32,867 nucleotides of DNA. It comes from Myxococcota bacterium. GTDB taxonomy: Bacteria; Myxococcota_A; UBA796; CAJQPC01. Both the position numbers and the translations under genes were made by a program. The stretch's first letter is position 1, and each line of letters begins with the position of its first letter. This document shows positions 1-32,867 of this stretch, one piece after another. The notes under the pieces were generated by a model, which had not been told where the DNA came from, searched no databases, and saw only the letters and a list, made by a program, of their open reading frames with translations. The stretch lies in assembly GCA_036229005.1 (NCBI GenBank), contig JAZAMN010000026.1, forward strand, positions 1 to 32,867, read 5' to 3'.

Positions 1-82
1 CGCTCCATGGTTCTCAGAGGCTGAGGGCGGGCGGGGAAGGCGTTGAGGTGGTTCGCCGAGAACGTGTTGGGCTTCGCAGGCT

Positions 83-562
83 GGCGCGCCCGCTCCTGGC
101 GGGTAGCTCGCGCGCCTGCCGCGAAGCCGCGAGGCTCATGCCTGAGCCGAGCCGGGGCTCCCTCGGGGAGCTCCGCTTAGGGGGGGTGGGGGCCGTGCCC
201 CCCCAGGGAAACGGGAGTTCGCCTGCGAACTCCCGCTCCGGCGCGCCCGCTCCTGGCGGGCAGTCTGCGCGCCGGTCGCGAAGCCGCGAGGCCCATGCCT
301 GAGCCGAGCCGGGGCTCCCTCGGGGAGCCCCCCACAAGGAAACACTGCGTTGCTGCGCAGCTCGACGCCCAAACCCAAGCCCCAACCTCGGATTCGTAGG
401 CCGGCGCGCCCGCTCCTGGCGGGCAATCTGCGCGCCGGCCACGAATCCCGCGAGGGCCATGCCTGGCCCGAAGCCGGGGCTCCCCCGGGGAGGCCCGCCC
501 AGGGGGGCGTGGGGGGCCTGCGCCCCCCACAAGGAAACACTGAGTTGCTCCGCAACTCAGTG
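83..562. repeat. Three tandem copies (~160-bp period) of a palindrome-rich REP/BIME-like extragenic repeat
   Basis: GGCGCGCCCGCTCCTGGCGGG starts at 83, 240 and 403, each followed by a similar series of short hairpins (...CATGCCTG..., GCCGGGGCTCCC..., CCCCCCA..GGAAAC). Copy 2 lacks the G-rich segment. Confidence 0.9.
538..562 (-). terminator. Perfect 11-bp hairpin overlapping the purH stop codon (possible terminator/3' stabiliser)
   Basis: CACTGAGTTGC-TCC-GCAACTCAGTG; followed by TTTCCTT on the minus strand. Confidence 0.5.
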
Positions 563-2095
563 CCTGAAGTGCCGATGCCCCGTCATGACCATGGCGACGC
601 CGGCGGCCTCGGCGGCGGCGACGACCTCCTCGTCCCGGATGGAGCCGCCGGGCTGGATGATGGCGGTCACGCCAGCCTCGACGGCGGCCTCGATGCCGTC
701 CGCGAAGGGGAAGAAGGCGTCACTGGCCAGCACGCTGCCGGGCACGGCGCGGGTGGCCTTGCGGATGGCCAGGTGCACGCTGTCCACGCGGCTCATCTGG
801 CCGGCGCCGGTGCCGTTGAGCACCAGGTCCTCGGCCTCGGTGCGGGCGAGCACGATGGCGTTGGACTTGACGTTCCGAGCGACCTTCCAGGCGAACTCCA
901 GGGCCCGGGCCTCCTCCTCGCTGGGCTGCTTGGTGGTGGCCACGTGCCAGTTCATGTCCGCCCCCACGTCCCAGTCCTGGGCCAGCCAGCCACCCTGGAC
1001 CCGCCGGAACTCCTGACCGGAGGGCGCGCTGGCAGCCCAGTCCTCGGGCAGCTTCATCACGCGCAGCTTGGTGCGCTTGGCCAAGAGCTCAAGGCCCTCC
1101 TCGTCAAAGCCCGGCGCAGCCAGGATCTCGAAGAAGGTGCGGCTCTGCCGGATGGCCTTGACGTCGTCCACGCTCAGAGGGCGGTTGAAGGCCAGGATGC
1201 CGCCAAAGGCCGAGACGGGGTCGCCGGAGAGCGCCAGCTCGAAGGCCTTGGCGGGGCCGGCCTCGGACACGCCGGCGCCACAGGGGTTCATGTGCTTGAC
1301 CACCACGCAGGCGGGCTTGTCGAACTCGAAGCAGGCCCGCAGGGTGGCGTCCAGGTCGGCCAGGTTGTTGAAGCTCAGGTGCTTGCCCTGGAGCTGCTCG
1401 ATGCGGCCCATCGCCCGGCCGGTGGCCAGGGGGTCGGCGTAGAACACGGCGGACTGGTGGGGGTTCTCGCCGTAGCGCAGGCTCTGCACCTTGCGCATGG
1501 GCAGGGCCTGCTCCTGGGCCACGGGTGCCGTGGTCTGCTCAGCCAGCCAGCTTGAGATCAGTCCGTCGTAGGTGGCCGTGTGCCGGAAGGCCTTCACCGC
1601 CAGGTGCTGACGCGCCTGGGCGTCCAGCTTGTCCACGCCCTCGATGAGCTGGGGGTAGTCGGAGGGGTCGGTCACCACGACCACGTGCGCGTGGTTCTTG
1701 GCCGAGGCCCGCACCATGCAGGGGCCGCCGATGTCGATCTGCTCGACCGCCTGGGGCAAGTCGGCCCCACCCTTCACGGTCTGCTCGAAGGGGTAGAGGT
1801 TGCAGACCACCACGTCGATGTACTGGATGTCGTTGTCGGCGGCCTCCGCATCGTCCTGACCGCGCCGGGCCAGGATGCCGCCGTGGATCTTGGGGTGCAG
1901 GGTCTTGACCCGACCGCCAAAGACCTCGGGGGCGCCGGTGTGGTCGCTCACCTTGGTGACGGCGACGCCACCCTCCTTGAGCGCGCGGGCGGTCCCGCCA
2001 GTGGAGAGGATCTCAAAGCCCTGGGCAACCAGGGCCTGCCCCAGGGGCACGATGTCGGTCTTGTCGCTGACGGAGAGCAGGGCGAAGCGAGGCAC
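557..2095 (-). CDS. purH: Bifunctional AICAR transformylase/IMP cyclohydrolase
   Basis: ALLSVSDK, STGGT, GRVKTLHPKIHGGIL, IDIGGP, LRYGENPHQ, SFNN, GAGQMSRVDS, SDAFFPF, IIQPGGS, C-terminal RHFRH; GGAG upstream of GTG. Confidence 0.98.
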   Translation of the reverse strand: MPRFALLSVSDKTDIVPLGQALVAQGFEILSTGGTARALKEGGVAVTKVSDHTGAPEVFGGRVKTLHPKIHGGILARRGQDDAEAADNDIQYIDVVVCNLYPFEQTVKGGADLPQAVEQIDIGGPCMVRASAKNHAHVVVVTDPSDYPQLIEGVDKLDAQARQHLAVKAFRHTATYDGLISSWLAEQTTAPVAQEQALPMRKVQSLRYGENPHQSAVFYADPLATGRAMGRIEQLQGKHLSFNNLADLDATLRACFEFDKPACVVVKHMNPCGAGVSEAGPAKAFELALSGDPVSAFGGILAFNRPLSVDDVKAIRQSRTFFEILAAPGFDEEGLELLAKRTKLRVMKLPEDWAASAPSGQEFRRVQGGWLAQDWDVGADMNWHVATTKQPSEEEARALEFAWKVARNVKSNAIVLARTEAEDLVLNGTGAGQMSRVDSVHLAIRKATRAVPGSVLASDAFFPFADGIEAAVEAGVTAIIQPGGSIRDEEVVAAAEAAGVAMVMTGHRHFRH

Positions 2096-2241
2096 GGGAG
2101 ACTCCAGGGATGGAGTGCGTGGCTAACGTCGGCTCCCCGGCCCGCTCAGGGGCGGTTGCCACAAGGTTGCACAGGCAGCGGGCAGGTGTCGGGCCCGTGA
2201 CTCTGCAGCGCTTGACGGGGGAAGAAACAGCCAGCGCCAGC

Positions 2242-3501
2242 TCACTCCGCCGGCTCCATGCTCAAGAGTCCCTTGTCCACGCCCTCCGTCCCAACGACAA
2301 CCAGCCACCCTCGCTGGACCTCGCCGCGCTTGGCCCTCAGGTGGTACTCGCCGGGGGGCACGTTGGGGAAGCGGTAGCTGTCGCCCTCATGCAGCGAGGG
2401 GAGGCCGAACATGTCGCTGACCGTCTTCTCCTCGCCGTCGGGTAGCTGGCGGAGCAGGTAGGCCCACTCCACTGGGCCGTCAAAGCGCACGGAGACGCTG
2501 CCGGTGAACTGCGCAGCATCCAACACCACCTGCTCCCCCTCGGGCAGCGCCACATCCTGCGAGAGCCAGCGCACCGTCATGTCCCGCGAGAACAAGCCGT
2601 GACAGCTCTGGAGGTCGCTCCTCAGCCAGGCGTTGCAGACCGCTGAGGCGTTGGGGCTGTCCAGGGAACCTGGGAGGGCCTCACCGGTGGGCAGGACCCA
2701 GGTCTCCGGACTGTTTGGCTCCAGCGTCAGGGACCCGGAGCGCTTCCATCCGGGGACCATCCCAAGGCCAGAACCCTCCGTATGAACCATGATGAATGGA
2801 AAGTGCCCTGCCCCCACACCCAGCCGCCCCTCAGCATCGGTCACCACGTACTGCCCGCGGCTCTGGCCCGCCATGACCAGCACCAGCTCCCTGGGGAGCG
2901 GGTCGCCGGCCGCATCCAGGATCTGCAGCTCCAGCTTGGGTGCGGCCTCCCAGGTCCAGGTCACCTCGCGCATGCCCTCTGGTCCCGTGACCCGTGGCTC
3001 GCTCGCCTGCCAGCCCAGAGCGGTGGGCCGCATGAACTCACTACAAGGCATCAGCACCCGGTCCCCCCGCCGGATGTCCCGCGTGGCCGGAGTCCGCCTC
3101 CAGGGCGTCACCGGGAGCTGGGCGACCTCCGGGCCCTGGTCCCGTCCGAGCTCGGTCCAGCAGAGGCCCTTGTAGGCCTGGAAGTGGATGTGCCCCATCC
3201 CGTCGCCGCCCTGGTTTGGACAGGCCACCCCCCAGACCGGATCCCCGACCGACCAGGCGCCGTCGTGGCCAGGGGCAAGCACGCCGTCCTCGCCTGCATC
3301 CACGCTGAACAGGGGCTCGCAGGCGGCATTCAGCGCCGTGAAGCGCTGGGTCTCCAGGTCTGGGTGCCAGGTGGCCGTGACGCTCTCGACATCCAGCTCC
3401 TGGGGGCAGTCGCACGGCCCCTGCGGAACGATGTCCTCGGTGGCGGTCCAGAGCTCAGGACCCTTGGGCTCACAGGCCAGCAGCAGCAAAAGGTGCACCA
3501 C
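2242..3501 (-). CDS. Hypothetical lipoprotein, probable beta-sandwich (carboxypeptidase-regulatory-like) domains
   Basis: 419-aa ORF, N-terminus MVHLLLLLAC; ILDAAGDPLP...VTDAEGR and YRFPNVPPGEYHL resemble CarboxypepD_reg-like repeats; GGGGAG SD. Confidence 0.7.
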   Translation of the reverse strand: MVHLLLLLACEPKGPELWTATEDIVPQGPCDCPQELDVESVTATWHPDLETQRFTALNAACEPLFSVDAGEDGVLAPGHDGAWSVGDPVWGVACPNQGGDGMGHIHFQAYKGLCWTELGRDQGPEVAQLPVTPWRRTPATRDIRRGDRVLMPCSEFMRPTALGWQASEPRVTGPEGMREVTWTWEAAPKLELQILDAAGDPLPRELVLVMAGQSRGQYVVTDAEGRLGVGAGHFPFIMVHTEGSGLGMVPGWKRSGSLTLEPNSPETWVLPTGEALPGSLDSPNASAVCNAWLRSDLQSCHGLFSRDMTVRWLSQDVALPEGEQVVLDAAQFTGSVSVRFDGPVEWAYLLRQLPDGEEKTVSDMFGLPSLHEGDSYRFPNVPPGEYHLRAKRGEVQRGWLVVVGTEGVDKGLLSMEPAE

Positions 3502-3634
3502 GATCTCCCCCTCACCAGGCTCTTACTCCTCTCCCGCCGACTCTGCATCCACTCCGTACCTCCGAGGCGCGGTTGAGAACGCTGATGGTCGACCAACCGA
3601 GCACAAGCCCGTGCTGAGTGAAACTGGCTGCCCC

Positions 3635-3708
3635 TGACGACCATGGAGGGTGTCGGCCCGATGGGCTGCTTTTGACGACCATGGAGGGTGTCGGCCCGAT
3701 GGGCTGCT
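3635..3708. repeat. 36-bp perfect direct tandem repeat (2 copies, 38-bp period)
   Basis: TGACGACCATGGAGGGTGTCGGCCCGATGGGCTGCT at 3635-3670 and 3673-3708. Confidence 0.95.
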
Positions 3709-3975
3709 CTTTGCGCTGTTTGGGCAAGCCGCAGGCTTGGGGCTGCTGGCAGCCCTTCACCCAAACAGCGCGAAGTGCAGGTCGCTCTGCGACCCGACGC
3801 CGAGGGGGGCTTGCGCAAACCTGACCGGACCGCGGGATTCATCCCGCGAGAGTCCGAGTCTGGTTTCGCAATTGGGGGACCGGCGAGGGTCCCCCGGGGG
3901 GCAGGCAGCTGTGCTGCCGAGGGGGCTTGCCCCCCTCAGAAAAGACAGACGGCGTTCGGACCCAGGACGCCGCTT
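3709..3975. other. Multi-hairpin intergenic element (structured repeat/MITE-like or ncRNA candidate)
   Basis: 16-bp stem 3709-3724/3760-3775 enclosing two hairpins; further hairpins at 3781-3793, 3831-3848, 3874-3895, 3904-3918 and 3919-3937. Confidence 0.6.
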
Positions 3976-4059
3976 TCTACGGCGAATCACCACAATCGCG
4001 GTCTCCTCTCAACCTCGCCGGCTGGCCCTCCACCACCCACCCCTCCAACACCTCCGCCC

Positions 4060-4332
4060 TCATCGCCCCCCCAAGGCCGCCTCAGCCGCGTCCACCGCCT
4101 CCCGGGCCGCCGCCGCCTCCGACTTCGCCGCCTCCAGGTGCCCGCGCAGCGCCTCCAGCTCCTGGGCCGTGAGCGACTCCTTCAAGAGCAGAGCCTCCAT
4201 GGCCTCCATCTCTTCGGTGACCGCCCGCGCGTGCTCGCCCGCCTGCACCTGGGCCTGCAGCGCCTGCGCATTGGCGCTCTCGGGGCGCGAAGGGCCGCCC
4301 TCCTGAATACATGCAAGCCACAGCCACCACAC
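4060..4332 (-). CDS. Small coiled-coil lipoprotein-like protein
   Basis: MWWLWLAC followed by an Ala/Glu-rich heptad helix; GGAGAGG upstream; GC-rich third positions. Confidence 0.6.
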   Translation of the reverse strand: MWWLWLACIQEGGPSRPESANAQALQAQVQAGEHARAVTEEMEAMEALLLKESLTAQELEALRGHLEAAKSEAAAAREAVDAAEAALGGR

Positions 4333-4358
4333 AGCCCACCTCTCCGGGAGAGTCTGCC

Positions 4359-4958
4359 ATGTTGCTGCCCGCCGACCAGCTTTCCAAGCGCCAGAACTAC
4401 TTCCTGATGACCTCGCTGGTGGTGCCGCGTCCCATCGCGTGGATCGGCACCGCGGGCCTGGGCGGTGGGGACGAAGGGGAGGACACCCACGACAACCTCG
4501 CCCCCTTCTCCTACTTCATGGGCGTCTCCTCGGACCCGCCCATCGTCGCCGTCTCCATCGCCCGCGCCCGGGGCGGCGCCCTCAAGGACACCCTGCGCAA
4601 CCTGCTCGCGACCCAGCGCTGCACGCTGTCGGTGGTCTCCCAAAAGCACCTGCTGCCCATGCACGCCACCGGCGGCAGCTTCCCGCCCGAGGTCGACGAG
4701 TTCACCGAGGCCGGCCTGGACAAGGAGCGCTGGGAGGGCCTGCCCGTGGTCGCCGACGCCCCCGCCGCGATGCTCTGCCAGCTCCACCGCGCCGAGGACC
4801 TGGGCAGCACCCACCTGGTGCTCCTGCGCGTGCTCGCCTACCGCGTGGACCCCGCTGGCTTCGACGCCGAGAACACCCGCATGCGGCCCGACTTCCTCAA
4901 GCCGGTCGGGAGGTTGGGCGGCTCCTATGCCCTCCTGGGACAGGAGATCACCCCTTGA
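4359..4958 (+). CDS. Flavin reductase family protein (DIM6/NTAB-like)
   Basis: VVPRPIAWI, NLAPFSYF, KDTLRN, PVGRLGG motifs; ATG 4359 preceded by GGGAG. Confidence 0.9.
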   Translation: MLLPADQLSKRQNYFLMTSLVVPRPIAWIGTAGLGGGDEGEDTHDNLAPFSYFMGVSSDPPIVAVSIARARGGALKDTLRNLLATQRCTLSVVSQKHLLPMHATGGSFPPEVDEFTEAGLDKERWEGLPVVADAPAAMLCQLHRAEDLGSTHLVLLRVLAYRVDPAGFDAENTRMRPDFLKPVGRLGGSYALLGQEITP

Positions 4959-5650
4959 GCCTGCTGCTCGTCCTCCAGCTCGCCTGCACCCCGTCCCCCG
5001 GCGAGGCACTGCGACTCGCGCTCGACCCGGCTGCGCCCCTGGACGAGGCCCTGTCCGCCTGTCAGCACATCCCGGCCCCCGACGCCCAGGGGGACTGCCT
5101 GAGCGCCGCCCTCGAGACCCGGGGCGACTACGAGCGGGCCGACTGCGAGCAGATCCAGGCGCGGCGCTGGCGCGATGAGTGCGTGTTCCTGCTGGCCGAG
5201 CGACAGCGGACCGAGGGGGCCCTGGCCGCCGCCGTCGACACCTGCCACGAGACCGCGTTCGCCCGGGAGTGCGTGTTCCACCTGATCCGCGACGAGGCCC
5301 GGCTGGTGGCCGATCAAACACCCGCCGCCGCCCAGGAGCGGGTCGCCCCATTCATCGGCGCGCCCCGGGCCCCCGACGCCGCCGCCGTGTTCTGGAAGGA
5401 GTGGGCCACGGCGCGCATCAAGACGCACGATCTGCCCGTCGCCCCCGAGACCTGCACCCAGGTCGACGACACCGTGGGCTGCCAGGATGGCCTCAAGCGG
5501 GCGGGCTCGGAGCTGCTGCGCGGCATCCCCAGCAAGCAGCGCTGTGAGCGGGTGGAGGCGGGGGAGCCGGTCCTCCAGCTCGCCTCGGGGGAGCCCTCGC
5601 TGGTGCCGGCGAGCGAACAGCTCCGGGCGGCCACCGCACACTGCGACTGA
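4955..5650 (+). CDS. Hypothetical Cys-rich lipoprotein
   Basis: TTG start overlaps the upstream TGA (TTGA); MSLLLVLQLAC; repeated paired-Cys helical units. Confidence 0.7.
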   Translation: MSLLLVLQLACTPSPGEALRLALDPAAPLDEALSACQHIPAPDAQGDCLSAALETRGDYERADCEQIQARRWRDECVFLLAERQRTEGALAAAVDTCHETAFARECVFHLIRDEARLVADQTPAAAQERVAPFIGAPRAPDAAAVFWKEWATARIKTHDLPVAPETCTQVDDTVGCQDGLKRAGSELLRGIPSKQRCERVEAGEPVLQLASGEPSLVPASEQLRAATAHCD

Positions 5651-5682
5651 GGTGTTATGAGCGGCCCCCTTTGGAGGCCCAC

Positions 5683-7383
5683 ATGGCGACCGTGGTCGAG
5701 ACCCTCACCAACATGCTGCAGCAGGCGGCCGACAGCCTGGGGATCCAGGCCCAGATCCCCGCGGTGAGCCCCACCAAGAGCGCGGACATGGGCGACTACC
5801 AGTCCAACTGCGCCTTCCGCCTGGGCAAGGCCCTGAAGACCTCGCCGGCGGGCGCTGCGCAGATGTTGGCGGACGCCCTCCAGGTCGGGGAGGTGATCCA
5901 CAAGGTCGAGGTGGCCGGCCCCGGCTTCATCAACCTCTTCCTGACGGAGGCCTACCTGGGCCAGGCCCTGGCCGAGCAGTGCGCCAGCCCGACCCTGAAC
6001 GTGCCCCAGACCCAGGGCACCGTGGTCATCGACTACTCCAGCCCCAACGTGGCCAAGCGCATGCACGTGGGGCACCTGCGCTCCACGGTCATCGGCGCCG
6101 CGCTGCACAAGCTCTACCAGGCCTGCGGCTGGACGGTCATCGCGGACAACCACATCGGCGACTGGGGCACCCAGTTCGGCAAGCTGATCGTGGCCTGGGA
6201 CAACTGGGTGGACGAGGCCGCCTTCGCGGAGGACCCCATCGGCGAGCTGCAGCGCATCTACGTGAAGTTCTCCCAGGAGGCCACCGACGAGATGCAGGAC
6301 CAGGCCCGCGAGGAGACCGCCAAGCTCCAGGCCGGCGATGAGCGGAACCGGGCGCTGTGGCAGCGCTTCATCGACGCCAGCATGGTGGAGTTCAACACCA
6401 TCTACGACCGCCTGGGCATCCGCTTCGACGTGACCTACGGCGAGTCGCACTACAACGACATGCTGCAGCCCATGGTCGACCAGCTCCTGGCCGACGGCAC
6501 CGCCGAGACCTCCGAGGGCGCGGTCATCATCCCCTTCACCAAGGCCGACGGGAAGGGTCTGGACAAGCAGCCCTTCCTCATCCGCAAGAAGGACGGCGCG
6601 GCGCTCTACGGCACGACCGACATGGCCACCGTGCGCTACCGGTTGGACACCTGGGCCCCCGAGCGCATGGTCTACGTGACCGACACCCGCCAGCAGCTCC
6701 ACTTCAAGCAGCTCTTCGCCGCCTGCAAGAAGGTGGGCTGGACCGACTCCAAGCTCATCCACGTGTGGTTCGGCCTGCTCTCCCTTCCCGAGGGCAACAT
6801 GTCGTCCCGGAAGGGCAACGTCATCCACCTCAAGACCCTGCTGGACACGGCGGTGGAGAAGGCGCGGGCCATCGTCGACAGCGCCTCCGCCGAGCTCCCC
6901 GAGGACCAGCGCGCCGCCATCGCCGAGGCCGTCGGTGTGGCCGCCGTGCGCTACGCCGACCTCTCCCAGAACCCCCAGGCCAACGTCGTCTTCGACTGGG
7001 ACAAGATGATGGCGATGGAGGGCAACACCGCGCCCTTCTTGATGTACGCCCACGCCCGGCTGCGCTCCATCCAGCGCAAGCTGGAGCTGGACACCACCGT
7101 CAAGGCCGCCGCTCCCACCAACGACGGCGAGCGCGCCCTGGCCGCCCTGCTGCTGCGCTACCCCGAGACGGTCCCCGCCGCCCTGGAGCAGAACCGGCCC
7201 ACCATCCTCTGCGACTACCTCTTCTCCGTCGCCCGGGCCGTGAACCGCTTCTACGCGGGCTCGCGGGTCAAGGGCGCCGAGGGTGCCGAGCTGCAGGCCC
7301 GGGTCGCTCTGGTCGCCGCCGCCGCGCAGACCCTGGAGGAGGGCTTGGCTATCCTCGGGGTGCCGGCCCTCCACCGCATGTAG
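5683..7383 (+). CDS. argS: Arginine--tRNA ligase
   Basis: GDYQSN, AGPGFIN, IDYSSPNVAKRMHVGHLRSTVIG (HIGH), NHIGDWGTQFG, MSSRKG, EGNTAPFLMYAHAR; GGAGG SD before ATG 5683. Confidence 0.98.
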   Translation: MATVVETLTNMLQQAADSLGIQAQIPAVSPTKSADMGDYQSNCAFRLGKALKTSPAGAAQMLADALQVGEVIHKVEVAGPGFINLFLTEAYLGQALAEQCASPTLNVPQTQGTVVIDYSSPNVAKRMHVGHLRSTVIGAALHKLYQACGWTVIADNHIGDWGTQFGKLIVAWDNWVDEAAFAEDPIGELQRIYVKFSQEATDEMQDQAREETAKLQAGDERNRALWQRFIDASMVEFNTIYDRLGIRFDVTYGESHYNDMLQPMVDQLLADGTAETSEGAVIIPFTKADGKGLDKQPFLIRKKDGAALYGTTDMATVRYRLDTWAPERMVYVTDTRQQLHFKQLFAACKKVGWTDSKLIHVWFGLLSLPEGNMSSRKGNVIHLKTLLDTAVEKARAIVDSASAELPEDQRAAIAEAVGVAAVRYADLSQNPQANVVFDWDKMMAMEGNTAPFLMYAHARLRSIQRKLELDTTVKAAAPTNDGERALAALLLRYPETVPAALEQNRPTILCDYLFSVARAVNRFYAGSRVKGAEGAELQARVALVAAAAQTLEEGLAILGVPALHRM

Positions 7384-7452
7384 CCTCTGGGCCCTGTCCT
7401 CTTGACAGGACAAGACCCACCGGCGAGGTCATTTCAAGGTAGATTGGAGCCG

Positions 7453-9132
7453 ATGCAGACGCCTGCCCAGCCCCAAGCCCAGATCCCGGAGCGCCTGGGG
7501 CGCTACCGCTTGGTGCGCTGCATCTCCGATGGCGGCATGGCGCGGGTCTACGAGGCCCGCCGCGAGTCCCTGGCCGGGGTGGCCCCCAAGGTCGCCCTCA
7601 AGGTCATCCTGCCCGAGCACGCCGAGGACGCGACCTTCCAGCAGCTCTTCGTGAACGAGGCGCGGATCGGGTCCCAGCTCCAGCACCAGAACCTGGTGCA
7701 GATCCAGGACTTCGACCGCGTGGGGCAGGTCTACTTCCTGGTCATGGAGTTCGTCGAGGGCATCACCCTGCGGCGCATCGCCAGCCTCTGCAGGCGCCAC
7801 GGCGTGCCCATCCCGATGGCGGTGATTGCGGAGCTCGGACGCCAGGTCTGCGAGGGGCTCAACGCCGCCCACATGGCCCGCTCCGAGGACGGCCAGCTCC
7901 TCCACCTGGTGCACCGGGACGTCAAGCCCTCCAACCTCATCCTGAACCCCCAGGGTGTGGTCAAGGTGCTGGACTTCGGCATCTCCAAGGCCGTCCAGGC
8001 CGCCGAACACCGCGGCACCGTCAAGGGCACCTGGGGCTACATGAGCCCGGAGCAGGCGCGGGCCAAGGACGACGTCTGGCACGCCGCCGATCAGTACGGG
8101 CTGGCCTGTGTGCTCTACGAGCTCGCGATGCTTCAGCCCTTGTTCACTGAGCGGGAGCCCAAGGACCTGGTCCGCCTGATGATGGCCGACGAGGGCGCCC
8201 GCCGGGCCGCTCGACTCACCGGTCCCCACGCCGGCCTGGGACGCGTCCTCATGCGCGCCCTGCAGCGGGACCCCCACGCCCGCTACCCAAGCTGCGGCTC
8301 CATGGGAGAGGAGCTCGCCGCCCTGATCTCCGAGCCCCTGCGCGCCCGCGAGCAGCTCCTGCGCTTCCACGCCACCGTCGAGGCTCTGGCCCGCTCCGAG
8401 GCCAACGGTGAGCCCCGCGGCTCGTCCACGCTCTCCCGCACCGGCGCCTCCAAGGGGACCATCGACCCCTACAGCCAGGGCCTGCCCGTGGGGATCGGCA
8501 ACGGCCAGCACCCCCACCAGAGCGTGGAGATCCCGCCCCAGGACCCGCCCCCCGCGCGCAGCGGCTGGAGCACCGGCGCCCTGGCCTGGATGGGCGTCGG
8601 CCTGGTTGTCGTGGCCTTCGTCTGCGTCAAGCTCTTCTGGCCCGAGGGGGTTGTGGAGCCGCCCGTGCCTGCGGGGCCCACCACCGAACAACAAGACCCC
8701 ACAGCCACCTCCCCGGATCCCTCCACCAGCGAGGTCACCCCGACCGAGCCCGACACCCCGGCGGAGCCCACCCCGGAGCCGGTGGTCGAGCCCCCCGTGG
8801 AGCCCGCGGTGGAGCCCGCGGAGCCCAAGCCCGTCGTCGTGAAGGACCCGCCCAAGCGCAAGGTCGTGGTCCCCGCCGAGCCCGCGGAGCCCAAGCCCGT
8901 GGGGGAGCCCGGCCTGCTCACGGTGTCCAGCCTGCCCAAGGCCCGCGTGTCCGTGGACGGCCGGGTGGTCGGGCAGACCCCCTTGTACCAGTACAGCCTG
9001 CCGGCGGGCAGCCACCGGGTCGTCCTCACCGCGGAAGATGGTCGAAGCAAGAGCTTCAACCTGGATCTTGGTGGGGGAGAGGAGGCCCGGAGGATCTGGC
9101 ACTTCGACCGCGAGGAGTGGGTCGAGCGCTGA
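7453..9132 (+). CDS. Membrane Hanks-type Ser/Thr protein kinase with Pro-rich linker and C-terminal PEGA domain
   Basis: GGMARVY, VALK, HRDVKPSN, DFG, GTWGYMSPE; TM helix LAWMGVGLVVVAFVCV; PEGA-like LTVSSLPKARVSVDG..VGQTPL. Confidence 0.93.
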   Translation: MQTPAQPQAQIPERLGRYRLVRCISDGGMARVYEARRESLAGVAPKVALKVILPEHAEDATFQQLFVNEARIGSQLQHQNLVQIQDFDRVGQVYFLVMEFVEGITLRRIASLCRRHGVPIPMAVIAELGRQVCEGLNAAHMARSEDGQLLHLVHRDVKPSNLILNPQGVVKVLDFGISKAVQAAEHRGTVKGTWGYMSPEQARAKDDVWHAADQYGLACVLYELAMLQPLFTEREPKDLVRLMMADEGARRAARLTGPHAGLGRVLMRALQRDPHARYPSCGSMGEELAALISEPLRAREQLLRFHATVEALARSEANGEPRGSSTLSRTGASKGTIDPYSQGLPVGIGNGQHPHQSVEIPPQDPPPARSGWSTGALAWMGVGLVVVAFVCVKLFWPEGVVEPPVPAGPTTEQQDPTATSPDPSTSEVTPTEPDTPAEPTPEPVVEPPVEPAVEPAEPKPVVVKDPPKRKVVVPAEPAEPKPVGEPGLLTVSSLPKARVSVDGRVVGQTPLYQYSLPAGSHRVVLTAEDGRSKSFNLDLGGGEEARRIWHFDREEWVER

Positions 9133-9138
9133 GCCGGC

Positions 9139-9783
9139 TCAGTCCTGCAGCCAGGTCCCCACGGTCGCCGAGAGGGCGAAGGTCTGGCCGTCGCGGAGCG
9201 CGTGCTGCGCGTTGTGCCAGGTCACGAAGGTGGTGCCCGAGCGCATCTTGCGGGGGAGCCGGAGCTGCCCGTCGTCCGAGCTGCGGCACATGTGGCTGCG
9301 CTCGCCGCTGCCCAAGGTCACAACCCTGACCTCGTCGGCGCCAGAGGGCTCCCAGGTGAGCTCTCGACCTGCGCGCTGGGGCGCGCCCAGGGAGGGTAGG
9401 GGCGGGAGCTCGTACACCTGATCCCCCACCTCCACATGACAGATCGTGCCGGTGGGGGGGATGGCGCTCAGCTCGTAGTTGACCAGGCCGGAGCTGCGGC
9501 TGGTCTCCCGCAGGTCCACGCCCGCGCACACAGCCTTGAGGGGGACCTTGCGGAACACGAGGTCGTTGCCGAAGCTCTCCGGGAGGATGCTGCGGCAGCC
9601 GTCCATGGGGATGCCCTGGCGCTCCTCGGGCAGCAGGGAGGCCGCGGGCAGGAAGGCCTGGATGCGCAGGGTGGCGGCCCCGCGCCAGTGGTCGACGGAC
9701 AGGGAGGCCTGGCCGCTGAGGGTCACCGCCTCCTGGGCCAGGCTGGGGGAGACACAGCCGGTGGCCAGCAGGAGCAGGATCAA
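9139..9783 (-). CDS. Hypothetical lipoprotein
   Basis: MILLLLATGC; TTG start overlaps the stop of the upstream phosphatase. Confidence 0.65.
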   Translation of the reverse strand: MILLLLATGCVSPSLAQEAVTLSGQASLSVDHWRGAATLRIQAFLPAASLLPEERQGIPMDGCRSILPESFGNDLVFRKVPLKAVCAGVDLRETSRSSGLVNYELSAIPPTGTICHVEVGDQVYELPPLPSLGAPQRAGRELTWEPSGADEVRVVTLGSGERSHMCRSSDDGQLRLPRKMRSGTTFVTWHNAQHALRDGQTFALSATVGTWLQD

Positions 9784-10235
9784 GGCTGCTCTCTGGGGAT
9801 CTGGTCGACGAAGCCGGCGACGCAGCGGGTCAGGATCTCGCGGGTCTGCCGGAAGCGCCGCCGCCAGCCACCCAGGGGGTCCTCGACCTCCATCAGGCCG
9901 CCGAAGCTGCCCAGCAGGAGGATGCGGTCGTCCAGGTCGGGGAAGCGGTCGCGCAGCTTGGACGAGTGCCGCAGCTCCATGCCCAGGATGTAGTCGGCCC
10001 AGTGGGCGAGCTCGTCGGTGACGGGCTGGGCGCGGTGCTGGGAGAGGTCCAGCCCGACCTCCTTCATGACCGCCTGGGCGTGGCGGTGGGCGGGGTTGCC
10101 GGACAGGCCCATCACGCTGGCGGAGCGGACCTGCAGGTCGCGCTTGCGACGGAGGGCGTAGTCCTGCATCAGCACCTCGGCCATCGGAGAGCGACAGATG
10201 TTGCCGGTGCAGACCACCAGGATGTTCTTAGCCAT
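9780..10235 (-). CDS. Low-molecular-weight protein tyrosine (or arginine) phosphatase
   Basis: P-loop VCTGNICRSPMAE and general-acid EVEDP. Confidence 0.95.
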   Translation of the reverse strand: MAKNILVVCTGNICRSPMAEVLMQDYALRRKRDLQVRSASVMGLSGNPAHRHAQAVMKEVGLDLSQHRAQPVTDELAHWADYILGMELRHSSKLRDRFPDLDDRILLLGSFGGLMEVEDPLGGWRRRFRQTREILTRCVAGFVDQIPREQP

Positions 10236-10241
10236 GGGCCC

Positions 10242-10250
10242 AGGCTAACA
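10242..10250 (-). promoter_or_regulatory. Extended -10 (TGtTAGCCT) 6 nt before the LMW-PTP ATG; putative leaderless promoter
   Basis: Minus strand TGTTAGCCTgggcccATG; no SD. Confidence 0.5.
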
Positions 10251-10313
10251 GGGGCGCTGTGTCTCTGGGGGCCGCTGAGTGGGCCGATGGGGTGGGCCGC
10301 TGAGGGGCGGGCC

Positions 10314-11180
10314 TCAGAGCCAGGTGCTGGTCCGGCAGGTGAGCGCGGCGTCCTCGCCATCCAGGGCGTAGCTGGCGCAGTTGTCGCAGCGGTCGTTGCC
10401 CTCGAACTCGAGGCTGGCCTTCTGGTCGCCGTCCGTGAAGCTGAGGGTGCCCGAGGGCTCGGAGGCGCAGCCGTCGTCCTCCAGCAGCTCCGGGGTAGCG
10501 AACACCAGGCCGCCGTAGGCGTTCTCGAACACGCCCTCGGTCTTGAAGCTGCGCAGGTCCCCGCCAGCGTCCAGCCAGGTCTCCCAGATCCCGGAGAAGG
10601 CCAGCACGCTCCAGGCCTCCTCCAGCTTGGGGCGGCTGCCGCGCTCCCAGTAGCCCTCGGTCTCCAGGATGAAGTTGCTCTCGGTGTGGGACTGCAGGTC
10701 CTCGCCGTTGCTGCCGGCGAACCAGAACTCCCCCTGGAAGGCGATGCGGTCGAAGCTGCGGCTGTCGACCTCGGAGCTGACCACCATGTCGAAGGTCCAG
10801 CGCTCCCACTCCTGGCCCTCCTCCTCCCAGACCACCTGCTGGACCTCGCCCTCCCAGTCGTAGCCGTCCTGGGAGCGGCAGCCCCCGGTCCAGGTGCGGG
10901 TGCTGCCGTCCACCACGTCGTAGGGGCAGTTGCCGGGATCCGCGACGTTCACGCCCATCACGTGGTCCCACATGTCCAGGACGATGTGGGTGCTCGGGGA
11001 GTTGCCCCAGTGCAGCTCGGGGACGATGTGCTGCGCTGCCAGGTAGGCCTCGCTGCCGTCGTCCAGGGGGTAGGCCGAGCTGCGGGCCAGGGGGGTGCCG
11101 CTCGCGCGGGGTTCGATGCGCCAGGAGTCCACCGAGGTGTCCTCGCCGGTGCAAGCCAGCGTCCAGATAAGCGCGTACAT
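10314..11180 (-). CDS. Hypothetical acidic lipoprotein
   Basis: MYALIWTLAC; 288 aa, Asp/Glu/Trp-rich with paired Cys; strongly GC-biased third positions. Confidence 0.75.
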   Translation of the reverse strand: MYALIWTLACTGEDTSVDSWRIEPRASGTPLARSSAYPLDDGSEAYLAAQHIVPELHWGNSPSTHIVLDMWDHVMGVNVADPGNCPYDVVDGSTRTWTGGCRSQDGYDWEGEVQQVVWEEEGQEWERWTFDMVVSSEVDSRSFDRIAFQGEFWFAGSNGEDLQSHTESNFILETEGYWERGSRPKLEEAWSVLAFSGIWETWLDAGGDLRSFKTEGVFENAYGGLVFATPELLEDDGCASEPSGTLSFTDGDQKASLEFEGNDRCDNCASYALDGEDAALTCRTSTWL

Positions 11181-11203
11181 GAGACAGACGATAGAAGGTG
11201 GGG

Positions 11204-12979
11204 GTGCCTGTACGAAGCCCCAGAGCCCACTCTTCGCGCTTTCTTGTCGCGCTGCTGACCGCGATCATCGCTCTGCCGGCCCTCGCCGCTCGGGCCCCGG
11301 ATCCGGAGAAAGCGAGGCGCTTCGTGCAGGAGCTGCTGCTCGCGATCTCCCAGGGCGCCGACGCCCAGGCGCTGGAGCCCTTCTTCGCTCCCGGGGACGG
11401 CCAGGATCTCCACCCCGGGCAGCGGCGGGCGTGGCTGGCGCAGCTTGACGTCGAGCTGAGCCAGGGGAGCCTGGGGCGCAGCCTGTCGGCCCAGCCGGAG
11501 ATCCACGGCGTGGTCCAGGGGCCCGACTACGTGCGGGTGGTGCTGGAGACCGAGCCCGCCCTGAGCACCCGCGTCATCCGCGAGCAGGGGGAGCTGCTGA
11601 GCCGGGGCTTCGAGCCCGCCGTCTGTGACCTCTGCCCGGAGCCGGAGCGCTTCGTCCGGGAGCTGCTGGACCGCATCCAGCTCTACGAGCAGCCCCGGCG
11701 CCTGGTGGCGGGGGCCGACCTTCACGTGGACGCCAAGGCCGAGTACCCGCCCGACCCCGGGGCCTTCCTGCTGGCCTGGCACAACCGCAACATCGACGCC
11801 GGCTACCTGCGCTGGCTGCTGATGGACGCTCAGGTGGTCGGCTCCACGGGGACCGACGTCAAGGTCTCCATGCGCGACCGCACCGAGAGCTGGCCGGTGG
11901 TCTACCGAGGCGGCCGCTGGATGCTGGACTACGCGGGCCTGCCCGCTGACAGCCCCCTGCGCCTGGACCCGGAGTCGGTGGGCCCCTGGCACTCCGGCCG
12001 TATTCTGGAGGACAACGCGACCCAGTGGTGGCTGCCCTCCATGCGCCAGACCCCCGCGGGCCTGGTCGTGGCCGAGGACGTGCTCTACCTGGCGCCCCGG
12101 CCCGTCCAGGGCGACGTGCTCGCCTACATCCAGCCCCTGGACCGCACCTTCTCCCTGCTGGCCCTGATGGACGAGGATGGCGAGGTCCACGCCCGCTTCT
12201 CCGTGCCCACTCTGTCCCGGCAGCAGAACTTCTCGCAGCGGCGCTGGCGGGAGCTCTTCCGCTTCTCACTCTCCGCCGACGGGCGCCTGCTCGCGGTGGG
12301 CGCCTGGGACCGCATGTGGGTCATCCGGGTCGACGACGGCGAGGTCCTGGCCGAGCGCTACGGCCTCTCCGGGCTGGACGTGCTCGCGTGGTCCCCGGAC
12401 GGCCAGACCCTGATCGCCGCGGACCACCTGGTGCTCCTGGAGCTGGACCCTCAGACCCTCCGCGACCGCAGCCGCCGCCCTCTGAGCAAGCCACTGGTGG
12501 GAGCGGCTTTTGGGCTCGAAGAGCTCTGGGTGGTCAACCGCTCGGGCTTGGTGGAGCGCCTGGACACCCCGGGACTCGACCCCATCGGCGAGGACACCGA
12601 GGCCTGCTGCGGCGCCGCCCGCTCCTGCACCCTGGACCCCGCCAGCGACGAGCTCCTGGTCTCCTGCACCCTGTCCTGCCAGCCCGCCTGGCTGTGGAGC
12701 TGGGATGGGCAGGCGCCCCCCGCGCAGCTCGCGGACGATGGCTTCGCGGGGGAGATCGGCGCCCTCGCCCTGGACCCCAGCGGCCGGCTGCTGGTGGGCC
12801 CCTCCGCCGACTCCGCGGGGGCCCTCTACGACCGCCGCCGGGAGGAGAGCGTGGGGGCCTTCGGCGGCCCGGTCCCGCTGCGCCACGCGGTCTGGTCGGC
12901 GGACGGGCAGATGCTCTACGGCGTCGACAACCTGGGCGTCGGCTGGCGCTGGACCCGCGAGCAGCTCCTCAAGCCCTGA
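11204..12979 (+). CDS. Secreted protein with C-terminal WD40/beta-propeller repeats (start 11198 or 11204)
   Basis: Signal-like FLVALLTAIIALPALA; repeats FSLSADGRLLAVG, LAWSPDGQTL, LALDPSGRLL, AVWSADGQML. Confidence 0.8.
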   Translation: MPVRSPRAHSSRFLVALLTAIIALPALAARAPDPEKARRFVQELLLAISQGADAQALEPFFAPGDGQDLHPGQRRAWLAQLDVELSQGSLGRSLSAQPEIHGVVQGPDYVRVVLETEPALSTRVIREQGELLSRGFEPAVCDLCPEPERFVRELLDRIQLYEQPRRLVAGADLHVDAKAEYPPDPGAFLLAWHNRNIDAGYLRWLLMDAQVVGSTGTDVKVSMRDRTESWPVVYRGGRWMLDYAGLPADSPLRLDPESVGPWHSGRILEDNATQWWLPSMRQTPAGLVVAEDVLYLAPRPVQGDVLAYIQPLDRTFSLLALMDEDGEVHARFSVPTLSRQQNFSQRRWRELFRFSLSADGRLLAVGAWDRMWVIRVDDGEVLAERYGLSGLDVLAWSPDGQTLIAADHLVLLELDPQTLRDRSRRPLSKPLVGAAFGLEELWVVNRSGLVERLDTPGLDPIGEDTEACCGAARSCTLDPASDELLVSCTLSCQPAWLWSWDGQAPPAQLADDGFAGEIGALALDPSGRLLVGPSADSAGALYDRRREESVGAFGGPVPLRHAVWSADGQMLYGVDNLGVGWRWTREQLLKP

Positions 12980-12985
12980 GCGCCT

Positions 12986-15241
12986 TCAGCGACGGGCCCG
13001 ACGCAGCAGCGCCTGCACCCGGAGCAGCAGCTCCTCGGGGTCGAAGGGCTTGGGCAGGTAGTCGTCGGCGCCGGCCATCAGGCCCTGCTTGACGTGTCGG
13101 GTCTCCCCGCGGGCGGAGAGCATCAGCACCGGGATGTCCGCGGTCTCGGGATCCGCCTTGAGCGCCGTGCAGACCTCGTAGCCGGTCTTGCGCGGCATCA
13201 TCACGTCGAGCACCAGCAGGTCCGGGCGGTGGGCCTGCACCTGTTCCAGCGCCTCCTGACCGTCCTCCGCCTGGAGGATCTCGCAGTCGTCCTCCAGGGT
13301 CAGGGCGACCAGGTCGCGGATCTCGGGGGCGTCGTCCACCACCAGCACCAGCGGGCGTCCCGTCTCGGGTGCGGTCGCGGGCCGGGCTTCCCTTGGCGGC
13401 TTGGGGCGAGGGGAGGGGAGGGGCGCGCTGACCTGTGTGTCCACCGCCTGCACGATGGGGCCCTCGCGCTCAGCCTGCACCCTCTCGGCATCGACGAGGG
13501 ACTGCCGCAGCGCCACGGGGTAGTCGCCGACCGGGACCACGCGGGCGACCTCCTCCAGGGTGGTCACGCCGGCGCGCAGCTTGTCCAGGGCGTCCTCGAA
13601 CAGAGTGCGCATGCCGGCGGCCCGCGCCAGCTCCCAGAGCTCTGCCTCGGTCACGCCGCCCTTCTGGACGGCTGCCGAGATGTCCGGGCCCAGCTCCAGC
13701 AGCTCGTAGAGGCCCACGCGGCCGCTGTAGCCCACGTACTGGCAGTGGGGGCACCCCGGGCCGGCGCGGCGCGCGGCGGGGCCCAGCTCCAGGGGCTCGA
13801 TGTCCAGGCGCAGCCACTCCTCGGGGGTGTGGTCCGCGGGGAGGGAGCACCAGGTGCAGACGCGGCGCACCAGGCGCTGGCTGACGACGCCCGCCATGGC
13901 CGCTCCCAGCAGGTAGCCGGGGACCTCCAGGTCCAGCATGCGGGTGACCGCCGCGACCGCGTTGGAGGTGTGCAGGGTGGACAGCACCAGGTGGCCGGTG
14001 CCCGAGGCGTCCACGGCGGCCGCTGCGGTCTCGGCGTCGCGCACCTCGCCGATGACGATGACGTTGGGGTCCTGCCGCAGCAGCGCCCGCACCGAGTTGG
14101 CGAAGTGCACGCCCGCCTTGTCGTTGATCTGCACCTGCGTGATGCCGGGCAGGGTGTACTCGATGGGGTCCTCGAGGGTCGCGACGCTCAGGGACTCCCG
14201 GTTCAGGCGGTGGATCGAGGCGTAGAGGGTGGTGCTCTTGCCGCTCCCTGTGGGCCCCACGACCAGCACGAGGCCCCGCGGGCGCGAGAGCAGGCGGTAC
14301 CAGAGCTTGAGCTGCGCGTCGGACCAGCCGAGCTGGCTCAGCGACAGGGTGACCATCTCGGGGTCGAGCACGCGGATGACGATGTTCTCGCCGAACTGGG
14401 CGGGCAGGATGGAGACCCGCAGCTCGATGGTGCGGCCCCCCAGGCGCGCGCGGGCCTTGCCGTCCTGGGCCCTGCGGCGCTCGGCCACGTTCAGGTCGGA
14501 GATCACCTTGACGCGGCCGGCGATCAACGGGCCCGACCACTGCGGCAGGCGCACCATCTCGCGCAGCAGGCCGTCGATGCGGTAGCGCACGCGCAGGTCG
14601 TCGGCCCCGGGCTCCAGGTGGATGTCGGAGGCGCCGCGCTCGATGGCGTTGATCAGCAGCAGGTCCACCAGGTCCACCGCCGCGCGCCCGTCGCCCTGGT
14701 GGATCTGGCGCTGGATCTTGTCGGCGTCGAGCTGCAGCCAGTTGGGGGCCACGGTGAGCTCGCGCAGGTGGGGCTGGACCCCGTCGAGCAGGCGGGCCGC
14801 CACGGCCTCGACCGAGAAGTGGCGCTGGATGGCCTGGCTGATGCGCGTCGGCTCGGCGATCAGGGGGACCACCGGGCCGTTGAACGCGAACTCCAGGTCC
14901 CGGATGGCGCCGGGGTCCTGGGGGTTGGCCATGGCCACGCGCGGGCGCCCCCGCTCATCGCGGGTCAGCGGGATCAGCTTGCTGCGGACGGCCAGGCTGC
15001 GGTTCAGGCGCCACACCAGCTTGGGGTCGACCTCGGCCTCCAGGGGGTCCACCCGCTCGATGCCGAGCTGCTCGGCCAGGGCCTCGGTGACCTCCTCCTC
15101 GCTGACGGCGCCCAGGCGCACCAGGGCCATGCCCAGCTTGACCTCGCTGTCGACCTCCTGTATCACCAGGGCCGCGTCCAGCAGCTCGCGGGTGAGGTTG
15201 GTGCGCTGCAGGAGCAGTTCGCCCAGGCGTGCGGTGCTCAT
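12986..15241 (-). CDS. GspE/PilB-family secretion ATPase with N-terminal MshEN motif and C-terminal receiver domain
   Basis: RLGELLL...Q/KLG...Q tandem; ASDIHLEP; Walker A GPTGSGKS; LRQDPNVIVIGEVRD; His box GHLVLSTLH; CxxC/CxxC; REC VLVVDD...DLLVLDVMMP...LSA...KPF. Confidence 0.93.
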   Translation of the reverse strand: MSTARLGELLLQRTNLTRELLDAALVIQEVDSEVKLGMALVRLGAVSEEEVTEALAEQLGIERVDPLEAEVDPKLVWRLNRSLAVRSKLIPLTRDERGRPRVAMANPQDPGAIRDLEFAFNGPVVPLIAEPTRISQAIQRHFSVEAVAARLLDGVQPHLRELTVAPNWLQLDADKIQRQIHQGDGRAAVDLVDLLLINAIERGASDIHLEPGADDLRVRYRIDGLLREMVRLPQWSGPLIAGRVKVISDLNVAERRRAQDGKARARLGGRTIELRVSILPAQFGENIVIRVLDPEMVTLSLSQLGWSDAQLKLWYRLLSRPRGLVLVVGPTGSGKSTTLYASIHRLNRESLSVATLEDPIEYTLPGITQVQINDKAGVHFANSVRALLRQDPNVIVIGEVRDAETAAAAVDASGTGHLVLSTLHTSNAVAAVTRMLDLEVPGYLLGAAMAGVVSQRLVRRVCTWCSLPADHTPEEWLRLDIEPLELGPAARRAGPGCPHCQYVGYSGRVGLYELLELGPDISAAVQKGGVTEAELWELARAAGMRTLFEDALDKLRAGVTTLEEVARVVPVGDYPVALRQSLVDAERVQAEREGPIVQAVDTQVSAPLPSPRPKPPREARPATAPETGRPLVLVVDDAPEIRDLVALTLEDDCEILQAEDGQEALEQVQAHRPDLLVLDVMMPRKTGYEVCTALKADPETADIPVLMLSARGETRHVKQGLMAGADDYLPKPFDPEELLLRVQALLRRARR

Positions 15242-16641
15242 TCGGTCTCCACGGCCGCCAGGGGCAGCCTCAGGGTGAAGGTGCTGCCCTTTCCGACGGC
15301 GGAGCGGACCCCCATGCGGCCGCCCATCGCCTGAGCGAGCTGGCGGCAGATGTAGAGCCCCAGGCCGGCCCCGCCGCTGCGGCGACGGTCCCCGTGCTCG
15401 ACCTGGTAGAACTTCTCGAAGAGGCGGTCCAGGGCGGGCGCCGGGATGCCGCGTCCGGTGTCGCGGACCGACAGGAGCAGCTCGCCGTCGTCCACCTCGG
15501 CGTGGACCTCGACGCTGCCGCCCGCTGGCGTGAACTTGATGGCGTTGCGCACCAGGTTGCCCAGGATCTGCTGCAGGCGGAAGGGGTCGGCGTGGACGCG
15601 CTGGCCCGCCGGGAGCCGGTCCGAACCGCTCAGGCTGAGGCCCTTCTCGGCGGCGGTGCCCTGGAAGTTGGCCACCACCTCGTCGATGGCCGCGCGCACC
15701 CCCAGCGCCTGTGGCGTCAGGGTCAGGTGGCCGCCCTCCAGGCGCGTGGCGTCCAGCAGGTCCTGCACCATGCGGTAGAGCACCTCGGCCTGGTCCTTGC
15801 TGCGGGTGAGCAGCTTGACCTGCTTGTCGTTCAGGGGCCCGCCCTTGCCCATGAGCAGCAGCCGGATGTAGCCCTGGACCGAGGTCAGGGGCGTCTTGAG
15901 CTCGTGGGTCACCACGCTCAAGAACTCGCGCTGCAGGGCCTCGACCCGCATCCGGTCCGTGATGTCCGAGAGCACCAGCACGTGGCCCTGACTGCGCAGC
16001 GGCTTGAGGGCGACCAGGTAGTGGCGCTGCGCCCCCGTGGCGTCCTGGGTGTCCACGCTGCGGCGGGTCGTCACCGGACCGAAGTCCGCTGGATCCGCCA
16101 GGCCATCCACCCGGTGTCCTCGCTGGAGCTGCGCGTCGCAGAGGAGTCGGTAGGCCTCCGCGGCCCCGGGGTTGTAGTCGACCACCTGCTGACGCTCATC
16201 CAGCAGGATGACCCCATTGTCCAGCGCGTTGAGCATGGTCTTGACGACCTGGGCCTGGTCCTCGGCCTTGTCCAGGGACTCGACCAGGTGGGTGCGCATG
16301 CTCTCCAGGGCCTCGCCCAGCGCTTGAAGCTCAACGCCCCCGCGCGCCTGAGGAAAGGGCTGCGTCAGGTCCCCGTTCGCGATGTCCTGGGCCCGCCCCG
16401 CGAGCTCGAACAAGGGCTGGGAGAGCAGGCTGCGCACGCGGTAGGCCGCGAACAGGGTCGCCCCCGTCACCCCAAGCACCCAGACCAGCAGCAGCGAGGA
16501 CTCCAGGTACAGGTCCTGGGGTTGCGCCGCCGGGGCGGTCAAGAAGGCGATCACGGCGGCCAGCAGCACGATGCCGTTGAGGGCCGAGAGCAGCAGCACG
16601 ACGCTGATCTGGTAGCGCAGGGTCATGGGGGAGCGTGCCAT
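15238..16641 (-). CDS. Membrane sensor histidine kinase (2 TM, HAMP, PAS-like, HisKA, HATPase)
   Basis: H-box VTHELKTPLTS, N-box NLVRNAIKFT, G1 DTGRGI, F-box LFEKF, G2 GAGLGL. Start moved from the ORF-track 17406 to 16641 (alternatives 16650, 16626) because the upstream part overlaps a plus-strand gene. Confidence 0.92.
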   Translation of the reverse strand: MARSPMTLRYQISVVLLLSALNGIVLLAAVIAFLTAPAAQPQDLYLESSLLLVWVLGVTGATLFAAYRVRSLLSQPLFELAGRAQDIANGDLTQPFPQARGGVELQALGEALESMRTHLVESLDKAEDQAQVVKTMLNALDNGVILLDERQQVVDYNPGAAEAYRLLCDAQLQRGHRVDGLADPADFGPVTTRRSVDTQDATGAQRHYLVALKPLRSQGHVLVLSDITDRMRVEALQREFLSVVTHELKTPLTSVQGYIRLLLMGKGGPLNDKQVKLLTRSKDQAEVLYRMVQDLLDATRLEGGHLTLTPQALGVRAAIDEVVANFQGTAAEKGLSLSGSDRLPAGQRVHADPFRLQQILGNLVRNAIKFTPAGGSVEVHAEVDDGELLLSVRDTGRGIPAPALDRLFEKFYQVEHGDRRRSGGAGLGLYICRQLAQAMGGRMGVRSAVGKGSTFTLRLPLAAVETE

Positions 16642-16759
16642 CGCCGGCATGGTACGCCATCCCGCTGTCGCCAGGACCGTGACAAGGCCCTGACCCCACG
16701 GAGGCCCCCGCCTCGCTACCTTGCGCCCCGAGAACCCCGGACCCCGCTTGAGGCCCTCG

Positions 16760-19303
16760 ATGCTCTGGCTGCTCGCCACCGCCGCCCTCGCCGCCGACCC
16801 CATCCTCCTGACCCAGACCCCCGTGGTCGGAGACGGGGAGCAGACCGCCGTCGTGCTGGTGCAGGTCCCCGGCCTGCAGGAGAGCGACCGGGTGCGCCTG
16901 AGCCCCAGCCAGGGAGAGGTGCTCGAGGTCTCCCGCCAGGGCGAACTGTTGGCCCTCACGCTGCGCCCGCCCACGGCCCGCCGCCAGGGCGACGACATGC
17001 CCATCGAGCTCAAGGTGCGCGGCTCCATGAAGCTCAACGCCGAGCTCGCCGTGCCCCTCGCGCAGCCCACCCGCGGCAGCCTCAACCTCCAGGCCGAGTC
17101 CACCACCTGGAAGCCCGGGGACCGCGCCCGCCGCGAGATCACCATCACCCCCGGCGGCACCCACAGCCTGCCCGTGGGCGCCCGCGAGATCGCGCTGCGG
17201 GCCAGCCAGGGCAGCATCAGCGCCGCCACCCCAAACGACGACGGCACCTGGACCGCCACCTGGACCCCGCCCTCCCGCGGCAACGGCGAGTCCGAGGTCC
17301 TCATCGTCGCCACCGATCTCTCCGCCCCGGAGACCCTGGTCGGCATGCTTCGCGTTGGGGTCCAAGGTTCCGAGGACGGCAAGGCCCCTGTGCTCGTCGC
17401 CCCCACAGCCCAGCGGGTCCAGGCCGGTCAGAGCCTCCGCGTCTGGGTCGCAGCGCCCCAGTCCCAGGCCAGCGTCGGGGAGCTCTCCCTGGAGAGTGAG
17501 GGGGTTGGCTTTCGCAGCGCCGTCCTCACCGCCCCGGACTCGGTGGGCACCTGGAGCCTCAAGGTCAGCGGTGACGCAGACGAGGACACCCTGAGCCTGC
17601 GCGTGGACGCCCCCGCCATGCCCGTGCAGCTCCGCACCGACCCGCCGCTGCTCGGCGCGGACACCCGCTCGCTCAGCGCCATCGCGACCGTCTCCGGTGG
17701 GGACCGCACGGCAGCCTCCAGCCTGCGCTGGAGCGTCGAGGGCGCCAAGGTCAACGGCAGCCCCAAGGTCTCCAGCGGCCAGGCCACCCAGGGCGTCCGC
17801 GTGGCCTCCAACTCCAAGCAGGTGCTGATCACGACGGCCATGAGGCGCTACGACGCTGGGTTGCCCACCGCCCGGCTGGTCGCGTGGAGCCCCAACCAGG
17901 CGCTGCCCAACGACGGCAAGAGCGAGGGCACACTGGTCGTGGTCGCGGTGGACGCCCTGGGCAACCCCGTCGCGAACGTGGACCTCAAGCTGCGGGCCCC
18001 CATCGGGGACGCCCGGATCAAGCCCACCGCGCGCACCGACAGCCGGGGAATCGCCCTGGTCAGCGTCGGCGCGGGTCTCCAGCAGGGGCCCGTCCGAGTG
18101 GTGGCCGAGACCGCCCAGGGCCTGGAGACCGAGCTCATCTTCTGGCAGGGGGCGGGCGCGCCGAGCCTCCCCGAGGCCGGCGGGAAGGACCAGCAGGACG
18201 CCAGCGCGCTGGTGCGGGCGCAGGTCCCGGTGCTGATGCTCCCGCGCATCGAGGGCAGCGTCGGCAAGCCCGCCACGGTGTTGGTCCAGGCCAACCCCCA
18301 GTACACGACCCCCGGCGCCGCCGTGCTGGTGTCCCTGCGGATCCAGGACGACCAGGGCCTGCCGGTGGTGGGGGTCAAGCCCCGCATCGAGCCCTCCGTG
18401 GGCAGCGTGGGCCCGGTCACGGACAACGGCGACGGCTCCTACCTGGTGCCGGTGCAGCTCCCGCCCGGCGTCGACGGCCCCCTCAGCCTGAGCGTCAGCG
18501 CCGAGAGTGCCCAGGCCAGCCTCAACGTGCCCACCCTCCAGTCCCTCGGTGGCCTCGCCGCCCTCAACCCGGACGGCAGCACCTCCACCCCCGAGCCTGA
18601 GGGCCGCCCGGAGCGCACACCCCGCGGACCTGGGGGAGCGCCCATGGCCACCCTGCGCCTCCACGCCGTGGACCAGAGCTACGCCGCTCAGCAGAGCAGC
18701 TCGGGCACGGCCGGCGTCCCGCTGGGGGCCTCCTTCAACAACAGCTTCCCCCTGGGCGCACCCGGCCTCGCCCTGCAGGCCTCCGTCTTCCCAACCAAGG
18801 GCAGCGTCGGCGTGGACTTCCGAAGCCAGTTGGCGGTCAACCGCATCTCCCTGGGTGCCGGCCCCACGCAGGAGGTCGCCTGGGACACCCTCTACCCGAC
18901 CATGCTCGGCGTCCGGTACCGCACCCTGGATGGCCCCGTGCGGGTGGGAGGCGGCGCCTGGCTCCACGCCCACGACGCCCCGGTGTTCGTCTACGGCAGC
19001 GATCTCAAGAGCTCGGCCGTCATCCAGCAGGAGCGCCTCCTCGCCGCGCGCCTTGGAGCCGTGCTCGAGGTGGACACCTCCATGGTGGGCCTCGAGCTGC
19101 TCGTCGCCGAGAGCTTCGGCCCGCTCCCCCAGGCCACCCACGGCAGCCTCTCGCTGGACCTCAAGGTGCTCCCGGGCCCGGCCTTCCTGAGCCTGGGCGG
19201 CGCCGCAGACCTCCAGCACACCCAGCTTGACATCGACGGCGAAGCGGTCACCCTGCGCTCCCAGGCCTACGCGGCCCGCGTGGGCGTCGGCGCCAGCTTC
19301 TGA
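16760..19303 (+). CDS. Large secreted/outer-membrane protein with invasin-like Ig (Big_1) repeats and probable C-terminal beta-barrel
   Basis: MLWLLATAALA signal; NDDGTWTATWT, DNGDGSYLV, ALPNDGKSEGTLVVVAVDALGNPV; terminal beta-signal-like ARVGVGASF. Confidence 0.7.
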   Translation: MLWLLATAALAADPILLTQTPVVGDGEQTAVVLVQVPGLQESDRVRLSPSQGEVLEVSRQGELLALTLRPPTARRQGDDMPIELKVRGSMKLNAELAVPLAQPTRGSLNLQAESTTWKPGDRARREITITPGGTHSLPVGAREIALRASQGSISAATPNDDGTWTATWTPPSRGNGESEVLIVATDLSAPETLVGMLRVGVQGSEDGKAPVLVAPTAQRVQAGQSLRVWVAAPQSQASVGELSLESEGVGFRSAVLTAPDSVGTWSLKVSGDADEDTLSLRVDAPAMPVQLRTDPPLLGADTRSLSAIATVSGGDRTAASSLRWSVEGAKVNGSPKVSSGQATQGVRVASNSKQVLITTAMRRYDAGLPTARLVAWSPNQALPNDGKSEGTLVVVAVDALGNPVANVDLKLRAPIGDARIKPTARTDSRGIALVSVGAGLQQGPVRVVAETAQGLETELIFWQGAGAPSLPEAGGKDQQDASALVRAQVPVLMLPRIEGSVGKPATVLVQANPQYTTPGAAVLVSLRIQDDQGLPVVGVKPRIEPSVGSVGPVTDNGDGSYLVPVQLPPGVDGPLSLSVSAESAQASLNVPTLQSLGGLAALNPDGSTSTPEPEGRPERTPRGPGGAPMATLRLHAVDQSYAAQQSSSGTAGVPLGASFNNSFPLGAPGLALQASVFPTKGSVGVDFRSQLAVNRISLGAGPTQEVAWDTLYPTMLGVRYRTLDGPVRVGGGAWLHAHDAPVFVYGSDLKSSAVIQQERLLAARLGAVLEVDTSMVGLELLVAESFGPLPQATHGSLSLDLKVLPGPAFLSLGGAADLQHTQLDIDGEAVTLRSQAYAARVGVGASF

Positions 19304-19314
19304 TGGAGTCCCTC

Positions 19315-20763
19315 ATGCACAGCACCCGCAGCCTGCTCGCCCTCGGCTCCCTGGTCGGCCTCGCCTCCCTGGGCCTGACCGCCTGCGCGCCCACGCCGGT
19401 GACCTTCGAGTGCCTGGACGACGACCCCCTCTGCTCGCTGGCCGAGAACCTGGAGACGCTGCCCCCCGCCGTGTCCGTGGACATCCAGGCCATCGCCCTC
19501 TACCAGACCGCCGAGAAGGTGCTGATGGAGGACGGCGAGGCGGTCGATGACGGCCTGTCTGTCGCCGAGGGCCGGGACGCTCTGCTGCGCGTCTTCCTGA
19601 GCCCCGCGGACACCTACGAGGAGCGGGATCTGGCTGTCCGCGCCCTGATTTACCAGGGCGAGGACCTGGTGGACGCCGTCATGGTCAAGGAGGCCTTCTT
19701 GGGAGGAGGGGACTGGGACGATCTGGGCTCAACCTTCAACCTGGAGATCCCTGGTCGCAGCATCGGATCGGACTTTGGTCTCGTCGTCGAGGTGCTGGAG
19801 TCCCAGGGTGAAGTCAGCTTCCCCGGCATCCAGGGCCTGAACACCTGGCCCGAGGAGGGCTGGGCCGCTGTGGAGACCACCCGGACCGGTCCGCTGCGCA
19901 TCCTCATGGTCCCCATCCAGTACGACGCCGACGGCTCCGGGCGGCTCCCCAACACCTCGGACGAGGAGATGGACCGCTTCGCCGCCGACTTCTACGCGCA
20001 CTACCCGGCCACCGAGGTCGAGATCGAGGTCACCGAGCCCTACTCGACCGCAAACGGCATCCGAAACGGGGGCTTCTCGGGCCTGCTGAACGAGGTCACC
20101 GCCCAGCGTGACGCCCTCGGCGCGGACCCGGACCAGTACGTGTACGGCATCTTCGACCCGGGCTCCGATCCCACCGGCGGCACCGCTGGGCTCTGCTGGG
20201 TGGGCGGCGTGATGGTCTGCATCGGGCTCACCGGTCAGACCGGCACCGCCATCCACGAGGTGGGGCACGCGCACGGCCGCCTGCACTCCCCGGGCTGCGG
20301 CGCGGGGGACCCCGATCCCGCCTACCCGGAGTCCGACGGCACGCTGGGGACCCGTGCATACAACAGCTACCTGGGGACCCTCTACGGCAGCACCGAGGCC
20401 TACGACTTCATGAGCTACTGCGGGCCCACCTTCACCAGCGCCCACACCTGGGAGTCGCTGGTCACCCGCGTGAAGGGCATCAACGACACTCTGGCCAGCT
20501 ACGGCCAGGAGTCCATCGAGTGGCAGATGCTGTTCGTGGACGCTGCTGGGAACAGTGAGCTCGGCGGCCGGAGCTGGTACGCCCAGGCGCCCGCCGGGCA
20601 GGCCGTACACGTCCTGCTCCTGGACGCTGACGGCGTGGTGCTCTCCCGGGCGGACGCGGTCCTCAACGAGCAGGACCACGCCCTGGGCAGCATGCTGCGG
20701 GTGCCGGCCTGGGTGGACCTGGACGGCGTGGAGCGTGTGCAGGTCGTCTCCCTCCAGCAGTAG
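19315..20763 (+). CDS. Metzincin zinc metalloprotease lipoprotein (M66/M12-like); start 19303 or 19315
   Basis: Lipobox GLTAC; HEVGHAHGRLH (HExxHxxGxxH); Met-turn YDFMSYC. Confidence 0.85.
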   Translation: MHSTRSLLALGSLVGLASLGLTACAPTPVTFECLDDDPLCSLAENLETLPPAVSVDIQAIALYQTAEKVLMEDGEAVDDGLSVAEGRDALLRVFLSPADTYEERDLAVRALIYQGEDLVDAVMVKEAFLGGGDWDDLGSTFNLEIPGRSIGSDFGLVVEVLESQGEVSFPGIQGLNTWPEEGWAAVETTRTGPLRILMVPIQYDADGSGRLPNTSDEEMDRFAADFYAHYPATEVEIEVTEPYSTANGIRNGGFSGLLNEVTAQRDALGADPDQYVYGIFDPGSDPTGGTAGLCWVGGVMVCIGLTGQTGTAIHEVGHAHGRLHSPGCGAGDPDPAYPESDGTLGTRAYNSYLGTLYGSTEAYDFMSYCGPTFTSAHTWESLVTRVKGINDTLASYGQESIEWQMLFVDAAGNSELGGRSWYAQAPAGQAVHVLLLDADGVVLSRADAVLNEQDHALGSMLRVPAWVDLDGVERVQVVSLQQ

Positions 20764-20797
20764 GCGGGGGCCCCTGAAAAGGGCGCCTCTGCTGGGC

Positions 20798-22228
20798 TCA
20801 GCGCAGCAGCAGGATGCCCAGCGCTGCAGCCCAACCCGCCACCGCGAGCACCGCGGTGACCACCAGCGGCAACCGAGAGGGGGGCTGAGGCAGCGTGTCC
20901 TCGCTTGGGACGGGATCGACGAGGGGTTCGGGCTCCTGGGGGGTGATGGAGGTGCGCTCCCCGAGCTGGCGAGCCAGGCGGCGCAGCTCCTCCCCCAAGG
21001 CGGGGTCGGGCTGGATCAGCAGCATCGCGCTGGCCCGGGCGGAGGGGATGCGGCCCCTGGCGAGCTCGTAGCGAACCATGGTCGCGACGGCGGCGTCGTG
21101 CTTGTGCCGAGCGGCCACGTTCTCGGGATCGTCCTCCAGCACAGCCTGGTAGCCAAAGCGGCAGGCGCCGAAGAGCTGGTGGACCTCCAGGTCGGTGGCC
21201 TGGGGATCGGTGCTCAGGCGCTGGAACTTCTCGTGACGCTGCTCGGCCTCGTGCAGGACCGTCTTGACCCGTACGGCGTTGGTGGCCTCCATCAGCGCCC
21301 GGTAGAACGCGCCGCCGTCTTCGGGGCGCCGGTAGGGGTCGGTGTGGAGGGCGCTCATGCAGAGCTCTTCGAGCTCCTTGGGCACGCCGCGGGGGAGGGG
21401 ATTCACCTCGCCGACGCGGGCGTTCCGGAGCGCCGTGCCGTTGCCCATGTGGGGCGGTCGGCCCCCCAGGATCTCGTAGAGGCAGGCGCCGAGCATGTAC
21501 ACATCCGTCGCCGCCCGCTGCGCGAGGTGGTTGGCGTGGGCGAGCTCGGGGGGCATGTATGCGGGGGTGCCCACGGGGCCGTCGCTCGCGGGCGCTGGCA
21601 GGCGGGTGGCCAGGCCCCAGTCCATCAGCCACACCTCGCCGTAGTCGCCCAGCAGGACGTTGTCGGGCTTGACGTCGCGGTGGAGGATGCCCCGGTCGTG
21701 GGCCAGCGCGAGCACCTGGCTGATGCGGCCCAGGATGTACAGGGAGTCCCGCAGTTCAGCCCACGCCAGGCCGATCTCATCCCGCTGGCGCAGGTCATCG
21801 CCCCAGGTGCGCCCCTGGACGCGACGCATCACCAGCAGAGGCATGCCGCGGCTGTCGGCCCCCAGGTCGTACACCGGGATGACGCTGGGGTGCTCCAGCT
21901 CGGCGGCGATCAGGGCCTCCTGGCGCAGCGCCTTGACCCCGCTCTGCTTGAGGGGGCGCTTGACGGCGACCTCTCGCGCCAGGGACTGCTGAACGCCCAG
22001 CAGCACCTCGCCCATGCCACCCCGCCCCAACGGAGGCCCGAGCGAGAGCCCGACGAGCTCGGGGAGGGGGCCTCGATGCTGAGCGCGCGCGCGCTCCACG
22101 GTGGGCCCATCGAGGGTGTAGGTGTTCTCCCCCCCCGAGGACAGACCCATGGACGACTCGACCTCCAGGCCGAGCTGCGCCAGACGAGCCAGCGCTTCCC
22201 GCTGACTGCGCTTGTCCTTCGTGCTCAC
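20798..22228 (-). CDS. Hanks-type Ser/Thr protein kinase with C-terminal membrane anchor
   Basis: LGRGGMGEV, VAVK, HRDVKPDN, DWG, GTPAYMPPE, DVYMLG; C-terminal hydrophobic helix. Confidence 0.92.
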   Translation of the reverse strand: MSTKDKRSQREALARLAQLGLEVESSMGLSSGGENTYTLDGPTVERARAQHRGPLPELVGLSLGPPLGRGGMGEVLLGVQQSLAREVAVKRPLKQSGVKALRQEALIAAELEHPSVIPVYDLGADSRGMPLLVMRRVQGRTWGDDLRQRDEIGLAWAELRDSLYILGRISQVLALAHDRGILHRDVKPDNVLLGDYGEVWLMDWGLATRLPAPASDGPVGTPAYMPPELAHANHLAQRAATDVYMLGACLYEILGGRPPHMGNGTALRNARVGEVNPLPRGVPKELEELCMSALHTDPYRRPEDGGAFYRALMEATNAVRVKTVLHEAEQRHEKFQRLSTDPQATDLEVHQLFGACRFGYQAVLEDDPENVAARHKHDAAVATMVRYELARGRIPSARASAMLLIQPDPALGEELRRLARQLGERTSITPQEPEPLVDPVPSEDTLPQPPSRLPLVVTAVLAVAGWAAALGILLLR

Positions 22229-22313
22229 GGTCAGAGTCTACCCCGTCTGGGGCCACCAGACCTTGCCCGAGTGGCCCTGTAAGATAGGATGGGGCGCCTC
22301 CCAGGGAGACCCC

Positions 22314-23177
22314 ATGCCGTCCGAGCGTGAACTTGACGAGCTCGTCGAGGCCATCGCAGCCCGTGTCCAGCAGCGTCTTGAGCAGGCTCAGCAGCAGCAG
22401 AGCGTGCCGCCTCTCCAGTCCGTACGGGGGAGCTGGCAGGATCACAGCGCTCAGAGCCTGGAGCAGCGCGGAATCGCGCGCATCGGCAGCGACGGGCAGC
22501 CCCCGGCGGGTGGGCAGGGCCTGAACCGCTACATCGATCACACCAACCTCAAGCCGACCGCGACCCGGGCGGACATCCTCAAGACCTGTCAGGAGGCGCG
22601 GGAGTACAGCTTCGCGTCGGTCTGCGTGAACAGCGTCTGGATCGCCATGGTCGCGCGGGAGCTCCGGGGCACGTCGGTGATGCCCATCTGTGTCGTCGGC
22701 TTCCCCCTCGGGGCGGCCATGACGGAGGCCAAGGCGGCGGAGACCCGGGCGGCGGTGGCCGCAGGCGCCGAAGAGATCGACATGGTCATCAACATCGGCT
22801 CCCTCAAGTCGGGCGACCATGACCTGGTGCTGCGCGATATCGAGGCGGTCGTCCGCGCCGCCCAGGGCCGGCCGGTCAAGGTCATCCTGGAGACCTCGAT
22901 GCTGGAGCGGGACGAGAAGATCGCCGGCTGCGCGCTTTCCAAGGCGGGTGGCGCTGCCTTCGTCAAGACCTCCACCGGCTTCGGTGGGGGGGGCGCCACG
23001 GTCGACGACATCGCCCTGATGCGGCAAGTGGTCGGCCCGGAGATGGGCGTCAAGGCCTCGGGCGGGGTCCGGACCGCACAGGACGCTGAGAATATGATCA
23101 AGGCGGGGGCCACCCGGCTCGGTGCCTCGGCCAGCGTCGCCATCGTCACCGGCGGCACCGGCAAGGGCAGCTACTGA
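22314..23177 (+). CDS. deoC: 2-deoxyribose-5-phosphate aldolase with ~68-aa N-terminal extension
   Basis: YIDHTNLKP, SVCVN, VVGFPLG, EIDMVINIG, KVILET, FVKTSTGF (Schiff-base Lys), VKASGGVR, GATRLGAS; GGGAG SD before ATG 22314. Confidence 0.96.
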   Translation: MPSERELDELVEAIAARVQQRLEQAQQQQSVPPLQSVRGSWQDHSAQSLEQRGIARIGSDGQPPAGGQGLNRYIDHTNLKPTATRADILKTCQEAREYSFASVCVNSVWIAMVARELRGTSVMPICVVGFPLGAAMTEAKAAETRAAVAAGAEEIDMVINIGSLKSGDHDLVLRDIEAVVRAAQGRPVKVILETSMLERDEKIAGCALSKAGGAAFVKTSTGFGGGGATVDDIALMRQVVGPEMGVKASGGVRTAQDAENMIKAGATRLGASASVAIVTGGTGKGSY

Positions 23178-24388
23178 TGCACATCCAGACCTTCCTTGAA
23201 GAGAAGCGCGAGGGCCAAGAGCACAGCGCCGCGGACATCCAAGCGTTCATCAAGGGGGTCGTCGACGGGAGCATCACCCGCGCCCAGGCCGCCGCCTGGC
23301 TGGCCTTCGTCAACGTCCGGGGCATGAGCGACCGGGAGACCACGACGCTCACCCAGGCCATGACCGACTCCGGCCGCGTGCTGGCCTGGCCCGGCCTCTC
23401 CGGCCCCTTCGTGGACAAGCACAGCACCGGCGGGGTGGGGGACAAGATCTCCCTCATCCTGGCGCCGGTCTGGGCCGCGATGGGCATGCGTGTCCCCATG
23501 ATCAGCGGCCGCGGCCTGGGCATCACCGGCGGCACCCTCGACAAGCTCGAAGCGATCGACGGATACCGCACCACCCTCAGCCCCGAAGAGCTGCGCCTCG
23601 TCCTGGCCGAGGCCGGTTGCTTCATCAACGGGCAGACCGGGGAGCTCGCGCCGGCAGATCGCTTCCTGTACGCGCTGAGGGATGAGACAGCCACCGTCCC
23701 CTCCATCCCCCTCATCACCGCCTCCATCCTCTCCAAGAAGCTGGCCGAGGGCCTGGACCGCCTGGTCCTCGACGTCAAGTGCGGCTCAGGCGCCTTCATG
23801 CGCACCCGCACCAGCGCCCGCAAGCTCGCTGACAGCCTCGTGCGGGTAGGGCGGTCGGCTGGCCTCCAGGTCGAGTCGGTGATCTCCGACATGTCCCAGC
23901 CCCTTGGCCTCGCCGTCGGAAACGCGGTCGAGGTCCAGGAGTCCATCGACGTCCTCAAGGGCGGCGGGCCAGACGATGTCCGCAAGCTCGTCCTCAGCCT
24001 CTCCGGCGACCCCGAGGCCGCCAAGGTGGTCATCCGGGATGGCAGCGCCTACGAGCGCTTCGAGCGCATGGTCCACGCCCAGGGCGGCGACCTGGCCAAG
24101 CCGCTGCTGGGTGGCAAGGTCCAGGAGGAGGTCGTCTTGGCTGGTCGCAGTGGCCGCGTGGAGCGCTGTGATGCCCTCGGTATCGGGCAGGCCGCCTTCC
24201 TGCTGGGAGCAGGTCGGGTCAAGGCCAGCGACGATGTCCACCCTGGCGTCGGTGTCTTGCTCACCGCCAAGCGGGGCGACATGGTCGAAGCCGGCCAGCC
24301 CCTGGCCCGTCTGCTCCACGCAGAGGGGCACGGCCTCCATGACGCCCTCGATGAGGTGCGCTCCGCCATCGAGATCAAGGAGATCTGA
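23177..24388 (+). CDS. pdp: Pyrimidine-nucleoside/thymidine phosphorylase
   Basis: DKHSTGGVGDK, PMISGRGLGITGGTLDKLE, YALRD, SILSKK, LDVKCGSGAFM; start overlaps the deoC stop. Confidence 0.95.
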   Translation: MHIQTFLEEKREGQEHSAADIQAFIKGVVDGSITRAQAAAWLAFVNVRGMSDRETTTLTQAMTDSGRVLAWPGLSGPFVDKHSTGGVGDKISLILAPVWAAMGMRVPMISGRGLGITGGTLDKLEAIDGYRTTLSPEELRLVLAEAGCFINGQTGELAPADRFLYALRDETATVPSIPLITASILSKKLAEGLDRLVLDVKCGSGAFMRTRTSARKLADSLVRVGRSAGLQVESVISDMSQPLGLAVGNAVEVQESIDVLKGGGPDDVRKLVLSLSGDPEAAKVVIRDGSAYERFERMVHAQGGDLAKPLLGGKVQEEVVLAGRSGRVERCDALGIGQAAFLLGAGRVKASDDVHPGVGVLLTAKRGDMVEAGQPLARLLHAEGHGLHDALDEVRSAIEIKEI

Positions 24389-25858
24389 GTGCTGACCCTG
24401 ACCTGGCTGACCTCCACCGTGTTGGCCGCCCCCGGCAGCGCGCCCGTCGAGAGCGGCAGCTCCTTCCTGGAGCGCTCCGTCAGCTTCATCGGCATCTTCG
24501 TGATGGTCGGCATCGCCTGGCTGATGTCCGAGAACCGCAAGGCCATCAAGTGGCGCCCGGTGCTGTGGGGCATCGGCCTGCAGCTCGTGTTCGCGCTGCT
24601 CGTGCTCAGCCCCTTCCTGCAGGACTTCTTCTTCAACGTGGTCGACGGCGGCGTCAAGCAGCTCCTCTCCTTCGCGGAGGCCGGCGCCAACTTCGTCTTC
24701 CAGTCCGTGCAGCCCCACCAGATCCTGGACGGCGGCGGCGACGCCGAGTTCGTGGTCGGGCGCATCAGCCCGCCGGTCAAGACCTTCGCGTTCTGGATCC
24801 TCCCCACCATCGTCTTCTTCTCGTCCCTGATGAGCGTGCTGTACCACCTCGGCGTCATGCAGGTGCTCATCCGCGGTATCTCCTGGGTCATGCAGCGCAC
24901 CATGGGGACCTCCGGCTCCGAGTCCCTGGCCGCCGCCTCCAACATCTTCGTCGGCCAGACCGAGGCCCCCCTCGTCATCAAGCCCTACGTCGACAGCATG
25001 ACCCGCTCGGAGCTGCACGCCCTGATGACCGGTGGCTTTGCGACCGTCGCGGGTGGCGTCCTGGCCGCATACGTCGGCTTCCTCGGGGGCATCGAGGGCA
25101 TCGCCGGACACCTCGTCGCGGCCTCCATCATGTCCGCGCCCGCCGCGCTCGCCATCTCCAAGGTCGTCGTCCCCGAGACCCAGGAATCGCCCACCGCCGG
25201 CGAGATCAAGCACCACGTCGACAAGGCCGCCGGGAACGTCCTCGAGGCCGCAGCCAATGGAGCCGCCGAGGGCGTCAAGCTCGCCATCAACGTCGCCGCC
25301 ATGCTCATCGCCTTCGTGGGCCTGGTCACCATGTTCGACTGGAGCCTCACCCTCATCCCCGTGGCCTTCACCGACACCGGCGCCGCCTTTGGTTGGGCCC
25401 TGGGCGCCGATGAGGCCGCCGCCATCGCCGAAGCTGGAGAGACCGTCGGGCGCATGAAGGTCGTCGGCGCAGAGCCCCTGACCCTCTCCCGCCTGCTCGG
25501 CTGGCTCTTCTTCCCCATCGCCCTGGCCATGGGCGTTCCCTGGCACGAGGCGGGCCTCGTCGGCACTCTGCTCGGCGAGAAGATCGTCCTCACCGAGTTC
25601 CTCGCCTACATCCACCTCGGCGAGCTCACCAACCCCGAGAACCCCCAGCTCTCCCAGCGCTCCGCCATCATCGCCAGCTACGCCCTCTGTGGCTTCGCGA
25701 ACTTCGCGTCCATCGGCATCCAGCTCGGTGGTATCGGCGGTCTGATGAAGCGGGAGGATGGGATGAGGGAGCTGTCGTCCCTGGCCCTGCGGGCCATGGC
25801 CGCGGGATCGCTCGCAGCCTTCATGACCGGGACGATCGCCGGAATCCTGTTGGGCTGA
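24389..25858 (+). CDS. nupC: Concentrative nucleoside transporter (CNT/NupC family)
   Basis: SENRKAIKWR, FAFWILPTIVFFSSL, NIFVGQTEAP, GGFATVAGG, NVAAMLIAF, YALCGFANFASIGIQLGG. Confidence 0.93.
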   Translation: MLTLTWLTSTVLAAPGSAPVESGSSFLERSVSFIGIFVMVGIAWLMSENRKAIKWRPVLWGIGLQLVFALLVLSPFLQDFFFNVVDGGVKQLLSFAEAGANFVFQSVQPHQILDGGGDAEFVVGRISPPVKTFAFWILPTIVFFSSLMSVLYHLGVMQVLIRGISWVMQRTMGTSGSESLAAASNIFVGQTEAPLVIKPYVDSMTRSELHALMTGGFATVAGGVLAAYVGFLGGIEGIAGHLVAASIMSAPAALAISKVVVPETQESPTAGEIKHHVDKAAGNVLEAAANGAAEGVKLAINVAAMLIAFVGLVTMFDWSLTLIPVAFTDTGAAFGWALGADEAAAIAEAGETVGRMKVVGAEPLTLSRLLGWLFFPIALAMGVPWHEAGLVGTLLGEKIVLTEFLAYIHLGELTNPENPQLSQRSAIIASYALCGFANFASIGIQLGGIGGLMKREDGMRELSSLALRAMAAGSLAAFMTGTIAGILLG

Positions 25859-25892
25859 GCGGCGCAGGCGAGGTCACCCTGGCGTAGACGGC

Positions 25893-26117
25893 TCAGAAGC
25901 CCTTGCGCCCCTCGTTCGCGTCCATCACGAGCTGCGGCATCATGAAGGCGTCCACCAGGGTGCCGATGCCGCAGAGTCCGCCGGTGCACAGCCAGAGCAG
26001 CCCGCTGCCGATCCGGCCCACGTAGAGCCGGTGCAGCCCCGCCACGCCAAACCAACTGGCCACCCACAGGATGTAGGCGATCGACGCCTGGCGCTTTTGA
26101 ACGACGAGCTCGGACAC
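25893..26117 (-). CDS. TM2 (NINE) domain small membrane protein
   Basis: AYILW...GVAGLHRLYVGRIGSGLLWLCTGG..GIG..VD; GGAGG SD. Confidence 0.88.
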   Translation of the reverse strand: MSELVVQKRQASIAYILWVASWFGVAGLHRLYVGRIGSGLLWLCTGGLCGIGTLVDAFMMPQLVMDANEGRKGF

Positions 26118-26182
26118 GGTCCCTCCAGATGGGCTCAGGGCTTGTACACCCTGTTACGCCAGAGCGCCTGGAGTATTTGCCC

Positions 26183-26722
26183 ATGATCGAGTCCTTCCGC
26201 GAGCACAGTCCCCACCTTGAGCCCGGCGCATGGGTACACCAGAGCGCCACCGTCATCGGTCAGGTCAGCCTGGGTGAGAACGTCAGCATCTGGCCTGGCA
26301 CCGTCCTGCGTGGCGACATGGGCCGCATCCAGATCGGCGCCAACTCCAACATCCAGGACGGCAGCGTCGCCCACATGACCGATGGCCTCTCAAGCTGCGT
26401 CATCGGCGAGCGCGTGACCGTCGGACACCGCGCCATCCTCCACGGCTGCAAGGTCGGGAACGACTGCCTCATTGGGATGGGGGCCATCCTGCTGGACAAC
26501 TGCGTCATCCCGGATGGCTGCGTCGTCGGGGCTGGTGCGCTCGTCACGGGCGGCAAGACCTTCCCCCCGGGCAGCCTCATCCTCGGCTCTCCCGCCAAGG
26601 CTGTGGGCCCCGTGAAGGCCGGCCAGCAACAGTGGATCGCCTATAGCTGGAAGCACTACCTCGACACCGCAGTGCACTACGAAGGCCACCCCGGACTCGC
26701 CCCGGACCAGGGTGGGGATTGA
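26183..26722 (+). CDS. Gamma carbonic anhydrase family hexapeptide-repeat protein (YrdA-like)
   Basis: VIGQVSLG, VLRGD, SNIQDG..H, TVGHRAILHGC, IGMGAILLD, GSPAK. Confidence 0.92.
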   Translation: MIESFREHSPHLEPGAWVHQSATVIGQVSLGENVSIWPGTVLRGDMGRIQIGANSNIQDGSVAHMTDGLSSCVIGERVTVGHRAILHGCKVGNDCLIGMGAILLDNCVIPDGCVVGAGALVTGGKTFPPGSLILGSPAKAVGPVKAGQQQWIAYSWKHYLDTAVHYEGHPGLAPDQGGD

Positions 26723-26858
26723 CGCGTCAAGTCCTCGGAGTTCCATCGTTTTCTCCGTGTGACTTCGCCTTGCATGCAGGGCGCTGAACCGGTACTTTCG
26801 GGCCACCTCACCGGGCGCTCCTCCCAGGCGCCCACCCCGCTCCGCAGGCCCTCCGCAG

Positions 26859-29800
26859 ATGCGCATCCGCAAGCTCGAGCTTCAGGGCTTCAAGTCCTTC
26901 GCCGACCGCCAGACCTTCCACTTCGGCAACGGGATCGCCGGGGTTGTCGGTCCCAACGGCTGCGGCAAGTCCAACGTCGTGGACGCGGTCAAGTGGGTCA
27001 TCGGAGAGCAGTCCGCCAAGAGCCTCCGTGGCTCGGCCATGCAGGACGTCATCTTCAACGGCTCGGCCACCCGCAAGCGCGTGGGCCTGGCCGAGGTCAT
27101 CATCACCTTCGTCGCAGAAGGGGAGCCCTTCCCGGGTGACTACGCCCGCCTCGAAGAGCTGCAGATCGGCCGGCGGCTCTACCGCGACGGCACCTCCGAG
27201 TACCTGCTGGCCGGCGTCCGGGTCCGTCGCAAGGACATCGTCAACCTGCTGATGGACACCGGTGTCGGCAACAAGCTCTACAGCTTCATCGAGCAGGGGC
27301 AGATCGGCCAGATCGTCCAGGCCCGGCCCGAACAGCGCCGCGGACTGCTGGAGGAGGCCGCGGGCATCTCCCGCTTCAAGGCCCGCAAGGACGAGGCGGA
27401 GCAGAAGCTCGAGGCCACGCTCGCCAACCTGGAGCGGGTCTCCGATGTCGCAGACGAAATGGGCCGCCGCCTGCGGGTGCTTGAGCGCCAGGTGGTCAAG
27501 GCCGCCAAGCACAAGCGCTACTCCGCGCAGATCCGCCAGGGCGAGATCTTCTTGGGGCTGGTCCAATACAGCGAGCTCCTCGAAGACCGCAAGGCCCTCG
27601 GCCAGCGCTTCGGCACCGAATCCGCGCGGCTGCGCGCCCTGGCCAAGGAGCTGGAGCAGCGGGAGCATGAGCTCGCGGGCCGGAAGCAGGAGATCCAGCT
27701 CCTCGCGCGGGCCGTCGGGCGGCTCCGGGATGAGCTCTCGGAGCTCGAGGCCAGTCGCCGCGAGACCGAGAGCGCCCGGCACTACCAGGACAAGGAAGCC
27801 AAGCAGCTCGACACGCGCCTGCAGGTCCTGGCGCATGACCTCTCCGAAGCCCGGATGCAGCTTGAGACCGGCAAGACCGAGGCCGAGCGCCTGGAGCAGG
27901 AGCTCAAGGACGCCCAGGATGCCTACCAGGACCGGGCCAAGGCCATGGCAGAGCTGCAGCAGCGCGCCGACTCCGAGGCCCGGGAGCTCGCGCGCGTTCG
28001 CGCTCAGGTAGAGGACGGAAAGCGCAAGGTCATGGGGCTCGTCACCGCCCTGGTCCGGAGGCGCGCCCGCATCGAAGCGGATCAGCGCCGCGAGACCGAG
28101 ATCCAGGAGCGCCTGGGCAGCTTCCTGCGAGACCGCGAGAAGGTACAGAATGACCTCTCCAGCGTCCAGAGCGGGCTCGCGGACGCCGAGCGGGCCGTCC
28201 AGGAAGCCCAGGCCCTGCGCGAGGCCCGGAACCAGGCAGTCGTGGAGGCCCAGCAGGCCGCCCAGGCCGCTCAGCGGGAGCTGTCTGACATCTCGCGCCA
28301 GCTCTCCCAGGCCGACCGTCGCGTGACCGACGCCGAGCGTGTCCTGGCTCGGACCGAGGCCCGCCATCAGTCGCTCCAGGAGCTCGCGGACAGCCACTCA
28401 GGCGTGGAAGGCGGCGCCCGCAAGCTGCTCAACCGGGGCCTCTCCCAGGGCGTGCTGGCCGAGCACCTGGACGTCACCGAAGCGCTGGAGGCCAACCTCA
28501 CCGCCGCTCTGGACGGCGGCTTGGAGACCCTGCTCTTCAAGGACCCAGACGCCCTCCTCAAGGCCGCGGCGCAGGCCAAGGATGGCGGGCGGGCTGCGCT
28601 GCTCATGGTCCCCGAGAGCGCCGAGCCGCAGGGCCTCGCCTCGGAGATCGGTGGCAGTGAGCTCGGGCGCAACGCTGTCTCCGCCTTGCTCGGGGACACC
28701 CGGGTGGTCGACACCGTCAAGGATGCCCTGGACATCCCCCTCGGCGTTCGGGTGGTCGTCCGCGACAGCGGCCTGCGCCTGGAGAACGGCGTCTTCCTGG
28801 TCGGAAAGGCCGGCAAGGGGGCCGGAGCCTCCCTCCTCAAGCGTCGCCGGGAGCTGCGCGAGCTCGCCGAGCGGATCGAGATCGAGCGCGGAGACGTCGA
28901 GGCCGCCAAGGAGGCCACGGTCACCCTCCGGGAGGCCCTCAAGACCGCCCGGGAGAAGGCCAAGGCCGGAGAGGCCAACATCGAGCGCCTGCGCATGGAG
29001 CTGCGGGAGGCCGAGCGCGATCTTGGTGAGGCCCGCCATGGCGTCCGGGATGTGGAGCGGGAGATCCGCGCCCGCGAAGAGCGCGCCCGAGCCCTCGCCA
29101 CCGAAGAGGGCCGCCTGCGCGCACGCCTTGAAGCTGTGCAGGCCGAGATGCGCTCTGAGACCGAGGCCATCTCCCGCGATGAGGCCCGCCAGGAGGAGGC
29201 GGAGCTTGCCCTCAAGGGGGTTCAGGCTGAGCTCGTCGAGCGCGAGGCCTCCAGCACCGCCGCCCGGGAGCGACTGCTGGCCGTCCGCGGCGAGACCAGC
29301 GGCTTCCAGGAGCGGGTACGCACCCTCGAGCAGGCCGTCCAGAGCGCTCGGCGCCAGCGCGATGAGGCCCAGAGGCGGAGCAATCGCCTGGAGAAGGAGC
29401 AGTCCAAGTCCAGCGAGCGCATGCTCTTTCTGCGCTCCGATGACGCCCGCCTCCAGCGCAGCATCCACGAGATCGGCGAGCGCCAGAGCGAGCTCCGCGA
29501 CAAGCTGGGCATCGAGAAGGAGCGCCTGGGCAAGAGCCGCTCGGGCCTCAACGCGGACGAAGAGAAGCTCCGCGGACTGCGCGAGGGCCTCTCTCAGACC
29601 AAGGCCGAGTCCCAGCGGCTGGAGCTCAAGCTCCAGGAGGTCAAGCTGGGCATCGAGACCGTGCGCGACCGCATCGAGGGCCGCTACAACTACCGCCTCG
29701 CCGCCATGCTCGATCGCTTGGAGCGCAACGCCGCCTTCGTCCTCAAGGCCGGAGAGGCCGCCCAGGCTCAGGTCCCCATCCCCGGGCTCACCTTGGACGA

Positions 29801-30494
29801 GGTCGCCGACCTCCGGATCACCCCCGAGCTCCTCCGGGACCCCGCCGCGGTCAAGGCCTGGGTCGCCCAGCTCGAGCACTCCCGCGACGCCCTCCAGCGC
29901 CTGGGGGACGTCAACCTCGCCGCCTTCGAGGAGTACGCCGAGGTCTCCGAGCGCCACAAGTGGCTCGCCGAGCAGCAGGAGGACCTCGAGAAGTCCGTCG
30001 AGTCCATCCGCAAGACCATCGCCAAGATCAACAAGACCTGCCGCGAGCGCTTCCGCGACGCCTTCGACCGCGTCAACGCCTACTTCAAGGACATCTACCC
30101 CCGCCTGGTCGGTGGCGGACAGGCCCGTCTCAGCCTCACCGACCAAGAGGATCTCCTGGAGACCGGCGTCGAGATCTTCGTTCAGCCGCCCGGAAAGCGC
30201 CTGCAGAACCTCAACCTCCTCTCTGGCGGAGAGAAGGCCATGTGCGCCATCGCGCTGCTCTTCTCCCTCTTCAAGGTCAAGCCCTCTCCCTTCTGCCTGC
30301 TGGACGAGGTCGACGCCCCCCTGGACGAGGGCAACGGTGCCCGCTTCAACAGCGTGCTACAGGAGATGAGCAGCCTGACGCAGTTCATCGTGATCACCCA
30401 CAACAAGAAGACCATGGAAGTCGTCGACACCCTCTACGGCGTGACCATGCCCGAGGCCGGGTCGTCCCGCCTCGTCTCGGTTCAGGTGGACTGA
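26859..30494 (+). CDS. smc: Chromosome segregation protein SMC
   Basis: GFKSF, Walker A GPNGCGKSN, IEQGQI, long coiled coils, LSGGEK signature, Walker B LLDEVDAPLD, FIVITH. Confidence 0.98.
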   Translation: MRIRKLELQGFKSFADRQTFHFGNGIAGVVGPNGCGKSNVVDAVKWVIGEQSAKSLRGSAMQDVIFNGSATRKRVGLAEVIITFVAEGEPFPGDYARLEELQIGRRLYRDGTSEYLLAGVRVRRKDIVNLLMDTGVGNKLYSFIEQGQIGQIVQARPEQRRGLLEEAAGISRFKARKDEAEQKLEATLANLERVSDVADEMGRRLRVLERQVVKAAKHKRYSAQIRQGEIFLGLVQYSELLEDRKALGQRFGTESARLRALAKELEQREHELAGRKQEIQLLARAVGRLRDELSELEASRRETESARHYQDKEAKQLDTRLQVLAHDLSEARMQLETGKTEAERLEQELKDAQDAYQDRAKAMAELQQRADSEARELARVRAQVEDGKRKVMGLVTALVRRRARIEADQRRETEIQERLGSFLRDREKVQNDLSSVQSGLADAERAVQEAQALREARNQAVVEAQQAAQAAQRELSDISRQLSQADRRVTDAERVLARTEARHQSLQELADSHSGVEGGARKLLNRGLSQGVLAEHLDVTEALEANLTAALDGGLETLLFKDPDALLKAAAQAKDGGRAALLMVPESAEPQGLASEIGGSELGRNAVSALLGDTRVVDTVKDALDIPLGVRVVVRDSGLRLENGVFLVGKAGKGAGASLLKRRRELRELAERIEIERGDVEAAKEATVTLREALKTAREKAKAGEANIERLRMELREAERDLGEARHGVRDVEREIRAREERARALATEEGRLRARLEAVQAEMRSETEAISRDEARQEEAELALKGVQAELVEREASSTAARERLLAVRGETSGFQERVRTLEQAVQSARRQRDEAQRRSNRLEKEQSKSSERMLFLRSDDARLQRSIHEIGERQSELRDKLGIEKERLGKSRSGLNADEEKLRGLREGLSQTKAESQRLELKLQEVKLGIETVRDRIEGRYNYRLAAMLDRLERNAAFVLKAGEAAQAQVPIPGLTLDEVADLRITPELLRDPAAVKAWVAQLEHSRDALQRLGDVNLAAFEEYAEVSERHKWLAEQQEDLEKSVESIRKTIAKINKTCRERFRDAFDRVNAYFKDIYPRLVGGGQARLSLTDQEDLLETGVEIFVQPPGKRLQNLNLLSGGEKAMCAIALLFSLFKVKPSPFCLLDEVDAPLDEGNGARFNSVLQEMSSLTQFIVITHNKKTMEVVDTLYGVTMPEAGSSRLVSVQVD

Positions 30495-31568
30495 GTGGAT
30501 CCCGCCCTGATCGGAGGCGTCACCGGCGCCGTCGTCGCCATCGTCGTCGCGGTGGTCCTCAGCTTGCGGGCCCGGAACAGCAAGCAGCTCACCGACGGGG
30601 ATCTTGAGCCCTCCGACTCCTCTACACCCGCCTCCACCAGCGAGGTCACCCCGGCGCCCACCGGCCCCAGCGTCCTGGATCGCTTCCGGGCAGGCCTCGC
30701 GCGCACCACGGACTCCCTGGGGCTCGCGCGCATCTTTGGCCAGAAGGTGGACGAGTCCCTCTTCGAGGATCTCGAGACCGCCCTCATCTCCGCCGATGTC
30801 GGCATCAAGACCACCACGGCCGTCCTGGACACCCTCCGCAAGACCGCCCGGGAGCAGAAGATCCAGGACGGGGACACCCTGCGCCTGGCCCTCATCGACC
30901 AGCTCAAGGCCAGCGCGGCCCGCTTCGACCCCAGCCTGAACGCCTCACCCGCCGGTGAGCCGCACGTGATTCTGGTCGTCGGGGTCAACGGAGCCGGCAA
31001 GACCACCACCATCGGCAAGCTCTCCCACCGCTTCAAGGAGGAGGGCAAGAAGGTGGTCTTGGGTGCCGGGGACACCTTCCGGGCTGGCGCGATCCAGCAG
31101 CTCCAGGCTTGGGGAGAGCGCACCGGCGTCGAGGTCATCGCCCACCAGGAGGGGGGGGACCCCGCGGCCGTCCTCTTTGACACCCTCAAGGCCGCCAAGG
31201 CCCGGGGGGCCGATGTCGTCATCTGCGACACCGCGGGCCGCCTCCAGTCCAAGAAGCCCCTGATGCAGGAGCTCGGCAAGGTCACCCGCGTCGTCGCGAA
31301 GGCACAGCCAGGCGCCCCCCATGAGGTCCTCCTCGTCCTGGACGGGACCATGGGGCAGAACGCCTTGTCTCAGGCCAAGACCTTCACCGAGGTCACGGGC
31401 GTCACGGGGCTGGTGGTCACCAAGCTCGATGGCACAGCCAAGGGGGGCGTGGTGCTCGCAGTCCAGGAGCAGACCGGGCTGCCCATCAAGTTCATCGGAA
31501 TCGGGGAGGGGACTCTGGACCTGCGCCCCTTTGACGGGGACGCCTTCATCGAGGCTCTGCTCTCCTGA
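30495..31568 (+). CDS. ftsY: Signal recognition particle receptor FtsY
   Basis: GVNGAGKTTTIGKL, DTFRAGA, DTAGR, DGTMGQN, TKLDGTAKGG, IGIGE. Confidence 0.97.
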   Translation: MDPALIGGVTGAVVAIVVAVVLSLRARNSKQLTDGDLEPSDSSTPASTSEVTPAPTGPSVLDRFRAGLARTTDSLGLARIFGQKVDESLFEDLETALISADVGIKTTTAVLDTLRKTAREQKIQDGDTLRLALIDQLKASAARFDPSLNASPAGEPHVILVVGVNGAGKTTTIGKLSHRFKEEGKKVVLGAGDTFRAGAIQQLQAWGERTGVEVIAHQEGGDPAAVLFDTLKAAKARGADVVICDTAGRLQSKKPLMQELGKVTRVVAKAQPGAPHEVLLVLDGTMGQNALSQAKTFTEVTGVTGLVVTKLDGTAKGGVVLAVQEQTGLPIKFIGIGEGTLDLRPFDGDAFIEALLS

Positions 31569-31639
31569 GCCTCGCCCGGGGGCCCTCCGTCTGCCTGCGC
31601 GGCGCTTCGCGGTTAGCTTGCCAGCACACCGGAGGTTCC

Positions 31640-31954
31640 GTGGCCACGCAGATCACGATTCGAGGGCGCCAATACACCCTTCGCAGCGACGAGCCCAGCG
31701 AGGACGTCGAGGCCGTGGCCGCCTATGTCGACCGGAAGATGGCGGAGATCGCCCGCAGCTCTTTCGACGAATACACCGTCGCGCTGCTGGCCTGTCTGAA
31801 CGTCGCTTCCGAGTTCCACCGCTTCCGCAAGCGCGTCAACGCCGATCTCGAAGAGCTCGACAAGGAGGCTGGCGCGATCGGCGCGATCCTCGAGGCTGCC
31901 CTCCCCGAAGAGGTCGCCCCGGACGAGGAAGAAGCCCAAGCGGAGCAGGCTTGA
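31640..31954 (+). CDS. zapA: Cell division protein ZapA
   Basis: ITIRGRQYTL, VAAYVDRKM, ALLACLNVASE plus C-terminal coiled coil; GGAGG SD. Confidence 0.85.
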   Translation: MATQITIRGRQYTLRSDEPSEDVEAVAAYVDRKMAEIARSSFDEYTVALLACLNVASEFHRFRKRVNADLEELDKEAGAIGAILEAALPEEVAPDEEEAQAEQA

Positions 31955-32382
31955 ACCCGACCTGGCGGGATCGCGGCCTGGCGCTCCTGCTGGGGGCTCC
32001 GGCCTGGACGATCCTGGGGATCGCGCTCTCCCTGAGCCCCGATCCCATCGGGCACGGCACGCACAAGCAGCTCGGCCTGGGCACCTGCAGCATCCTGTCC
32101 TGGACCGGGTACCCGTGCCCCATGTGCGGCATGACCACCACGTTCACGCACATGGCGCACCTCCAGTGGTGGCAGGCCCTCAAGACCCAGCCTTTTGGGG
32201 TGGTGCTCTTCCTGTTGACCTTGGTCACCGGGATCCTGGCGATCGCCGAGATCGCGATCCCCAAGGGCCGCTTCAAGGCAATCTGGGCCTGGATCATGGA
32301 GCGGGAGCTGGCCGTCTCAGCCGGCCTGGTGGCTGGTCTCCTGGCGGGCTGGGGCTACAAGCTGCTCATCTGGCCGCTTTGA
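31951..32382 (+). CDS. DUF2752-like membrane protein
   Basis: TTG overlapping the zapA stop; GTHKQLGLGTC...TGYPCPMCGMTT motif plus three TM helices. Confidence 0.8.
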   Translation: MNPTWRDRGLALLLGAPAWTILGIALSLSPDPIGHGTHKQLGLGTCSILSWTGYPCPMCGMTTTFTHMAHLQWWQALKTQPFGVVLFLLTLVTGILAIAEIAIPKGRFKAIWAWIMERELAVSAGLVAGLLAGWGYKLLIWPL

Positions 32383-32384
32383 CG

Positions 32385-32540
32385 ATCGGGGATCTTCTTC
32401 CTGGAAGAGGGCAGGGGAAGGTGGCTTTCGCCTCTGTCCTCAACGCATCGGGTTGCGGGGTGATGGCCCCCTGTTAAAAGGCGGGGGCTCCGAAACGAGG
32501 TCAACGCGACCCGGACTTCGGAGCGACGGTCTCTCCGGCC
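32385..32540 (+). ncRNA. Candidate structured RNA (possibly 6S-like) downstream of zapA-DUF2752
   Basis: Stems 32407-32417/32431-32441, 32448-32457/32505-32514 and 32465-32471/32483-32489, whose non-Watson-Crick positions are all G-U on the plus strand. Confidence 0.3.
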
Positions 32541-32553
32541 TCAACAAATCGGT

Positions 32554-32582
32554 TTGACGCCCAAGCGGCACACCGATAGAAG
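32554..32582 (+). promoter_or_regulatory. rrn P1-like sigma70 promoter
   Basis: TTGACG-17 nt-TAGAAG. Confidence 0.6.
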
Positions 32583-32646
32583 CCGGGGGCTCAACTCGCT
32601 GAGAGCTTCATCCGATGAACACAGCGAGTCGTCGAAAGAAACTGCC

Positions 32647-32675
32647 TTGACGCTTCGGTGTTGGCAGGATAAGAC
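32647..32675 (+). promoter_or_regulatory. rrn P2-like sigma70 promoter
   Basis: TTGACG-17 nt-TAAGAC followed by a GC-rich discriminator GGCGGGG. Confidence 0.65.
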
Positions 32676-32727
32676 GGCGGGGCCAAAAACGGCAGGGTCG
32701 CTCGAAAAGAGCACTGAACGCCCTCCC

Positions 32728-32739
32728 GGTCTTTGAAAA
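32728..32739 (+). promoter_or_regulatory. rrn leader boxA antitermination site
   Basis: GGTCTTTGAAAA resembles the boxA consensus (TGCTCTTTAACA / GNTCTTTGAAAA). Confidence 0.75.
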
Positions 32740-32803
32740 ATAGGTAACAGCTCTGTTGATTCTTATAGAGTAAGTAAGCTGGAATCTAAACCAGCCAGTT
32801 TTT

Positions 32804-32867
<64 letters not shown>

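Follow-up and report, generated by a model that had tools for sequence, protein, structure and literature searches.

For structural studies and engineering of bacterial microcompartments (BMCs), the Haliangium (HO) shell is the principal model, and canonical deoC-deoB-pdp/nupC operons serve nucleoside catabolism. In the sections of Sutter et al. 2021 (PMC8217296) that deal with HO, the native function of the HO shell is called enigmatic, distal pfam01791 genes with extensions resembling encapsulation peptides (EPs) are described in some HO genomes, and nucleic-acid catabolism is suggested for those genomes. The same sections define a satellite BMC locus as a distal locus that contains shell protein genes, whether or not enzymes are encoded beside them. 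For SPU organelles, the DERA passages of Dwyer, Sutter, Kerfeld 2024 (PMC11585597) report that every SPU DERA bears an extension of 70 residues. A distal tagged DeoC as HO cargo was already proposed by Sutter et al. 2021, and the first-pass annotation of the present locus overstated this published speculation when it treated DeoC as established HO cargo.

The window, i.e. the whole stretch of 32,867 nucleotides analysed, comes from a genome that is 94% complete. The source organism appears to be uncultured. All features given here lie on the + strand. The sole deoC found in the genome (22314..23177, 287 aa), called by profile searches and by a fold match to solved DERAs, is preceded by a Shine-Dalgarno-like GGAG (22305..22308) 5 nt upstream of its ATG. 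Its stop overlaps the start of pdp (TGATG), which encodes a pyrimidine-nucleoside/thymidine phosphorylase with no terminal tag (23177..24388, 403 aa), and the pdp stop adjoins the GTG start of a gene for a nupC-family concentrative nucleoside transporter (24389..25858, 489 aa). The tight coupling noticed in the first-pass annotation thus holds, and a promoter and terminator scan of the locus found none. Pdp passes the thresholds of thymidine/pyrimidine-nucleoside phosphorylase models, as its earlier naming implied; the transporter has three of the three CNT Pfam domains, yet its TIGR00804 score of 383 stays below the cut-off of 442. The class I aldolase barrel of DeoC (22533..23174) superposes on solved DERAs with 0.6-1.3 A rmsd among the top ranks of a structure search, and D156, K218 and K247 are invariant in 38/38 aligned sequences. 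From motif position these residues would correspond to the catalytic residues of the E. coli enzyme, and DeoC is a putative deoxyribose-5-phosphate aldolase.

From the ATG at 22314, 72 residues precede YIDHT, close to the 68 or so counted earlier, and the TIGR00126 match, above cut-off, starts at residue 70; the extension is thus about 70 residues long. Besides this ATG, the first 75 codons contain a single canonical start, a GTG at residue 31. Translation start near YIDHT is ruled out, since there is no canonical start between residues 32 and 74. Residues 4-23 (22323..22382) form a predicted encapsulation helix, as indicated by conservation, AlphaFold, profile rank and homology to the helix of DeoC encoded within shell loci; AlphaFold models residues 4-29 as helical, in a block with pLDDT 85-95. 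L7, L10, V11, I14, V18 and L22 span a 120-degree arc, which bears out the apolar face proposed earlier, but R21 lies on that face as well and the hydrophobic moment (0.36-0.43) is not significant against shuffles (p 0.16-0.28), so the moment was rejected as proof of a tag. As amphipathicity by itself does not exceed chance, the case for a tag is built on conservation. When the N-terminus was scored as had been recommended, with a profile from 65 helices of other genomes, the DeoC helix ranked first among 5625 coding-like frames with 39.9 bits, and the next frame had 20.0 bits. The frame at rank 2 was rejected as further cargo, because its helix lies inside the protein and the apparent start before it is false; Pdp ranked 3252/5625. 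The helix of the aldehyde dehydrogenase (AldDH) of the shell operon described below scored weakly (rank 183/5625, -2.3 bits), which counts against the tag. The scan is insensitive to other peptide types, since it missed the tails of class II aldolases. An untranslated extension behind a mis-called start, or a helix arisen by chance, would fit the insignificant moment and a search for proteomic and RNA evidence that found none (best share among RNA runs 0.07); given the lack of a start at residues 32-74, the first rank of the helix and five internal residues invariant in 33 relatives, such an explanation is very improbable.

The remainder of the extension is not the Gln/Pro/Ser-rich linker described earlier. 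Only residues 24-30 (22383..22403) vary, as a short Gln-rich spacer that is gapped in most relatives. In the alignment of relatives, they are followed by a clade-specific conserved segment at residues 31-43 (22404..22442), and residues 44-61 (22443..22496) comprise a helix and a GAxRxG element which by hhalign resemble DeoC's own C-terminal helix-strand. G39, W41, D43, R56 and G58 are invariant in 33/33 aligned relatives. EPs are expected on poorly conserved flexible linkers, and residues 31-61 are instead conserved and modelled at low confidence. In most other tagged DeoC proteins a cysteine cluster occupies the site of residues 31-43, where a Gly-Trp-Asp segment stands here; these cysteine-type extensions gave weak Fer4 matches in 3/34 (best E 0.014). 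Aligned to the DeoC core, the extension of this genome's clade reached a probability of 31% (P 5e-4) and the cysteine-type extensions 90.9% (E 1.1e-6), and residues 44-61 are likely an internal duplication of DeoC's last helix-strand. The extension is alignable with extensions of DeoC inside shell loci (probability 93.9%, E 1.5e-7). Its profile had no match below E 0.1 among PDB sequences, and an ESM Atlas search returned one unnamed cluster (0.75). Such an anatomy may also suggest an oligomerisation or regulatory module of DeoC, with the duplicated helix-strand on the barrel and the co-occurrence with shells explained by ancestry, since the central part of the extension shows higher conservation than a linker would and resembles the last helix-strand of the barrel. 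However, residues 34-58 are largely unordered in two AlphaFold monomer models despite their conservation. A complex prediction with two copies of the extension (score 0.02) has no bearing for or against pairing.

The distribution of the extension tracks shells, as the co-occurrence test proposed in the first-pass annotation anticipated. In the order sample of 151 genomes, BMC-P was present in 89/92 genomes with the extension, and the extension in only 3/46 genomes without BMC-P, two of which retain BMC-T genes. Across the phylum, the helix motif was found in 37/40 shell-bearing and 1/20 shell-less genomes, compared with a chance rate of 2.9%, in a set of 60 genomes hand-picked from the strongest DeoC matches and with a motif composed after the sequences had been viewed. 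Helices were counted with a regular expression because a helix-only HMM gave uneven scores, and the counts include kin, so genomes are not independent. In a tree made with a quick method, tagged DeoC proteins group as one clade (SH-aLRT 87), in which shell-less, helix-less DeoC is nested at least two times (a trio in family f50, and G227). Moreover, a DeoC of a different clade occupies the same operon slot in the shell-less genus g18, and shell-less relatives keep, at the corresponding site, pdp-nupC together with another DeoC that bears no tag. As expected of an EP, the helix occurs in BMC-associated homologues and is missing elsewhere, with exceptions. The tag is kept in G022 (96% complete), where neither BMC-P nor an AldDH of BMC type was detected; in G259 shells are present and DeoC is untagged. 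A different DeoC extension, long and helical, occurs in about nine shell-less genomes (judged by eye); the mere presence of an extension is thus not diagnostic. The presence of nupC was rejected as support, being uninformative (134/151 genomes, including 40/46 of family f3).

Both the single tagged clade and the other long extensions in shell-less genomes would suit an oligomerisation module inherited along with shells. In the f50 trio, however, the helix is gone and the Cys-rich residues remain, so the loss is helix-specific, and an unlinked aldolase (aldolase A, below) loses its terminal helix likewise. Hence, we regard a role in oligomerisation or regulation as distinctly unlikely. Instead, the extension quite probably serves to pack DeoC into an HO type II microcompartment whose genes lie on other contigs.

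On the window's contig, no PF00936 or PF03319 gene was matched. The genome nevertheless encodes the shell genes that had been predicted to lie elsewhere in it: an operon on contig C31 (in the order Tdp, H, P, AldDH, Ts, P, P) and a second, lone BMC-Tdp on contig C6. The complete set of 1 H + 3 T + 3 P agrees with the description of HO type II, as does its arrangement in a main locus with a satellite BMC-Tdp, and the best natural PDB matches of BMC-H and Tdp are HO-5815 and HO-5816. The shell type HO type II is assigned from gene set and best PDB matches. AldDH, the predicted partner dehydrogenase, matches PRK15398 above cut-off and bears an N-terminal helix (moment 0.54), also seen in relatives, which is the predicted N-terminal EP of HO type II. 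The label "satellite BMC locus" was withdrawn: the deoC operon contains no shell protein gene and hence fails the definition of Sutter 2021. Being ancestral and still present in relatives without shells, the operon cannot be called a dedicated BMC satellite either.

Read from the observed genes, homologies, co-occurrence and co-loss, expression, encapsulation, substrate and flux would run as follows. NupC would import (deoxy)nucleosides, and cytosolic Pdp would release deoxyribose-1-phosphate. A mutase, DeoB in many relatives, would convert this to deoxyribose-5-phosphate, which would pass through the shell into a lumen that DeoC probably shares with one or two tagged class II aldolases. The link from nucleoside uptake to a BMC cargo enzyme, as first claimed, needs correcting at the mutase step: phosphopentomutase is required between Pdp and DeoC, and neither this genome nor its 3 congeners yielded a deoB. 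The gene lies 3' of deoC in many relatives and is absent from the genus and from most of families f5 and f6. The sole phosphohexomutase match in this genome is GlmM-like, and two congeners have a second phosphohexomutase. Moreover, no Fe-ADH above cut-off and no RpiB was found in the genome, and an AckA-PTAC fusion was rejected as a BMC part, being present in 4/4 genomes of shell-less g18 and 27/46 of f3 and in only 2/33 of f7; recycling of NAD+ and CoA in the lumen is therefore unaccounted for.

The genome also encodes two class II aldolases with shell-tracking tails, which appear to be equally good cargo candidates as DeoC. Aldolase A carries a helix at its C-terminal end in 20/20 shell-bearing loci and in 0/6 shell-less loci (by eye). 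Aldolase B lies directly 3' of BMC-P genes in 8/11 main loci, which were chosen mostly for that proximity, and is 13 kb from the shell operon in this genome. These distributions, the missing deoB and the presence of an MtnA isomerase would be in accordance with the class II aldolases being the working signature enzymes, with fuculose-1-phosphate, 5-deoxyribulose-1-phosphate or another deoxy-sugar phosphate as substrate, and with the DeoC tag as a relic, passed down from an SPU5-like ancestor, on a now mostly cytosolic enzyme. We consider a relic unlikely, though less so than an oligomerisation module, as the DeoC helix is strongly conserved phylum-wide and lost with shells, and a relic needs no such loss. 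In addition, DeoC and a class II aldolase share the same SPU5-like main loci in L180-L182, so their roles are not exclusive. A more tentative extension of the cargo reading, possible but doubtful, is that the HO organelle is a multi-aldolase hub fed by dispersed housekeeping operons. Tagged DeoC, recruited out of the ancestral nucleoside operon, and the two tagged class II aldolases might then send aldehydes derived from nucleoside sugars to one AldDH, the extension might combine a targeting helix with a duplicated helix-strand cross-linking DeoC into the core, and an MtnA-class II aldolase route could handle sugars that avoid the missing DeoB step.

The tagged DeoC of this operon supports the guess of Sutter 2021 that the HO organelle would break down sugar from scavenged DNA. 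With an importer, a phosphorylase and a tagged aldolase that are retained or lost along with the shell, and with pyrimidine deoxynucleosides as the named substrate class, that one-line guess becomes a proposal for growth and proteomics tests. Moreover, BMC typing based on loci overlooks cargo that remains in housekeeping operons.

Compared with canonical deoC-deoB-pdp/nupC operons, the locus has the same genes and chemistry but lacks deoB; the four-gene form occurs in relatives (e.g. L078, L057, L084), and a Kofleriaceae record (L187) carries a tagged deoC followed by deoB and pdp. In Firmicute examples of the canonical operon, DeoC is untagged and starts few residues ahead of the barrel. SPU systems, as far as the DERA passages of PMC11585597 go, are similar in a DERA extension of about 70 residues with a helix and low-confidence strands and in the AldDH partner; the leading helix and the catalytic Asp, Lys, Lys are likewise found here. 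The closest subtype described there is SPU5, without RpiB and with a class II aldolase bearing a C-terminal EP, and the present extension is homologous to those in L180-L182. However, SPU DERA is encoded inside the shell locus, whereas this deoC stands on a separate contig in a transport and phosphorolysis operon with no RpiB partner, and the cysteine cluster is replaced in this clade. In support of the cargo reading, the SPU-type shell locus of G145, which includes an RpiB-DeoC fusion, directly adjoins pdp-nupC-gammaCA-smc, the synteny of the window. The pertinent sections on Hodarchaeales SPU-type BMCs (PMC12747264) likewise propose phosphorolysis, a mutase and encapsulated DERA and AldDH, with a link to Myxococcota; there, the shell operon itself contains the DERA gene, and the upstream steps are assigned on genome content instead of an operon shared with DERA.

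The HO type II description in the HO sections of Sutter 2021 corresponds to this genome: shell genes and an AldDH tagged at its N-terminus share the main locus, a BMC-Tdp stands apart as a satellite, the shell set is 1 H + 3 P + 2 Tdp + 1 Ts, and PF00596 aldolases may bear C-terminal peptides. This genome differs in that two class II aldolases carry tails and in a Ts protein nearer to PduT than to entry 5dih, which we take to be the HO BMC-T1 structure. In its HO sections, Sutter 2021 gives DeoC no deoC-(deoB)-pdp-nupC operon and no co-loss test, and its 7 supplements make no mention of phosphorylase or nucleoside. Relative to those sections, the link to the operon, the evidence from co-loss and the anatomy of the module are new.

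In the window, the open reading frame from ATG 22314, which has GGAG upstream, specifies a DeoC of 287 residues, 72 of them ahead of YIDHT. The start codon of pdp (pyrimidine-nucleoside phosphorylase, 403 residues) overlaps the stop of deoC, and the CNT transporter gene nupC (489 residues) directly abuts the pdp stop, so the first-pass annotation was sound on both the coupling and the roughly 68 extra residues. Within the first 75 codons, a GTG at residue 31 is the one alternative canonical start, and it is very improbable that the extension reflects a mis-called start. A single deoC copy was found in the assembly (G000; 6.4 Mb, 94% complete). D156, K218 and K247 are invariant across 38 relatives, and the structure model superposes on solved DeoC aldolases (DERAs). 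The closest named relatives of this DeoC (66-83% identity) come from MAG records whose titles vary, Myxococcota and Deltaproteobacteria among them; the lineage is probably one of uncultured Myxococcota. Among the neighbours are a Ser/Thr protein kinase gene divergent from deoC (20798-22228, minus; start-to-start gap at most ~170 bp) and, between nupC and a gamma-carbonic-anhydrase-like gene, a 74-aa small membrane protein that looks TM2-like by eye (25893-26117, minus). The window also carries a PilB/GspE-type ATPase with an MshEN domain and a fused C-terminal response-regulator receiver (12986-15241, minus), an adjoining histidine kinase gene (15238-17406), and two ORFs without Pfam match, of 962 aa (16331-19219, minus) and 486 aa (19303-20763, plus; lipoprotein-like, with a zinc-protease-like HExxH motif).

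The apolar residues that the annotation had named do all lie on one face of the N-terminal helix, but its hydrophobic moment is not above that of shuffled sequences (p 0.16-0.28). With a profile built from 65 helices of other genomes, the DeoC helix ranked 1 of 5625 frames, and AlphaFold models residues 4-29 as helical (block pLDDT 85-95). Support for the helix thus comes from conservation and not from hydrophobic moment. An alignment of 33 members of the order shows a short spacer of variable sequence after the helix, and beyond it a conserved stretch in which G39, W41, D43, R56 and G58 are invariant; the earlier description of a linker fails here, since only the spacer varies. The extension profile aligns with extensions of 5 DeoC genes inside shell loci (probability 93.9%) and with 34 mostly cysteine-bearing extensions of other lineages (98.4%), in which 3 or 4 clustered Cys take the position of the window clade's Gly-Trp-Asp segment. 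The last element common to the extensions matches the C-terminal helix-strand of DeoC itself (90.9%, E 1.1e-6; the window clade alone only 31%), therefore suggesting an old internal duplication, of which no mention was found in the text portions covered or the searchable supplements of Dwyer 2024 (PMC11585597).

Among 301 phylum genomes, the full clade-type module turned up only in families f1, f2, f5, f6 and f7 (24 full matches including G000, plus 4 helix-only). Most tagged DeoC proteins outside the order (loci L074-L077, L121-L153, L180-L221) carry a 3- or 4-Cys cluster between helix and barrel, which a Gly-Trp motif replaces in f8, f9 and the window clade. A second, apparently unrelated helical extension of 45-65 residues, often beside nupC, occurs in shell-less genomes (L097, L100, L102-L104, L106, L107, L109, L112, L042, L043).

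As the annotation had predicted, a microcompartment (BMC) shell is encoded elsewhere in the genome, by an operon on contig C31 (gene order Tdp, H, P, AldDH, Ts, P, P, where AldDH is an aldehyde dehydrogenase) and a lone second Tdp gene on C6, and the extension tracks shells. DeoC matches occur in 112/151 order genomes and the shell gene BMC-P in 105/151; 89 of the 92 genomes whose match begins at query residue 22 or earlier have BMC-P. The remaining three are G022 (96% complete), G028 (78%) and G060 (83%); G022 and G028 retain BMC-T genes, and no BMC-type aldehyde dehydrogenase (AldDH) was found in G022. Sixteen BMC-P-bearing genomes fall outside the 92: six lack a DeoC match, four have late-beginning matches (the extension of G039 sits on another contig), and in six, of f3, the shell locus contains long DeoC frames, verified in one as an RpiB-DeoC fusion. 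In a phylum sample hand-picked from the 150 listed strongest DeoC matches, the helix motif occurs in 37/40 shell-bearing genomes (of 129) versus 1/20 without BMC-P (chance rate 2.9%). Of the three shell-bearing genomes missing it, G259 lacks an extension and the other two show a near-motif by eye; the sole shell-less carrier, G395 (87% complete), retains a Tdp. A long extension of a different kind is present in about nine shell-less genomes. That the tag is a structural module without targeting function, for which its conserved segment might speak, is improbable.

In a quick tree of 85 DeoC barrels, tagged proteins form one group (support 87). G227 and three f50 genomes, without BMC-P and without the helix, fall inside a 99% subclade among shell-bearing members of the same families; G322, on a long branch, is a further case of co-loss. 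These are few events among related genomes, and the statistics carry no kinship correction. In genus g18 (BMC-P in 0/4 genomes) the slot in deoC-pdp-nupC-gammaCA-smc is filled by a DeoC of another clade; G013 retains a single lone BMC-domain match. Beside pdp-nupC in four shell-less f3 genomes lies a third type of DeoC, without a tag, and G145 has an SPU-type (sugar-phosphate-utilising) shell locus at this site. Together with the co-loss, these arrangements indicate, at the level of gene content, that the nucleoside operon is ancestral and shell-independent and that the tag follows the shell; the earlier label of a satellite locus is thus dropped. The G145 locus (L047, 1-9000), with RpiB-DeoC fusion, TPI-like, BMC-T and PduS-like genes divergent from and beside pdp-nupC-gammaCA-smc, is possibly a snapshot of a shell locus joined to the operon. 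Tagged or Cys-extended deoC also lies beside pdp in L191, L207, L183, L184 and L240 (two with deoB; titles Eisenbacteria, Calditrichaceae, Deferribacteres), and the deoC-pdp link therefore reaches beyond Myxococcota.

The chemistry of the following route is standard for these enzyme families. Nucleosides would be imported by NupC, deoxyribose-5-phosphate would be made in the cytosol by Pdp and a mutase and cleaved within the shell by tagged DeoC, and acetaldehyde would be captured there by AldDH as acetyl-CoA. We consider this the most likely route, and a probable one, with encapsulation, expression and flux inferred. The two steps proposed earlier, phosphorolysis and aldol cleavage, are one too few, as a mutase is also needed. 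The mutase gene deoB was found in 59/151 order genomes, 3' of deoC by coordinates in every case compared, but searches did not detect it in G000, in any of the 3 congeners, in 20/22 f5 or in 16/16 f6 genomes. The single phosphohexomutase match of G000 is GlmM-like; a second member of the family occurs in two congeners, and an extra one in G006 and G070, which also lack deoB, so substitution for deoB by this family is plausible. Neither RpiB nor an Fe-ADH above cut-off was found in G000. An AckA-PTAC fusion on C4 (L154 1417-3210, minus; acetate kinase plus PduL-type phosphotransacylase, 597 aa) was rejected as a shell-tracking gene, its presence being independent of shells; PTAC domains occur in 67/151 order genomes, mostly within ~600-aa frames.

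Two class II aldolases of G000 also end in helices. Aldolase A (C20:152865-153674, L010 1243-2055, minus) has a C-terminal cysteine motif and helix, both seen by eye in the 20 best shell-bearing loci; the helix is absent by eye in 6 shell-less loci and also in shell-bearing G029, with G146 ambiguous. This enzyme is likely a further unlinked cargo. Aldolase B (C31:247218-247994, L011, minus) ends in a short helix, directly follows BMC-P genes in 8/11 fetched main loci and is usually the last shell-operon gene in relatives, lying 8-13 kb off in the genus of G000. The G000 shell operon contains no signature enzyme genes. That these aldolases are the only working cargo is unlikely, though less so than a non-targeting extension, given the tracking of shells by the DeoC tag.

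SPU compartments were defined by Axen 2014, and Dwyer 2024 found one SPU DERA to be active and to be rendered insoluble by its extension. The upstream steps of the route are modelled in the same way in an Asgard preprint (PMC12747264). Sutter 2021 (PMC8217296) describes, for some Haliangium-type (HO) genomes, a pfam01791 enzyme that is encoded at a distance, bears an encapsulation-peptide-like (EP-like) extension and could be HO cargo. Neither the literature covered nor the texts or supplements of Sutter 2021 and Dwyer 2024 yielded a report that links an HO-type DeoC with pdp-nupC or that tests co-loss; subscription journals are mostly outside this coverage, and picture-only locus diagrams could bear on it. 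The best natural-protein PDB matches of BMC-H and the main Tdp of G000 are HO-5815 and HO-5816, and the published description of the HO type II BMC fits its shell gene set. The tagged DeoC operon of the window is well supported as a real variant of a known organelle type.
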